Shown one piece after another: positions 1 to 64,000 of a stretch of DNA of 64,000 nt. The notes under the pieces are model-generated. The model saw nothing but the letters and a program-made list of their open reading frames with translations, ran no database searches and was not told the origin of the DNA. The DNA is from Phyllosticta citribraziliensis (Eukaryota): the NCBI RefSeq assembly GCF_038025025.1, contig NW_027117344.1, positions 248,001 to 312,000 on the forward strand. The letters are read 5' to 3'. A program made the position numbers and the translations under genes. Positions within the stretch are counted from its first letter, which is position 1. Every line of letters begins with the position of its first letter.

Positions 1-2
1 CT

Positions 3-3000
3 GGACTGCCAAACTTCTCTGGACTTCCGACTGGCGCTCTCGAAAGCTTGGTGAGCGGTCTGCCTTCGCAGATCATCAGCGCAATCACCCAACCGCCTGC
101 AGTACTTTCCAGTGCATTGGACAACTTGCCCACCCAGGTATTGCCTTCAGTCCTTTCTGAGCTGTCCGAGTTGCAAAGCCAGCTGCCTACACTGCTCCCA
201 ACTCAACCCCTGATCAGCTTGATCAGCGATTTGCCTTCGGCGATCCAAAGCGCGATTACTCAGCCCCCCGCGGCTCTTTCTAGTGCCCTGGACAACCTGC
301 CAACTGGAATTCTTCCATCGGTACTATCAGAACTGTCACAAATCCAGAGCGCCCTGCCTACTCTCAGCAACGTGGCCCCCCTGGAGAGCCTCGTTAGCGG
401 CTTACCCTCTGCAATCCAGTCCGCTTTAACACAGCCTCCCGCAATACTCTCTAGCGCGTTGGACAACTTGCCGACTCAGGTCCTTCCATCTGTGCTGTCT
501 GAGCTGTCTGAGCTTCAGAGTGCCTTGCCTACTGCTCCCATCGGATCCATCATCTCGGCTTTGCCCAGCAACCTGGCCCCAGTGGAGTCTCTCGTTAGTG
601 GCTTGCCTTCAGCTATCCAAAGCGCCCTTACTCAGCCGGCTCCGATCCTCTCTAGTGCTTTGGAGAACTTGCCCACGCAGGCTTTGCCCTCCGTGCTGTC
701 AGAATTGTCCCAGATCCAAAGTCTTGTTCCCACGGCGCCAATTGGGTCCATTATCTCGGCCTTGCCCAGCAACCTGGCCCCGGTGGAGTCTCTCGTCAGC
801 GGCTTGCCCTCAGCAATTCAGAGTGCCCTTACTCAGCCTCCAGCGATACTCTCCAGCGCCCTGAGTAACTTGCCAACCCAGGTGCTGCCCTCCGTTTTGA
901 GCCAGATCAGCCAGATTGAGAGTGCTATTCCTTCGGTTATCTCTCCTATCGGCAGCATCATTTCTGGAATCCCGTCAGCGGTCCCTAGCATCTTGCCCAG
1001 TGGTGCTTTGTCCAGCGCATTGGGCCCGCTGGAGAGTGCACTCACCCAGCTTCCCGGAGGCGTCGAGTCGGCCTTGTCCCAGATCGCTACAAACCCAGCT
1101 GCGTTGTCCAGTGCAATTGGTGCACTTCCCAGTTCCGTGCTACCGGCCTTGAGTTCTGAGCTGTCGGCGATTGGCTCCGCCTTGACGCCCGTGGCCTCGA
1201 ACCTTGCTCCCATTGCCAGCAACTTGCCTGGAGCTGTTTCGTCCATCGTCAGTGGTCTTGAGCCCATTGCATCGATCTTGAATCCTAGCAACAACCCCTT
1301 GACGAGTCTCCTGAACCCCTCTAACATTGGAAGCATCATCAATCCCTCAGGTATCTCGTCAGCATTCAACCCCCTGACGTCGGCTTTGAACCCGTCTGGA
1401 TTGACGTCTGCACTGAACCCGCTTTCATCGGCGCTTAACCCATCTGGATTATCGTCTGCACTGAACCCGCTTTCATCAGCGCTCAACCCCTCTGGATTGA
1501 CGTCTGTACTGAACCCGCTTTCATCGGCGCTCAACCCGTCTGGTCTTTCGTCCGCGTTGAACCCGCTGTCGTCCGCTCTTAACCCATCTGGTCTTTCGTC
1601 TGCATTGAACCCGCTGTCGTCCGCTCTTAACCCCTCTGGATTGTCGTCAGCTCTCAACCCCCTGACCTCCGCGTTGAACCCGTCTGGTCTTTCATCCGCG
1701 TTGAACCCGCTGTCCTCGGCCTTGAACCCGTCAGGCCTGTCTTCCGCGTTGAACCCGCTGTCGTCTGCCCTGAACCCGTCAGGATTGTCGTCAGCTCTTA
1801 ACCCCCTGACCTCCGCCTTGAACCCGTCTGGTCTTTCATCCGCGTTGAACCCGCTGTCCTCGGCCTTGAACCCGTCAGGTCTTTCATCCGCGTTGAACCC
1901 GCTGTCCTCGGCCTTGAACCCGTCAGGCCTGTCTTCCGCGTTAAACCCGCTGTCGTCCGCCCTGAACCCGTCAGGTCTTTCCTCTGCATTGAACCCGCTG
2001 TCGTCGGCTCTCAACCCCCTGACTTCCGCCCTGAACCCGTCAGGCCTTTCCTCTGCGTTGAACCCGCTGTCGTCGGCTCTCAACCCCCTGACTTCCGCCC
2101 TGAACCCGTCAGGCCTTTCCTCTGCGTTGAACCCGCTGTCGTCGGCTCTCAACCCCCTGACTTCCGCCCTGAACCCGTCAGGCCTTTCCTCTGCGTTGAA
2201 TCCGCTGTCGTCAGCACTTAACCCGCTTTCGTCTGCCCTGAACCCGTCAGGCCTTTCCTCTGCGTTGAACCCGCTGTCGTCGGCTCTCAACCCCCTGACT
2301 TCCGCCCTGAACCCGTCAGGCCTTTCCTCTGCATTGAATCCGCTGTCGTCGGCACTTAACCCGCTTTCGTCTGCCCTGAACCCGTCGGGCCTGTCTTCTG
2401 CCTTGAACCCGCTGTCGTCGGCTCTCAACCCCTTGACTTCCGCCCTGAACCCGTCGGGCCTGTCTTCTGCCTTGAACCCGTTGTCCTCGGCGCTTAACCC
2501 CCTGACTTCGGCTCTCAATCCCTCGGCTCTGTCCTCGGCCATCAACCCCCTGACTTCAGCACTTAATCCCACACGCCTCTCCTCGGTATTGAACCCTGTC
2601 ACTTCGATCGTCAATCCCTCTGGTATTGTTTCCGGTGTCAACTCGATTGCCACGGGCATCAACTCGCTTGGAAACGGCGTATCATCAGCACTCGGAGGAG
2701 CAAACACCGCCGCAGCCTCTCTTGGAGCTGGCGTGAGTTCCGCGTTGGGCGGCGGCCTCGGGTCCATCCTCAACCCGACAGCGACTGCCGCCCCGTCCTC
2801 CACTAGGGCTGTGACGGCGCCTGGCGCCTCCTTTTCCATCATCGCGACGGGCACTGTGTACGGCAACGTGTACAACTACGTCTTCTACGCCAACACGCTT
2901 GTGAGCGTCAATGGCGGGTTCCTCGACCCGCGGACGGGCTCCGTCCAGGGTCTCCTACCCGGCGGCCAGCTCGTCGCCCTCCTGAGCGACGGTCTGCACA

Positions 3001-3113
3001 TCGCCAACAGGCTTGTGCCTTACCCGCAGGCGTGGTTGGAGATCCTGGCCCAGCTAGGCATCCGTCTCCCCATCGTCTCGCGTCTCCCCATCAACATCCC
3101 CGCCAAGGCTTAA
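3..3113 (+). CDS. 5'-truncated low-complexity Ser/Ala/Leu/Pro/Asn tandem-repeat protein (possibly secreted/cell-wall structural protein)
   Basis: Frame is open from base 3 to TAA at 3111-3113, so the start lies upstream of the window. It has ~5 copies of a ~60-66-aa repeat (LESLVSGLPSAIQSALTQPPAILSSALDNLPTQVLPSVLSELS), then ~50 SALNP-based 7/9-aa units, then a unique ~100-aa C-terminus. Variation between repeats is mostly at third codon positions, supporting coding status on +. Confidence 0.85.
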   Translation, partial: GLPNFSGLPTGALESLVSGLPSQIISAITQPPAVLSSALDNLPTQVLPSVLSELSELQSQLPTLLPTQPLISLISDLPSAIQSAITQPPAALSSALDNLPTGILPSVLSELSQIQSALPTLSNVAPLESLVSGLPSAIQSALTQPPAILSSALDNLPTQVLPSVLSELSELQSALPTAPIGSIISALPSNLAPVESLVSGLPSAIQSALTQPAPILSSALENLPTQALPSVLSELSQIQSLVPTAPIGSIISALPSNLAPVESLVSGLPSAIQSALTQPPAILSSALSNLPTQVLPSVLSQISQIESAIPSVISPIGSIISGIPSAVPSILPSGALSSALGPLESALTQLPGGVESALSQIATNPAALSSAIGALPSSVLPALSSELSAIGSALTPVASNLAPIASNLPGAVSSIVSGLEPIASILNPSNNPLTSLLNPSNIGSIINPSGISSAFNPLTSALNPSGLTSALNPLSSALNPSGLSSALNPLSSALNPSGLTSVLNPLSSALNPSGLSSALNPLSSALNPSGLSSALNPLSSALNPSGLSSALNPLTSALNPSGLSSALNPLSSALNPSGLSSALNPLSSALNPSGLSSALNPLTSALNPSGLSSALNPLSSALNPSGLSSALNPLSSALNPSGLSSALNPLSSALNPSGLSSALNPLSSALNPLTSALNPSGLSSALNPLSSALNPLTSALNPSGLSSALNPLSSALNPLTSALNPSGLSSALNPLSSALNPLSSALNPSGLSSALNPLSSALNPLTSALNPSGLSSALNPLSSALNPLSSALNPSGLSSALNPLSSALNPLTSALNPSGLSSALNPLSSALNPLTSALNPSALSSAINPLTSALNPTRLSSVLNPVTSIVNPSGIVSGVNSIATGINSLGNGVSSALGGANTAAASLGAGVSSALGGGLGSILNPTATAAPSSTRAVTAPGASFSIIATGTVYGNVYNYVFYANTLVSVNGGFLDPRTGSVQGLLPGGQLVALLSDGLHIANRLVPYPQAWLEILAQLGIRLPIVSRLPINIPAKA
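1356..2600 (+). repeat. Coding minisatellite: 21-bp (SALNPLS/T) and 27-bp (SALNPSGLS) units forming 48-bp and then 69-bp higher-order repeats
   Basis: Seen directly, e.g. recurring ttgaacccgctgtcgtc and aacccgtcaggcctttcctctgcg. Period switches from 16 aa to 23 aa at about 1990. Confidence 0.95.
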
Positions 3114-5040
3114 TGAATTCTTCGACGACCTTTGAGATCCTTCCCGTTGGTTTGCAAGCTTTAGCGAAGCGTTACGCAGCAGCATCATCATCATCATCAT
3201 CGTCATCATACGTACATTCTTGACCGTCTTTTTCCGCTCCCGCTATCGTCTACATTGTAGAAGAGAAAAGTCCAGTCATGCGCGCGCCAGTCAACACTTT
3301 CCTTTTTCGCTTCTCTTTTCTCCCGGGGATTGTTTTACTTTTCTATCCAGCCCGACATCATAACGACGAAAAAGAGGGTCTGTGTTTGCTAATGAGAAAG
3401 AACCTGTCTGATGATCATGTCAAAGCAAAAAAGCTGTTCGGCCAAACTTGGATCTTTGGACGCCTGTAATACCTCATGTTATCGATGTACGAGCGCCTGT
3501 GTACTTGTACTTTTAGAGAGAGGAGAGCTTGGGGTGAATTCAGCTTTTTTCCTTACTTTGCTGCCCTGATGCGTGACTTTTGCAATGCGTAAGAAAATTG
3601 ATGTTGCTGACTGTGTTAAGAGAGCAGTGGGCGAGTTCATCGGTTGAGGATGACGAATGCTCCCAGGAGAAGTAGAAAGAGGGAAGGCACTTGGAAACAA
3701 CAATTTGCAAATGAGGAGGGACGTAGAGACAGGTATCCCGGGATTGGCTCTTTTGTCCCGAGTTTCGCAAGTCATCGGAGCGATCGATTGGACCTCTCTA
3801 CTAGGCGAAGAAGACATTGTTCTTTGAGGCCTTCTGGAGGCTCGGAGTCTACATTTCCACGTGGAGATATCACAGCGAGGAGAAGTACAAACAGGAGCAG
3901 AAGGGCAAGGCAAGATCAAAGCGAATTGACAAGAGACAAATACAATAGGACACTGCGCCCCGTCCCGCGATAATCGGCGCTTGACGTATGCACAACATGT
4001 TAGTATTTGAATACTTCTGGCAGGAGGAAGAGGCTGGTCTTCTGTAGCGCCAGAAAAGCAAAAGAAAGAAAGCTGAGGATTCAGGCTTATGAGGGGGTTG
4101 GTTCCAGTTGTAGCACTCCCGTCGGCCGAAAGAGGCAATGTCTGATTCTGCAACTTCAAACGTAGTAGAGCTTCTGATCTCCCGTCGGTTCTCACTCCGG
4201 ATGGTCTGTCTTCCGCACAGTCCCCAGCGTTCAACTCTCTCAGGACTGACGACACTTTCACTACGTTCGAAGTTAAAAACCGATAGCCTCTTTGGGCCAT
4301 TGCGATACAACTTCAAACGTAGTACTTCTGATTTCCCATCAGCTAGCTCTCAATATGGGTGGTCTGTCTTCCGCACCACCAGCAGGCATTGAACCCGTTG
4401 TCCTCGGAGCTCAACCCGCTGAGGACACTTCCACTACGTTTGAAGTTGAAAACTGATAGCCTCTTTGGGCGATTGCGATACAACTTCAAACGTAGAGACG
4501 TCTGACACCTATCAATTCCAGCGGAATCCCCCCGACTGGTCTGAAGAAATCGATGAACATAGGAACAGAATGAAATGTATGCATGCTACTTCAGCGTCAC
4601 CGACAGCAGAAACTATCATTACAACATGACGGCGTCAGCCAGAACCCAGGCCTCCTGCAAGTACCGTACCCAGAAAAGGACGGCAGGATGCCGGGCCTAG
4701 CATATCAGGAAGTCAATCCAAAGTATGTAGAGGAGGCCATATATTGGAGCCTGACGTCTGAGGCGGACACACTCCGTTGGCCGAAAGAGGCAACCCCCAA
4801 TTTTGCAATCTCAAACGTAGTAGAGCTTTTGCTGCCGTCGCCAGTCTCCCTATCATTTCGGTGTTGCCCAGAACGATTGCCTCTTTGGGCGATTGAGAAG
4901 CAACTTCAAACGTAGTAAAGCTTTTGTTCCTAGCAGTATTGCCACTCACAACGACTGTACTGGGCAGCCCGCTGAGGATGCCTCTACTACGTTTGAAGTT
5001 ATACAAGGGATGACCCTTTTCGGCACATGAGGTCCCAATT

Positions 5041-5377
5041 TCAAACGTAGTAGAGCTTCTGTTCGACAGTCTTCCTAGCAGTGTTGAACCTTCCGTCTAC
5101 CGCTCTAGACAGCCTGCCATCAAGCAAAGCTCAACTACGTTTGAAGTTATGAACCGATCACCTCTTTGGGCGGATGAGGTCCAACTTCAAACGTAGTAGA
5201 ACTTCTGTTCAACAGTTTTCCTAGCAGTGTTGAACCTCACGTCAACCGCTCTAGACAGCCTGCCATCAAGCAAAGCTCAACTACGTTCGAAGTTACGAAC
5301 CGATTACCTCTTTGGGCGGATGAGGTCCAACTTCAAGCGCAGTAAAGCTTCTGCTCGACAGTCTTCCTAGCAGTGTT
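5041..5377. repeat. ~146-bp tandem duplication (~2.3 copies) inside the palindromic array
   Basis: tcaaacgtagtag...cttctgttc...cctagcagtgttgaacc...ccgctctagacagcctgccatcaagcaaagctcaactacg recurs at 5041, 5187 and (partly) 5333. Confidence 0.9.
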
Positions 5378-5475
5378 TTCCCTCTGCACTCGGCCGCTAT
5401 GTTCGAAGTTGCGAAACGATTACCTCTTTTGGCCACGCTGGCAGACCGATTAATGGTTCATTTGACCAGATTCTC

Positions 5476-5546
5476 TCAGCACTTGACAAGATTCCATCAG
5501 CACTTGACAAGATTCCATCAGCACTTGACAAGATTCCATCAGCACT
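5476..5546. repeat. 21-bp tandem repeat (tcagcacttgacaagattcca) x3.3
   Basis: Three exact copies 5476-5538 plus a partial copy; reads SALDKIP in one + frame. Confidence 0.95.
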
Positions 5547-5926
5547 CGGCCGCTACGTTTGAAGTTGCGAAACGATTGCCTCTTTCGGCCACGTTGGTAG
5601 AATGATTTAAGAGCACACTTGACAAGATACCATCGGCACTCGGCCGCTACTTTCAAAGTTGTAGAACGATTGCCCCTTTGGGACACGTGGGCAGATCGAT
5701 CAATGGTCCGATGAACAAGATACCATCGGCACTCGGCCGCTACGTTCAATGTTGCAGAACGATTACCTCTTTCGGCGAACAGTACTTTCCATCCCGTCGC
5801 TCTTCCCATAAATCCGCCGTCTCTGCGCAGCCAACCCCGGTATCGTGCGGAATAGATGGCGTACACCATCAAGCATCGATGACGAGACATCAGGAAAAAA
5901 AAAAAAAAAAAAAAAAAGGGACATAA

Positions 5927-6310
5927 TCTCAATCCACACTCCCACCCTCCTAATTATTCACTATCCACCCTCTTAAACTGAATCCACCCTCCCAAGAATT
6001 ATATAAGCAAGGGGGCCCGTGAGTAGTAAAATTTTCACTATTCTCTTATATTATAATCTTACTCCTGGTATTTTATATACACTTTTTAACCTTACTAACC
6101 TAGTTAGTACTACCTTATTATTCTTATTTCTACCTTATCACTATAGGCGCGCGCATGTAGGAGTATAGTAGTGGTAGTAGTGGTGGTGGTGATTATATAA
6201 GAACTAAAACAACAAATGACTTACCTAATTGAGATGGGATACGGGGAGGGTATATTCAGTTTAAGAGGGTGGATGGTGAGCGGGGTGGTATAATATTGTG
6301 TGGATTGAGA
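5927..6310. mobile_element. Non-autonomous TIR element (MITE-like), AT/TpA-rich and probably RIP-mutated
   Basis: Left end tctcaatccacac...tcactatccaccctcttaaactgaatccaccctccc (5927-5993) is the imperfect reverse complement of right end gggagggtatattcagtttaagagggtggatggtga...gtgtggattgaga (6244-6310). No internal ORF; strongly AT-rich against GC-rich flanks. Confidence 0.75.
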
Positions 6311-7149
6311 ATTTAACACAAAAAAAAAAAAAAAAAAAAACAGTGCTTGGATCTCCTCTGCGCAATAAGGGCGCGAGCGGAAATCAGACTGCCATAGCAT
6401 GTTGGCATCTGCTAGACGCCCAGCAGAGAAGGAGTACATGTCGTATCCGCGTGGTTCACTGCTGTCGTCCGCCAGCTTTGCTTCTGCGAAAGAAGAGAGA
6501 GGCTAGTAAGGCCTTTGTACCTGCCACCGCCCCTTTTCACATAGCAGCCCGTCGCTGCATGCTTTTCGTGCCTCAAGGGCGCCGCCATATAAATCTTCTC
6601 CTCTCAAATGCAAGAAAGAATCAAGCAAGACGATGCCAAACATCCCTTCTCTGGAGTTCAAGAAGAAGGATTACTGGTGGCTGTGCTGTTCTGTGAGCAT
6701 AGTGGCAGAGATAGAAGCTGCGTGCTCAGTCAGTTTTTATGGGATGTTGTTGAGAAGAAATGTTGACTGTGTTTATGAAGACATGCTGATTTGTTTTTGT
6801 GTGGTGTGGTGGAGACCTGAGTTGACAAGCTTCTCACGTGTGAATGCTCCCCATGTGCGTGTGCTGTGTGCGTACAGACGCTCCCTATATGCATGCTCTT
6901 ACTGCGTGCGTGCGAAATGCCAGCTCATAGTATACATACACGCTCTATGTGCGCGGATGCTCCCAGTGATCAACGCGTCGACGGGTTGCGATGTCGCTGC
7001 TCAGGAGCGTCAATACGGGAAGATGCAATATGAGGAAAGCGACCAAAGGCCTAGGAGAGCCAGAGCCGCCAGAAACCGGACAAGGGGTTTGTCCCCGTCC
7101 GACCTCGACTTTGATTACACTGCCCGAATCAGCCTCATCCACCCCCCCA

Positions 7150-8140
7150 CTACAACCCCTCCAAGAGCTTCTCAACCACCAGCGCCACGCCCTCTCCCGT
7201 CTCCCAGCACTCATCATGCTGCCCCTTTATGTCAACCGTCCGCACACCCGCCGCAGCCTCCTCCGCCGCCCGCCTCATCAGCTCCACCTGCTCCCACTCC
7301 ACCAGCCCATCCACGCGGCTCTGCGCCAGAACCACCCTCTGCAACCGCTTCAACACAGGCGCCACGCGCACCGGACTCGCCTCCGCCCACGCCGCTCTCA
7401 TGGCGTCGTCGACGCTGCCGCCATCGCCGCCGAATGCGCCGGCTAGGATCTCCGCGTACACGGGCACGTCGCCGTGATTCGCCGCGAAGCGCGGGACGTC
7501 GTAGATGCCCGAGATGCCCGCGACAGCACGCGGCAGCGCGCCCGCCTCCTCTAAATGTGGCAGCACCTGCAGCGCGAGCGTGGCGCCGCAGCTGTGGCCG
7601 AGCAGGACGAAGGGGCGCTGGGAGCCGACGGCGTAGAGGCGGCGCAGGGCGGCGAGCGCCTCGAGCACGTCGTCGCGGTGCGCGGGGTGCGCGACGGCGC
7701 GGCCTTCGAGCGCCGCGGCGGTCGTGTCGGGGGGGAGGCGGGTTGGGTGCGTCGGGTGTGTTGGGTAGGGCGAGAGGCGGTAGTGGAGGGAGGCGATGCC
7801 GGCGATGTGCGGGAGAGAGGGCGAGTTGTTGCGCAAGAGGTACGCGATGGTGGGTTGGATGGAGGAGGCGGCGATGAGCGGGTCGCGCCAGGCGCCGCCG
7901 TGGATGTAGCTGAGGACAGCGTTAGCAAATTGCGTTGTACTGTGTTGTTGTGGTGTAGTTGATTGTGGCGCGGGGCGGCGGGCATGTTCGGTGGTGGGGA
8001 GCTCGTCTCGACTCGACTCACACTACCCAGACTGCATCTTCAGGACTCTCCTCGAGGGGCCGCGGGAGCCAGATGTCGAGCGTGTTGAGGCGCGAATGCG
8101 TCGCGTAAGGAATGTCGTTGATGTAGAGAGGATAGGCCAT
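7150..8140 (-). CDS. BNA7: Kynurenine formamidase (alpha/beta hydrolase), 2 exons (intron 7910-8021)
   Basis: Spliced reading gives MAYPLYINDIPY...LNTLDIWLP...WVVYIHGGAWRDP, then ASLHYRLSPYP, the GHSCGA nucleophile motif, GIYD and a C-terminal GQHDECW. Donor GTGAGT, branch GCTAAC and acceptor CAG are present. Confidence 0.85.
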
Positions 8141-8564
8141 GGTGGTGATGAAGCAAGCATCACTGAGGTAGCGCCGACGAACGCGTTAAGTATCCACGCG
8201 TAGCGGCGAAGTCGGGTGTTTTCCCCAATTGCGAATGAAAAATTGCCCGTGGCCCCCATTGATGAATGCCACCATTGCGCAATCTGAAAGAGTAAAGATC
8301 CATTTTGAGCGGGGATATGAAGAACCCAAACCCCTCCATTCCATCCCACCGTTCATCCAATGACGCACGCTGGCTCGCGCGCTCCGCTACAACGCCATGC
8401 CGACTACATTCGCGTTTTGTTTGCCGCTCGAACAGAAAAGAAAAAACCCCAAAAAGAAGCCCCCAATGATGCTCAGCCGTATATTACAGGTAGCCATGAA
8501 CGCTGGCGCTGTCCTATTTTATGCCGCCTGACAATGCTCCACCCTTCTCCCGTCGCGATGGAAA

Positions 8565-9924
8565 TCACCTCCTCTGCGTCCTGCTGTCAAAGCTGTTCAG
8601 GACCGTCTCTTGCACGTTTTCGCCCTGCTGCCTGAGCTCCTGGGCCTCGCGCTCGACCTGCTGCGCGCGCTCCGAGCTCGTCGCGGCCGGGTTGCCACCG
8701 TCGTTGCTCGGGGACGACTTTTGCGAGTCGATCAAGCCGCCAATGGTCTGCGCCATTTGCTTGCCCTGGCCCTCGGACACCTTGCCGTAGACCGACATGG
8801 CCGTCGCAATCATGCTGCCAATGTCGCCCACGTTGCCGGGGACGACGACGCTGGTGCCCTCCTTGGCCAGCCTGCCAAAGGCCTCGACGTACTGCTCCGC
8901 AATCTTGAGGCTGACGGCGTTTTGTGCACTGCTCTGGCCCTGCTCAATGGCCCTGGCGACCGAGTCGATGCCCGAAGCCGTGGCGTTGGCCTTGAGCAGA
9001 ATCGCCTCGGCCTCTCCGCTCGCCATGTTGATCTGCTCCGCCTTGAGGGCCTCGGACGCCAGAATCACGCTCTGCTTGCGTCCCTCGGCAATGTTGATGG
9101 CGCTCTGGCGCTGGCCTTCGGACTCGAGAATCTCGGCGCGCTTGCTGCGCTCGGCCGTGACCTGGCGGTGCATGGCCTCGACGACGGGGGCGGGCGCGTG
9201 AATGTCGCGGATCTCGTAGCGCAGGCAGGTGACGCCCCAGTCCTGGGCAGCCTCGTTGATGGCCGCGGTGATGTTGGCGTTGAGGTTGGCGCGCTCCTTG
9301 AGGACGTGGTCGAGCGTCAGTTGGCCGATTTCCGAACGCATCGTCGTCTGGGCGAGCTGCGAGATGGCGTATTCGGCGTCCTCGACTCCGTAGCTGTGCC
9401 TGTTAGCAACGTCCCTCGCACCAATATTGTCCGCCTCACCTGGCCCTGTATGCGTCAAACACGCGCGTGTACAGCACGCCGTCCAGCTCCAACGTGACGT
9501 TGTCCGCGGTAATGGCGCTCTGACTAGGAATCTCAATCGCGGCCTCCTTCAAGCTCTTGACGTACGCGATCCGGTCGAGAAACGGAATCAAAATGGCCAA
9601 GCCGGGCTGCAGTATGCGGTCAAACTTGCCCATGCGCTCGACGATCCATGCCGTCTGCTGGGGCACGAAGCGGATGACGGTGTTGGCGGGCAGAGCTTGG
9701 CGCGAGAAGAAGGTGACGGGGGCATTGTTTCCGCCGCCAGAGAGGTTGCCCAGCAGGCCGGGGTTGTTGAACGATGACGGCGTCGAGTTGGAGAAGTGGC
9801 GGCGAGACGACAAGGCGAGAGTCGAACGAGCGGTTGCGAGCGCGGTGGATCTGGCGGCGGGAGTGCAGAGGGCGCGAGCCACTGCTGGCGCAGCTGTGTG
9901 GAGCAGCTTGGTAGCGGGCGCCAT
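8565..9924 (-). CDS. Mitochondrial stomatin-like (SPFH/band-7, SLP-2-type) protein, intron 9394-9439
   Basis: NTVIRFVPQQTAWIVERMGKF...AIEIPSQSAITADNVTLELDGVLY...ASYGVEDAEYAISQLAQTTMRSEIG...ESEGQRQSAINIAEG, preceded by an Arg/Ala/Ser-rich presequence-like N-terminus. Confidence 0.93.
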
Positions 9925-10468
9925 GTTGTCGTGGAGAGCAGCGGTGGTGTGAACAGCCTAAGAGATGCTCGAAGCTCTCGGACTGGACTGACTGGGTAGC
10001 TCGGCGTTGGAGCCAGAGGCCGTCCGTCTCTCGGCGCCGCCCATGGTTTTCTCCGCTGCACGGACCAGGGAAGCAGCCGCAGAAGGACCACAGGCATCCT
10101 CGCAGTTTCTCCAACACCAACCAGGCCACCCACTATGATTAAGTCAATTCGAACATCGATCCAAAATTCCATTTTCAATCCTACTACAACCGAGTCTCTA
10201 CTGCCTCCAATCACATTCAATCCACAAGAGCAAGGACAAAGACAACAAAACGTCATTGAAAGGCCGAACTATCATCAATCTCAAGTCAAGATGCAGGGTA
10301 TCATGGCATCATCATCATCGTCGTCGTCATCAATCATAACCCCATAGAGACGTATTGATCCAAAAGACCCCGAATGCTTTTCTTTTCCCCTCCTTTCCTT
10401 TCCCTTCCCAATCCAGCCACCCAGCCGGTCCACCACCATGACCACAAGCCCAACTCCAACCACCACAC

Positions 10469-13400
10469 TCACAGCCCAATCTTCTTCAGCCAGCTACTCC
10501 CCTTGCGCTCGCCCTTGGGCCGCTCCGCCGGCTGCCCGTCCCACGTCCGCACGCCCGGCTCATCCCACAGCACGCCACTATCTCTCTTTCTGCGGCCCTC
10601 TCCGCTCCCGCCGCCGTCACTGCTCCTCAGCCCCTCCGCGTCGTCTCTCCTGCGTCTGCGCCGGCGCCTGCCGCCGTCGTCATGCCCCGCGGCAGCAGCC
10701 GGGTCGTAGAAGCGGTCGCGGTCGTCGCTGAACTTGGAGTCGCGCTTGCGCGCCCGCCGCATCTCGTGGCGGTCCATGTCGTCGACGTACGCGGCGCCGC
10801 CGCCGTTATTGGGATCCAGCGCGGCGGCCGCGTCGAGAGCGGCCGGCGGCGCGTCGATGATGGTTTCGGCCAGGGGCACGGGCGGCGGCGGTTCGGCGTT
10901 GACTTGGTCGACCCACGAGCGCGTCTTGTCGCTGCCGCTGGCGGCTGAGCCGGAGCCGCCGCCGCCGTGGTGCTGGTGGTGGCGATGCGACGACGAGCGG
11001 TGCATTTGGCCGTTGCGCGGGTCGAAGTAGTCGCGGACGGGCTCGGTGTGCGAGCGGCGGAGCGGCGAGGGCTTGAATTCGGCGTCGGCGTCTGCGGCGC
11101 GACGAGTCCGCCGTTCGTCATGGCGGCGGCGACGGTCGTCTCTGTCGCGATCGTCGTCGACGCGTGTTGAATGGCGGCGCGAATCGGTGCGTGGGCGATG
11201 CGAATGGTGGGCCGAGGGCGAATCGACAGATACACCACCGCCATGCTTGTCACGACGACGGGTATGCCGTTCACGCCGCTCGCGCTCGAGCTCTGCCTGT
11301 TCTGCGGCCGCGGCCTCTTCTGCTTCGACGCGCTTGCGTTCTTCTTCCTCGACCCGTTTGCGCTCCTCCTTTTCCTTTCGGGCAGCACGACGAGCACGCT
11401 TCTCCTCTTGTCTCCTTGCTTCCACCTCTTGCTCTTCACGAAGTCGCTGCTCTTGCTCGCGTGCTTCGCGTTCCCGCTCTTTGACACGGCGCTCTTCCAG
11501 AACCTCCTTTTCCTTTCGCCGCTCGCGCCGGGCCCTCCTCTCCGCCCGGCGTGCCTCTGCGTCTTCAGCATCAGTCTCGCCGCTACCTCCTCGGCCAGGG
11601 GTAGGTTCCGGGGCGAATTCATCTTCAGACGCGGGCCGGGAGCGCTGGAGTCGTCGTTGCTCTCTCCTAAGCCGCTTGGCGTAGTCTTCATCGGCGGCCT
11701 TGGACTTCTTCCTCCTGCGCCCTTCGTCATCGTCCCTCACACCATTCCTCCGCTCATCAATCTCGGGGACGACGCTCTCCTTCTTCTTGGCCGAGCCGAG
11801 GCCAAATAGGCCCATCAGTCCGCCGCCTCCGCCTCCGTTCTCAGCCTTCCGCGGCGTCTCCACTCGCGACTCCTTCCTCTCCTTCCTCCGCCGTGGTTGA
11901 CTTTCTACGAAGACGCCGTCGTCGTCGCCTATGATAGCTTCAGGCCCTGCGTCCGCCGCATCGATGACGACGGGCGGCTCCTCGCCGTCCACCGCCACAT
12001 CCACATGCCGTGACTTGCGTCTCCCACTCTTGCGCGGCGACACCTCGTCCGCCTCGTCATCCACACGGCCTGGTCGGCGTCTACTCCCCGTCTCCTTGGT
12101 CGAATGGCGCCGCGACAAGCGCGTGCGCTCCCGCTCCGCCGACCGCTGCTCGCCCTCACTCAGGCCCATCATGCGCGCAGCCTTGGAGCCAACCCGATTA
12201 GCGCCAGGCATGTCGTCGGCGCGATGATCCTCGTCGTCAAACACGTCCTCGTGCGGGCGACGCGCCTTGTTGGCACTGCGCGGCGTCGGGTCCTTGAGCG
12301 ACTTCGACCGCAGCGGCGTAGCGCCTGCGAAGAAGGAAAAGCTGCTGGCGCGCGCCGCCGGCTTGGGGCGACCACCGCTGCTATTCTTGCGCTCGCCGGA
12401 CCCGGAACTCTTCGAGTCGTCGCGATCAATTGTCTTCTCTTTCTTGGACGAGTGCCGCTCGCGCACCATGGCACCGCGGACGGGCGTGCGCGCGGGCGTC
12501 GCGCCGCTCTCGCCGTTGCTCTTCTTGCGCACCGTCTCGCGCACGACTGCGGGCCCGGCGGTTGCGCCCCAGAAGCCCCACGAGGTGCCGGCGTTCTTGT
12601 CGCGGATGACCTTTGGGCGTTCCTTTTTAGATGCCTCGGACTTGGGGGCCGACGACGTTTTTGTCTCAGCAGCAGCAGCAGATGTATCCACTTCTGGCGC
12701 GGCAGGTGGAGGTGCAGCAGAGACGGTTTCGTCGTTGTTGGGGGCGGGCGGCAGATCCGAGGGAGGCAGGTCAGAGACGATGGCTGGGTCCGCGGCGGCG
12801 GTTTGTTCCGCAGAAAGAGGTGGTTGGTCTGGCGCGGGAGTGGGTGGTGCCGCATCCATTTTACTACCACCACCGCTGCCGCCCTTGCTCTTCTTCTTCT
12901 TGTCCTTTTCCTTTTCCTTCTTACTTTTTGCAGGCGACGCTTTTTCCTTGCCAGCTGGCTCGGGCTCGACAATCAGGTCTTGCGGCGCAGGCGGCACGTC
13001 GACGACGTAGTCGTCTTCGTCTGCAGGAAAACCGCCGGGGATCGGCGACACTATGTCGTCGGCTGCGTGTTCGGGTTCTGGATCGGGCTCGACGGCGACG
13101 GGAGGTGGCTCCGCAGGTAAAGTCTTGCCCTTTGCAGCTTTCTTGGCGGCCTTTTTGTCCGCGCGCTTGTCCTTGGAGCTCTTTTTGACGTCGTCGTGGG
13201 CCGGCGGCGAGGTCGCGTCGCCCCAGATGTCGTCGTGGTCAGGTTCGGCGGTGGTCTCGTGGGCAGAGATTATTTGCGGTGGCAGGGGTGACTCGTGATG
13301 TGGTGGTGGTGGTGGTGGCGCATCATCGAGCAGCTCGTCACCGGCGGCGAACGCAGCAGGTGGCACGGGCGGCACCTCGAACGCTTTGAGTCGATCCGCT

Positions 13401-16400
13401 ATCTTGCCGTTTTTCTTTTTCAGTTTGCGCTCGCTGCCTGGCGACGACGGTGCAGTAGCAGCAGCGAAAACAGGGTCCAGGTCGGCGGGTTGATGTGGTG
13501 CGTGTGCTTCCCCGCCGCCATCGTCTGCCGGCCACGCCCACTCGGAGCCGCCGTGGCCATGGCCGTCGACTGCGAATGGGTCAGCACCACCACCGCTAGC
13601 AGTGTTCAGCCCTAAACCCGTCGTCGTGTCAGCTGCCACAACGGCGGCTGGCGGTGCCTCGCTGGTGCTGTTCGTCTTGGCGCTTGCGCCTGCTGCCTTG
13701 CCGTCCTTGTCCTTGTCCTTGCCCTTTTTCGTCTTCTTGAGCGACACGCCCCAGAACCCACCTGCGCTGTTGTTGTTACTGCTGCCAAACCCCCACGGAT
13801 CACCGCCGCCACGGTCCAGCTTGGGCGACGTCTTTGTCGAGTTGGTCCCCGTCGGCGCCGGCTGATCGTCAACGACGGTAGCGGGGACGGGAGCATCCGC
13901 CGTCAAAGGGTCTGGCACGCCAGGGTCTGGCACGTGCTGGGGTTCGGGTTCCGCTGTCAAGACATCATCGACGACAACAGCAGCAGCGTCCTTCTCCTTG
14001 GCGCCGCCCTTTTTGTTTTTCCTCTTGTCCTTTTTCGACACCGGTGACGTCTTCGCGGCGGCTTCTTCCTCCGCCTTTTTGCGCGCCGCCTCTGCCTCTT
14101 CTTCCTCGAGCCGCTTGGCCTCTTGCTCCTCGGCCAGGCGGCGCGCCTCTTCTTCTTCTGCTTGGACGCGCGCCGCCTCGGCCTCTTCTTCTGCGATGCG
14201 CTGGGCTTCTTGCTCTTCGGCCTCCTTTGCGGCTTTCTCGGCTGCTTCTTTCTCCTTCTTCTCTTGCTTCTCTCGTTCCTTTTTCTCTTTTTCGAGCTCC
14301 TTTTTAGTCTTCTTCTTGGTCGAAGTCGACGTGCCCCACAGACTCCAGCTGCTCGATTTTTCCTCCTTGTCTTTCTCCTTCTTGTCCTCGACCGCGGCGT
14401 CGGGCGCTGCCTCTGTCATTTCGTCTGTCTCAGTGTGCGCAACAGCAGTGTCCTCACCTTTGACGTCGTCAGTCTTTGGCGGCTCCTTGTCTTCAGCCGC
14501 CAGAGGCGGCTCAGGGGCGGACTCCACGACATCTTTTCCCTTTTTGCCCTTCTTCCCCTTCTTAGTCGTGACAGGCGTGAACCACGAGTCGTCAGCCGGC
14601 GCCGCCTCAATGGCAAGCGGATCAGGGAGCGGCGGCGGGGCGACCTGCTGGTCGTGATTGTCGAGCGCCTCCTCGCCAGGGGGCGTGGGGGCAGGGGGGA
14701 AATCCCACACGCTGCCAGCACCACCAACGGCGCCGCCCTTTTTGCTCTTCTTGGCCTTCTTGCCTGTGCCGAAGCCCCACGCGCCCCAGCCGGACGGCTC
14801 CTCGTCGCCGTCGCCATCAGGCTGCTGGACCTGCGCGGCGCCCGTCAAGGCGTCGTCGTTGTCATGCGTCACGTCGTCCGCAGCTGTGCCGTCCTTGTCC
14901 TTCTTCTTGTCCTTTTTGCCCACGCTCCACACGCCGCCGCCGTCGTCGCCGTTGGCGGCTGGCGCCTTGGGCTCGTCCACGCCGTCCGGCTGCACCGTGG
15001 GGACGTCTTCAAAGCCGGTGGGCGCGATTTGCTGTCCCTTTTTCTTCTTCTTTTCCTTCTTAGACGTGCTCCACGAAAAGCCCCAGTCGTCAGGGTTGTC
15101 GATCGGGTCGGCGGCGGCAGGGGGAGGGACAGGGGCGGCAGGCGGTGTCTCCTCTGCCGTCTTGCCCTTCTTCTTCTTATCCTTTTTCGACGACGGCGTG
15201 GCCCACTCGTCGTCGGCATTGGCTTCAACGAGCGCATCTGGCAGCGGCTCCGTCTCGTCCACAGGAGGATCAGGTGCAGCCGGGGTTTCCGCAGAAGGCA
15301 GGGGGTCAAGCGTCTCCACACCCCCTTTCCCCTTTTTCTTCTTCTTGTCCTTCTTGCTCACGGTGCCCCATCCTCCCCAATCGTCCTCTGCGGGCGCCGG
15401 TTCGGGAGCAGGCGACTCGACGACGGGTGCTGATTTGAGTTCGGGTTCGGGCGTCAGATCGAGCAGCTTGCCCTTTTTGTTCTTCTTCTTGTCCTTCTTG
15501 GACACGGCGGTGCCCCACTCGTCGTCCGCGTTGGCTTCGGCGGGTAGTGTGGTTGCTTGTTCTTCAGTGAGTTCAAGTTGCGTAGATTGCGCTGCGTCAG
15601 GGTCCAAATCAAGAGCGGGAGCGTTCGAATCAACAGGGGGTTCGTTCAAATCTTCAAGGGGGTCGTCCAAATCGACTGAAGCAAAAGCAGGGGCGTCCAA
15701 ATCAATCGAATCAAAAGCAGGGGCTGGCGGTGCTTCGTCTGAACTCGCTGCAACAGGCGCACTGGTGTCTTGCTCTAAATCAGTAGCACTCTTACCTTTG
15801 CCTTTCTTCTTGTCCTTCTTCCCAGTACTGACGGTCCACTCGTCGTCTGCATTCGCCTCCGTGGCAGCGGGTGCAGGATCAATCCCTGGTGCGGAGTCTG
15901 GTGTTGGGTCGACAATGGCCGCAGCCGCAACAGCCGCCGACGCCTTTTTGGCGGCCTTCTTCTTGTCCTTTTTGCTCAACGCCATGCCCCATGCGCCCCA
16001 CTCGTCTTCGGGCTTCGCCTCGCCGGGTGGAGCGACGGGCTCCGGCGGGGCCTCGACGACGGGGTCTGGGGTCGACAGAGGCGGGTCCTCGACAGCGAGG
16101 GCATTTGCGCCCTTCTTGTTCTTCTTCTTGTCTTTCTTGTTGCTCACGGTGCCCCAGCCGCCCCATTCGTCGTCGGGCTTGGTCTCTGTCGCTGCCGCCG
16201 GATTGAATCCAAAGTCGAACCCCGTGTTGATCTTGTTCCCAAAGCCGCTGCCACCCCACGCCGTGCTCACGTCGGCGGCATCTTTGGCCGCGTCCGTCTT
16301 CTTGTCGTCCTTGGCCCCGAGTCCCCAGTCCGTCGTCGAATTGCCCCAGCTAAAAGCGCCAAAGCCCGTGGTCGCAGGCTTACTATCCGCGTCGCCGAAC

Positions 16401-17688
16401 GAGAGGTCGATCTTGGGCGCGTTGGTTCCGAGGTCGAACGCCATATCGCCGCCGTCGGCAGCAGCAGCAGCGGGGGGAGGGGCAGGCGGGACGGGGTCTG
16501 GGGCGCTGTTCTACGCTGTTTGTCAGACGGTGGCAAGCGTGGGAGAGGTGTTTTTATTTTAGGCTGACGCGGATGCTGCTGTCCCACGGTCGTGCGGTTG
16601 GAGCGCAATCGCCGCCGGGCACGTGGGGAGCTTGTACAAGCAGAGCACAATGCCTGGCAGCGTTGCAACGGGACGGCGGCAACGGTAATTGGAATAAGAC
16701 TCACCTTCCCCTTTTTTCCCTTCTTCTTCTTCCCAACGGTGCCCCATCCGCCCCACTCGTCATCAGGATTCGCCTCGATTGGCGCTGGTTCTGTCGTGGC
16801 GGGAGGGTCACCGCCAGGCATCGCAGCGCCAGCATCACCGGCATCATCATTGCCAGCCTGCGGCTCTTCCTCTTGCGGCTTGTCCTCTTCGTCATCGTCG
16901 AGCATGGCAAAAGGATTCTTCTTCTTGGCCTTCTTCTTAGCCTTCTTGCCAGCTGGCGCCATATTCCACTCGTCGTCATCGTCATCTTTCTTGTCATCTC
17001 CGTCGCCACCATTGTTGTCGTCTCCTCCACCTCCAGCATCACCGCCAGCACCACCGTCGGCGCCATTGTTGTCTCCATCGCCGTTCGGCGCGTCGCCTGC
17101 GCCGTCATTTTTCTTGCCCTCGTCGTCGGATTCGGCCCACGACGCCATCTGCTTTTTCTTCTTTTTGGGCTTGTGCTCGCGCACGCCAGTGGCGGTCGAA
17201 AGATCAATCTGTGGGTGTATGTTTTGGCCGAATAACGAATCGTCTCTTCTTCTTTCGGACTGTGGTTTCGAGGGGTAGGCAGAGTATGGTGGAGGAGCGT
17301 CGGATTCGGATATGGGCCTCGCCGTCGCCAATGCATCGCTGGACGTGTAGTCGGGAGGAGCATCATTCAGTGAGTCCTCGTAGCTGGGGGGCGAATCTGC
17401 TTCTGCAGCTGCACTGGGGCGATACGGCGCCAACAACTCTGGCCGCCCTTTGCGCAAACCATCCCCTGCGAAACCGGCGGCAATCTTCGTCAAAGACGCT
17501 GCTCCCCAATCCGACCAGCACAGTTCCAATATCTGTTTCCGTTCCCGCGATGTCCCAGCATCTCCACGCGCGACCAGCGGCCGTGGCGTTCGCAGGCTAC
17601 CAGCCAGTCCCTGCGCGCCGTCGCAGCCGCCATCGTAGCCAAGGGTTCCCGGTGGCGCAGCCGGCAAGACGTCAAACGACGCCGCCAT
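10469..17688 (-). CDS. Very large (~2300 aa) disordered protein with repeated acidic-Trp/poly-Lys motifs and coiled-coil segments; function unknown
   Basis: Exon 1 17688-16705 (MAASFDV...GKKGK) joins in phase 0 via intron 16511-16704 (GTGAGT...TAG) to the long open frame ending at 10469. Motif DDEWG(G/A)WGTVSKKDKKK recurs. The start codon is uncertain. Confidence 0.8.
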
Positions 17689-20600
17689 CTTCCACCGCGA
17701 GAGGAGAAGAGGAAGGGACGCACACAAAGATCGATGCAGAGCGGACGGTGGCGTCGGCGGACATGGAGCCAGAGCGATTGCGCGCGGGTCCGTCGTTGTA
17801 TGCGCGCGCAAAAACGAAGCGAGGGATTCGCGCGACGATGTTGGCGGATCGGATTGCGAGGCAATAATCTTGTGTGCGTGCGATGTGAGAGGAGATTCTG
17901 TAAGACGGAGACCTGGCGAGTTGGGTCAGCGCAGCGCAGCGTAGCGCAGCACTCGCAATTGCACGCGCGCCGGGGGGCGACACAGGCAGAAAGGTAGGTC
18001 ACCGGGATGTGCCGTCACCGCAGGCAGGAGAATTCGTCAGTCGTTCTCGTCCCTTGATGTTGGAAATAAGCAAGGTGGCCAGGGTCCGGGCAGATATGCT
18101 CGGAGCTAGCGAGCGGAACGAGGTTAAGGGTAAAGGTAAGGTATGTACTCGTATAAAGGTAGGTCAGCCGGCCGGGTGTCGATCCAAAAGGTCAGGCAGG
18201 TTCCGAGAGAGAAGGTAGTTAAACGGTGGTAATCAAAAGTCGTCCTGTCGGCGCCTCCAGAAATGTGTAACTGGAACGTTGGGCTACCGGCGCGTCGGGT
18301 GTGCAAAATGAAAGATGTGCCGCAGCCTGCTCTCGCCCGCCCAAGGCAAATTTGTACAAGAAGGTATGTACTCGAGCGAAGCGGAAATATGGACGACCTG
18401 GCAGTGATAACAAGGCCTTTTCACCCCCTTTTCAGAGACTCTCTTTGGCGATCAAGCCTGCTGCGTCGTTTGCATTGGCCGGGATCCGACCTACTTCAGC
18501 TTCATGTAGCTTAGGCCGGTTACGCAGGAAAATGTCCCTGGCTTGAGGGTTTTGGTCGGGCAGCTCGTTTGGTTGGAGCGCAACCTGGTCACGAGGCCGG
18601 CCAAACAGCAGGCAGAATGCAGCGGGGGCGAGCTCGTTGGACAGAGGTGGTTGTGACGAAGTGGTCTGGCGGCGGCGATAATGTAGGCCAGGCGGCGCCG
18701 GGATAATGCAAGATGCGGCAGTGAGGGTGTCGTCGTGCGATTGGGGGCGTTGTGGCGCTTCCCGTGGGTTGCGTGGGTGGTGAAGGGAGCAGACGGCGAG
18801 TGGTGATGGAGTCTTTCTCTCCAGTCGCAGCCAGGGCGGGACAAGCAGATGAAGTAACGACAACTCTAAAGATAAAAGTGGAGAGCGGCAACCAGAGTTT
18901 TGCGACTAAATGGCTAGGTGCATCTTGCAGCTGCAGGTTGGGGCTGGGAACAAGGGCTTTGTCTCGTCGTTCGTTCGGCAACGAGCCTGTCACCTCAGTC
19001 TCGTCGAGACAACATCAGCCCGAAGCGTTCCTGTTTCTTATCCTAGCGACATTGTTAGCCTCGTGGGAATACATGGTATGGCGTGAAGAGCGAAGCGGCG
19101 AGTTGAGCCAATCCTCGCGTGCATGGCCGGTCGGCTCTCATCCCATCCATCCCATGGCGTGCATATCTGCACTCGTTCGTCTGCAGGCACGTACGCTTGC
19201 TCGCTCGAACCAACCTACCAACCAAGAGCCCGAATCGCCTGACCACCCACTGGACCCAGTTGCGGTGCAAAACCACCGACTCGTCCGCCACCCGAGTGAA
19301 TCATCGTCGTGGGCCTCGTTCGCGTGGTGCTATCCGTGGCATGCATCGTCCAGTCAGCCGCACCGAGCCTCGAGACCCTCATCCAAGGCGTAGGTAGGTA
19401 GTTGAGGTATCCGGGCGTGCAATCGTCTTGTCCCGCGTCCAGCAAGAATCATCTGTTCCATCCGTCGCCGTTTTCAGGCCACGCTCTTCTGCAGCGCCAT
19501 GCCATGCCATGCACTCGCTGCTGCCAACACCATCCATCCGTCGGCCAGTCGCAAACGCTCACCGCATCTTCGACTCTCACCAATCAAGGCGGCCGTCGCG
19601 CCCTGCCCTGGTCCCAGTCGCCGTGGTGCAGGTCCGAGGGATGCTGGCTGTCTGTCAGTCACTCTGGGCTAGGTCCGTCACGTCGGGCCCCGCATCGCCT
19701 GCAGGCATGAGGGGCCCGGCTGGCACGCCTGGCTGGCTGGCTGGCGTTGCGTCGTCGCCGGTGACGGGCGACTGACTGATGCCGTGGCGACTGTGATTGA
19801 CTGGTAACTGGTGACGGAAGTGCTTGGACTTCTGTGGATGGACTGGGTTGCGTGTGTGCTGGATTGACCGCCGCCGCCCGCCAAACGCTAGTCCACGACT
19901 TGGTAATGTACCTACCACGACCTACCTCTATCCTCCACACCCACACCCATCGCGTCCGTGTAGTCCCATCAGTCACTCGAGTCCAGAAGCCTCTGCACTC
20001 TGCAAAAGCCGCTGCCCTGCACTGCGCTGCGCTGCGACGCGATCCGCTCACCACCTCACCGCGCCTTGCCTCGCCTACACTTCATGCAATGCAGTACAAC
20101 AAAACCACACTGACAGCAGCAGCAGCAGGAATCATCCAACTGTTGCCGCAAACAGGCGAGGAAAATTTTCTGCGTGCTTGCAGCGGGGGTCTGGAACGAT
20201 GAGATGGTCTAAGTACATGGTGTCCGTATGTGAATGGTGTGTATGCTTGCGGTATTTATTTATTCAGATACATAAATAATCTCCTTTATCTATCTCTGTA
20301 TCTCTGTCTCTGCTCATTCTGTCTGTCTGGCCGTCCATCCATTCTGCACCGTATCCACCACCACCACCACTCCAACAACGACGGCTTGAAAAGAATAACA
20401 GCGTACATACGACATACTGAGTAGGTATACCGGTCTGCCTATCTGATCTGTTCTCTTCTGACACCAACGCAAGCGCATACAAGTCATTCCTCTCCGGGCA
20501 CAACATTCTCTCTCCACCCCTCCACCAACGCCGCACTCTCCCTCTTCCTTTCCCTTTCCCAAGTCCAATCCACAACCCCAAACAGACAAAAACGATAGGT

Positions 20601-21206
20601 ATCCACGCCCAAACCTCGACCTCATCCACCAAACAAGACAGACCAAAAGAATACAAGAGAGAAGGTAAAATATATACGAGGGTATAAATATACACATTAA
20701 AAAGCAGCGAGCGGAGGGATAATACGTATGATGCATCGGTCAGACGGCGCCTAGACAGATAGGGGTGGGGTTTGCAAATGCAACAGATGACTGCCTGACT
20801 GACGCACTGACGACAATGAGGAAGAAGACAGGAAGAGGTATCAAATATAGGGTCAACGAAGGCAAAACTCAAGTCAATGACGAAAGTAGGTGGAAGGAAG
20901 AAACGCAAAAGGCGTCAAGAGGTAGGATAAAAGGGGTAGGTAGACAAAAGATCAGGGCCGGCCGTAGCAAGAAGAAGAAGAGGAGCAAGAAAAAAGAAGA
21001 AAAGGCGTTTATGCATTGGTCCAAAGCCGTCAAAGCCGTAACCTCCTGGGGGTATGCGTCTAGATTTTGTGGTCCGCACAAAGGTAAAGAAATGTAGTTT
21101 TTTGTTTTGGTGGGAGAGAGGTCGAGATACGGAATTCAAGCGTGGGAAGCTGATCCTTGGATTGGAAAGGTCAAAGTGGCGAGTTGGTAACTCGGATGGA
21201 GTCACT

Positions 21207-23648
21207 TCACATTTGAATCTCCTCAGGCACGCCGTCCAAAATCTTCCTCGCGGCATCCAACCGGCGCCTCCAAATCTTCGTCTCGTACGCGTCCTCCTGC
21301 GCATTCTGCAGCCGCGCGCACACCTGCTGGATGCTCGTCGTCAATGCGTATAACAAGTCCTCGTCCTTTTGCGCCAGAGGAGTCAACTTATCCCGGGATG
21401 TCGACTGCGCAAAAAACGTCGCCATGATGCGCGCCGTCGAGTCTTGGCCGCTGCCGCTGCTAAAGTAGGCTTCGGAGGGCGGAGACTGAAGCAACGGGCT
21501 CGAGCCGTTGAAGGAGCTTCCAGACGAGTTCAGGTGAAGGGGGCTGTAAGACGAGGCGGCGGAGCGCAGGTGCTGGGATCCAGAGGCCGACGAGCTGAGC
21601 GACTGGTTGCTCCTTTTTGGGGCGATGGCCACGGCGTGAGCGGTGCTTCGTGCGAGATGAAGGTCGGCGGCTTCGTCTCCTTGCTCGTCTTCATCTTCTG
21701 ACGGCTCAATGTCAGCATCGGAACCAGCGTCGCGACCTTCAGTGGCAGTCTGAAATGTTGTAATGGAGGAGATGGAATCGGCCGATTTTTGGCGCTGGTG
21801 ATTCGGGACAGCCAGCCTACCAAGCTTTGGGGGGTTTCGTGCGTTGGCTCTGGCTGCTGCTGCTGCTGCGGCCGCATGGCGAGACGTAGGTCGCGTCGTC
21901 TCGACCGAATCTTCAGAAGAGGCGGAGCTTACGCTGTTGCTACGCTGTTGTTCGGCTCTGTAGGTCCCCATGGCGCTGTGGAGAAAGAAATTCTCATAGT
22001 CGAACGCATCGGCGCGGTCCTCGTGGCGTTCGGCCAAGGCCTGGTCAGCATCCTCGAATTCGTCGTCGCCGTTGAGTTCGCGGTCCTCTCGGTTGCGGTG
22101 ATTGCCATATGGCTTCACGGCTTGCGGTGATCCTTCGTCATAGTTGAATTCCTCGTCTGCGTCCTCGAATCGGCTGTAGTCAGAATGTTGACTGCTATGC
22201 CGGCGTCCTCTCAACTCCATCGCCGTGTGGGCGCGCGGAGCATGTCTCGCGCTCTTGGAGTGATCTGCGGCTTGCGAGCGAGAGCGTTGATGCGAATCAT
22301 CGTCTGCGTCCCAATGATTGCCATTGGCGTCAGAGTCGCGCAGACTTTGGAGACTTCGCCTCTTCAAGTGTTCCTCTCGTGCCCGCTCTCTCAATGTCGA
22401 TATCCGGTGGTTCAAGGTCTGCATCTGCGTGCGCAACTCGCTTGTTGTCGAGGCGGAACGGTGAAGAGTCGGACGCTGCTGCGTGGCTTCATCCTCCTTG
22501 AGAGTCTCGAGAGTGGGCGAAATTTGATGCATGGAGCCTCGGGACATGGACCGATGGCTGTGTTGCTCGCCCGAGACCCAAGTGTGTCTTATGGTTTCTT
22601 GACTTTTCGCGCCTCTCAGCGAGATCATCGAGTGTCTTGGATTGGTTTGTGGCCATTGCATCCTAAAAGTCCCCATGGCGCTCACGGCCCTCTGCGCCCT
22701 CCTCTGCGGCGTGGTTGCATTTTCTTGCGACATGTCCGACACTTCGCTGTGACCGCGCGTGTGACCGGGGGTGGTGGCGGTCGATCGTGCGGCGTGTTGG
22801 GGTTGCGGTATGTAAAAGGGGCCCTGGCCTTTGGGGGTTGGAGATATGCTGGACGGCCTCTTTGGAGTAATGTACGAGTTGTACTTGGGACGCGGAGGGG
22901 GTAAAAGGGACTGTCGCGCGCCTCGCAAATTGCCTTCCATGAGCTGTAGACGTGTCAGTCGGCAGGCTTCCAAATTGATGGCGCTAAAATCGCCACGTAC
23001 GTTTAGTCGCTTCTTCGCGTTTGCTAGAATCATCTCAGCCCTTTTGCTAAGCGCAGCCGAGGATATTGCCTCAAGGTCGAGTTCCTCGTGGCCGTCTTGG
23101 AACAATTCTGTATCCGTCTCTTCATCGCTTCCTGCCACGTAGGGCAAACTCGCCAACCTCGACGAGGCGTCGTCGGTGCCGTCGGCATCGCTTTCGACGA
23201 GAGGCCCGTCGAAGCCGGGCCAGTGATTGCGACGGTCGTCCGCCTCATGATTGCGGTCCGACTGCCAAGCCTGCATGACGATTGCGCGCGGTGATGGCCG
23301 GAGCGAAGATGAAGAGTCCATGTCATGTTCCCTGCGGACCAGTCGTTGGGGGGTCGTGTCCCCGTCGTCAGTGGACGCGCCGTAGGAATGGTGAGTGTAG
23401 CTGGTGGGCGGACGCGACGGCAGGGGTTTCACGCCGGGAGATGGACTGGCCAGGCGAAAGGACTCGCGCAGCAAGTGGGCGGGAGGGGACGGCGGGCGAG
23501 TGGGGTGCAGCTGTGGAGATGGGGTCGAGTCGAGCGAGTCGCTGAGGTCAGGAAGAATCAGGTCGGGGTTGGTGAGGGTTGGCGACGAAGGCTCCTGGGT
23601 CATGTCTTCCCAAGTCACCAAGTTGGCGCTGCTTGCGCTGGAGAACAT
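21207..23648 (-). CDS. Conserved-looking fungal hypothetical protein (probable 57-nt intron 22944-23000)
   Basis: 813-aa ORF with coiled-coil segments (RAEMILANAKKRL..MEGNL; ELRTQMQTLNHRISTLRERA), a RHEDRADAFDYENFFLHSAMG block and C-terminal WRRRLDAARKILDG. Canonical GTACGT...CTGAC...CAG intron. Confidence 0.8.
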   Translation of the reverse strand: MFSSASSANLVTWEDMTQEPSSPTLTNPDLILPDLSDSLDSTPSPQLHPTRPPSPPAHLLRESFRLASPSPGVKPLPSRPPTSYTHHSYGASTDDGDTTPQRLVRREHDMDSSSSLRPSPRAIVMQAWQSDRNHEADDRRNHWPGFDGPLVESDADGTDDASSRLASLPYVAGSDEETDTELFQDGHEELDLEAISSAALSKRAEMILANAKKRLNVRGDFSAINLEACRLTRLQLMEGNLRGARQSLLPPPRPKYNSYITPKRPSSISPTPKGQGPFYIPQPQHAARSTATTPGHTRGHSEVSDMSQENATTPQRRAQRAVSAMGTFRMQWPQTNPRHSMISLRGAKSQETIRHTWVSGEQHSHRSMSRGSMHQISPTLETLKEDEATQQRPTLHRSASTTSELRTQMQTLNHRISTLRERAREEHLKRRSLQSLRDSDANGNHWDADDDSHQRSRSQAADHSKSARHAPRAHTAMELRGRRHSSQHSDYSRFEDADEEFNYDEGSPQAVKPYGNHRNREDRELNGDDEFEDADQALAERHEDRADAFDYENFFLHSAMGTYRAEQQRSNSVSSASSEDSVETTRPTSRHAAAAAAAARANARNPPKLGRLAVPNHQRQKSADSISSITTFQTATEGRDAGSDADIEPSEDEDEQGDEAADLHLARSTAHAVAIAPKRSNQSLSSSASGSQHLRSAASSYSPLHLNSSGSSFNGSSPLLQSPPSEAYFSSGSGQDSTARIMATFFAQSTSRDKLTPLAQKDEDLLYALTTSIQQVCARLQNAQEDAYETKIWRRRLDAARKILDGVPEEIQM

Positions 23649-23750
23649 TATTGCGAGAGTGGTGTAACCCGTTGAGCGAGACGACCGGGATGTCCTAGCA
23701 ACGAGGATTCAGGGCATGACGGGACGGCGGCTGTCGTGTGGTGGTCGCTA

Positions 23751-23789
23751 TGCGCTGCGCTGCGCTGCGCTGCGATGCGATGCGATGCG
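23751..23789. repeat. Compound pentanucleotide microsatellite (TGCGC)n(TGCGA)n
   Basis: tgcgctgcgctgcgctgcgctgcgatgcgatgcgatgcg seen directly. Confidence 0.85.
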
Positions 23790-25240
23790 GACGGTCTGGG
23801 GAATATAGGTTGGTGTAGCAGTTGGACCCTCTGGCCCCGGTCGTCGACATTATTGCGTCGAGAAATTGCTGGTGCCCATGGCGGCGTAGTCGCTAACCAT
23901 GGTTGGGTGCGCCGCTCCCAAAGCGACTCGGCGATAGTCAGGGGCCGTGAGGAGGATCAGCATGAGCAACGAGAAGACAAAATATGTGAGGTCGACCAAG
24001 TCGTCTCTCCAGTCCAGCGACCAGGTCTCGACGTCTTGGCTGCTGTCGCCCGTCAATCATCTGCAACCACTCTAGCTGCTGACGGCGACTCAACACCACA
24101 TTCCAGGCCTCACCAGGCATTCCTCGGCGCGGCTGCCACCCTTTATCGCCATCATGGACGACCATGACCTCCACTGCGCCTCAGCCCCGCTGTATTCTCC
24201 AAGATTATGGCAATCCTCGACCACGTGCCAATGCGCCGAAATTACCACCTACTCGGTCTGCAAGGACTACAAGACCTCCAAACCACCTCTTTATCAAGTG
24301 GCGCGGCGAACACGGCCTCCGCACGTCTCCCTCTTCGCTTCGACACATCTCTCACCACCACCACAACCACCACCACCACCATCCCAGGCCTCCCAAATCT
24401 CACTGCTCCTCCCCACACGACACCGCCAGCCTGGGCCGTGGCCAAGGCAAACCCTCTGCATTCGTATCCAAGCGGGTCAGGTACGACGACGCCCATAGTG
24501 TTTACACTGGCTGTTGCTGGGAAAACACCACCAGCTAGACTGGGAAACCCAGCAATTGTGGCCTGGCTGTCCAATCACACAATTCCAACGGAACTCGGCG
24601 GCGGGACCTAGGACTACAAACGGTCGGAAGCGCCAGCCGCTGTCCCGAGTAGCTTTGGCTTCATTTACAGTCGCGGTGCCAACACCTTAACCGTCTTTTG
24701 CTCGCGTTCCAAGTCTCGTGGCAAACCCAGGTTTGTCTGCACAGAATGAGCTGGGATCTCATGGGTTGAGGAGACGCGTCCACGACGACGCTCCCGAACG
24801 CTCTGTAGGCCCGCCGGCACGCCCAAAATCGGCTCCGACGTCCCGCTCGCCGCACCACTCAGGTCGCCCTCCACTGATCGAAATGCTTGCAAACATGGCC
24901 CGGTGAATCGCCGCGTATGGTACACGTCTGGATGGCTTTCAAAGAGCCCAGAACCGCGGGGACTTCCTTGCCAACCCCCTCACCAACATGTCGCCTTGCT
25001 TGCCTTTGCTCGTGGAAAATTTTAGCCTTTGGCATCTGGGTCCTGGACTGACCTCTTGCCTCCCTGCCTTTAAGTTGCCGCGGCATGGCTCCAGCTCCAC
25101 CGTCTTCGTCCACCGGGATCTATATTAATTTTTTCGGTTTCTTGCCAGTGCCGAACCCTTCCTTCAGTGGCTTCGGAAGCCGTTGACCCTTCACCCTTGC
25201 CATGTGCTAGTCTGCCGTCCTCACTGATATTACTGTGACC

Positions 25241-28200
25241 ATGGATCTAGGAGATGGGCTGAGCCCTCTCCCAGGTCGTTACCCACCCAGCCAGAGAAGG
25301 AGGGGTATCGCTTCCATGTCTGTATATCCCTCTGTTGAGCGGATACCGGAGGCTTCGACATATATCCACTCCGCCGAAGACCTCACTCTCAACCCTCCCC
25401 GCCGAATCGCCATGTCTTCAAGCGACCCTTCTGCAGATCCTCCCTCCATCTTCGACACGGACGACAACGACCCAGACGCTTCGTCAAGTGCTTCCTCCAG
25501 GACTTCAAACGGCTTCGATCTTATGCCGCCGCCTCCCAATGTGACCCTTACCAACGCCGAAGTCCTCTCCACTCGACTCTTTTCGACCGACCACCTCAAC
25601 CTCATCATACATCATCAGTCACTATTCTCCCAGTTTATAGCATTCCTCAACGAATACCGACCCAACCACGCACCGACGCTCATCAGATACTTGGAAACAC
25701 TCAAGGCAGCCGCTGCCGTCGACTACGCAAACGCCATTGCGAGGCAGATTGTTGGTCCTGACAAGAGCTCGTCTGCAACTTTGGTGGCAGCAACCCTGAG
25801 CAACAAGTTTGGATCCGGATCGCGGCGTGTGGCAGAGCAGCTCGTCAACGAGGCGCTCCCGGCATACGTTACCTTTCGGCTGACCAACGTGGTTACGGAG
25901 CTCCTCATCAATGAAATCACCGGATGTCATGGAGGAACCCGCAATTTGGTGAGCGGACTGGCCGAGGCTTACTGCCTGACAGATCCGTCACGGCCAGGCA
26001 ACCCGATTGTTTATGCTTCGGAAGGTTAGTTGCGCCTCGACATAAGGTTTAGCGTCTTCGGAACTGATACGGCTCAGGTTTTCATACAACGACCCTCTAC
26101 GGCAGAGACTTCGTCATTGGCAGGAACTGCCGATTTCTTCAAGGCCCCAAGTCTTCGCGTGCGACAATTTCTCGCGTTAGCGCTGCCGTGCGAAATGGGC
26201 ATGAGAACAGTGAGCTCCTGTTGAATTAGTAAGTTCTCAAAATCATTCGACATCTTGTTTCACACAAAGCACGGCATTCCCCAGCCCTCGGATGTAGCCG
26301 GCGCTACCAAGGAGTACCGATTGCCTTTTGGCTACCGCTTTGACGTCAGATATGCTACACATCGCCTCAAAGTCTTTCTTGTTCAGCGCTTTCAGATGCC
26401 AAACCCGTCCGACTAAAATTAGCGCCCACACAAATTCGTCACTTATAGCCGGGCTGACCATGAATTTAGTCGTCGGGATGGCTCCCCTTTTCTAAACCTC
26501 TGCCTGATCTCACCCCTACACGACAACCGTGGAAATGTCCGCTACTTTATTGGATGCCAGATCGATGTCACCAACCTCGTTGAAGGCTGCCAGGGACTCG
26601 AGTCCTTCCATATGCTTCTCGATCAAGATCAGAAGAAGCACCAGCAGGATGTATCAGCGCAACAGCAGGAGAAGGATGCGCTCGAAGCATTGGGCCGTTT
26701 GGGTGAGCTGTTGAGCTTCGAAGAGATGGAGACGATTAGGTCAAAAGGACGACCTGGATCCGATTCGCGGTCAGCAACGCCGGCACGGGGCAATCCCCCC
26801 CTTGGCTCAAACTCCCAACTTCGTCGCTATGTCAGTGTGGAGGATGGAGAAGCTGGAGCTGCGCGAGTAAGGGCGACCAACCGGCTCAACCCCAGTGGAA
26901 GATTCCCTAGCGCCTACGAGACGTTTATGCTGGTCCGCCCCTTTCCATCCCTCCGCATCACCTTTACCTCCCCCGCGCTTCGAATTCCAGGGCTTTTGCA
27001 GTCCCGCCTACTCGATCGCATAGGCGGACCAACTTCCGTCCGGGAATACATTCGAACGTCGCTGGCCGAGGGTGCGCGCATAACGGCAAAAGTCAACTGG
27101 CTCACCAATTCTGGTCATCGAAAGACACCAAGTTTAGACCGCGCAGGGAGGCCGACGGTGGACATACATGGCCGAGCCCCGCCTCACTACGCGACGGGCA
27201 AGCCCAGATGGATACACTGCACACCGCTGTATGGTGCTGACGGAAACGTCGGAGTTTGGGTGAGTACAACTGAAACTCCTGTAAACGGACAGTCGGCTCA
27301 CTTTTCAGATGGTGGTCATGGTAGAGCCGGACGAGGATGAACCTCAATATTCGTCCTACTCGGGAGGATATCAACAAAGCGTATCACACCGCGACCGTCG
27401 AAATCAATCCGTTTACCCCACGCGCTCCGACTCGTCCATAAGAGTTGCCCACGCAACAGCCGCCCCCGTGTCCAGCAGAAGGGCACCTTCACCCGCGCAG
27501 TATACACAGCGCGCCGCGCCCAACCCCAACGAGACACTACCGGCGCTGCGCTTTGGCGACACCAGGCACGATCTACATTCACCTGATGGCCGTTCGCAGT
27601 CACATTCCCCTCTCCCTAGCTTTCAGGCCTCCAGGGCGACTCCACACCTGATCAACACCAGCCACGCTGGTTCTAAAAACACAAACTACGGCCCCGCATC
27701 AGCCCACCATTCGTCCTCTGCCGCGCGTGCTATTTTCGACCACAATCATGGTCAGAGCTACCACGACTCGCACAGCGCGAGCGGCGTCCGGCGCTCGCGG
27801 TCCCTGACGACCACTGCCATCACCATGGGCACGGCCATTACGACAAACTCGCCCGTTCCGGCACCGTCTTACTATCCTCCGCCCGCAGGCTACCCGCCCA
27901 AGCCCCCGACCCCTACGATTGACGAATTGGCCGCATCTGCGGCGCCGCCCAGTCGTTCGGGAACGCCAGCTTTCACGTTGACAGACCAGCTGTCTCCCCA
28001 CCACCGCCCCACCTTTACGCCCACTCCGACGCTGCCATCGTCAAAACCGAGCTCGCCGGCGCCCGGCCGCGTTGGACTGCAAGAGGAGAGCGGGACGGAT
28101 GGTGACACTGCGGAGGAAGCATCGGGCAGCGTGACGCCACTGGCTGGCGGGGGAGCAGGGACACCGGCCAACACACCGCGCCGTGGTGGGTACGATGTGG

Positions 28201-29162
28201 ATGATGACGACGGAAGAGCTGGTCGCTCCGTCGTGGCGCCGTCCCGCACGGGTAGCATCTCGACTTCGTCCACATCCCTCCGCGCTGGGCGCTTGACGCC
28301 CGTCACGGCGGGCAGCTCGGGCTTGTCTGGGCGCACGCCGAGCACAGGAAGGTCGTTGGTTCGCGGCGCGAAGGAGAGAGATCGAGAAAGGAAGAGAGAG
28401 CGTGAACGCGAAGCCGAGTGGGAGCAGCAGCAGCAGCAGCACGAAGCGGAGCGCCATCACCGCCATCAACAGCAGCAGCAGCATGGCAGAGACAGCCCCC
28501 TGACCGTCACCACAGCCCAGCGCTCCCGCGCCGATTCTTCAGCTCGCGCGCAATCGCCCGCCGCAGCCAACAACTCGACAGGCGTCGTCCCCAAGAAAGT
28601 CGAGTGGGTCGAAGGGCTGCACCGGCAGGCATCAATCGGCAGCAGCGCGGGCGGCGGCCGCAGCAACAGTCCGGCCAACGCGAACAGCAGCCCCGTCACG
28701 CCCACCACGGCGCTGCCTCTCCCACCTCCACCGCCAACGCCCCGCTCGCCCGCTCTCGTCCGCGAGAAGAGCAAGAGAGGCGGGCTGAGCAGCATCCTCA
28801 CCAGCTCCAAGTCCTCGCTCAAAGGCGCAGCAACTTCCAAGGACAAAAACAAGGACAAGGGCAAAGAGCGTGACAGAGCCGCTGATCGCGAACTGCCGAA
28901 CACGAGCCGCGAGCGCAAAGGCGGAGCTGGGACGCGCACGCCGACCCCGACGCTGGGCACGACTGCTGCGTCGACGGAGCAGCGCAGTGGCAGCGCGGCG
29001 GGTGGTGGCAATGGGAGAGAGACGCCGTTGACGGCGTTGCCGGCGCCGCCGCTTCCACCGCCGCTTGCGCCGCCACGGGAGCAGAGCCCGCGGTTGGAGG
29101 TGCGGCTGTCGGGGTTGGGCGAGCTGGATGTTGAGGATGGCGAGGCCTTTTTGGGGTTGTGA
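25241..29162 (+). CDS. LOV-domain blue-light photoreceptor of the fungal RGS-like/LOV/PAS-like type with long disordered C-terminal tail; introns 26025-26077, 26229-26469, 27260-27308
   Basis: Spliced sequence: AYCLTDPSRPGNPIVYASEG|FHTTTLYGRDFVIGRNCRFLQGPK...ELLLNY|RRDGSPFLNLCLISPLHDNRGNVRYFIGCQIDVT, a canonical LOV core with GRNCRFLQ at 26119-26142. A helical RGS-like region precedes it and an LVRPFPSLRITFTSP...RWIHCTPL...GVW|MVVMV domain follows. Confidence 0.9.
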
Positions 29163-31459
29163 GAGGAGGGTGGGTGTGGGAGATGGAGGTTGGGGCGTGA
29201 GGATGAGGAAGAGAGAAAGAGGGAGATGGTGAGGCGACGTGTGTGATGTGTGGATGAGTGGCATGGCATGGTATGGTAGGTATGGAACAGGATGGCTTTG
29301 CCTTGGGACAGGCACCAGTCGCTCCAGGTCGGTTGGCTTGCTGGTCGATTGACATCACGGCGCCTTTCGCTGCACTTTCCCTTCTATCCATCATCTACCT
29401 CAGTCTGTCGCTTGCAGCTGTACCACGCGTTCCACCTCTGCACACCACCATCTTTTCTGTCGTTGTCTTTTTTGCCGTCGTTATCACCGATATACCCCTC
29501 GCTTTCATGCGTTGCGCTGTACTATCTTCTCCTTCCACTTCTATTACTTCCACTTCTACTTTCCCTTCGCCCCCTGTATGTATACCGTAGCAAGACCTCA
29601 CCACATTTATCGCCGTAATGCGCGAAGCAGGAGGACTGCGGGGTTGTAATGGTTCGCTTCTCTGTATGTATGTCTGTTCACTTCACTTACTGTACGTAAC
29701 TATTTTCTGTATAGCTTCGCTTGCATGTAGGGCAAAAGGTTGTGCATTTATGCTTAAATATATGTATACTCGCAGCCCCGCAAAGACACGATGGAGGAGA
29801 GACAGTGTCTCATAGTCAGACACACATACCCCCACGTCCAGCCATCCAGATCCATGCCGCTACCCCACGTTTGCAGCCCAGCGCGGCGGTACTTGCGCCC
29901 GCTCGCTTTCGCATTGCTGTACTGTAGATGAAAAAAAGGTACCTGCATGCATGCATTTGTCAGGATTAGGGAGCGGCAGTCTGTATTGACGCTAACTAGG
30001 TACCTAGCCGGTTCGCTACTTTTGCCTTTTGCGGTTCTGGTTCTCGAGAGCGCTTGAGCGGCTGATGGGCGAGCGGAGCAGGGAGGATGGACGCTGTAGA
30101 CACTGCCTGGGCTCTTGGCCGCGGCGGCCCTCGGCATGGTCCGAATACGAATGATTGCTTGGTGCCATCGCGATGGTTCTCGTAGTCAGTACGAAATGGG
30201 TACGTCGTTAGTGGCTGCAGTGACGCTCGATGATTGAGGGGCTGAGGTGCCGGGCAGCGGCGTATTTGCTTGATGGTGCTATGCTGGGTTCTCACCATCA
30301 TCATCATTTGCAGGCGATGAGGAAACAAATAGCAGGCAGGGTTGATTGCGTACATGTAGGGTACGCCGTCGCAACGAGCGACGCATCCGCAACCCCAAGT
30401 CGCCAGCACCGACTGCTGTCCTGCCAGTCAAATGTGACTGCGCTAGTCGTGCCCGCCAGCCTTTGCAAGCCTTCGTTGCCTCTGCTCCTGCATTCCCCAG
30501 ACATGCAGAGCTGGCCTTCAAATATGTCGCTGCTTTGTTGGCGCTGGGAGCGTGGGGCATGGGGTGAATGCGGGTAGTGATGATGCTTGTGAGGGATGGC
30601 TCTGACAGGTGTCGGATTTTATGCAGCTAGCTAGTTTGGGTGGGATGAAGGGTGCTTTTGCTGTAGGCGCTGGGTTTGGTAGCGGTGGAGCTGCCGGTAG
30701 TTTCCTGTGGGTGAGCGTCCCGTGCCTGTGGAAAGCACAGGGAGCATTCGTTGTCTTCCTTGGGAGGCATGGCGATGAGCAGCATTCGTTTTCTCTCCAT
30801 GTCGGTTCTTCCAGAAATACTGAGAAGCTTCATCACCATCGACAGCATACGGGTGTCGATGACATGGGCAAGACAGGAGTGCCGGACTTATCCCAACCGC
30901 GCGTCATCTAGATGAAGTGCAGCGTATCCGTTTTGCTCAGCCCTGGGACTGTCGCACCGAAAAATCAAAAAGCCCATCTGGCAAACCACATACAAGACAT
31001 GGGCATGTCAAGAAATTAGATGCTGCAGACCAGACCAATGAGGTTGAGGTGTTGGAGTGGCAGCCAGAAACGCGGCCACGACATTGATCAAAGCCCACCA
31101 CCTGGAGAACCGTGCGCTCGCCTCAACCAAGACCATTGACGTACCATTCAAACGGCATCCGTATCTCGACACAACCAACACGCCCAATTCTCCCACATCT
31201 CTGTCCAAAGATGCAACGCTCACAGCAACCTCATTTGTCAGTTAAGCGCCTGCTGTCGCTTCGCTCATTGGCCTTGCCGCGCACTGGTGCTGCCAGTACC
31301 AAAGCGGCCATGTCTGCAGCGTATATATATGACTTTGGCGACACCGAGTCTTCTGGCCTGTCATTCTTCAGCTTTGGCTGACACTGCATCGGACGCCTTC
31401 TTCATCTTTCCGTCTTTCTGTGCGTCAGCTTCCGGTGCAGACGATCCTTGCTGCCACCA

Positions 31460-33685
31460 ATGGCGTCGTCCAGTTTCGATTTCAACAATATGTCGCAGCT
31501 AATGCCGTTGAAACGACAACCATCGACTCCTCCACCAAGAAACCGTACCCGAAAAGCTTGCGACCGATGTAAAGAGAAAAAATCAAAGTGCGACGGCAAA
31601 CAACCTTGCCTTAAATGCATCAACCGCCGCACTGCAGACTGCTGCACATATAGCAGATTTGGGCACAGAGACTCTGCGTCGCCAGAGAGTGACAGTCCCG
31701 CGGGGAATCGCATCCAATGCCTCGAGGATGAAATTACGGTATCGAAAGATCGCCTCAAGAGACAGAAAATTTACTACGAAGAGAAATTGGTTGCATTCGC
31801 CCATCGTTTCGGTACTGGTGTGAGGGCCGATGTGCCACCTCCAGAGGCTTTGTAAGTTCTTTGATTTCGCGCCTCCCAAGTGTCTTCGATATTTGCATGG
31901 CGCTGATTACATGACTACAGAATTGCGATGTACTTTTCAAACGTTCATCCGCAGTTTCCCATGATTCACCGTGCACGATTCGAAATTGCCCAGGAAAGCC
32001 CTTGCAACTGGGAAAAGTCTCCTCTGTGTCTTCAATTCGCCATGGTCGCCCTTGCTGCTACCACCGACCCCAAACATGCGCATATGAGCAAAGACTACTA
32101 CGATTGGGCGAGAAAGTATTTTGAAGAAGATGTGGCCAGAGAAGAGACTTGTGCGCAATCTGTTTATACGCTGTCGCACGTTCAAGCCCGGGTACTCATC
32201 GCCACTTTTGAGTACCGTTACGGTTTACCAGAAAGGGCATCTTTCAGTCTCTCCGCGGCCTTGCACCACTGCAAATTGATGCGCCTTCACAGGGAGGCTG
32301 GCGCAGGCGTCTTTGCCAAAAGTTGTGCTGCCCCTCCAAAGGACTTTGCCGACGCTGAAGAGAAACGCAGGACCTTTTGGGTCTGCTTCATTCTTGATGT
32401 GTACATGGGTACCGAAGAAGGACTTCCTCGGCAGATCAGAGAAGAAGACGTAAGCCAATTTGCGGTAGCTTTGGAAGGGTTACTGAATATCTCAAGATCA
32501 ATGTCCTACTGCCCATGTACTGCGAAGGCTTCGAAGCAGGCCCGAAAGCGGCCCCCATGTCACTTGAAGATGCTCTCAGCTCCAGCGGGAGCCTCTCAAA
32601 TCTCTCACCTTTTGCGGCAGCTTGTGTGACGGCTTGCCTTTTGGGGCGCATTGCATCCCATGATGAAAAGAGCAGGCGGGACAACGACTCTTTCGGCGAG
32701 TTTCTCAAACGACACAAAGCACTCGAAAATTTGCTGGAAAGATTGACGTCCACTCTTGCTGATATATTGGAGATGTCTAGGCAAAGTGTCGATCCGAGAC
32801 ATGTGTTTGTGGGTGTTTGTCTCTACACATCCAGGATCGCACTTTATCGCGTGGCCATTCAAAAGACCGAAATTTTCAGAAAAAGCGACATCGACGAGAA
32901 TTTCTGCAAGTTCCACCAATGTGTGCCTGCCGCGGGACAAATGTCACAGATGTTCTTTGGCTTGAGAATGATGAACATGTCTTGGGTAGATCAAGTCCAA
33001 GACGCAATCAAGCCAGAACGACTGACTCGGAATTAGTTTCCTCTCTTCACGACCTACTGCCTCCTAGTGGCTGAGAGGGCGCTTCGTACCCTGACGGACA
33101 ACAAAAGTCCCAAAATCCAAGATTTGGTTAGGGCCAGGCAAACGTTAGAAGACCATACCACTCTGTCATGCCCCTTGGATCGCCTTAGGAAGCTGAACTC
33201 GAAATTGAGCACCATGTTCATGCCCAAGCACACAAACTCCAGCGTAAGTATATCTGCTGGCTGAGTTGGCTTATGACTGAAAGATTTAGATGGCCCCGCA
33301 GCAGAGCTTGCAGTCCTTTGATGGAAACTACGATATTCCGATGCTGCAAGACACTCCGAATTTCTTGAATCCAGCAGCCTTTCCATTCCAGCCCCATCAG
33401 TCGCCTGTCGACATTCCTATCTTGTCGAGCATGCAACCAGTTACCATGCTTGCTCATCAATGGAACCAAAGCATGTTGACGTCGCCGATGAGTTCAGAAG
33501 AAACCTTGCCAGGAAGCGACAATGGTAATCTTCACTCCCATCTTGCAAACTATCCAGAGAGTTCCATGGACGTCAGCATTTCGACTCCAGCATGTTTGCC
33601 GCAGGGGACTTTTGACGGGCGTTGGCAGACCCTACCGGTAGTGCCAGGGACCGGCCACCCCTTCTTGGGCAATCAAAGTGGGTGA
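31460..33685 (+). CDS. Zn2Cys6 transcription factor with fungal TF middle homology region (approx. introns 31852-31920, 32450-32496, 32986-33036, 33244-33289)
   Basis: ACDRCKEKKSKCDGKQPCLKCINRRTADC binuclear cluster; YFSNVHPQFPMIH and EEKRRTFWVCFILD middle-region motifs. Confidence 0.85.
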
Positions 33686-34645
33686 TCCGTGCGACAGGGC
33701 AGACAGGTGGCTGGGCAGGGTCGTGACGATGACAATGAGAGTGGCGTCGTTTTCGGGAAGGATTGGATGAGCGTAGGAGTCGACAGTGATAGGTTGCAGG
33801 TTTTGGAGGGTTTCCATAGGAGAGACGGGTAATTCAGGAGGACACATGTTCGGTAGCGGAAATATGCAGACAGGCAGACGTTTTTGACATGATTCCCACG
33901 TAAGATGGTGCAAATGAGGCTGCAGATGGAGTGGTGCATCTACGCACTTGACCAATATGGGCAAGCAGAGCGGATATGACGATGGTACGGGAGGCACAGC
34001 ACAGAAGGGGTGAGTCTTATAAGTCAGCCCTATTGTAGGCTGGAGGAGAGGAGGAGAGAAGAGGAAACGGTGTCTGGAGCGACGAGGTGTGATTCGATGG
34101 CGACGATGCCGACAGGCGTGCAGTCCAGCAACAGGCTCCGTTGGACGACTGGACGTGCCCCACCAGGCGCATCATGGCCAGGCGTGGTCGTCGGTTTGCA
34201 GGTTGAGGCCCGGTGTGGAGGATTTCGCCGCTCCCGCCCGATTCGGATAGTCCAGGGTCCGTGCGCGTGCCCAGCGACAGGAAACACCGTGGACATTTCA
34301 ACCACGACCATCACCGTCCGATTACCACCTGCACTCCCCCAATACCCTCCTCAACCGACCCTTCTCTGCCTGCTATCGAGGTAAGTCTGCCCTCGTTCAC
34401 CCTCGCGACTCGTCCCACGCCCCCGCTGTCACCTGCCCGCTCCGCTCGTTGGCTCGCCCGCTCTCGCCCTCTCTCCCTGCCTGTGCTCTCGCTTTGGCTC
34501 TCCAGACCCGCCGACAGCTTACGCCCACTGCTCGCCGCCGTCTTTGCTTGCCCATCGCATTTGATTTCCATCAACTCCCGCCTCGCTGCTTCACCCTCAC
34601 TGCTGGTCGCATTGTTGACGCTCGTCGCTCTCGCTCAGGCTCTAG

Positions 34646-35432
<787 letters not shown>

Positions 35433-37063
35433 GCGAGATTCTGCTGCTGCTGCGAGCCTGACGATTCCCCCCCATCATGCGAGCGAGAAGAAAAATGCCA
35501 TATCCCCCCATTACTCTCTCTCGTATTCAATCACTTCGTTCACACACACACCTCCCTCCTCCCTCCCATCATCCACTGCTCTCAATGCAACAACGAACAA
35601 AGCAGGTGTTAGCCCGGGTCAGTCGGTATCGGTGCGGGTGGAAAGAGAGACAGGGCGAATTGCTTGGAGTCTTTGAAATTATTTTAATTTTAGCACAAGT
35701 GCCAAATGATTTTTGGAAGTCACGATGATGAAAAAGAAATGAGGCTCTCCCTCCCTTTCTCTCTTGTTTGGGTCACCATTATACCGCTCGCATGCCCGGG
35801 GTTCTTCCCTCTGATGACTCGGCCCTGAATGGGTTTGCTGTAGCAGACGATTGTTGGTTGATGTGCGCGCAGGTCTTTTCAATCACTTGACAAAATACAA
35901 TGCTCAATGGTCAATTTTCGACACCGAAATATACAAGATTACAAGAAAAAAAAGAAAGAAAGAAAAAATTGGCAAAGGGTGTGTTGTTTCATAAGCACGC
36001 GACAGGCGGAATGGAATGTAGGGGTTTGGCTTGGCTCGGGGTGCATTTTTCTCTCTGTCAGTCCTTTCCTCCGCTTTGTATATGCACACACGCTCGCGCG
36101 CTGCACGCATGCACGCATGTATGGGTGGTGGTGTGCTTGGAGCTAGGCAGGCGGCGCACGGGGATTAGAAGAGAAGAGGAAAGGAGAGGAGAGATGGGGC
36201 ATGTGCCGCAGTGAGGCTTGTAGGTTGCTGGTCGCGGTTGAAATGCAACATCGGGCGTTTGTTCTCTTGTTTGGTCGTTCGCTTCTTTTGCTCTTCAGTC
36301 CGTCTAGCTATCCATCTTTCGGCTGTCTGTTCACTTGTTCGCCTTTGGTTGTTGGCTGCGACTGGCTTCACTGACATGATGTATGACACGCGTTGGATGC
36401 TGCGTGTTGCGCACATAGGCACGTATCGTTGCTGCTTCTTGTCTGTACTAGTAGGTTGAGTAAGTTCTGTTGGTGTACGATTGCGTTGAGTGTGACCGCT
36501 GCGTTGTGTGTCGTGTGCTGCGTGCTGGGTGCTGTGAGTGGTGCAAGTGGTGAGGCATATGCTTGTGTGCCTACACCTCATACCTACATATCTATGGCTC
36601 AGCTTGTTTTATCCATCTACCAAGTTATCCGCTGCTTGTCATGGCTGCTTCTCCTCGTCAAACTGGTTCTGGAGTCTTTGTGCGTTGAACAGACAAACTT
36701 GCTGCGTTGTTTACGGCTTATTGAGGCGTGTTTGCAGTCAAGGCAAAAGCAGGAGGTAAGGACAGGTGATGAAAGAGGGTAACGTGGCTTTCTGTCTGGT
36801 TAAAAGTCTGCTTGCAGTGGTGACAAGAGATGGGGTTTGATCCAGTGGTTACTTCACGCCAGAGGGACTGTAGACGTTTGAGAGGACAATATCTCATTGG
36901 GAGCGCGTGGTCAAATGGACATGGTACGTATGGTTGCATTTGAATCGTCTATAAACCAGTAGCACCGTTGATTTGAGATGCTCTTGTAGCTCTGTCCACC
37001 CATGAAGCTGCCGTTAAGCTACTCTCGATCTTCCTCAATGTCGTGCCGTGTTGGTTGGTCTCC

Positions 37064-37996
37064 TCACTTTTTCCGCAACGCCTTGCTTTTCCGCTTCTTG
37101 AAAACTACGCCTACCGTGTCATTTTTTGTCGCGCTGGTATTCTCTTCCTGCTCATCTTCTGTTTTGACAGGCGGTATGTCGGACAGCTTTGCGCTCGCTG
37201 TTGCTTCGCTTGCCTCTGGGTCTGGCTTTACGTTTTCAGACTCCTCTGGGGTTTCTGATTTTATTGTCGTTTCCGCGTGCTCTGTCTTTTGTGGTTCAGA
37301 TCCAGCATCAGGATCAGGCTTGATATCCTCTTCCTCCTTCTTGACCACCGGCTTGCGCGCTGCACTGAGCAGCGCCTCGATGTCGTCCTCCGTTGCCGCG
37401 CCCTTGGCCGTCGAGCTGTACGTCTTGAACGTGTTGCCCCACCCACGTTTTGGACGCTGAGCGCCTCCTTCGTCTTCCTCGTCATCGTCATCCTTCTTTC
37501 TTTTCCTGACGCCCACATTCAGCGTCCCAGACGCATCGTTGTCTCCCGCGCTCCTCTGCTCGCCGTCGAGCTGCTTGACCGCCACCGTCTGCCAATCACC
37601 CACCATGGCCACTTCTCTGCGATACTCGTCCGGCACAGACACGCCCATGGCCGCCAGCTGCGCGAGCTGCCGCTTGCGGTCCTCCACCGTCGCCTGCCGC
37701 GGCGCCTCTCTCGCAGCACCGGCCTTGCCCCCTGCCGCTCTTGCTGTCGACGCCGAAGATGATGATGCTGCTGAGCCTCCTACGACGCCGTTGAGACGCG
37801 CCACTTCGTCGCGTGCTCGCTGCTTTTCGCGGTCCTCCCGCTCCCGTTCTCGGTGCAGATCGCGGAGGGATCGCTGGATTGCGATTTGGTGCTTGCCCGT
37901 GGCCTCATGTTGCTGTCTTTCGAATTTGGTGTCTCGGATGTGCGTCTTGCAGAATTTGCACCAGTACTTGGGCGTGGACTTCCAGTATTCCGACAT
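37064..37996 (-). CDS. U1/matrin-type zinc-finger protein (WBP4/FBP21-like N-terminus)
   Basis: MSEYWKSTPKYWCKFCK...QHEATGKH C2H2 finger followed by a coiled coil, a MVGDWQTV motif and C-terminal VVFKKRKSK. Confidence 0.88.
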   Translation of the reverse strand: MSEYWKSTPKYWCKFCKTHIRDTKFERQQHEATGKHQIAIQRSLRDLHREREREDREKQRARDEVARLNGVVGGSAASSSSASTARAAGGKAGAAREAPRQATVEDRKRQLAQLAAMGVSVPDEYRREVAMVGDWQTVAVKQLDGEQRSAGDNDASGTLNVGVRKRKKDDDDEEDEGGAQRPKRGWGNTFKTYSSTAKGAATEDDIEALLSAARKPVVKKEEEDIKPDPDAGSEPQKTEHAETTIKSETPEESENVKPDPEASEATASAKLSDIPPVKTEDEQEENTSATKNDTVGVVFKKRKSKALRKK

Positions 37997-38299
37997 GGTG
38001 GTCGAGGCGTCGCGGATGGTTTAGGATGTTGCGGGTGGTATTCGGGTGTGGAGAGAGGCTGATTTGGAGGAGGAGCTGTCCAAGTCGATTCGGATGGGAA
38101 TTGAATGGTAAGGGACTGCGACGAGGTGTGCAGTGGTGGGAAGAGAGGTTGTTGTTGTGTGGAGAGAGTTGAGCGCGGCGACGGGCAAGAAGGCTAGCTC
38201 GCGGGAGATCGACGCCAAGGCCGCGTTCACGCGCTGCCAACCAGACTCGAATTTTTGGACCAGCCTTCACCAAGCTTCCAATTCCACCACCCGCTCGCC

Positions 38300-39729
38300 A
38301 TGTCGGATGCCCCCAAGCCAGACACCGCCTCTGCCTCGAGCGCAGCAGAGGGTGCTGCCAAAAATGCCGCCCAGAATGCTGCCAAGGCTTCTGAAGGCAA
38401 CCCCGTCTTCCGCATGATGGGTGCGTCACCGGTTTTATTTATTCAACTCGACGTGAGCTGCAATGCTAATGCGCCGCTTCAGGACTGCCAAATTTCAAGT
38501 TCAAACTGCCGTCTCGCAATTGGATGATCTTCCTGACCATCACTGGCACCTGGACCGCAGCCCTCGTATACGACCGCCAACAAAAGAAGCGCGTTCAGCA
38601 GAAATGGTGCGATGCCGTAGCCCACCTCGCCCGCGAACCGCTGCCCACAGACACCATGCCGCGACGGATGACCATCTACTTGAGCGCGCCGCCCGGCGAT
38701 GGGCTCATGTCTGCCCGCGAGCACTTTCACGAGTACGTCAAGCCCATTCTGGTGGCCGCGGCCATGGACTGGGACGCGGTCGAGGGCCGTAGGGAGGGCG
38801 ACGTGCGCGCGGGTCTAGCTGAGCGCGTGAGGCGCTGGCGGAAGCTCCGCGGCGAGGCGACATCGGAGCCGCTGCCGGAGGACGTGGAGAGTATTACGCA
38901 ACACGCGCGGGATCGGGTCGGCATCAAAGAGTGGGACGGCGTAGGAGGCAGCGTGGTCATCGGGCGGAACACATGGAAAGAGTACATCCGTGGCCTCCAC
39001 GAGGGATGGCTGGGGCCGTTGGACAAAGCACCAGAACCGGAACCCGTCCAGGAGGGTCCCTTGGCCACAACCCCATCAGACGACGCATCGCCGAGCGCGG
39101 CGCCCGTTGCCACTGACGACCAACAAAAGCCTCCCGCCGAAGGAGAGCAGGAGCAGAAGAAGGAAGAGGAAGAAAAGGAAAAGCCCAAGAAGAAGACGCA
39201 ACCTCCCCCGTTTATCCCCACCTCGGCCTACCCCTCGGCCATGCTCGCCCCCTCGACCCCTTCCGAGCTACCCCCTGCAACCGCTGTCGCCTTTCCTCAC
39301 ATTCTCGGCTTTCTCAACACCCCGATCCGCATGTACCGCTTCCTAACGCGGCGCCACCTCGCCGACCAAATCGGCGCTCAGGTCGCCGCCGCTGTGCTGG
39401 CCACATACAAGCCCTTCGACGGGCCCCCTGAGGGCAGCAGCGCCAGCATAGGCGCAGTGGCCGACGACGAAGAACATGCGGCCGGCTGGGAACAGGCGCG
39501 CCTGCTGCGGCACGAGGAGACGGAGTGGCACAAGAGTGTAAGAAAAGACGCCGAGGCCAAGCGCGCACTGGGCCAGGAGAGCGTCTGGTGCGATGAGATG
39601 GTGCTCGACGCGCGGGTCGCGGGCCGCATGAGGAAGTTTGTGCTCAGCGAAGAGGAGAAGGCGAGGGTAGCCCGGATTGCCGAGGGCAAGGAGGGCGTGC
39701 TGGGCGAGTCGAGCGAAAAGGAGTTGTAG
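38300..39729 (+). CDS. TIM54: Mitochondrial inner-membrane TIM22 complex subunit Tim54 (intron 38421-38482)
   Basis: GNPVFRMM|GLPNFKFKLPSRNWMIF...YDRQQKK...PPGDGL..AREHFHEYVKPILVAAAMDWDAVEGRREG...GRNTWKEYIRGLHEGWLGP...FPHILGFLNTPIRMYRFL. Confidence 0.93.
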
Positions 39730-40199
39730 ACATCCGTCGATGAATGTGTATTGTAGATAGATGAGTTGCCTCCGTATGGCGAAGGCGTTATTTTGGATTG
39801 GACGTACTGGGTTGGCTGTAGGATTTGCATCGGATCACCCTGCTCTGACTGTCGTCACAAAATTTAGAGAGTTATGTATGATAGAAACTGCAAATGCATA
39901 GATTCGATGACTCTGGTAAGTCTATGTCATACGCGATGGACTTATGCTGACCTTGCTTTAGCTTTGCGTGAATGAGCTGCCAGGAGGTGACTCCTGATAG
40001 AAAAAGACATCGAAAGCCATGTGAATGCGAAACCGGATCCCAGTTGAGTATTTCAAGCGCATCCGCGCCTTGTCCTGTTTCTACATCATCAAGCCCGCTC
40101 CGGAACAAAACGAGGCGACATATTCTTCCTTGACATCGTACTGGGCGTCCTTCTTTCTCGAAGTTTCCTTTCAACCCCTGGCTCCATGCTCCGTCCCAT

Positions 40200-42300
40200 G
40201 GCTTGTCCCATGCTCTGCATCATCACACTTCATTGACGCTCAGCGCCGTCGGCCCGCGCCAACGCCGATGCACGATCAATATTCCTCCTTGAGCACCGAT
40301 TTTCAAACCAGGCAACCCCAGGAACGACGAACCAACGCAAAAGACAGACAGTATGTTGTGGCCTTGTAGCCATGATTTGGCTGCTAGCTCGTTTGAGCAG
40401 ACGCATCACTGCTATTGACGGACAATCAAAGGCTACTGCGAGCGGAGTTTGAAAACCCTTTCCCTGAGGCCGCAGAGCCCGCCCTGTGACCGAGAGCCTC
40501 ACGTTCACTGGGTCATCTCACTCGAATATCTGTGACACCTCCTCTCAAATCCTTGTTTCAGTATCACTGAATGAAGATCTCTCTATCTTGATTGCGTATC
40601 GTTGGAGGGATTTCATCGCGCGTCCCTCTCCTCTCGGTTTTTGCTTCAAGCGCCGCCCAAATATTCCGGCTTTTCGCTTCATAACCCCATCCCACGCTCT
40701 ACTCCACCATCTTCCAACGACGTCCAGTGCCAACACCTCACGGTTATTCCTTCCTGGAGGCTGTCTGCAAGCCGCCAAGTCCGAGCAGAACAACGCGCCG
40801 CCACACAGACAATCCCATTCCGCCATGAAGGCTTGGTCAAAGCCGAAAGAAGGTGGCGATTCGATGCCGATGGACAGCTGAACCCCGCTGCAACTGCGAA
40901 TTTTATACCCATCCCTGAAGGCTGAGCACAGACACAAGAGCATGGCTCCTGCGCCTTGTCACGTTCTGATGCCTATCTACTGGAGCCGGAGTGCTTCTCC
41001 CACACGGAGGTTTTCTACGAAGATTATTTGCCTACCTCAACCTCGAAAATGCAGCGATAGGACTCCGAGTACCTCCCCAATTCTCAAGGATTGATCACTT
41101 CCCTGCCCATCCGTCCAGTTCTTTCTTCGCTATCCAGGCCTACGCTCTGCTTTACTATCGTATGACGGCGTCCAGGAGCAACGACTGACAAAAATCCCTT
41201 TGCAAACGCGGTCTTTGAAAAACCAAGTCCCAGGACGACGGGCTGCTGTCACCAAAGACAGTTCCAGTTCATGCAATTTTGGTAGAATGTGTCGAAGCTG
41301 GTCCGAGCCTCAACTGATGTAGAAGGGCGCGGGTGCCGGCGATGGACAGTCGAGCTTGAACGCAAGCGAAGCTTTTATACCCTCTCCTGAGGCCGAGAGT
41401 CTGGCTTGTGACGATGGTCCTTGCGCTGCGCGGTCATCTGGCCACATGGCTCCTTTCACGCGGTACGGCACGTATTGAAGAATGACGGATCAAAATCCTT
41501 GACCTCTGCCTTGATCTCTAGCCGGAAATTGCCTTAATTTCTTGGGCACCTTGCGATCCTCTCCTTTTTTCGATCTTCACCTACCATAATCTGCTTCACT
41601 AAACCTCAACGACGTCAAACGCCAATGTTTAATTAAGCCTTCTTTGAGAGCACATTCAGTCGACATGACGGAGTCCATGGACAAGAAAAAAAGCAAAAAG
41701 ATGTCTGAACAGCATCCCATGCCCACAGAAGTATATGCAAGGTTGGTATTGTCACCAGCAGTCGAGACTGTCGACCATTTTGTTCTTGGAAAGAGCCGAG
41801 CTGGGTCGGTGTAGTGAATGGGAAGTTCAAGGCCAGCGAGGCTGGAGTTTTTATACCTGGTATTTTGTTCCCTCGGCCACGCGGTTCGGCACGTGGGAGC
41901 CTTGACACGCACAATGGACGTCTAGCCAACGACGCATTTGTTACGGGGAAGGCGCTTGGAGGGCAAAGTCTCAACCCCCATCGAGAAACGCCTTCAAATT
42001 CTCTTTCGCCACCTGTTCACGCTTCTCATCTTCTCATTCCGCGCTACATCGATCCCCTCCATTGGCTTCTAATGCTGACAGCCATTGAGCTCCGATCAGA
42101 TTACCCCTGAAGCGGAACTTGGCGACACAGTTTTGAAAGTAGGCCATGCAAGCAAAAGACAACGAAGTGTGCTTAGACATCACCATGGCGACAGAAAGTG
42201 CATGTTGCACATGCATGGAGAAGTTGATGGACACTTGCCGTTGATGGACTGTCAAAGGCCACCGAGCCTCCGGATTTATACTTGCGAGCCTGGGCACCAC
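40200..42300. repeat. Highly diverged tandem array of five ~430-480-bp units
   Basis: A GA(T/C)GGAC-like motif at 40417, 40869, 41341, 41817 and 42243 is each followed ~31-32 nt later by TTTTATACC-like sequence. An upstream CC(C/T)ACGCTCT(A/G)CT...GACGTC-like block occurs at 40207, 40691, 41139 and 41585. Confidence 0.7.
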
Positions 42301-44414
42301 TTCACGTGTAACTGCCTGCGCGGCGGTCATGTAGAAGCTTGACTGGATCGGGGGTAGCGGCTCAGGGGCATCTGATTACAACGTACTTACAAGTTTGCGA
42401 ACCAAAAAAAGCAAGCAGCGAGGAAACAAGAAGTTTTTGCCACAGCTACCTCCTTCTAAGACGCCTTTACGCAGTGAAAGCAGTCTCCACCACGTTTACT
42501 AGACGATTCTGACGTTCACTGCATGCTGTGAGCAAGGAAGCACAGGCGCTCAAAAATCCAGAACACAGACAGCCGCCCAAAAGTCAGCATGTACATTTCA
42601 CGCGTTTCTCTCCAACCCGGAAGTGCGACGCCTGGCTGTGACGTCGAAGAGGAGTTCCTGTGGTGGTTGCCCTTGACTGAAAGAGAGTTCCTTAAGAGCC
42701 AGCCTGCTTATATCCGAATCCCAAGGGCGGAGGACGTGCGCAGTCACGCCGTGCAGGCGACGGGAGCGCCACTGCGTAGAACCCTTGACTGGCTGGCTTT
42801 ACACTCAATAAACAGTTCAAATTCTAGTGCTTATATATCGCCGCAAGTTCTTCTGTTTGTTTGATTATTTGCCAAACCATGGCATTAGAGGATGACGCCC
42901 TTCGCCACGTTTTTTATGTGCTATCCTCCATCATGGTCTACAGATGCTTTGCCATTTTTTCCATGGGCTCCGCAAGGCTCAAGATTCAAGCGCCACAGAA
43001 AAGAACAAAAGGACAGTCGAACCATCCGGCGGAGTTGGCCGAAAACCACGGCGGCAGAGTAAATTCAACATGTGTCTGTCCTTCAGACACCGCCGGCAGT
43101 GGTGGTTGTGAATGGAAAGAAAGAAAGACCACAAGAGCGGTCCTTATATCCTTGGCCCCTGAGGTCAAAGATTGCGCTAGGTCACACGGACAAATTAGGA
43201 GAGCCGGCAGATGATATTGGGGTGTCTCGCAAGAGATCAGAAGCGGTTGTTTGGGATTTTTGCTTTTTTCTGAAAATTCAGGGGTCAAAACTTTGAACTG
43301 AATACACGTCCTACAGCAGTGACCTTCCAACAAGGACTTCATCATCATAGTATGAATTTGCTGTACATTAAACTTCGTTCAACTTGTGACATTCTGGGAA
43401 TTTTCAAGGCCCACAGCAACTAATCGCCGGCGGCAAACAGAAAAGCCAAGTAAGTCCATATCTTGGTTACTCCTGCACCACAGTCGTCGACATCAATGGT
43501 GTCTTTGGTGCCGCTGTTGTAGACTGGCATTGTTGCATTGGATACGCAAAAAGCGAGATTTAAATAGTTGAGGCTCAGGGGCTGGGGGGTAGATCGCGGT
43601 CACTTGCCACACGCGGCGCAAAATAGGCATGGGATTGACCATGAAAAAAGCCACAGATAGTTTCGTATTTCACACCATCGCCATGCGAATGACTCCAAAG
43701 AATTACTTCTCAGACTCCAACAACAATCAGGGGTGATACTATTCCATCATCAGCTTCCGATCGCATGATTTACCATCATAATCATACATTGTCGGTCTTT
43801 GAAAGCGGGCTTCTGGAAGCTCGAGCTGGAATATTGCGCCCTCCACAGACCGAAAGAAAGAGACGCTTATATACCCAGGGGTGAGCACAGACAAACGCAC
43901 ATGCAATTGACAGCTGCAAATCGTGACGGCCAGCCAACGCATGGGCTTCATGTCATACCATAGTTTTACTTCTGATTAGGCTCCCGCTGGCACATGAAAG
44001 AGGCTGGTCCTTGTGACCCGCAATCGTTAATTGTCTGTGCGGACCGCAGACCGCAGACACAGGTATTAAAGAGGCACTTCCTGGCAGCTTGAGAACGGCA
44101 ACAGGGCAGTCAACCACAGGCGACGAAGAAACTTGTATGTCGTGCAACTGGTCGCCTCTAAAAAGTGGATACAGCATCAATTACTGTTTGGTTTGTCTCT
44201 TGTCTCCCCTCCCCGGAGCTCCGTTCGACATGTCTTCTCTCTCGCTTTCTCATGTTGCACTATGACACGATGCCAAATCCCACCACACGACAAGAACAAC
44301 AGCACCCACTGTTTGACCACAATGCTGTCTCCCACCACCACATCATCCACCTTTCCCCCTAACCCCTCAAAAGCCCAGGAATCAAGCGATCTCCAGCGCA
44401 ACCAAACCACCAAA

Positions 44415-44478
44415 CAAGTCAACACTCGGCAGACCAATTGAACCACCAAGTCAACACTCGGTGGACCAATTGCACCAT
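44415..44478. repeat. 32-bp imperfect tandem duplication
   Basis: caagtcaacactcggcagaccaattgaaccac / caagtcaacactcggtggaccaattgcaccat. Confidence 0.85.
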
Positions 44479-44601
44479 GGTCTCTCCACTCCCATCCTTT
44501 CGACGCCGCTTGTCCTCCTCCAAAATGGCGGACGCTGGAGCCCTTATGTACTCGAAACCTCCGCCCAGGCAGCAGAGGTCAGGGGCACGCGCCGACTGTG
44601 A

Positions 44602-44793
44602 TGAGTCAACGGCGCACGCGCACGCGCCTGAACGCTCTGCGCGCGTGGCCTCGTGAGCGCGTGAATGCTCCAGGCACGCGCGCGTGCACCTGTGAGTCAA
44701 GCGCCGTGCTGCGTCACAGGCTACAGGGTCTTGACATGTGGCTGCGTCTCTTTGCTTGTGATTGAGCTAGGTCTGCTGGGAGGGGATATAAAA
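44602..44793 (+). promoter_or_regulatory. Putative promoter: two TGAGTCA (Gcn4/CpcA, AP-1-type) sites and a TATAAAA box, with no obvious downstream coding gene
   Basis: TGAGTCA at 44602-44608 and 44693-44699, TGCGTCA near 44710, TATAAAA at 44787-44793. Function inferred only. Confidence 0.3.
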
Positions 44794-45236
44794 GACTGCT
44801 CTTTTCCTGTAGCTCGTCTTCCTGTTCAGCAAGGTGCGAGGCATCGCTAGATGCCGGGGAGGAGGAGAAATCATATTCACAACGAACGAACTATGTGCTC
44901 TGTGGGGAGGCTGGGACATGTACATGTTATACCTCCCGTGGAGGGAAATTCAAGGCCGGAGGATGGTGAATGCATAATGTTGAAGTGTTTCAATGACACG
45001 GAGTGATGATGCCGTGCACCATTTGCAAGCGATGCAACTCTTTATTTCCCCCGGGTGCTTATGTCTGGTAATCAGCTATGATCTAGGGAAAGTTGAGCTC
45101 ATCAGCTACAGTTCGCATATGAACGACGGAAGATCGAACAAGTCTAAGGGCATACTTCCTCGAGCAAAAAAGCAAGTCGACACTCCTTTCAAGAAAGATG
45201 CGAGCCACCCTAGACAAACCGCTCCCTCAAGCAACC

Positions 45237-48200
45237 TCAAAGTGTGCTCTCGGAAAAGCGCGAACTCACAGTCTCCGGCCCACGCGAGCTCATCGTGCCC
45301 GTATATGTCGTCGTCAGCACCTCATCAAGAACACTACGCGCATTCCTGTTATCTCCATGAGAAGCATCATCAAAATCGACCGTAAGAAACGCTCTTGCGA
45401 CATTCTCAGCCTCCTGCAACTCTGCAGCCTCCTCTGCCGGCATGACCGCACAAGCAACGACCAAATCCTCGCCCCTCATCGCAAGCAAAATGAGCTCTTC
45501 TGCTCGGCGCACCACCTCCTTGCTGATGCCGTTATTCTCGGCGCAGGCAGAGCCAAACGACTGCGTGCTGCGGCCTGGACACAAGTTGTAGAGGTATGTG
45601 ATCTGATCTTCAACGGCGGATGCCTGTTCATCGACGCGGACTTGCATGTGCGCGAATTGGAGCTGCGGCGATGCGGCAAGAAAGCCACCCTCGAAGATTT
45701 CGTGAAAGTGCGTCGCGGCGAGGACTTTGGGACAGCCACGCGGTCCGCGGTCGAGCAGGTGAGACAGCACGCCAGCCATGAGACCGGCGCCGTCACTGGA
45801 TTCTGTGCCTTTGCCGAATTCGTCTATGATGAGGAGGCTGCGCAGCGTTGCCAGGGAGAGCGCCACGGAGATTTGCTGCAGGTCGATCATGAAGGCGCTT
45901 TGGATTCGCGACACAGACTCGCGGGTTGCAATTCGAGTGAGAATCTTGTCGGTCAGACCGATTTGCGCATACTCGGCGGGCACGAAGCTTCCAATTTGGG
46001 CCATGTAGACGATGAGTGCGACCTGCTTCATGTACACGCTTTTTCCAGAATAGTTGGGGCCTGTCATGATGAGCATGTTCGGCCCTTGGACTTCATCAAT
46101 TGAGTGTCGGTCATGAGTGTCGAGCTCTGAGACGGAAGCTGACGATTGATGTTCTTCTTGTTCTGATTCTGAAAAGCCGGCGAGGTTTGTATTGTTCGCC
46201 ACGTAAGATGGGACTGTGAGCTCTTGCAACAAGTGTCTTCCTCCTTCAATCTTGAGAACATTTTTCTCCGAAACCCTTGGCTTGGTGAGCTTGTACATAT
46301 GTGCTCCTTTGGCGAGCGCAAGGAGAACGTCCAGCTCAGCGCAAATGTCTGACGCAGTCGTAAGAAGACCTTCATATTCGAGGATTTCCTGGGCAAGCTC
46401 GTGAGTAATTTCAATCTCCTTGTCGCATATCAAGCCGTGTATGTCTCCAAAATGACGGTCCATCTCGTGCATCTTGTCATTTTTGTAATATGCGATTTGT
46501 TCGCCGGTGAACATGGGCTCCCAAGGCTCTTCGGCAGGCCCGTCATAAACACTCGATCCAGTCTCCGGATCAATTGGTACAGTGGTGAGGAAACCAATCT
46601 GGGGAAAGAAGATGACGTTGATGTTGGCTTGCAGCACTGCGGGAACTTCTTCTGCGATTTGACGAGCGACCTGCGACAGAAGATGTTCGATTCCGTCGTA
46701 TGTATTCTTCATGTTGTCGAGTCTTTCATCCACTCCAGGAAGGACCACGGTTCGGTGCTGCTCGGCAGACTGATCAAAATCAATGACTTCGCTGATTTTC
46801 TTCCCGACTTGGGCGAGGTCGAAGCCATCGAACCTGTCGAATATCTTTCTGCAAATTGGAAGCATTTCCGCACCATTCATCTCCTTGAACGCATCCATAA
46901 TCTTCAATGCATGGTATGCAAACAAGCGGATTGTCGTCCAAATTCCGCTTGTGATGCCTGTTTTCTTGCCTGAACCTGCGTTGACGCCTTTGCGAAGGTT
47001 TACCATGACAACCCTCATGTTCCTTACTCTCTTCAGGATATTCGTCAGGTTGTCCATGGCGGTGCCATTATCTGGCCGCAAGAAGACTGAAATAGAAAAG
47101 AGGCGTTGGTTGATGACATTCAAATCCGTACTCGGTCGGAGAAAATACTGTCGCAGCAAGGTTTTGCCCTGTGGAGTGCGAGCCAGGTGGTGGAACAGTC
47201 CATACACAGAAAGACCTTCCTTCGATCCGGAACTAGCCTTGGTGGGACCCTGATTGTGAGAATGTGGGTGAGATTCTGACTGCATAATCTGCAGCGACAG
47301 CAGTGTATTCATGTTCATAAACCTGGCAAATTAGCTGGGCGCTTGAAGATGAGAGGGACTTACATGTGGCCTTCGAGGGTGAACATGACAATATGAGACA
47401 CTCGGAACAAAGCATTGTCTGTTCGGTCTCCTGGGAGGAATGCAGCAGCCCTTCGTCGTTGTAGATAAGTCAAAACGGCTCCGGCGCAGCCAACTGTGAC
47501 TTTGCAGTCCATGTCAACCCACCCCTCGAGCTGCAAGAGGTTTTGTTGGCGAGCGATGTCGGTATCATTTACAAGGTCCGCTGTTTGAACGTCTCCAGGC
47601 ACGGTGAAGGTGACTTGCGGGCCTCTGTCGGAGCCAATGTTGAGATTGACCAGCTTATTCTTCGCTCCGTCATATGCAAACTCGGTCGCTGGACGAATTT
47701 CGAGCATGAATGGAAGAGCGAATTGGTCGTCTAAAGAATCAAGTTGGTGGCTTGCTTTGGAAATAGGAAGAAGACCTACTCGAGCCATCCACCGAGCTGC
47801 CTCTTCTGCGTTCTGGATCAAGCTTGTCAAAGACTGCATCGTCTACCCGAGTAGATACCAGTACAACCGTCGGCTCGATGTAGAGTTTGACTAAAGGATA
47901 AGCTTCTGGTCGCTAAAGAGGAGGACAGCCTTACGCGCATCGACAATGTCAACACCACCAAGCCTCGCATCTTCCATGAAGTAGAGTTTCTCCTCGCGTG
48001 CCACATAGTATGAGCAACCCACGGTACCCTTTTCTCGGAGATCGACCGCCATGACGATTTCGCTGAGTGCGTCGAGCTCAGCGTCATCATCGTTGGCCTC
48101 AGGCTGCTCCGGTGCAGCTCTCGTGGTGTTGGACGTGGTTGATGGAGGGACCTGAGAGGAACGCCATTGCACCGTGCGAATAGCTGGTTGCGGTTGTCTC

Positions 48201-48349
48201 GCGGGTGCTCTGGGTAAAGACGGCGCTGATCCTGTAGAGCTTGGAATTCTGGGTCGTGCTGTGGTTTGAGTTTCGCGACTGGTTCGGCTGCTCGTACTCG
48301 TATCGGGGGGATTGCGCCTCTTGCGCTTGAATCCGCGCTTGGGGGGCAT
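45237..48349 (-). CDS. MSH5: Meiotic MutS homologue MSH5 (three short 5' introns, approx. 47875-47934, 47731-47779, 47324-47362)
   Basis: EIVMAVDLREKGTVGCSYYVAREEKLYFMED; LQIMQSESHPHSHNQGP...GLSVYGLFHHLARTPQGK; P-loop MTGPNYSGKSVYMKQVAL; SAFMIDLQQ; IIDEFGKGT; AATHFHE. Confidence 0.93.
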
Positions 48350-48608
48350 TTTGAGAATTGACGCTGGGGTTTGGGTCAGTGAGGTGGGAGGTTGAAATTT
48401 GTGAGGTGGGTGGGCAGGCGACAGGTCAGCCGGGGCCCTGAACTTATGAGGAAGGAGCGTCGACGACGTCGACCACGATTTGCACTACATTACTACGGCT
48501 GCGGTCAATTCTGTTCTGACCAACCTACTAAGCCTTGCTATTCATCCTGTTCCGATCCCCGTGAACGCCAGTGTCGCCGGTGTCGCCTGAGACGAGAGGA
48601 CCCGGTAA

Positions 48609-49801
48609 CTACTGAGCGGCCTGAGATTTGGTGTTACCCAGGCCATGGGTTTTGCCATATTTCCAAGCCTTTCCATCCATGTCAGGCTGCACGAATAGCC
48701 AGACTAGACTTGTGACCCAGCTGAATACCGTATCAATGAACCAATTATTCCTGGGGCTGCCAGAGAGTGCGCTGGCTCGCATGGCCTTTCCCAAAAAGTT
48801 GGTCGCGATGAAATAGTAGCCTCTCTCCAACTCCTTGACGGCTACAGCAGCCACCTCATCTTCTGTTTGCACAGGATCGCCTTCTTCCAGGACTACTGTG
48901 ACCGGATGCTTGGTCTTGTTTTCCTCCACATGCCCAGGAGTAGAAATGGTGCCAGGGCAGACAAGGTGGATCTTGATTTCAGGAGCAGCGGCGCCACTTA
49001 CGTGGTAGCGCGCTCCATTGTAGAATTGGACTTCCTCATGGAGAGCGTCAGACAGATTTCGCAACGCGGCCTTGGCTGGGCTGTAAGGAGAATATCCCGC
49101 GACACCAACGAGACCAGCGCTGGAAGAAGTCATGATGAAGTGGCGCGCAGGGACAGAGCTCAGTGACTTCTTGTCGACGTCTTTCAAAGCGGGAGAGTTG
49201 ATCCAGGCCTTGAGCGTGGATTGGGCGAGAAACGCTGCGGCAAAGTAGTTGATGTCCATTTGTTGTCGCAATACATCAACAGAGGTGTCAATCAAGAAGG
49301 ATGGTGTAGCCATGCCAGCATTTGCCCAAACAATGTCAGGTGCCTGGCCATGATTCCACTCTGTGACTTCGCAAATGATGCGGTCGTTTTCCTCGGCCTT
49401 GGTGACATCTGCGCTGATGAAATGGAATCTTTGCGTGGATTTCACGGCAGCTCCCTGTGTGGAGAGGTCAGTGGAGTCTTGACGTGAATGACGCGTTGCA
49501 CATACAGAAATGTACTCCAGGGCAGACTCCAGCTTCGCCTTGTTTCGTGCAACAATGACAACATTGGCTCCCTTTTGGGCAAGAAGCTTTCCAAGTCCTC
49601 TTCCCATACCCTGGGAGCCTCCAGTGATGACGACCGTCTGCCAGAAAGGTTAGCAAAAGCCAGAAGCGGGTCTCGTGAGTAGTATACCTTGCCGTCGACC
49701 TGAAAGTAATTCTTCCTGTTGAAGAGACCCATAATGTCTAGAGCAAGGACGACAAAGAAGACTGAGAGAAGCACGGAGGCCCAGAAGAAGCCCACGGCCA
49801 T
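48609..49801 (-). CDS. TSC10: 3-ketodihydrosphingosine reductase (SDR), two introns
   Basis: N-terminal hydrophobic segment, NYFQVDGK|TVVITGGSQGMGRG Rossmann motif, YSPYSPAKAALR catalytic YxxxK, PGTISTPG..EENKTK and C-terminal SPRNNW. Confidence 0.9.
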
Positions 49802-50036
49802 GGTCAGCACGGTAGCTGTTAAGATGCTTCAGACGCGAAGTCTGATGGGGGCGGACGAGTATATGTACGTAAGGGCCTAAGGCAGTGGCGCGTCCAAAGT
49901 TCCGACAGGGGTGCAACCAGTTACGGGTCCGTGCGCCTTACCGCCTTGGATCAACTGGCAGAAATTACTTTCCGACGCGACATTTTGGCCGCGCATTTGC
50001 AACCCACACGCCCTGCACCACCCACCATACTCGGCC

Positions 50037-52024
50037 ATGGCAAAGAAGAGAAAGGCCTCGGGCCAAGCATATGGCCAGCCCAAGGATCCGAAGGACGAAA
50101 AGACCAAGCTCAACATCAACACCTTTGAAGATGTCGCCGACTCGGAAGACGAATTTCACATCAACCGCGACAAGATTCTCTTGGACGAAGGTCCAGAGGC
50201 AAAGAGGCGGAGAAAATGGCAGGAGAAAGGTGCGTCGGCCAAGCCGCAGAAGTTCTGTCCACGCGCTAACCGCCCACAGACCAATTTCTCGAGCCATCCG
50301 ACGAAGAAGTCCTAGCCTACGACGACAAGTCAGAAGACGAAGACATGGTTGACGAGTCGGACGATGACCAAAACAGCGACGACCCAGAAGCCGGCGAAGG
50401 CGATGAGGAAGAAGAAGAGGCTTGGGGTGCCTCAAAAAAAGATTACTACGATGCGGACAAGATTGAGACAGAGCAGGATGCGTTGGACGAAGAGAAGGAA
50501 GCCTTGCGCCTGCAGAAGAAGCAGCTGGAGGGCATGACGGAAGCTGATTATGGTTTTGATGAAGCCGACTGGGCTGCGGGCGATCAAGACGAAGCCGAGG
50601 AGGCTGACGGAGAGGTCGTGACGGAGAAGTTGCCCGAGTTGCAAGTCACCGACGACATGAGCCCCGCCGAACGCCTCAAGGCTCTCAAGACAAGATATCC
50701 AGAGTTTGAGCCCTTGTCGAAAGAGTTTTTGGATTTACAGCCCTTGCACAAGGAACTGGCGCTTGCTGCAGCCGCGGCCCAACAAATGCAAAAGCAGCGA
50801 GCCGCAAGAATCACGGGCGACAAGGTTCTCAAGACTCCGGCAGCGATAGTCAAGTACAGGGCTCTTTCTGCTTATTTGGCAGCATTGACCATGTACTTTG
50901 CCCTCCTGACGTCTACATCGGCAAACGGCGAGAAGACGCTCGCCCTCTCCCCGACAGAGCTCCGAGATCACCCAGTCATGGAAGGTCTAGTCCAATGCAG
51001 GGAGCTATGGAGCCAAGTCAAGGATATTTCCATCACGAACAAGATTGCCGACAGCGACACAAGCAACGAGTTGGAAGCCATTGAGGAAGAAGCCGACGCA
51101 GACGTTTCGCCCGTCGACGTTTCTGCCGTCAACGAAGTCAAACCCGCCAAGCCCAAGAAGAAGAGCAAAGCGCAGCGCGCAGCAGAGGCCGCTCAAGCCG
51201 AAGCCGAAGCCAAGCGGGCTGAACGTCTTCGCAAGACTGAGGAAGAGCTTGGTGCACTGTCTGCTCTCGCGGACCAGTCGGCGCTCAAGAAATCACGCAA
51301 GACCAAACAAACGCCCAAGCCCGAAGTGGCCGTATTCGAAAACGAGGAAGATTCAGACTTTGGCGACGAGACCGAACTCACAGCCGAGCAATTGGCCGAA
51401 AAGCTACGCAAGAGGAGGAGCTTGCGCTTCTACACTTCGCAAATCGCTCAAAAGACCAACAAACGCGACACGGCTGGAAAGGACGCTGGCGGTGACGCCG
51501 ATATACCTTACAGAGAGCGTCTCAAAGACCGTATGGCCAGACTCAATGCTGAAGCCGAGAGGCGTGGCAAGAAGAAGGTGGCGCCGGGAGAAGAGCTTGG
51601 TGGTGACAGTGATGAAGAGGACAGGCGGCAGGCCAAGGAGTTGCGCGATGGGGCGGCTGACTCGGAAGATGACTACTACGACATGGTGGCAGCCCGGTCA
51701 AAGCAAAAGAAGAGCGACAAGGCGGCAGCAGCAGTAGCATACTCAGAGGCGGCAAGAAAGGGAGCTCAAGTGGTTGAGAAGGAAGAAGTCGGGGCAGACG
51801 GCAAGCGCAAGATCAGCTACCAGATTGAAAAGAACAAGGGTCTGACGCCGCACCGCAAAAAGGATGTGCGCAACCCGCGTGTCAAGAAGAAGAAGAAGTA
51901 CGAGGAGAAGATGAAGAAGCTGGGCAGCAAGCGGCAGTTGTACAAGGGTGGCGAGGGCAAGGGCGGATACAAGGGAGAATTGACGGGTATCAAGAAGGGG
52001 TTGGTCAAGAGTATCAAGTTGTAG
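50037..52024 (+). CDS. SAS10: SSU processome subunit Sas10/Utp3 (intron 50230-50279)
   Basis: TFEDVADSEDEFH; WGASKKDYYDAD; YPEFEPL; LRDHPVM; C-terminal KRKISYQIEKNKGLTPHRKKDVRNPRVKKKKKY...GYKGELTGIKKGLVKSIKL. Confidence 0.95.
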
Positions 52025-54326
52025 TCGCTTTGGTCAGCGCATCTCAATACCACACGAATTCACCAAGAAGGACTACTGGGCTCTGGAACAATCTAGGGCG
52101 TTTCTCGTTTCTCGTCGGCATTGCGCCAAAACTTAGCCCACACATAGCTAATGTACTCGAGCATACATGATTTTGAACCTCACACAGTCCAGCCGTCTCA
52201 GTACTACCACGCCGCTCTCGCCTTGGCCTCCTCGCAGCCCTGTCGCTTTGTTTGAGACGTGTCACCGCTTCAGTTCCACCTCCACGTTTCCTGTGTTAGC
52301 CTCCTTGGCTACGTTGTTGCGTCGCACTCACACATGGCAGAAACCACGAAGGCTGGCCAATCTGCTTAACCAGATTACAGGACGTCCCGTGTCTGTCTGT
52401 CGGCTATATCACTTGTACACTGCAGAAAATCGGCGTCAAGAGAGAACTAACGGCCGTGTCCCCCAACCTGAAAGCAGTCTGGGCTAAGAAGAGAAGGGTA
52501 TCCTTGTATCACGGTAAGGCTCGCTCTCGTTTTCGCAGCACCTCGCACTCCTCGTCAGTACAAGTACCGCAACCAACTCTTCCATCCACACCAAGGCAAC
52601 ACCCACTCCACCTAAGTACTCCATCCCCCCAAAAATGACCCCGCAGCCCTCCCACGCCCGCACATCAACACGCAGCCCGCGCAAGTCGACCGTCCGCTGA
52701 CCGGCGCACCTGTCAAATGGCGTCTCGACCGCGACTGGGCTGTCCCATGCAGCTAGCCCAGCAAGCGGTTCCTGCGTCACAGCGCTCGGTTTGGCAGCGG
52801 CCGGACCCTGCCTTGCCTGCATAAGTTTGGCACTTGGGTGGTTTTGCTTCGCCTGGCAGCGCACTGCGCCCCCCACGCTCTGGATCTAGGTCTAGGGGTG
52901 GGCAGAGTGCGCCCTGTTTTGCACGCTTCTGCTCTGGTAGTGGACCTTTTGTAGGTCGGAATTGTGTCGTCCAAGGTCTGGTATGCCACAAGCGACGTAA
53001 TGGGAATACACAGGTAAACGAACAGCGCAGCCTGTTTTGCGGTTAAGCAAAAGCAACCAGACCCAAGCCGCCTCAGCATGCAGGGCAAGAAAAGGCAAGG
53101 CGTGCCCTGCTCGCGTGGCCGGCGTAGCGTCGTCCGTCACATCAACGGACAACCCAGCTAGCTATTTGGGGAGCTCCTAGCTGGCCAACGTCGCACGCGG
53201 GCAGACACATTGCGGCCTCGCCCGTCATGCCTACCATGCCCTGCCCACCGGTCGGCACTGGTGAGCAGCAACTAGTCGGCATTGTTGCAAACAGCCGAGA
53301 GCTAGCGGAGGCGTGGTGGTGGAGGGAAACTTTAGGGCGGGCTGCCAACGACCTGGCTGTCTGTTGCTGTTTTTTGGTTGCGTTGATGTGGTGGTGAGCT
53401 GTGGACTTGTCTGCCTACCTTACTCTCTCTCTATTCTTTTGGTTTGGTTACAGAGTACTGGTCTTGATCTGCAAGAACCACAGTGAGCAGCAGTCTGGCG
53501 CGCTTCCAGAAGCTGTCGTGTCTGGAGCCGCTGCTGCTATTGCCGTGGGTACGTATTCCCGTGTGTTGTGGTTGCTCACCTCCTCTATACACGCGCCTCC
53601 ACCAACAACTTCCACTCCTCTTCCACTCATACAGTCAACATTCGTACCCCGTTCTGCAAGACACCACGCCTAGCATTCTTTGGTGCAATCATTTCTCTTC
53701 CTCTCGTCACCTCACCCAATCCAGCACCGTTCAACCAACCAGCCAACAGCTTGTCCAAGCCACACACCACCCCCGCTCAAGCTTCCCGTCCCCGCGCCCA
53801 AGCACCCTGATTTTGCTTTGCCTGCTTCCCTGCCTGCCCTACCAGCGTACGCTTACATATTCCCTGCCCACTGTTCGCTGAGGTGTCGAGGACAAATAAT
53901 CACGTCTGCTATGTAGGGAACAAATGCTCTGGAGCCCCCGCAACGGAGATCGCTGGCGCCCTCGCTGAAGCCTGGCTCTTCCGTACCGTGCGCAGGACTA
54001 TTTCTTGCCTGCTTCTCCCACCGCAGCAGCAGCGTTGAGCTTGCCTGGCCTCTCGAAACTCTATCCAGCGTTGCGCAGGGCTCGCGCTACCCAACTCAGC
54101 ACTCCGAAGCTCCTCGCAGGGGCCGCAACCTTGAGCCAAAACCTTCACCCAACGCGTCCCGCGGCACTCCAATCGCAGGGCCAGGACCCTCTCCCGGACG
54201 TTCCGGCAGGCAGAGACGGATAGACTTTGAACGGAAAAAGAGAAAAAGCGCGCAATTTTCGGAGTCGGCTGTTGGTTGCCAACACCTGGCTGGCCTCGCG
54301 TGCCGGACCCTGCAGCCGGCTGGTAT

Positions 54327-55442
54327 ATGGAGGCCAGGTTGAAGACGACGATGCTTTGGACGCCGCAGCAGCAGCAGCACGACACGCTCCACGACGCCCT
54401 GCACCATCACCGCTGGCTGCTCGTCGACACGACTGCAGTGCCGTCGGCATACGCAATCCCCCTTCCTCCTGCTTCCGCCAACACCTTCAACCACAACAAC
54501 CACGCCGACGGCACGACCATGGCGCTTACCGACACGCTCCCGCTCCCCTTTGCCCACACCACGGCCATGTTGCTGCTGCCCCTCGTCGGCGTCCTGCTCA
54601 TCACGCCCTTCCTCGTATACGCCACCTACCATGACTACCGCGCCTTCCTCGCCCTCGGCGCCGGCGGCACGCCGCACAACTTCGGCGGCTACCTGCGCAT
54701 CAAATTCCTGTCGCTCTTCCGTCTGGCGAATCCGCGCGTCCCCGCCCCTCTGCCCTCTGACCTGCGCCCCTCCGGCTACCTCGACGCCGCCAAGCTGCCC
54801 TCCCGCCGCGGTCCGCGCCCCGACGTGCGCGGCATCGCGCCGCACCGCCAAGTCAGCGACAGGATGGGCGCGGCGGACGGCGGCGGCGCCATTTTCGAGG
54901 AGATGCTGGCCCGCATGCGGCGCATGGCCGGGCCCGACGCCGGCAATGGGCTCGTCGAGGGCACCAGCTGCTTCGAGAAGCACGGGACGGGCCTGTTCAG
55001 CACGCGTCCGCTGACGCCGACGTGTCGTGGCGAGGTGTGCCACATCCACGCCAGCGACGGCAGTCTGCACCTCACGCTGTACCCGGGCGACGCCAAGGTG
55101 GTGATTGAGCGCGGGTGGGGCGAGCGACACCCGCTCGCGAGGGGCGGCTGGCTGACTCGATTCGTGCCCCAGCATTTTCTGATGGTGTATGCGCCGCGAG
55201 ACGAGCACGAGATGGACGTCGTGGAGCGCATCATCAAGGCGAGCGTGTGGTGGGTTAGTGGAGTCAGCGTTGGCGGGGCGAGCATTGATGGCCGTGCGAG
55301 GTCCGAGGCGGATGAGAAGGCTGTGGGCGTGGCGAGGGATCAGGAGAGCCACCGTGACGGCGTTGCGAAGCAGATGGAGGGGTTTTGCCTGGGTTGTCGC
55401 CGCAAGCTGGATGTGGATTCGTACAGTGCGTTTGGCTCATAG
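54327..55442 (+). CDS. Fungal luciferase (Luz)/DUF5519-family protein with N-terminal membrane segment (start may be 54519)
   Basis: TM helix, then DYRAFLALGAGGTPHNFGGY, LPSRRGPRP..RGIAPHRQ, SCFEKH, EVCHIHASDGSLHLTL, VIERGWGERHPLA and VYAPRDEHE, matching the motif order I recall for Neonothopanus nambi Luz and DUF5519 proteins. Confidence 0.8.
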   Translation: MEARLKTTMLWTPQQQQHDTLHDALHHHRWLLVDTTAVPSAYAIPLPPASANTFNHNNHADGTTMALTDTLPLPFAHTTAMLLLPLVGVLLITPFLVYATYHDYRAFLALGAGGTPHNFGGYLRIKFLSLFRLANPRVPAPLPSDLRPSGYLDAAKLPSRRGPRPDVRGIAPHRQVSDRMGAADGGGAIFEEMLARMRRMAGPDAGNGLVEGTSCFEKHGTGLFSTRPLTPTCRGEVCHIHASDGSLHLTLYPGDAKVVIERGWGERHPLARGGWLTRFVPQHFLMVYAPRDEHEMDVVERIIKASVWWVSGVSVGGASIDGRARSEADEKAVGVARDQESHRDGVAKQMEGFCLGCRRKLDVDSYSAFGS

Positions 55443-55762
55443 CAATTGACTGGTTATTCGATGAATTTCGTCTTTGGCGAGTCTGAATATGTCTTAGGTG
55501 CATGAGAAATGCATGTTTTGGCGTGGCCTGTGAGGGAGCCAAGGCTGAAGACCAAAACCATACTTTCCTGAGCTATCTCTATAGCCCTTTTATCATCTCC
55601 GCATTTCTCGTCTCATGCGCCGTGGCTCAATGTCTCGCTTTTTGCTCTCCCGCTCAATTGACCCGTATGGCCGAACCTACACGCAGTCAGCACACTACTC
55701 CAGCATCCGCAGGACTTGATCACCTACCGCACAACCCCCCTTCCCACCGCAACCGCTCCCCA

Positions 55763-56282
55763 TCAAATCTTTCCTCCACCTCTAACCCAATCCGCAAACT
55801 CCCTGCGCTTCTCCTATCCAAAAATCAGCCCTCGCCCTCAACCCTCATCCAACAGACAAGCAGCAACTCACCCGTCCATCCCAAAACCCCATCCTCTCCC
55901 CGGTAACCCACGCCCACGGATTGCCCAGCGGCACCTCGCCAGCGCCCTGGACGGCCTTCCCCTTGAGCAGCCGACGCCGCGCCTCCTCGCGCTCGGCAGC
56001 GCCGGCCCAGCGCGCCCAGCGGATCGGTTTGAGCGCGGGCGACGCGCTGATGATGCCGGCGCAGGCGAGGAGCACGCTGATGAGGGTTTCGAAGACGATG
56101 TCGAGTGGGAGGGAGGGTGCGGTGGCATAGGTGGCGTAGAGGGTTGAGTGTTCGTGGGCGGAGTAGACGCTGTTCGGGGGTGGTTAGTGGGGGGTTTGGG
56201 GTGGGAGGGGAGGGGTGGTGGCGTACGCGTGGGTTAGGAAGAGGAGGCCCGTCACAGTGAGGAGGTTTGGTAGGATCGCCAT
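55763..56282 (-). CDS. EMC5: ER membrane complex subunit 5 / MMgT family protein, two introns
   Basis: MAILPNLLTVTGLLFLTHA|VYSAHEHS...SLPLDIVFETLISVLL...LKPIRW...GNPW...RMGFWDGR|EKRREFADWVR. Confidence 0.85.
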
Positions 56283-56652
56283 GGTTGCGGGCGTTGACGA
56301 AGTGGTGGTTGACGTGCGGATGTTGGTCGACGATGTTCGGTTCGTGGTGTAGCGCCCAAGCTTCTTGCCGCCAAGCGACTTGACCGCCTCCATCCCACAA
56401 ATCAGCTCGCACACCTGGGGCACGCCCTGGACCCCGCCGAAAAAGTCACAGATGTTTGGATCGCGTTTGTGCCATCATTTATCTTTTTTTTCATTGGCAT
56501 CTATGAAATCACTCATGATCATCATTCCGTAAAAACCCAGAAACCCATCATGAGCAAAGGCACTTGGTGTGACGCAACCAATGCTGAAACCCGTGGTGCC
56601 CCTCGAGCTTGCGCGAAGAATTCAAAATACGACAGTACTGAAAGAGACTGCC

Positions 56653-57675
56653 TTACAACTTCTGCATGGCAACAACGTCGGTGGACTGGATGTATTCGCT
56701 CTGCTCCTCGTCCTCGTCGGGGCCAGCCTGGAGCTGCTCCTGAAGCTCGTCGGTAGAGACCTTGTCGTCCTCGACGACGAGGTTGATCCGGAGCATCTTG
56801 ATGCCGAAACCGACGGGGACGAGCTGGGAGGCACCCCAGACGAGACCATCCTTCTCAATCGCACGAACCTCCTTCTCCAACGCGGCGAGATCGGTCTCGT
56901 CGTCTGTCGAGGCGGGTTAGAACAAGTCGGACAAAGAAGCACGAGAGAAAGCTTACCCCAGGGCTTGACGTCGAGGGTGACGATGGACTTGGCAGCGGGC
57001 TTTTCCTTGCCGGCCTTCTTCTTCCTGTACTCCTCGAGACGCTCCTCCCTGATCCTGACAGCCTCTGCGTCCTCCTCCTCGTCGTCAGAGCCGAAGAGGT
57101 CGACGTCGTCGTCATCCTCCTCCTTCTCGGGAGCACCAGCAGGGTTGATGGTGAGCTCGCTGGACTCGGGGCCGTAGGCGGTGGCGGCCTTGGAGGGGTC
57201 ACCAGGGAGAGAGGAGAACTCGGGCTCAAAGGTGGCAATGTGCTTGTACCAGCGGTAGGCGTGGGGGAACTTCTCGGCGGCAGGAGCCTCCTTCAGCTGC
57301 TTGAAGACGGCGACATCGGCCTGGGTAGGAGCGTAGCTGTTTGACAGTCAGCATGCTGCGACTGGTCCAATTGCGATTGAAAGTGTATTGAAGCAAGGAC
57401 TGGGTCAGAAGTGCGCAAAGCGCTGGTTTTGGACTCATTTGCGGGGTCTTAAGCCGCTCATAAACACGGACCAATTTTTTTCATCATTCGGGTCAAGGGG
57501 AAGGGGAATTGGTGGATGGACTGCACTTACCCGACAATGTAGCTGCGCGTCTGGACCCAGTTGTTAAGCACTAACCTCAGGCGTCAGTCAAAGTTTGCGC
57601 GGGGCCAGTTCAGCAGCAGAGGCGCTCTGACATACGGGTGAGGCCAGCGTCGGAGATGAAGTCGGTGAAACCCAT
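56653..57675 (-). CDS. EFB1: Translation elongation factor 1-beta (introns 57571-57635, 57337-57530, ~56904-56956)
   Basis: [38 protein letters not shown]...[14 protein letters not shown]...[19 protein letters not shown]...[11 protein letters not shown]...[11 protein letters not shown]. Confidence 0.97.
57400..57492 (-). ncRNA. snR18: Box C/D snoRNA U18 (snR18) in EF-1beta intron 2
   Basis: On the minus strand: C box ATGATGA (57487-57481), guide TTGGTCCGTGTTT (complementary to the conserved LSU rRNA sequence AAACACGGACCAA) followed by D' ATGA, and terminal D box CTGA (57408-57405). Yeast snR18 is known to lie in the EFB1 intron. Confidence 0.9.
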
Positions 57676-58012
57676 TTTGAAGTGTGAGGAGGTGGAGAGT
57701 GGTGGTTGGGGTATCAAGGAAGCAGGAATTGAAAAGTGGTGATGGATAGAGAGGGGCAAGGTGTCGTTGGGTTTTGAAGGGAAAAAAACCGACCCGCAGC
57801 TGGCACGGGCCTCGACCGCGCCCGGAAAATTGGGTTGGGCCGTCCTCCGGCGCTACCGTGGCGCCAGCTCCTGTGGCGCAGCTATGGCGCAAAAAGAAGC
57901 TCTTCGAATGCTCCAGCGATGTCTATGCCATCACCACTCCCGGTCGCGGGAGAGATATATACGACCTGTCCCTCGCGTTTTGCATGGGCCAATTGACTTG
58001 TCGACCGCTAAA

Positions 58013-60382
58013 ATGTTGTCACTCCAAGCAAGATCCGCCGCAAGGCGTCTTTCCGCTACGGCTTTGGATGCTTCGAACGCGCTCCGTCCGCGCAACGCTA
58101 GATCTTTGGCGAGAATATCCCAGCGACCACCAACATGGACAACTTCTGCGACGACGCTCAGACCGACATGCGCCATAAGACACTATGCCAACGGCCGGCC
58201 ACATCCCCCGGGTGGTACACATCGGATGAACATGGGCGGTGGTGAGGAAAAGCCGGCATTGGAAGAGTATGGTGTCGATCTCACGAAAAAGGCAAAAGAC
58301 GGAAAGCTGGATCCAGTGATTGGGAGAGATGCGGAGATACACAGGACAATCCAGGTGCTTTCGCGGAGGACAAAGAACAATCCAGTCTTGATTGGTGCTG
58401 CCGGTACCGGAAAGACGGCAGTGCTTGAGGGACTCGCACAGCGCATCGTCAGAGGAGATGTCCCCGAATCGATCAAAGACAAGAGGGTTGTGTCGCTGGA
58501 CTTGGGTTCGCTCATTGCGGGTGCCAAATTCAGAGGCGATTTTGAAGAGCGGTTGAAAAAGGTTTTGAAAGAGGTGGAAGAAGCCAAGGGTGGCGTCATT
58601 CTTTTCGTTGATGAACTGCACACCCTTCTCGGACTCGGTAAAGCAGAAGGCAGTATCGATGCCAGTAATCTGCTCAAGCCAGCGCTGTCTCGGGGCGAAT
58701 TACAATGCTGCGGCGCAACCACCCTCAACGAGTACAGGCAAATTGAAAAGGACGTGGCACTCGCAAGAAGATTCCAACCTATCCTTGTGGGCGAGCCTTC
58801 AGTACAGGACACGATTTCGATTCTCCGCGGGATCAAGGAAAAGTATGAAGTCCACCACGGTGTCCGCATTACAGATACGGCTCTCGTCGCCGCCGCAACC
58901 TACAGTAACCGATACATTACGGACCGCTTCCTTCCCGACAAGGCCATCGACCTGGTTGATGAAGCAGCCAGTGCTCTCCGTCTGCAGCAAGAAAGTAAGC
59001 CGGATGCCATTCAAGAGTTGAACAGGCAGATTATGACTATCCAAATCGAACTGGAATCACTGCGCAAGGAGGACGACGTCGTCAGCAAAGAACGTCGGGA
59101 CAAGCTCGAAGAACAGCTCAAGTCGAAGCAAGAGGAGTTGAAAAAGTTGAATGACAAGTGGGAGCAGGAGCGCAGCGAGATTGAAAACATCAAGAGCATC
59201 AAGGAAAGTCTGGAGAGAGCCCGTATTGAGCTCGAACAGTGCCAGCGCGAGGGCAACTTTGCCAAAGCCAGTGAGCTCCGCTACGCCACCATTCCCGAAC
59301 TCGAAAAGAAGCTTCCCAAGGATGGCTCGGAAGGGCCAGGCAAGACTCCGGACAGTCTACTTCACGACTCTGTAACTGCCGACGACATTGCCAACGTCGT
59401 CAGTCGCAGCACGGGCATTCCAGTCAGCAAGCTCATGTCTGGGGAGATTGAGAAGCTCATCCACATGGAAGACACTCTTCGCCAGTCTGTCCGGGGACAA
59501 GACGAAGCGTTGACCGCCGTCGCCAACGCTGTCCGTATGCAGCGCGCAGGTCTCAGTGGCGAGAACCGTCCTCTCGCCAGCTTCATGTTCCTCGGACCTA
59601 CCGGTGTCGGAAAGACGGAGCTTTGCAAGAAGATGGCCGAATTCTTGTTTTCGACCGAACAGGCAGTCATCCGATTCGACATGAGCGAATTCCAGGAGAA
59701 GCACACTGTCAGCAGACTCATCGGCAGCCCTGCGGGATACGTTGGTTACGACGATGCAGGTCAGCTCACGGAGGCAGTGAGAAGGAAGCCTTATGCGATT
59801 CTCCTGTTTGACGAGTTTGAAAAGGCTCATCGCGACATTTCCACGCTACTGCTCCAAGTCTTGGACGAGGGTTTCCTCACGGATGCACAGGGCCACAGGG
59901 TCGACTTCCGCAACACAATTATCGTCTTGACCTCCAACCTCGGCGCCGAAGTCATTGTAGGAGACAATGCCGTCACCAATGCAGAGACGGGCGAAATTTC
60001 ACCCGAGGTCAAGAAGTCAGTCATGGACGTTGTGCAGTCGAGCTACCCGCCCGAGTTCCTCAACCGCATCGACGAATTTATTCTCTTTAGACGGTTGTCC
60101 AAGGCGGCGCTGAGGGACATTGTGGACATTCGGTTGAAGGAGCTTCAGAAGCGCCTGGAGGACAGAAGAATCACGCTCAAGGTTCCGGACGAGGTCAAGG
60201 AATGGTTGTGCGACCGCGGATACGACCCGCGGTACGGCGCCAGGCCTCTCAACCGGCTCATTGCGAAGCAAGTGGGCAACAGCCTCGCCGACAAGATTAT
60301 TAGGGGCGAGGTCAGAAATAATTCGACGGCAGTTGTTGGCATCAACGAGGACCAGAACGGCCTATATGTGGCAGCAGAGTAA
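58013..60382 (+). CDS. HSP78: Mitochondrial ClpB-family disaggregase Hsp78
   Basis: Arg-rich presequence ([13 protein letters not shown]...), no N-domain, [10 protein letters not shown], Walker A GAAGTGKT and [34 protein letters not shown] and [11 protein letters not shown]. Confidence 0.96.
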
Positions 60383-61147
60383 GCAATTGGATAGGGGGAT
60401 TGGTGGTCAGTGTGTAGGTGGTCATGTGGGACGACGGGACTTGGGCTAGAGCAGGCGCACGTCTCCACTATGCAGGGTGTAGGAATATGCATTGCAGGCG
60501 TTTATGGGCAAGGATTGGGGGATTGTATAGTCAAATGCTAGACACTTTACTCTTGAGATGACGTCTATTACACCGAGATGTGCCGTGTGTATAAGGCCTG
60601 CGTCGGGCGCCCAGCGCGAGACTGCGACGACGCGGTTGGACGCGACGGAATGGAATGGCGGCAGGCGGCTTCATGTAAGAGGCGTCGCAGCAAGCCCACT
60701 TTTGACGCAAGCGGCAAGGTCACGATAGAGGGGTCAGGTTTGGATGGTGGAGGAGGCAACAGAGTTCAGTCGGGCCGACCTTCTCCACACGAAGGGACAT
60801 GGACATGGGGCAAAGGCCGACAACAAGCAAAATCGACTGCGGGGGTGCCACCAGTCAGCAAATTCAAGTCAACTCTCATTAGCACACCCCACAACTTTCC
60901 ACTCCCCCCAAACTATCCCATCCCTCCCGCGCCGTCTCCTCTCGCTCTCGCTATCGCCGTCCCATGGATCGTGTTTCTGTGCATCCCAGCTAGAACAACC
61001 GTCGTCGCTGCACCCCATTGCAGCGCTCCAGTCTCAGACACACAGCGGCGCGCCGCTACGCGATCGGAGACGCCTCGCTCGGCCTTCCTGCCCTACCGCC
61101 GCCGGCTATCCTTCTGTCCGCCCGCCCACCCACCTTACCTTACCGCT

Positions 61148-63854
61148 ATGCCCGCTGCCGACAAGTCCCACCACCAGCGCAAACCGCCCAGGCGACATGT
61201 CACCACCGCCTGTCTAGCCTGTCGCGAGTCCAAAATCAAGGCTTGACTCTCGGAGCCTTGCTGTCCGGACAACAGCTAACCGTTCCCAGTGCGATGGCGG
61301 CCAGCCCAGCTGTGAAAAGTGCAAGACAAAGGGGAGAGAGTGCAAGTACTCGCAGGATGAGGACAAGAGGAGGTATGTCTCCACGTGCTCGTGGCTTGCC
61401 TGTTTGGGAAATAACTAGTTGCACAGAGTCTCGCTGCGTAACGCCATTGAAATCTTGTCCGCGCGCGTCGATCATTTGAGCCAGCACATTATCTCCAATG
61501 GCCTCCAATTGCCTCCGATGGAGCCCGAGGCCCAGGCCAGCCTCTCTCGCATTCTCGAAGTGTTGCGCTTACCTGCCGCCAAATCCGCCGCTTTGAGGGC
61601 GCCAGTCTCGTCAGGCTTGGAGAATTCTCCGGAACGTGGACAGCCCTCCTTGGACTTCGCGCCCGCAGGCTTTGACTGGAATTTCCTCGAAACTCAACAT
61701 TGGCCCGCGCCGTTTGGAGAGAATGTAAACCCCCACTCGGGATTCACGTCTAGCGTCGATCCATCGTCCATTACCAGAGCGCCCATGGTCGAACAGCTCG
61801 CCGCCGCCGCAAACAACATGACCTCGCCCCAGACGACTCAATCGTACGTTTCGCCTTCGAGGGCCCAATCTTTGACCACGCCACCCGCCGTGAGCATGAC
61901 GACTCCGTCAACCCAGAGCGTGCCAGCATTGGAGCACAGTGGACCGACGGACAATTCGGCCGACGACAGCGAGGACGAAAGCGAGGACGAACTCATCAAG
62001 CAAATATCCACCCGGATGGGCTCCTTGCAGCTTGCGCCGGATGGCCACCTGCGTTACTATGGCGCCACCTCTAATATCCTGTGTGATTTCCCCGACACCG
62101 ACCACACCCAGACCAGGCGAACCGTCCGGAGAGATGGTCGGGACGTGCTTGAGGCTGCCAACTTGGACAAGACGGTGGATCCATCCATCGAGGGACATTT
62201 GATCAGCCTCTACTTTGCCTGGCAGGAGCCTTTTTTCCATGTCGTCGACGAGAAGATGTACCACATTGGAAAGGAGGAGTGGCGCCAAGAAAAGAAGGAC
62301 GTTGCCTATTACTCCGAGGTCCTCACAAATGCCATGTGTGCGGCCGGCGCGGCCTTTGACGCTCGATACCACCCCAATTTCGTGACTTGGCCAAAATCTC
62401 TGTCTGACTATTTTGCCGACCGAGCAAAGGCTTTGTTGGAACTGGAGATGGACAGTCCCTGCATTGCGACAGTCCAGGCCTTGGTCATTCTTGGAAGTCA
62501 CGAAATGGCTTGCAAAAGGGACGCACGGGGTTGGCTCTATAGCGGAATGGCCATGCGCCTGGCGTTTGACCTTGGCCTGCACCTTGACATGTCCTCTTAT
62601 GTAAGACAGGGCAAAATCAGTGCGACTGAAGCCGAGATTCGCCGTGTAACGTTTTGGGGTGCCTATATTGTGGACCATCTCTCTGGATTCTACTATGGGA
62701 GACCGGTTCGCATCAACAATGGCGACATTTCTGTGGCCAAGCCGACGTCTGATCCGTCATCGGCCATAATGAGCGCCTGGGTGCCGTACGGTTTGCACAG
62801 CCCAATGGCCTCGGATCCTTCATTGATGTTTCAGGTCCCATTGGAACTAGTCTCTCGTGCTACGGTCGAGTTGTGCGAAATCATGGAGCCCCTTGGCCAT
62901 GTCCTCTATGGCGTTTCCAACATTTCGCGCCAAGATCTCCATCTTCTTTCTTACAAGGTCACCGGCCAAATATTTGAATGGAAAGCCAATCTGCAGCCTC
63001 TTCTCCAGGTCGACTACCAGGACACCAACACTGCCTACCTACCGCAAGTGTTGTTGCTTCACATGCTCTACCACCAGTTTATCATTTACATTCACCGACC
63101 GTACGTCTCCAGAACCTACATTCAGCCGTCTCCGCCACAGGGTCCTGGTCATATGCACGCCCAGCAAATGTGCATCGAAAGCGCAACCGCCATTGTCGAG
63201 CTTCTGCGTCTGTACGAGCAACGCTACACTTTTCGCCGCATGAATATCCAAGCGGTGTCCATCATCTTTACCACCTCTTTAATTCTCATCTTTCTCATTT
63301 GCTCCAAGCAGCGCGGCTCGCCTCCCCCTGTGACGGCAAGCTCCCCCTCGACGGCCAATGCCACTGAAAACGCCGTGGCATATCTCAGCGTCTGCTTCCG
63401 CGCCCTCGAGGACCTCACGCAAAGCTACGACAGTGCGCGCAGGACACGCGAGTTTCTCGTCGCTCTCCAGCAGCGCTGGCAAAAACAAGCTCGCAACCAC
63501 GGTGGCAAACGCGGCCTCAAAGACCGTTCCACGGCCGCATCGCCTCGACATGAAAAGAAACGACCACGAGCCAGCACCTATGACGTCGCAGCTGGTGGAC
63601 CTCAGGGCATTGTTGGCAACGGCAACCTGACGCGACACAATTCCCTCGTTGGAACTTCGGCAGTGTCAAGAGGGGTTGCAGCACCGAACAACCACGGCGA
63701 CCTACAAGAGTTTGACTATTCTGGATTCGGCGGCCCCGACTTTGCGGCTGCAGCGTCCGCGAGAGAACAACACCACAGTCCGGATTCTCTAGGCGAAGAC
63801 TTGTTGGCGCAGCTGTGCTCGATTGGACCGGCGGGGTCAGTCACGTTTCCTTGA
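61148..63854 (+). CDS. Zn2Cys6 transcription factor with fungal TF middle region (NirA-like); introns 61241-61289 (GC-AG) and 61373-61426
   Basis: TACLACRESKIK|CDGGQPSCEKCKTKGRECKY; DGHLRYYGATSN, LYFAWQEPFFHVV, GWLYSGMAMRLAFDLGLHLD, RRVTFWGAYIVD and IYIHRPY. Confidence 0.88.
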
Positions 63855-64000
63855 AGACTGACGAGGCAATCTTTCCCCGTCGACAGCCCGCGTGATGCGA
63901 GCAAGGGTCCCCGCCTCATCGTCATCTTGGAGTCAACCCATTGCGCACAGCTTGATGCGCCATTACGGCAGGCAAAATACCTGCCGAGACTCGTGCCGGG

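Follow-up and report, generated by a model that had tools for sequence, protein, structure and literature searches.

A 1.65-kb array of palindromic modules and worn gene-repeat pieces beside a tandem-repeat gene of Phyllosticta citribraziliensis

The region 4124-5777 of the window (by which we mean the whole analysed stretch of 64,000 nucleotides) is 1.65 kb of non-coding DNA, where about 12 copies of a short motif are interleaved with worn pieces of a gene repeat. We suppose, giving this explanation about an even chance, that the array is a composite minisatellite, non-coding and restricted to this locus, in which a small palindrome and gene-repeat relics were amplified by unequal recombination and which has no dedicated function.

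Repeat unit and extent of the array

The conserved unit of the array is a half-module of about 40 nt, consisting of box A (CTACGTTTGAAGTTG), a linker of about 12 nt and box B (GCCTCTTTSGGC). Twelve copies of it are present in 4123-5778, ten forward and two inverted; five of the 12, and in a degenerate form one more, possess a second, inverted arm, which makes them hairpins of 62-64 nt. The features of the region are listed below; for R1, R2, C1 and C2 the nhmmer E values are those of the profile's own training rows.

3..3113, plus strand: 3' part of a Ser/Leu/Pro-rich tandem-repeat protein gene (ORF of 1036 aa, 5' end open)
4124..4165, minus strand: R1, inverted half-module (box B', linker, box A'); nhmmer half-module profile E 2e-12, training row
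4182..4247, plus strand: spacer, relic of the neighbouring gene's 48-nt coding repeat; translates ...LPSVLTPDGLSSAQSP...
4261..4322: M1, full 62-nt palindromic module
4346..4418, plus strand: spacer, frameshifted relic of the coding repeat; ALNMGGLSSA, 13-nt insert, ALNPLSSELNP
4434..4495: M2, full module, stem of 15 perfect base pairs (4434-4448/4481-4495)
4496..4775: unique 280-nt interruption between sub-arrays, covered by no repeat family
4779..4820, minus strand: R2, second inverted half-module; nhmmer E 2.3e-11, training row
4857..4915: M3, module whose left arm has decayed, while box B and the right arm are intact; nhmmer 4857-4892 E 1.3e-7, right arm 4900-4917 E 0.0023; reference copy of repeat family D1
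4987..5050: M4, full 64-nt module; stem extends to 18/19 (4982-5000/5037-5055)
5135..5196: M5, full module, its arms reaching 22 nt (5127-5204)
5281..5342: M6, full module, four positions non-Watson-Crick
5397..5434, plus strand: C1, forward half-module without right arm; nhmmer E 9.4e-14, training row
5462..5546, plus strand: 21-bp minisatellite, 4 copies (TRF period 21, 4.0 copies, 95%); translates SALDKIP
5553..5590, plus strand: C2, forward half-module, nearest to the consensus; nhmmer E 2.9e-15, training row
5647..5684, plus strand: C3, forward half-module (half-module profile search)
5740..5777, plus strand: C4, last forward half-module (half-module profile search)

An array of arm-bearing modules, as proposed by the sequence-only reading, is real: the arm CAACTTCAAACGTAG and its complement match 17 times at no more than three mismatches, all in 4151-5754, against 1.07 matches expected, and this number was reached in none of 100 shuffles; over the 255 positions of the 17 copies of the 15-mer there are 17 mismatches. 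The proposed figure of about 12 modules holds for the copies as such, but complete palindromes are only five (at 4261, 4434, 4987, 5135 and 5281), one more is degenerate (4857-4915, left arm decayed), and six are half-modules, either forward without the right arm (5397, 5553, 5647 and 5740) or inverted (4124 and 4779). The 12-mer of box B is retained in 12 copies, and the alignment places the loop core CCTCTTT(G/C)GGC, described earlier, with small variants in all of them. Inverted arms of 15-22 nt (91-100%) occur in five modules and are absent from six of the 12 copies; both stems reported before were recovered (the perfect one of 15 bp at 4434-4495 and that of 18/19 at 4982-5055), and so was the outward extension of the arms, which reaches 22 nt at 91-95% identity.

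Along the block, the orientation series is R, M, M, R, M, M, M, M, C, C, C, C. As had been seen, the copies at the two ends (4124-4165 and 5740-5777) stand in opposite orientation, but the inverted outer repeats do not constitute a specific boundary feature: R1 agrees with the interior copy C2 at 37 of 42 positions and with the terminal C4 at only 33 of 42, and R2 (4779-4820), likewise inverted, is an internal copy. The block is divided into three sub-arrays with periods of 173, of 135/148/146 and of 156/94/93 nt, and additionally contains the 21-bp minisatellite (5462-5546) and the unique 280-nt interruption (4496-4775). Tandem repeats of 146 nt (2.7 copies, 88%), 94 nt (2.7 copies, 80%) and 21 nt (4.0 copies, 95%) were reported by TRF; together with the repeat families D1-D9 they represent head-to-tail copies with a unit of 10-200 nt, as is proper to minisatellites. 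Homology also extends into the flanking sequence of all full modules, on the left and on the right (families D7, D9 and D1), and the repeat pair D10 links 4119-4176 with 4774-4831 at 83%.

Further copies of the arm or of the half-module were not found at significance in the other 62 kb of the window. In public collections the pattern CTACGTTYGAAGTTN{10,18}CCTCTTT was met at four metagenome loci, two prokaryote (MAG) loci and one viral locus; the four metagenome loci have a single arm each and no 12-nt box B, and all seven matches are treated here as presumably due to chance. A contig from run X1 covers 4548-4809 without differences, and in this run a near-identical public metagenome contig lacks one 21-nt unit at 5476 (single contig, low depth). 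The missing unit is a length polymorphism of the kind known for minisatellites, and it points to instability of the array at present. Of the 4.1 kb compared, two other runs cover only a small part (run X2, 5179-5327; run X3, 5155-5334), and evidence was taken from covered parts only. In the contig from run X3, 180 nt of the 146-nt unit, with two differences, are joined to 52 letters unlike the window, and a 20-mer from this unlike flank is absent from the window; the 146-nt unit may thus occur in a second setting, as far as one contig's sequence indicates. The four arm strings were not found in the literature, nor was a description of the element in the literature on MITEs, foldback elements, introner-like elements, fungal minisatellites and palindromes, or milRNA.

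Spacers, the neighbouring repeat gene and coding status

Two spacers, 4182-4247 and 4346-4418, are copies of the adjacent gene's 48-nt coding repeat, lying on its strand, which have decayed and suffered frameshifts. The evidence is as follows. Positions 4389-4422 align with 2472-2505 on the same strand at 31 of 34 letters (blastn E 9.3e-6), and the relic 4346-4418, interrupted by a frameshifting 13-nt insert, is matched by the nhmmer profile of the coding repeat with E 8e-6. The spacer 4182-4247 is matched by the C-type repeat profile (nhmmer E 0.046, with a 9-nt deletion) and by tblastn (E 0.003). Both spacers thereby combine same-strand similarity to a parent with disabling changes, as pseudogene fragments do. 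The repeat-spacer look, which the sequence-only reading could not assign to any fungal element, loses its CRISPR-like appearance, since these spacers are relics of the neighbour's coding repeat. Significant similarity to the gene repeat is limited to these two spacers; sub-arrays B and C bear a weak likeness to it (7.1 and 6.4 bits with the N-type protein profile); this profile ranks array segments first among 2107 non-self segments, at only these scores, and the N-type DNA profile gave no array match below E 8.9.

The upstream gene (3-3113) contains tandem repeats with TRF periods of 48, 69 and 144, and has one homologue, P0001. The N-terminus of P0001 resembles a signal peptide by eye, and the product of the upstream gene is predicted to be secreted. 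A comparison of P0001 with the array region gave no match below E 0.7, and relics of the gene's C-terminal domain are absent from 3101-7200, so a whole decayed paralogue is not supported.

The array is non-coding, as shown by unit lengths that break the frame, stops everywhere, the lack of protein relatives and the lack of a recurring canonical intron. Only three of the seven unit lengths (173, 135, 148, 146, 156, 94 and 93) are multiples of three, and stops are present in every frame of the array. For the open frame 5612-5923, the near-length word search returned no relatives, and a single match, a spurious one, was obtained among 1.84 billion representatives. This match, P0002, is a thrombospondin-type repeat protein, which was rejected because it matches 24 low-complexity residues seven times.

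That the region is a true coding paralogue of the upstream gene, whose modules are introner-like or symmetrical introns, is in our opinion hardly credible. Such an origin would account for the spacers encoding peptides like those of the neighbour's repeat on the same strand, for the 62-nt module and the periods of 146 and 173 nt all being 2 mod 3, and it has a precedent in the proliferating palindromic introns of fungi described in the cited parts of PMC8469720 and PMC3609843. However, the intron scan of 3100-6000 revealed only four candidates, none of them recurring in the modules, and no module repeats the combination of donor, branch point and acceptor. The frame is broken by the periods of 135, 148 and 94 nt, by the 13-nt insert within the relic and by stops in all frames, and protein relatives are absent. 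By reading of the sequence, precise excision of 62 nt would leave a TAG at each junction, and the module-excision test had no solution (M4 is 64 nt long and the others 62). Like the introner-like elements and internally symmetrical stwintrons of the same papers, as characterised in the parts cited, the modules are short, palindromic or structured, free of flanking duplications and placed in coding-type sequence; in contrast to them, they are devoid of donor, branch and acceptor signals, the surrounding frame is broken, and a single locus stands against the scores of genes occupied by introner-like elements.

Conservation, folding and possible roles of the boxes

The arms have been preserved far better than the other parts of the array: mean identities are 93% and 92% for the arms, 71% for the loops and 59% for the spacers, and 1-2 mismatches in 30 arm positions compare with 10-15 non-matching columns in the loop and 36-63 in the spacer (Fisher p 9e-7 to 5e-5). 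Transitions make up 31 of the 42 differences between copies, and these differences look like ordinary decay. Since neutral co-amplification alone predicts equal decay, concerted evolution among the 17 arm copies must be invoked for the arms, and we infer that it is responsible for their better conservation; selection on the 15-mer would be a simpler account. It is unlikely, in our estimate, that the 40-nt element, with its optional inverted arm, is an undescribed small palindromic element of ascomycetes, whose 15-mer is selected for binding or processing and which colonises the coding repeats of secreted proteins or is co-amplified with them.

The boxes might also serve as candidate sites for a sequence-specific DNA-binding protein, in which case the array would be a regulatory, boundary or titration platform. 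The retention of the 15-mer in 17 copies and of the 12-mer in 12, the presence of the boxes in either orientation, with or without a hairpin, and their significantly better conservation compared with the surrounding DNA are consistent with such a role. But the array sits between the 3' ends of the convergent genes 3-3113 (plus strand) and 7153-8022 (minus strand), the latter an alpha/beta-hydrolase gene, a position that offers no evident promoter as a target. Elsewhere in the 64 kb the motif is absent, and the boxes, for which a likeness to HSE, bZIP and Zn-cluster sites was considered, could be assigned to no known factor. We consider this role quite unlikely.

As to folding, the full modules form DNA structures far more stable than those of shuffled sequences, with z from -4.6 to -7.0 (M2, -6.56; M4, -6.96), while the half-modules fold no better than shuffles (-0.42 for C2, +1.13, and -0.18 for C4). 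The earlier proposal of a cruciform-prone locus is thus supported by computation for the five full modules, which are predicted to be cruciform-prone DNA. Folded as RNA, the full modules have z of -2.7 to -6.2 on both strands (M2, -5.1/-5.7). Compensatory changes were found in none of the 18 stem pairs, five cells being broken and the covariation term being +0.68, and Rfam gave no matches at the gathering scores, the four sub-threshold ones having E of 0.21-8.9 (the best is mir-1006, 24.7 bits against a gathering score of 64, E 0.21; MIR169 has E 4.1). Because six of the 12 conserved copies are without a hairpin, it is the sequence and not the structure that is conserved. The array is not an RNA-structure family, as follows from the lack of covariation and of an Rfam match and from the hairpin missing in six of 12 copies.

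These data bear directly on the suggestion that the array is transcribed, alone or by read-through from the upstream gene, and that its five or six hairpins are diced into putative milRNA or siRNA or act as structured RNA elements. What speaks for it is the folding of the full modules, far better than that of shuffles on both strands, the change of seven of the nine non-Watson-Crick positions to G.U on the minus strand (not significant, and partly due to shared descent), and the fact that miRNA precursor models are the best near-misses in Rfam, all being far under the gathering scores. Like clusters of milRNA or miRNA precursors, the array has several stable hairpins of 60-80 nt in series; unlike them, it shows no covariation and no family match and includes half-modules without hairpins, and its loops, at 32-34 nt, are on the large side for processing by Dicer. 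We attach little probability to a small-RNA or structured-RNA role.

Origin and meaning of the array

A rather doubtful alternative to the minisatellite is that the module represents a present or former mobile element, small and palindromic, either of the MITE or foldback type or a non-autonomous element like Helitron2 or HINE. Two variants may be envisaged: gene-repeat fragments already formed an old array, and the module was inserted into it repeatedly; or 4124-5777 is in its entirety one non-autonomous transposon with multiple subterminal transposase-binding motifs in both orientations. As in MITE families, the inverted arms (15-22 nt) have diverged less than the interior; both orientations occur, and the outermost two copies are mutually inverted; the contrast between conserved modules and diverged spacers would fit recent insertion into old repeats; and in run X3 the unit continues into 52 letters unlike the window. 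At 5919-6319, 140 nt downstream of the array, there is a foldback element of another kind, which indicates that the region accepts insertions; the poly(A) at 5896-5918, considered as a possible retrocopy tail of the array, was rejected as such, since it belongs to this element, which has a matching A21 on its other side. Precedents are provided by the cited parts of PMC5148889, where Helitron-derived elements occur in tandem insertions and fungal Helitron2 has hairpins at both termini, and of PMC5932611, where TE dimers seed tandem arrays.

On the other hand, matching target-site duplications are lacking: by eye, TA stands on both sides only at M4, and the other modules are flanked by CA/TA, CA/AG, AA/TA and AA/TA (left flanks are also given as CA, AA and CG). 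The homologous flanks of all full modules fit a single insertion copied together with its flanks. Other copies are absent from the remaining 62 kb of the window, public collections gave single chance matches only, and transposase and Rep/Hel domains were not found in the 59 scanned stop-to-stop ORFs of at least 150 codons (106 were listed). Nor does the orientation series correspond to the mirror layout of a foldback element. Thus, of the foldback or MITE origin put forward by the sequence-only reading, the inverted arms stand, while the target-site duplication, further copies in the window and a transposase in the scanned ORFs are missing. A 9-nt direct repeat, GACGTCTGA, flanking 4506-4751 was rejected as a target duplication, about two such repeats being expected by chance (estimate) and the segment having no inverted ends.

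By the cited part of PMC5148889, a Helitron is recognised by a Rep/Hel partner and by its termini, which are either 5'-TC...CTRR-3', a short hairpin being situated 10-12 nt inside the terminus, or ATIRs that each carry a hairpin. In the array, the hairpin has a 32-nt loop and ends 24 nt before the nearest CTAG (5055 to 5079), the TNAT|T context of Helitron2 insertion is absent, and so are termini of the FoHeli type (TCAG... / ...ATTTT, after TNAT) as that part of the paper defines them. Compared with the Helitron2/HINE units described there, the array likewise has hairpins near unit ends, a tandem layout and sense-oriented gene fragments, and the mini-palindrome GCC-N6-GGC of box B, which follows a TC at R1, is reminiscent of the 5' hairpin of FoHeli, TCAGCCGAAGGCTG; it differs in lacking the FoHeli termini and, among the scanned ORFs, a Rep/Hel gene, in unit termini that cannot be defined, and in a 15-bp stem with a 32-nt loop instead of a short terminal hairpin. 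With MITEs and foldback elements the modules share shortness, non-coding nature, inverted arms round a variable core and the ability to form hairpins; unlike them, they have no target-site duplication, no dispersed copies in the window and no partner transposase among its scanned ORFs, one arm is missing in half of the copies, and the full copies have homologous flanks.

The composite minisatellite, which we prefer, could have arisen from two ingredients. The first would be pieces of the adjacent gene's 48-nt coding repeat, displaced and decayed but still in the orientation of the gene, and the second an element of about 40 nt (box A, linker and box B), which acquired an inverted copy of itself. 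The centre of this palindrome was then probably lost in a deletion, so that the asymmetric 62-nt hairpin module remained; all full modules have asymmetric loops that are homologous to one another, which argues that the palindrome arose once and was then copied. Module and flanking relic would have been amplified and rearranged within the locus through unequal crossing-over, replication slippage and minor deletions or inversions, with the sub-array periods of 173, about 146 and about 94 nt, the solo halves in both orientations and the present length polymorphism as the outcome. The hairpins would be a by-product that makes the DNA prone to cruciforms and slippage. The order of events and the absence of a function are parts of this proposed scheme.

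The nearest class are complex (higher-order) minisatellites and TE- or gene-derived tandem arrays, among them the arrays grown from TE dimers in the cited part of PMC5932611. Like these, the array has head-to-tail units of 94-173 nt, different periods in its sub-arrays, copy-number polymorphism between samples and units made of pieces of other sequences. Unlike them, each of its units carries the 62-nt palindrome or a half of it, with arms far better conserved, the other half of the unit is derived from the neighbour's coding repeat, and the whole is a single short locus of about 12 units.

If the array is a minisatellite of this kind, its import is small: it is a hypervariable marker and a caution for assemblers and gene callers. 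It does show a coding tandem repeat spilling into the adjoining spacer and being re-amplified there along with a palindrome. The most noteworthy feature is the strong, structure-independent conservation of the 15-nt arm in 17 copies; in case this conservation reflects selection and not concerted evolution, the array would function as a platform for binding or processing, or else be what an unknown mobile element left behind. An undescribed ascomycete element, if such it is, would stand between MITEs, Helitron-type carriers of gene fragments and introners, and might supply secreted repeat-protein genes with new introns or with variation in repeat number.

Setting and anatomy of the array

The window, part of a fungal chromosome, is densely packed with genes (its Pfam families include Tim54, MutS, a ClpB/Hsp104-type ATPase, Sas10, Zn-cluster transcription factors, stomatin and other housekeeping families), and the array sits in a 4-kb gap on which two genes converge:

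3-3113, + strand: Ser/Leu/Pro-rich tandem-repeat protein gene, ending at 3113, upstream of the array
7153-8022, - strand: alpha/beta-hydrolase gene (Pfam), on the other flank of the gap

The G+C content is 0.70-0.74 in coding sequence at 7250-8000 and 10500-11250, against 0.41-0.50 in the array-bearing intergenic region. A (CAT)n/(CGT)n trinucleotide run is common to 3182-3208, in the spacer upstream of the array, and the distant 10306-10332 (25/27 identical). A separate, AT-rich foldback/MITE-like element of ~400 bp lies at 5896-6340, with inverted arms at 5958-5993/6244-6279 (33/36) and 5927-5939/6298-6310 (13/13). It is bordered on each side by poly(A) (A22 at 5896-5918, A21 at 6320-6340), which may represent a duplicated A-rich target, and is highly polymorphic in the public sequencing run X1 (159 nt skipped from 6046 to 6206, 12 nt inserted and ~20 SNPs).

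The structure of the array is real, and its details are unusual. Matches to the 15-nt arm reported by the sequence-only reading, or to the complement of that arm, number 17 at up to three mismatches, all within 4151-5754; the chance expectation is 1.07, and 17 matches were reached in none of 100 shuffles. Both stems that it had listed are present (perfect 15 bp at 4434/4481, 18/19 at 4982/5037), the arms do extend outward, reaching 22 nt in the inverted-repeat families I3-I5, and the loop core, box B (GCCTCTTTSGGC), is found in 12/12 aligned copies. The palindromic module proposed as the repeat unit holds for five copies and one decayed copy; what is conserved throughout is not a hairpin but a 40-nt half-module, in which box A is followed by a linker of ~12 nt (RAAC.GAT) and box B:

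4261, 4434, 4987, 5135, 5281: five palindromes of 62-64 nt (half-module, then inverted box A)
4857-4915: palindrome with decayed left arm
5397, 5553, 5647, 5740: four half-modules without right arm
4124, 4779: two inverted half-modules
5462-5546: 21-bp minisatellite inside the block
4496-4775: unique 280-nt insert inside the block

A profile built from the 12 half-modules, which recovers those 12 by construction, also detects five right arms (E 6e-4 to 6e-3), and across the other 62 kb of the window no match is better than E 0.7. The supposed foldback outer boundary is not special: the first inverted copy is closer to the interior half-module at 5553 (37/42) than to the terminal one at 5740 (33/42), and the block has another inverted copy in its interior. 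As a whole it is a mosaic, whose sub-arrays have two units (period 173 nt), ~4 units (135/148/146 nt) and four units (156/94/93 nt).

Coding-repeat fragments in the spacers

The upstream gene product, of at least 1036 aa, consists nearly entirely of LNPLSSALNPSGLSSA-type (48/69-nt) and LPSAIQSALTQPPAILSSALDNLPTQVLPSVLSEL-type repeats and has a short non-repetitive C-terminal domain; its Baculo_PEP_C Pfam match looks compositional. Its sole detectable homologue among 5.8 billion clusters searched, P0001 (615 aa, 36% identity, LPTD-type repeats), has an N-terminus that, read by eye, is signal-peptide-like. Immediately 3' of the stop codon, at 3117-3140, lies TTCGACGACCTTTGAGAT, translating to SSTTFEI; by eye it is like the module left arm and flank (SSTTFEV) at ~12/17 positions, and is not significant in the half-module profile search.

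Pieces of this gene's repeat recur in the array. Positions 4389-4422 are identical to the repeat at 2472-2505 at 31/34 positions on the same strand (E 9.3e-6), and a profile of the 48-nt repeat matches 4346-4418 (E 8e-6, the alignment being broken by a 13-nt frameshifting insert) and 4182-4247 (E 0.046, with a 9-nt deletion). The translated spacers read ALNMGGLSSA, ALNPLSSELNPL and LTPDGLSSAQ, compared with ALNPSGLSSALNPLSS in the gene. Spacers of other sub-arrays translate to TALDSLPSS and SALDKIPSAL (the latter being the 21-bp minisatellite). Both peptides are similar to the SALDNLPTQ repeats in the N-terminal part of the gene, and they rank first among 2107 non-self six-frame window segments, with only 7.1 and 6.4 bits; the DNA profile of the gene repeat has no match in them, and their derivation from the N-terminal repeats is suggestive only. 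Since no relic of the C-terminal domain was seen in 3101-7200, the array contains coding-repeat fragments rather than a whole decayed paralogue.

The array itself is non-coding: only 3/7 unit lengths are divisible by three, stops are present in all frames, and the 13-nt insert in one gene-repeat relic counts against coding. A near-length word search gave no relative for the longest sense frame across two half-modules (5612-5923); its single match among 1.84 billion representatives, a thrombospondin-repeat protein, is spurious and of low complexity. A stop-free frame of 277 codons at 3482-4312 (- strand), which overlaps the first modules and runs opposite a purine-rich stretch (GC skew +0.15 to +0.2), gave no match in a Pfam scan and is probably a compositional artefact. 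A scan of 3100-6000 for introns (donor GTRNGY, branch CTRAY, acceptor YAG) gave four candidates, and because none of them recurs in the modules, the introner or symmetrical-intron reading (PMC3609843, PMC8469720) fails its defining test.

Origin and amplification of the array

Mobile-element origin, suggested by the inverted arms, is not supported by the tests run, and we consider it unlikely. No matching target duplications occur at the modules, and the left and right flanks (direct-repeat families D7, D1 and D9) are homologous across all full modules, as are the asymmetric loops, a pattern expected if a single insertion or inverted duplication had been copied along with the DNA around it. 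There are no further copies elsewhere in the window, public metagenome, prokaryote-genome and viral collections gave single matches only (treated as chance), and none of the 59 ORFs scanned (106 listed) has a transposase or Rep/Hel domain. The Helitron2 termini described for Fusarium (PMC5148889) are absent from the array. Two points favour mobility: in run X3, one contig has 180 nt of the 146-nt unit (2 differences) followed by 52 letters unlike the window, and a 20-mer of those letters is not in the window at up to three mismatches. The contig could come from another locus, or from the array in a structurally variant form. Separately, a 165-nt contig of the small run X2 (word depth 12.8), matching 5179-5327, is identical to exactly one array period of 146 nt, with 9-10 unlike letters at either end; it may reflect another context of the unit, an amplicon or an artefact of the graph.

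The best-supported reading, to which we give about an even chance, takes the array for a locus-specific composite minisatellite that serves no dedicated function; the sequence family is new, the kind of DNA already known. We suppose that duplication brought pieces of the neighbour's coding repeat into the spacer downstream of it, and that a 40-nt element, lying among these pieces or next to them, was then duplicated in inverted orientation, a step with which the two inverted copies, full halves with box B included, may be compared. The outcome would have been a palindrome of ~100 nt, and loss of its centre would have left box B once, and with it the asymmetric loop common to all full modules. 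The unit and its flank would have been multiplied by unequal exchange or slippage, later deletions producing the solo halves. Copy-to-copy differences are transitions in 31 of 42 cases. One 21-nt unit is missing from a near-identical metagenome contig (run X1), which indicates that amplification and reshuffling continue.

Conservation of the arms

The full modules fold far better than shuffles, both as RNA on either strand (z -2.7 to -6.2) and as DNA (z -4.6 to -7.0); half-modules do no better than shuffles in DNA folding (z -0.42, +1.13, -0.18). That the array is a hairpin-RNA locus is nevertheless very doubtful, and its reading as an RNA family finds no support: Rfam gave no matches at gathering scores (four sub-threshold, E 0.21-8.9), and RNAalifold on the five full modules gave 18 pairs, none with a compensatory change, every variation being single-sided. 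On the minus strand 7/9 non-Watson-Crick positions would become G.U, but their number is small and some of them are shared through common descent.

Between modules, the arms are 93% and 92% identical, the loops 71% and the spacers 59% (shuffled sequences, 46-49%). With one module taken per sub-array, the arms have 1-2 mismatches in 30 positions, whereas 10-15 columns fail to match in the loops and 36-63 in the spacers (Fisher p 9e-7 to 5e-5). Simple co-amplification of units should give even decay. The arms may have been kept alike either by gene conversion homogenising the 17 copies, which the composite-minisatellite reading assumes, or by selection on the 15-mer. Since the 15-mer is equally conserved in copies unable to form a hairpin, selection, if any, would be for the sequence itself, as a site of binding or recognition, rather than for the structure; a protein-binding platform is, in our estimation, quite improbable. 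It is almost solely for this conservation of the arms, independent of structure, that the array is noteworthy.

Follow-up and report, generated by a model that had tools for sequence, protein, structure and literature searches.

What is a tandem array of palindromic modules, in the DNA downstream of a gene that itself encodes tandem repeats, and why do some of the spacers of the array read like copies of that gene's coding sequence? The question is raised by a window of 64,000 nucleotides from Phyllosticta citribraziliensis (GCF_038025025.1 NW_027117344.1:248001-312000), meaning the whole stretch of DNA analyzed here, with all positions counted from its first letter. An initial annotation had proposed that the array spacers are copies of the neighboring gene's repeats, held between hairpin arms, and that the locus is either a decayed paralogue invaded and amplified with a palindromic element or a cis-linked cassette able to silence, or recombine with, the repeat gene. 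The likeliest view is that accidents of DNA copying, or else a small transposon, left the array behind as a relic, and that it is not a new regulatory system.

The gene from which the spacers might have been drawn comprises N-terminal repeats of ~57 aa, followed by 13 copies of a 16-aa unit and 7 of a 23-aa unit (the NPSGLSSALNPLSSAL type), and ends in a unique C-terminal domain. A Pfam search of the gene returned Baculo_PEP_C alone, on the repeats, and assigned no family to the C-terminal domain. The C-terminus nonetheless has one named homologue that is close, a hypothetical protein from Saccharata proteae with 61% identity, Saccharata and Phyllosticta both being genera of the Botryosphaeriales, and the domain has 28 representatives in a large protein library at E<=0.001; a metagenome scan with the gene's C-terminal 173 aa gave no match. 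Because RNA-like contigs of two studies end there (Table 1), there is a weak hint that the mRNA of the repeat-protein gene stops at ~3527–3534, or ~590 nt (~0.6 kb) before the array begins. The window is eukaryotic in origin, and RNA-like contigs reveal spliced genes within it, skipping an intron at 7909–8022 that has CT..AC ends.

The array itself comprises ~11 units, each with a ~62-nt palindromic core and a spacer of 53–119 nt, one spacer being 284 nt long. The small unit bounded by inverted ends measures ~175 nt, and stop codons occur in every frame of the units. Each core has arms of 14–22 nt flanking a conserved box, GCCTCTTTGGGC, which is found in all eleven units and in two further, inverted copies (GCCGAAAGAGGC). 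The arm motif occurs as AACTTCAAACGTAG (L) and as its inverted copy CTACGTTTGAAGTT (R), and the modules run in the order inverted box, L, spacer, R, box, after which L-spacer-R-box units repeat. In all, 14 copies of the arm motif and 11 of the box motif lie inside 4125–5776, against chance expectations of 0.01 and 0.4, respectively, and none was found in the other 62 kb of the window. Inverted ends with arms of ~45 nt pair 4124–4165 with 4261–4297, and they share perfect 16-nt blocks with 5553–5590. Tandem periods of 146 nt (4982–5377), 94 nt (5522–5775), and 21 nt (5462–5546) were detected by TRF, which found, outside the gene and the array, only one 63-nt repeat in the window with a score >=100, leaving this as the sole large tandem array outside the gene. 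An ORF on the minus strand at 3482–4300 had no homologue in the search made for it.

Table 1. Positions of the repeat-protein gene, the palindromic array, and their parts within the window.
Feature	Position	Strand	Basis or remark
Repeat-protein gene	3..3113	+	ORF and translation, unit list; 5' end cut by the window
Source tract, 48-nt and 69-nt coding repeats (NPSGLSSALNPLSSAL)	1340..2600	+	TRF rows 1344-2586; unit list
Probable 3' UTR	3114..3534	+	RNA-like contigs of two studies (X2, X4), ending at 3527 and 3534; adapter after 3534
Whole palindromic tandem array, ~11 units	4119..5790	.	Self-repeats, TRF, motif counts
Full left end 1: inverted box GCCGAAAGAGGC and L arm	4119..4176	+	Foldback, ~45-nt arms, with 4254-4297; z -3.8
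Gene-like stretch in spacer S1: ~1.5 repeat periods of 48 nt, 9-nt deletion	4182..4253	+	nhmmer E 0.0042; 11.4 bits, 0/300 shuffles
Core hairpin 1: R arm, box, linker, L arm	4261..4322	.	Motif map, pair table
Gene-like part of spacer S2: GLSSA codons, 13-nt insertion, LNPLSSELNPL codons	4346..4422	+	Profile search, shuffles, ORF frames
Core hairpin 2	4434..4495	.	Fold z -5.0 on + strand, -5.35 on - strand
Spacer S3, unique 284 nt, interrupts the array	4496..4779	.	GACGTCTGA at 4497 and 4753
Full left end 2	4774..4831	+	83% identity to 4119-4176; 9 transitions, 1 transversion
Units U5-U8, 146-nt-period subfamily	4902..5377	.	U6 and U7 93% alike
21-bp tandem repeat, 4.0 copies, within spacer S9	5462..5546	+	TRF
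Three units, 94-nt period, R arm and box only	5553..5776	.	Without partner arm; fold z about 0, equal to chance

How much of this array is truly gene-like? The main match, of 4389–4422 to coding positions 2472–2505, was confirmed at 31 of 34 nucleotides with 19 nt exact (44.1 bits). The highest scores were only 30.2 bits among 500 dinucleotide shuffles of 4100–5800 and 28.2 bits among 34 natural 1.7-kb segments taken from the window, so that no shuffle and no segment reached it. When an nhmmer profile of the gene's thirteen 48-nt units was searched against both strands of the window from 3114 to 64000 (61 kb), only two matches were significant, both of them on the plus strand and within array spacers, namely, 4346–4418 (E 1.1e-5, with a 13-nt insertion) and 4182–4253 (E 0.0042, with a 9-nt deletion); the next-best match across the 61 kb scored 5.3 bits. 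The 13-of-14 resemblance of GGTCTGTCTTCCGC, at 4203 and 4361, to the gene's GGCCTGTCTTCCGC, at 1734 and 1926, was likewise borne out as a match, but on its own it lies at chance level (natural segments hold from 0 to 22 of them), and it gains weight solely through its collinearity with the significant match. The two gene-like halves of S2 fall in different frames, in ORFs 4292..4456 and 4359..4505, and the copy is therefore non-coding.

Other proposed resemblances faded under the same scrutiny. The ALDSLP-coding stretches at 5102 and 5248 agree with the gene near 286 at 16 of 20 positions, a level attained by 10 windows in the rest of the array and by 2–35 in natural segments. The 21-bp repeat is real, but the likeness of its SALDKIP translation to the gene's SALDNLP is at chance level, as is the echo of a minus-strand NPLISLNP fragment, a profile of the N-terminal repeats having found no match in the array. 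At the peptide level, the best score of the array (26.4 bits) equals that of the best natural segment. When each of the eleven spacers was compared with 300 shuffles of its own, S1 and S2 were strongly gene-like; the mutual duplicates S6 and S7, along with S9, were weakly so (2–4 bits, with 0 of 300 shuffles as high); and S3, S4, S5, S8, S10, and S11 showed no gene likeness. Thus, the general claim that the array spacers are copies of the gene's repeats holds for two of the eleven, and for four or five at the most, rather than for all. Gene-derived fragments do sit between inverted arms downstream of their source in unit 1 (4182–4253) and unit 2 (4346–4422), the two cases for which this part of the proposal holds. 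Gene-like sequence is still clearly recognizable in these two spacers, and the only homology that the array has outside itself is to the gene's repeats.

The history of the spacers can be read from their resemblance to one another. S1 and S2 are similar at a score of 47 (shuffle maximum 24) and share flanks that do not come from the gene, indicating that they are duplicates of one small acquisition of ~75 nt; here the initial annotation's suggestion that gene fragments were amplified together with a palindromic element fits. Further along, homology proceeds in steps, from S1 to S2, S2 to S5, S5 to S7 and S8, among S6, S7, and S8, from S8 to S9, S10, and S11, and among S9, S10, and S11. Twelve of 45 spacer pairs score above all 200 shuffles, and distant pairs such as S2 and S6 lie at the shuffle mean, a stepwise pattern typical of units duplicated in tandem and then left to decay. 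Between close pairs of units, 26 transitions and 5 transversions were counted, many of the differences at CpG. The RIP indices of the array (TpA/ApT 0.85; (CpA+TpG)/(ApC+GpT) 1.09) fall short of the usual RIP thresholds. One irregularity is that S2 resembles the gene (91%) more closely than one spacer resembles another, which calls for decay at unequal rates or for a subsequent conversion by the gene.

With slightly better than even confidence, we regard this as a locus-specific array, probably without function, that arose by tandem growth from a single small foldback unit having MITE-like ends and a gene-repeat interior, and that is now decaying. The founding unit would have been MITE-like, with inverted ends of ~45 nt (box GCCGAAAGAGGC plus arm AACTTCAAACGTAG) around an interior of ~95 nt, and that interior would have been a sense copy of ~75 nt, or ~1.5 periods, of the 48-nt coding repeat in the gene 1–2 kb upstream. 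A template switch in replication or repair may have supplied the copy, or the ends of a transposon may have captured it. The stepwise homology of neighboring units shows that spacer, R arm, box, and L arm were then duplicated head to tail, through unequal exchange or slippage, and the unit has since decayed through indels and through point changes rich in transitions. Any mobility of the unit is conjectural, since no other copy of arm or box occurs in the other 62 kb and contig depth is single-copy-like in a second organism (below). When the flanks at both array ends were read by eye, no clean target-site duplication was seen, and the similarity of the ends seems to continue past GGCC.

That second organism, organism B, is represented by run X7, in which single contigs over the 3' UTR, over the array, over coding sequence, and over an intron all have depths of 68–80, so that X7 behaves like DNA. 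Its contigs, at 85–96% likeness, carry the same modules in a different order and with many joints. One of them, record 19 (depth 69), covers 4242–4429, including all of S2, together with 4871–5083, and between these pieces it runs for 154 letters, as against 441 in the window, a difference that fits the absence of the 284-nt S3. Since the contigs of organism B carry both the modules and the gene-like spacer, the array with such a spacer is, on sequence grounds, older than the split of the two organisms. Array contigs there have depths of 69 and 127–137, similar to those of their flanks (68–133), and the array in organism B is not a high-copy family. A joint that links 3557 to 5658, with a side of only 25 letters, suggests weakly that in organism B, too, the array lies behind the same gene. 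Array pieces (~85–88% in record 19) are less alike between the two organisms than is a piece of the 3' UTR (~94%) or the coding piece at 7271–7897 (92%). At the loose ends of some contigs, box and arm stand beside other linker and spacer letters, and the core may thus be better kept than the spacers in organism B too, a hint that comes solely from those loose ends.

Within the window, the contrast between core and spacer is plain. When the cores of U1/2 are compared with those of U6/7, only 3 of 47 arm and box positions differ, as opposed to 18 of 30 others (Fisher p 3.7e-7), and arms of 18–19 nt are 100% complementary between units whose spacers cannot be aligned (S1/S2 and S6/S7). The core is kept far better than neutral decay predicts, and this counts against the explanation that we favor. 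Such patchy conservation points either to gene conversion, in which breakage provoked by the palindrome would be repaired from other cores, or to constraint on the DNA sequence itself.

Folding speaks to the same issue. R arm, box, linker, and L arm together make up the ~62-nt core hairpin, and L arm, spacer, and R arm make up a larger foldback; both fold well beyond shuffled sequence and do so alike on the two strands (z -5.0 to -6.2). None of the 18 predicted pairs in the cores shows a compensatory change, and the changes that are observed disrupt pairing. The sole Rfam match at E<=1 was mir-1006 (E 0.21, 24.7 bits, set against a gathering score of 64), leaving the cores in no curated family; a tRNA search found none, and a metagenome scan with the core pattern gave no match. 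Two further candidates were set aside. As an intron (GT...AG), the core would have a 5' site, GTTTGA, that is poor against the fungal consensus, and it has no RNA cover; as a snoRNA, it displays by eye neither box C/D nor H/ACA motifs. Contigs of X2, X4, and X8 over 4108–5916 amount to one piece, placed from 4389 onward, which is uninformative on expression; it is probably the gene's own contig, because its loose end carries the gene letters that precede 2472.

Could the core nevertheless be functional? It is conceivable that selection maintains the palindromic core, made up of the arms and the GAACGATTGCCTCTTTGGGC block, as a cis element between two convergent genes, the repeat-protein gene and a hydrolase-like one, serving as a set of protein-binding sites or as a hairpin-RNA cluster, with spacers free to turn over and sometimes to take up neighboring DNA. 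The patchy conservation of the cores favors this reading, as do the presence of a box in every unit, the identity of arms across units with unalignable spacers, the changed linker and spacer letters at the loose ends in organism B, and the singularity of such a large array in the window outside the gene. We nonetheless consider it unlikely, given that substitutions disrupt pairs without compensation, that folding is equal on both strands, that the last three units lack a partner arm and do not fold, that Rfam offers no family, and that array pieces in organism B have diverged more than the 3' UTR or the coding sequence. A bolder version, and frankly a long shot, is that cores are under selection in at least two organisms as spacers turn over and occasionally acquire adjacent DNA, making this a eukaryotic repeat-and-spacer locus with a cis function where two convergent genes meet. 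If that were true, the function would be that of a hairpin-RNA cluster or an array of protein-binding sites, and the gene piece would be a trace of spacer acquisition. The high likeness of cores relative to spacers, along with arms that act as short inverted ends, could also be explained if the 62-nt core were a tiny palindromic element, itself mobile, that had landed again and again in DNA derived from the gene, such that cores are young and spacers old. This is quite improbable, however, as adjacent units share spacer as well as core, which is the signature of tandem duplication. Inspection by eye also revealed no target-site duplications, the other 62 kb contain no further copy, and the contigs of organism B have single-copy-like depth.

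The two readings put forward in the initial annotation are also unlikely. Had a complete second copy of the repeat gene stood here in tandem, with a palindromic element invading its repeat tract, its remains would account for gene-like pieces that are collinear and on the gene's strand, for the weak plus-strand similarity in S6, S7, and S9, and for the fact that three of the five next-best profile matches in 61 kb fall in the array, again on the plus strand. Such a paralogue is distinctly unlikely all the same. A tblastn search of 3114–6400 with the C-terminal 173 aa gave a best E of 3.6, on a repeat-like piece; the common non-gene flanks of S1 and S2 mark them as copies of one small piece rather than successive parts of a tract; and six of the eleven spacers have no gene likeness. 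Because the unique C-terminal domain leaves no trace downstream, a full decayed paralogue is unsupported, and the N-terminal repeats are equally absent, the gene-like pieces being ~75 nt and confined to the units. As for a cassette linked in cis that would act on the gene either by silencing, with small RNAs derived from the hairpins, or by recombination with the repeat tract, the hairpins are strong, and a 34-nt piece that is 91% identical to the gene lies in direct orientation 1.9 kb away. The anatomy, on the other hand, makes it extremely unlikely. A silencing hairpin is disfavored because the gene-like piece occupies the loop, whereas the double-stranded part would be the stem; that piece moreover has the sense orientation, no match to the stems was found in the gene or in the rest of the window, and gene sequence occurs in two spacers only. 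Exact identity extends over only 19 nt, and crossing-over between the direct repeats would delete the gene's 3' end.

Several such systems invite comparison. In Pack-type elements (Pack-MULEs), or transduplication more generally, gene fragments are carried between transposon ends, and transduplication has reportedly occurred in the fungus Pyrenophora tritici-repentis. The array of Phyllosticta likewise has a short, non-coding piece of a host gene between inverted ends, such pieces being sense or antisense in Pack-type elements, yet its fragment is only ~75 nt, its parent gene is the immediate neighbor, its amplification is tandem instead of dispersed, and it has no assigned element family. Stable intergenic hairpins of 60–110 nt are also a feature of fungal hairpin-RNA or microRNA-like loci, in which homology to the target resides in the stem; here, by contrast, the stem has no gene homology and the gene-like part is in the loop. 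In architecture only, palindromic repeats that alternate with dissimilar spacers, some of them from other DNA, call to mind CRISPR arrays. The present host, however, is a eukaryote with spliced genes, neighboring spacers are homologous to one another and 53–284 nt in length, and there is no sign of acquisition machinery.

Parallels are also found among the MITEs of animals, where elements such as Xstir and miDNA4 contain or spawn tandem arrays, and where units have taken up a piece of a pre-existing tandem repeat, with arrays arising from small inverted-repeat elements (PMC12628747). Common to those elements and to the present locus are a small, non-coding unit bounded by inverted repeats, arrays formed from its parts, a composite of element and array, and an interior derived from a pre-existing tandem repeat (PMC12628747). 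The present case differs from what is described there in being a single locus in a fungal host, with neither dispersed copies nor a target-site duplication found, and in drawing its interior from the coding repeat of an adjacent gene. Similarly, tandem dimers of transposons are described as expanding into arrays (McGurk and Barbash 2018, PMC5932611), and they resemble the present array in their head-to-tail end junctions and in their expansion to ~10–16 copies at one place (PMC5932611). Those elements are known, active, and full-length, unlike the candidate relic described here, for which a transposase partner and mobility would have to be assumed.

The route of capture followed by array formation is already known from MITE-derived arrays of animals. 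A narrow literature search found no fungal description of such capture and tandem amplification, and in the Phyllosticta literature, a search for transposable elements or MITEs and for inverted and tandem repeats turned up nothing relevant among the listed papers. What the array shows, in a fungus, is how a piece of a coding tandem repeat can enter a small foldback unit and be amplified beside its parent gene. It also stands as a warning case, in that the look of repeats and spacers, even with some spacers derived from a gene, need not amount to a defense or silencing system. Finally, the core is much better kept than the spacers that it separates, and this is perhaps worth the attention of specialists.

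The palindromic tandem array downstream of the repeat-protein gene is split by a unique stretch of 284 nt, near both ends of which the 9-mer GACGTCTGA occurs. In a contig from a second organism carrying a related, rearranged array, ~287 nt are missing at the corresponding place, and no inverted ends were seen in the stretch itself; it may represent a later insertion.

Features of the array, the repeat-protein gene and their surroundings (window positions)
Feature	Position
Repeat-protein gene	3-3113
CAT-type trinucleotide run	3182-3208
Look-alike of the run	10306-10332
End of main X2 contig	3527
Low-depth X2 contigs	3622-3937
Unique stretch within array	4496-4779
9-mer near its ends	4497; 4753
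A runs	5895-5917; 6320-6340
Inverted repeat arms	5958-5993; 6244-6279
X2 and X4 contigs at inverted repeat	5927-6092

Two A runs flank an inverted repeat with arms 92% alike, and TATA-like words, as judged by eye, lie inside the region they bound (5895-6340). RNA-like contigs from two studies, X2 and X4, cover part of it at depths of ~1984 and 54, differing from the window at 20 letters over 5927-6092 and carrying 226 letters of other sequence between 6092 and 6244. On this evidence, a related copy located elsewhere seems to be strongly represented in RNA.

Past the main contig of the repeat-protein gene, in the interval before the array, lie two RNA-like X2 contigs of low depth (7.7), which suggest that transcription reads through weakly or that this interval gives rise to a faint transcript of its own. 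The probable 3′ UTR contains a CAT-type trinucleotide run, of which a 93% look-alike is found 7 kb off.

The gene's own RNA-like contig reached a depth of 2467 in X2, the highest among those placed on the window, although contig depth cannot rank genes. The gene comprises more than 1036 codons and its Saccharata proteae homologue 349 aa, with only a C-terminal part of ~165 aa in common. On that comparison, the NPSGLSSALNPLSSAL tract is a lineage-specific expansion.
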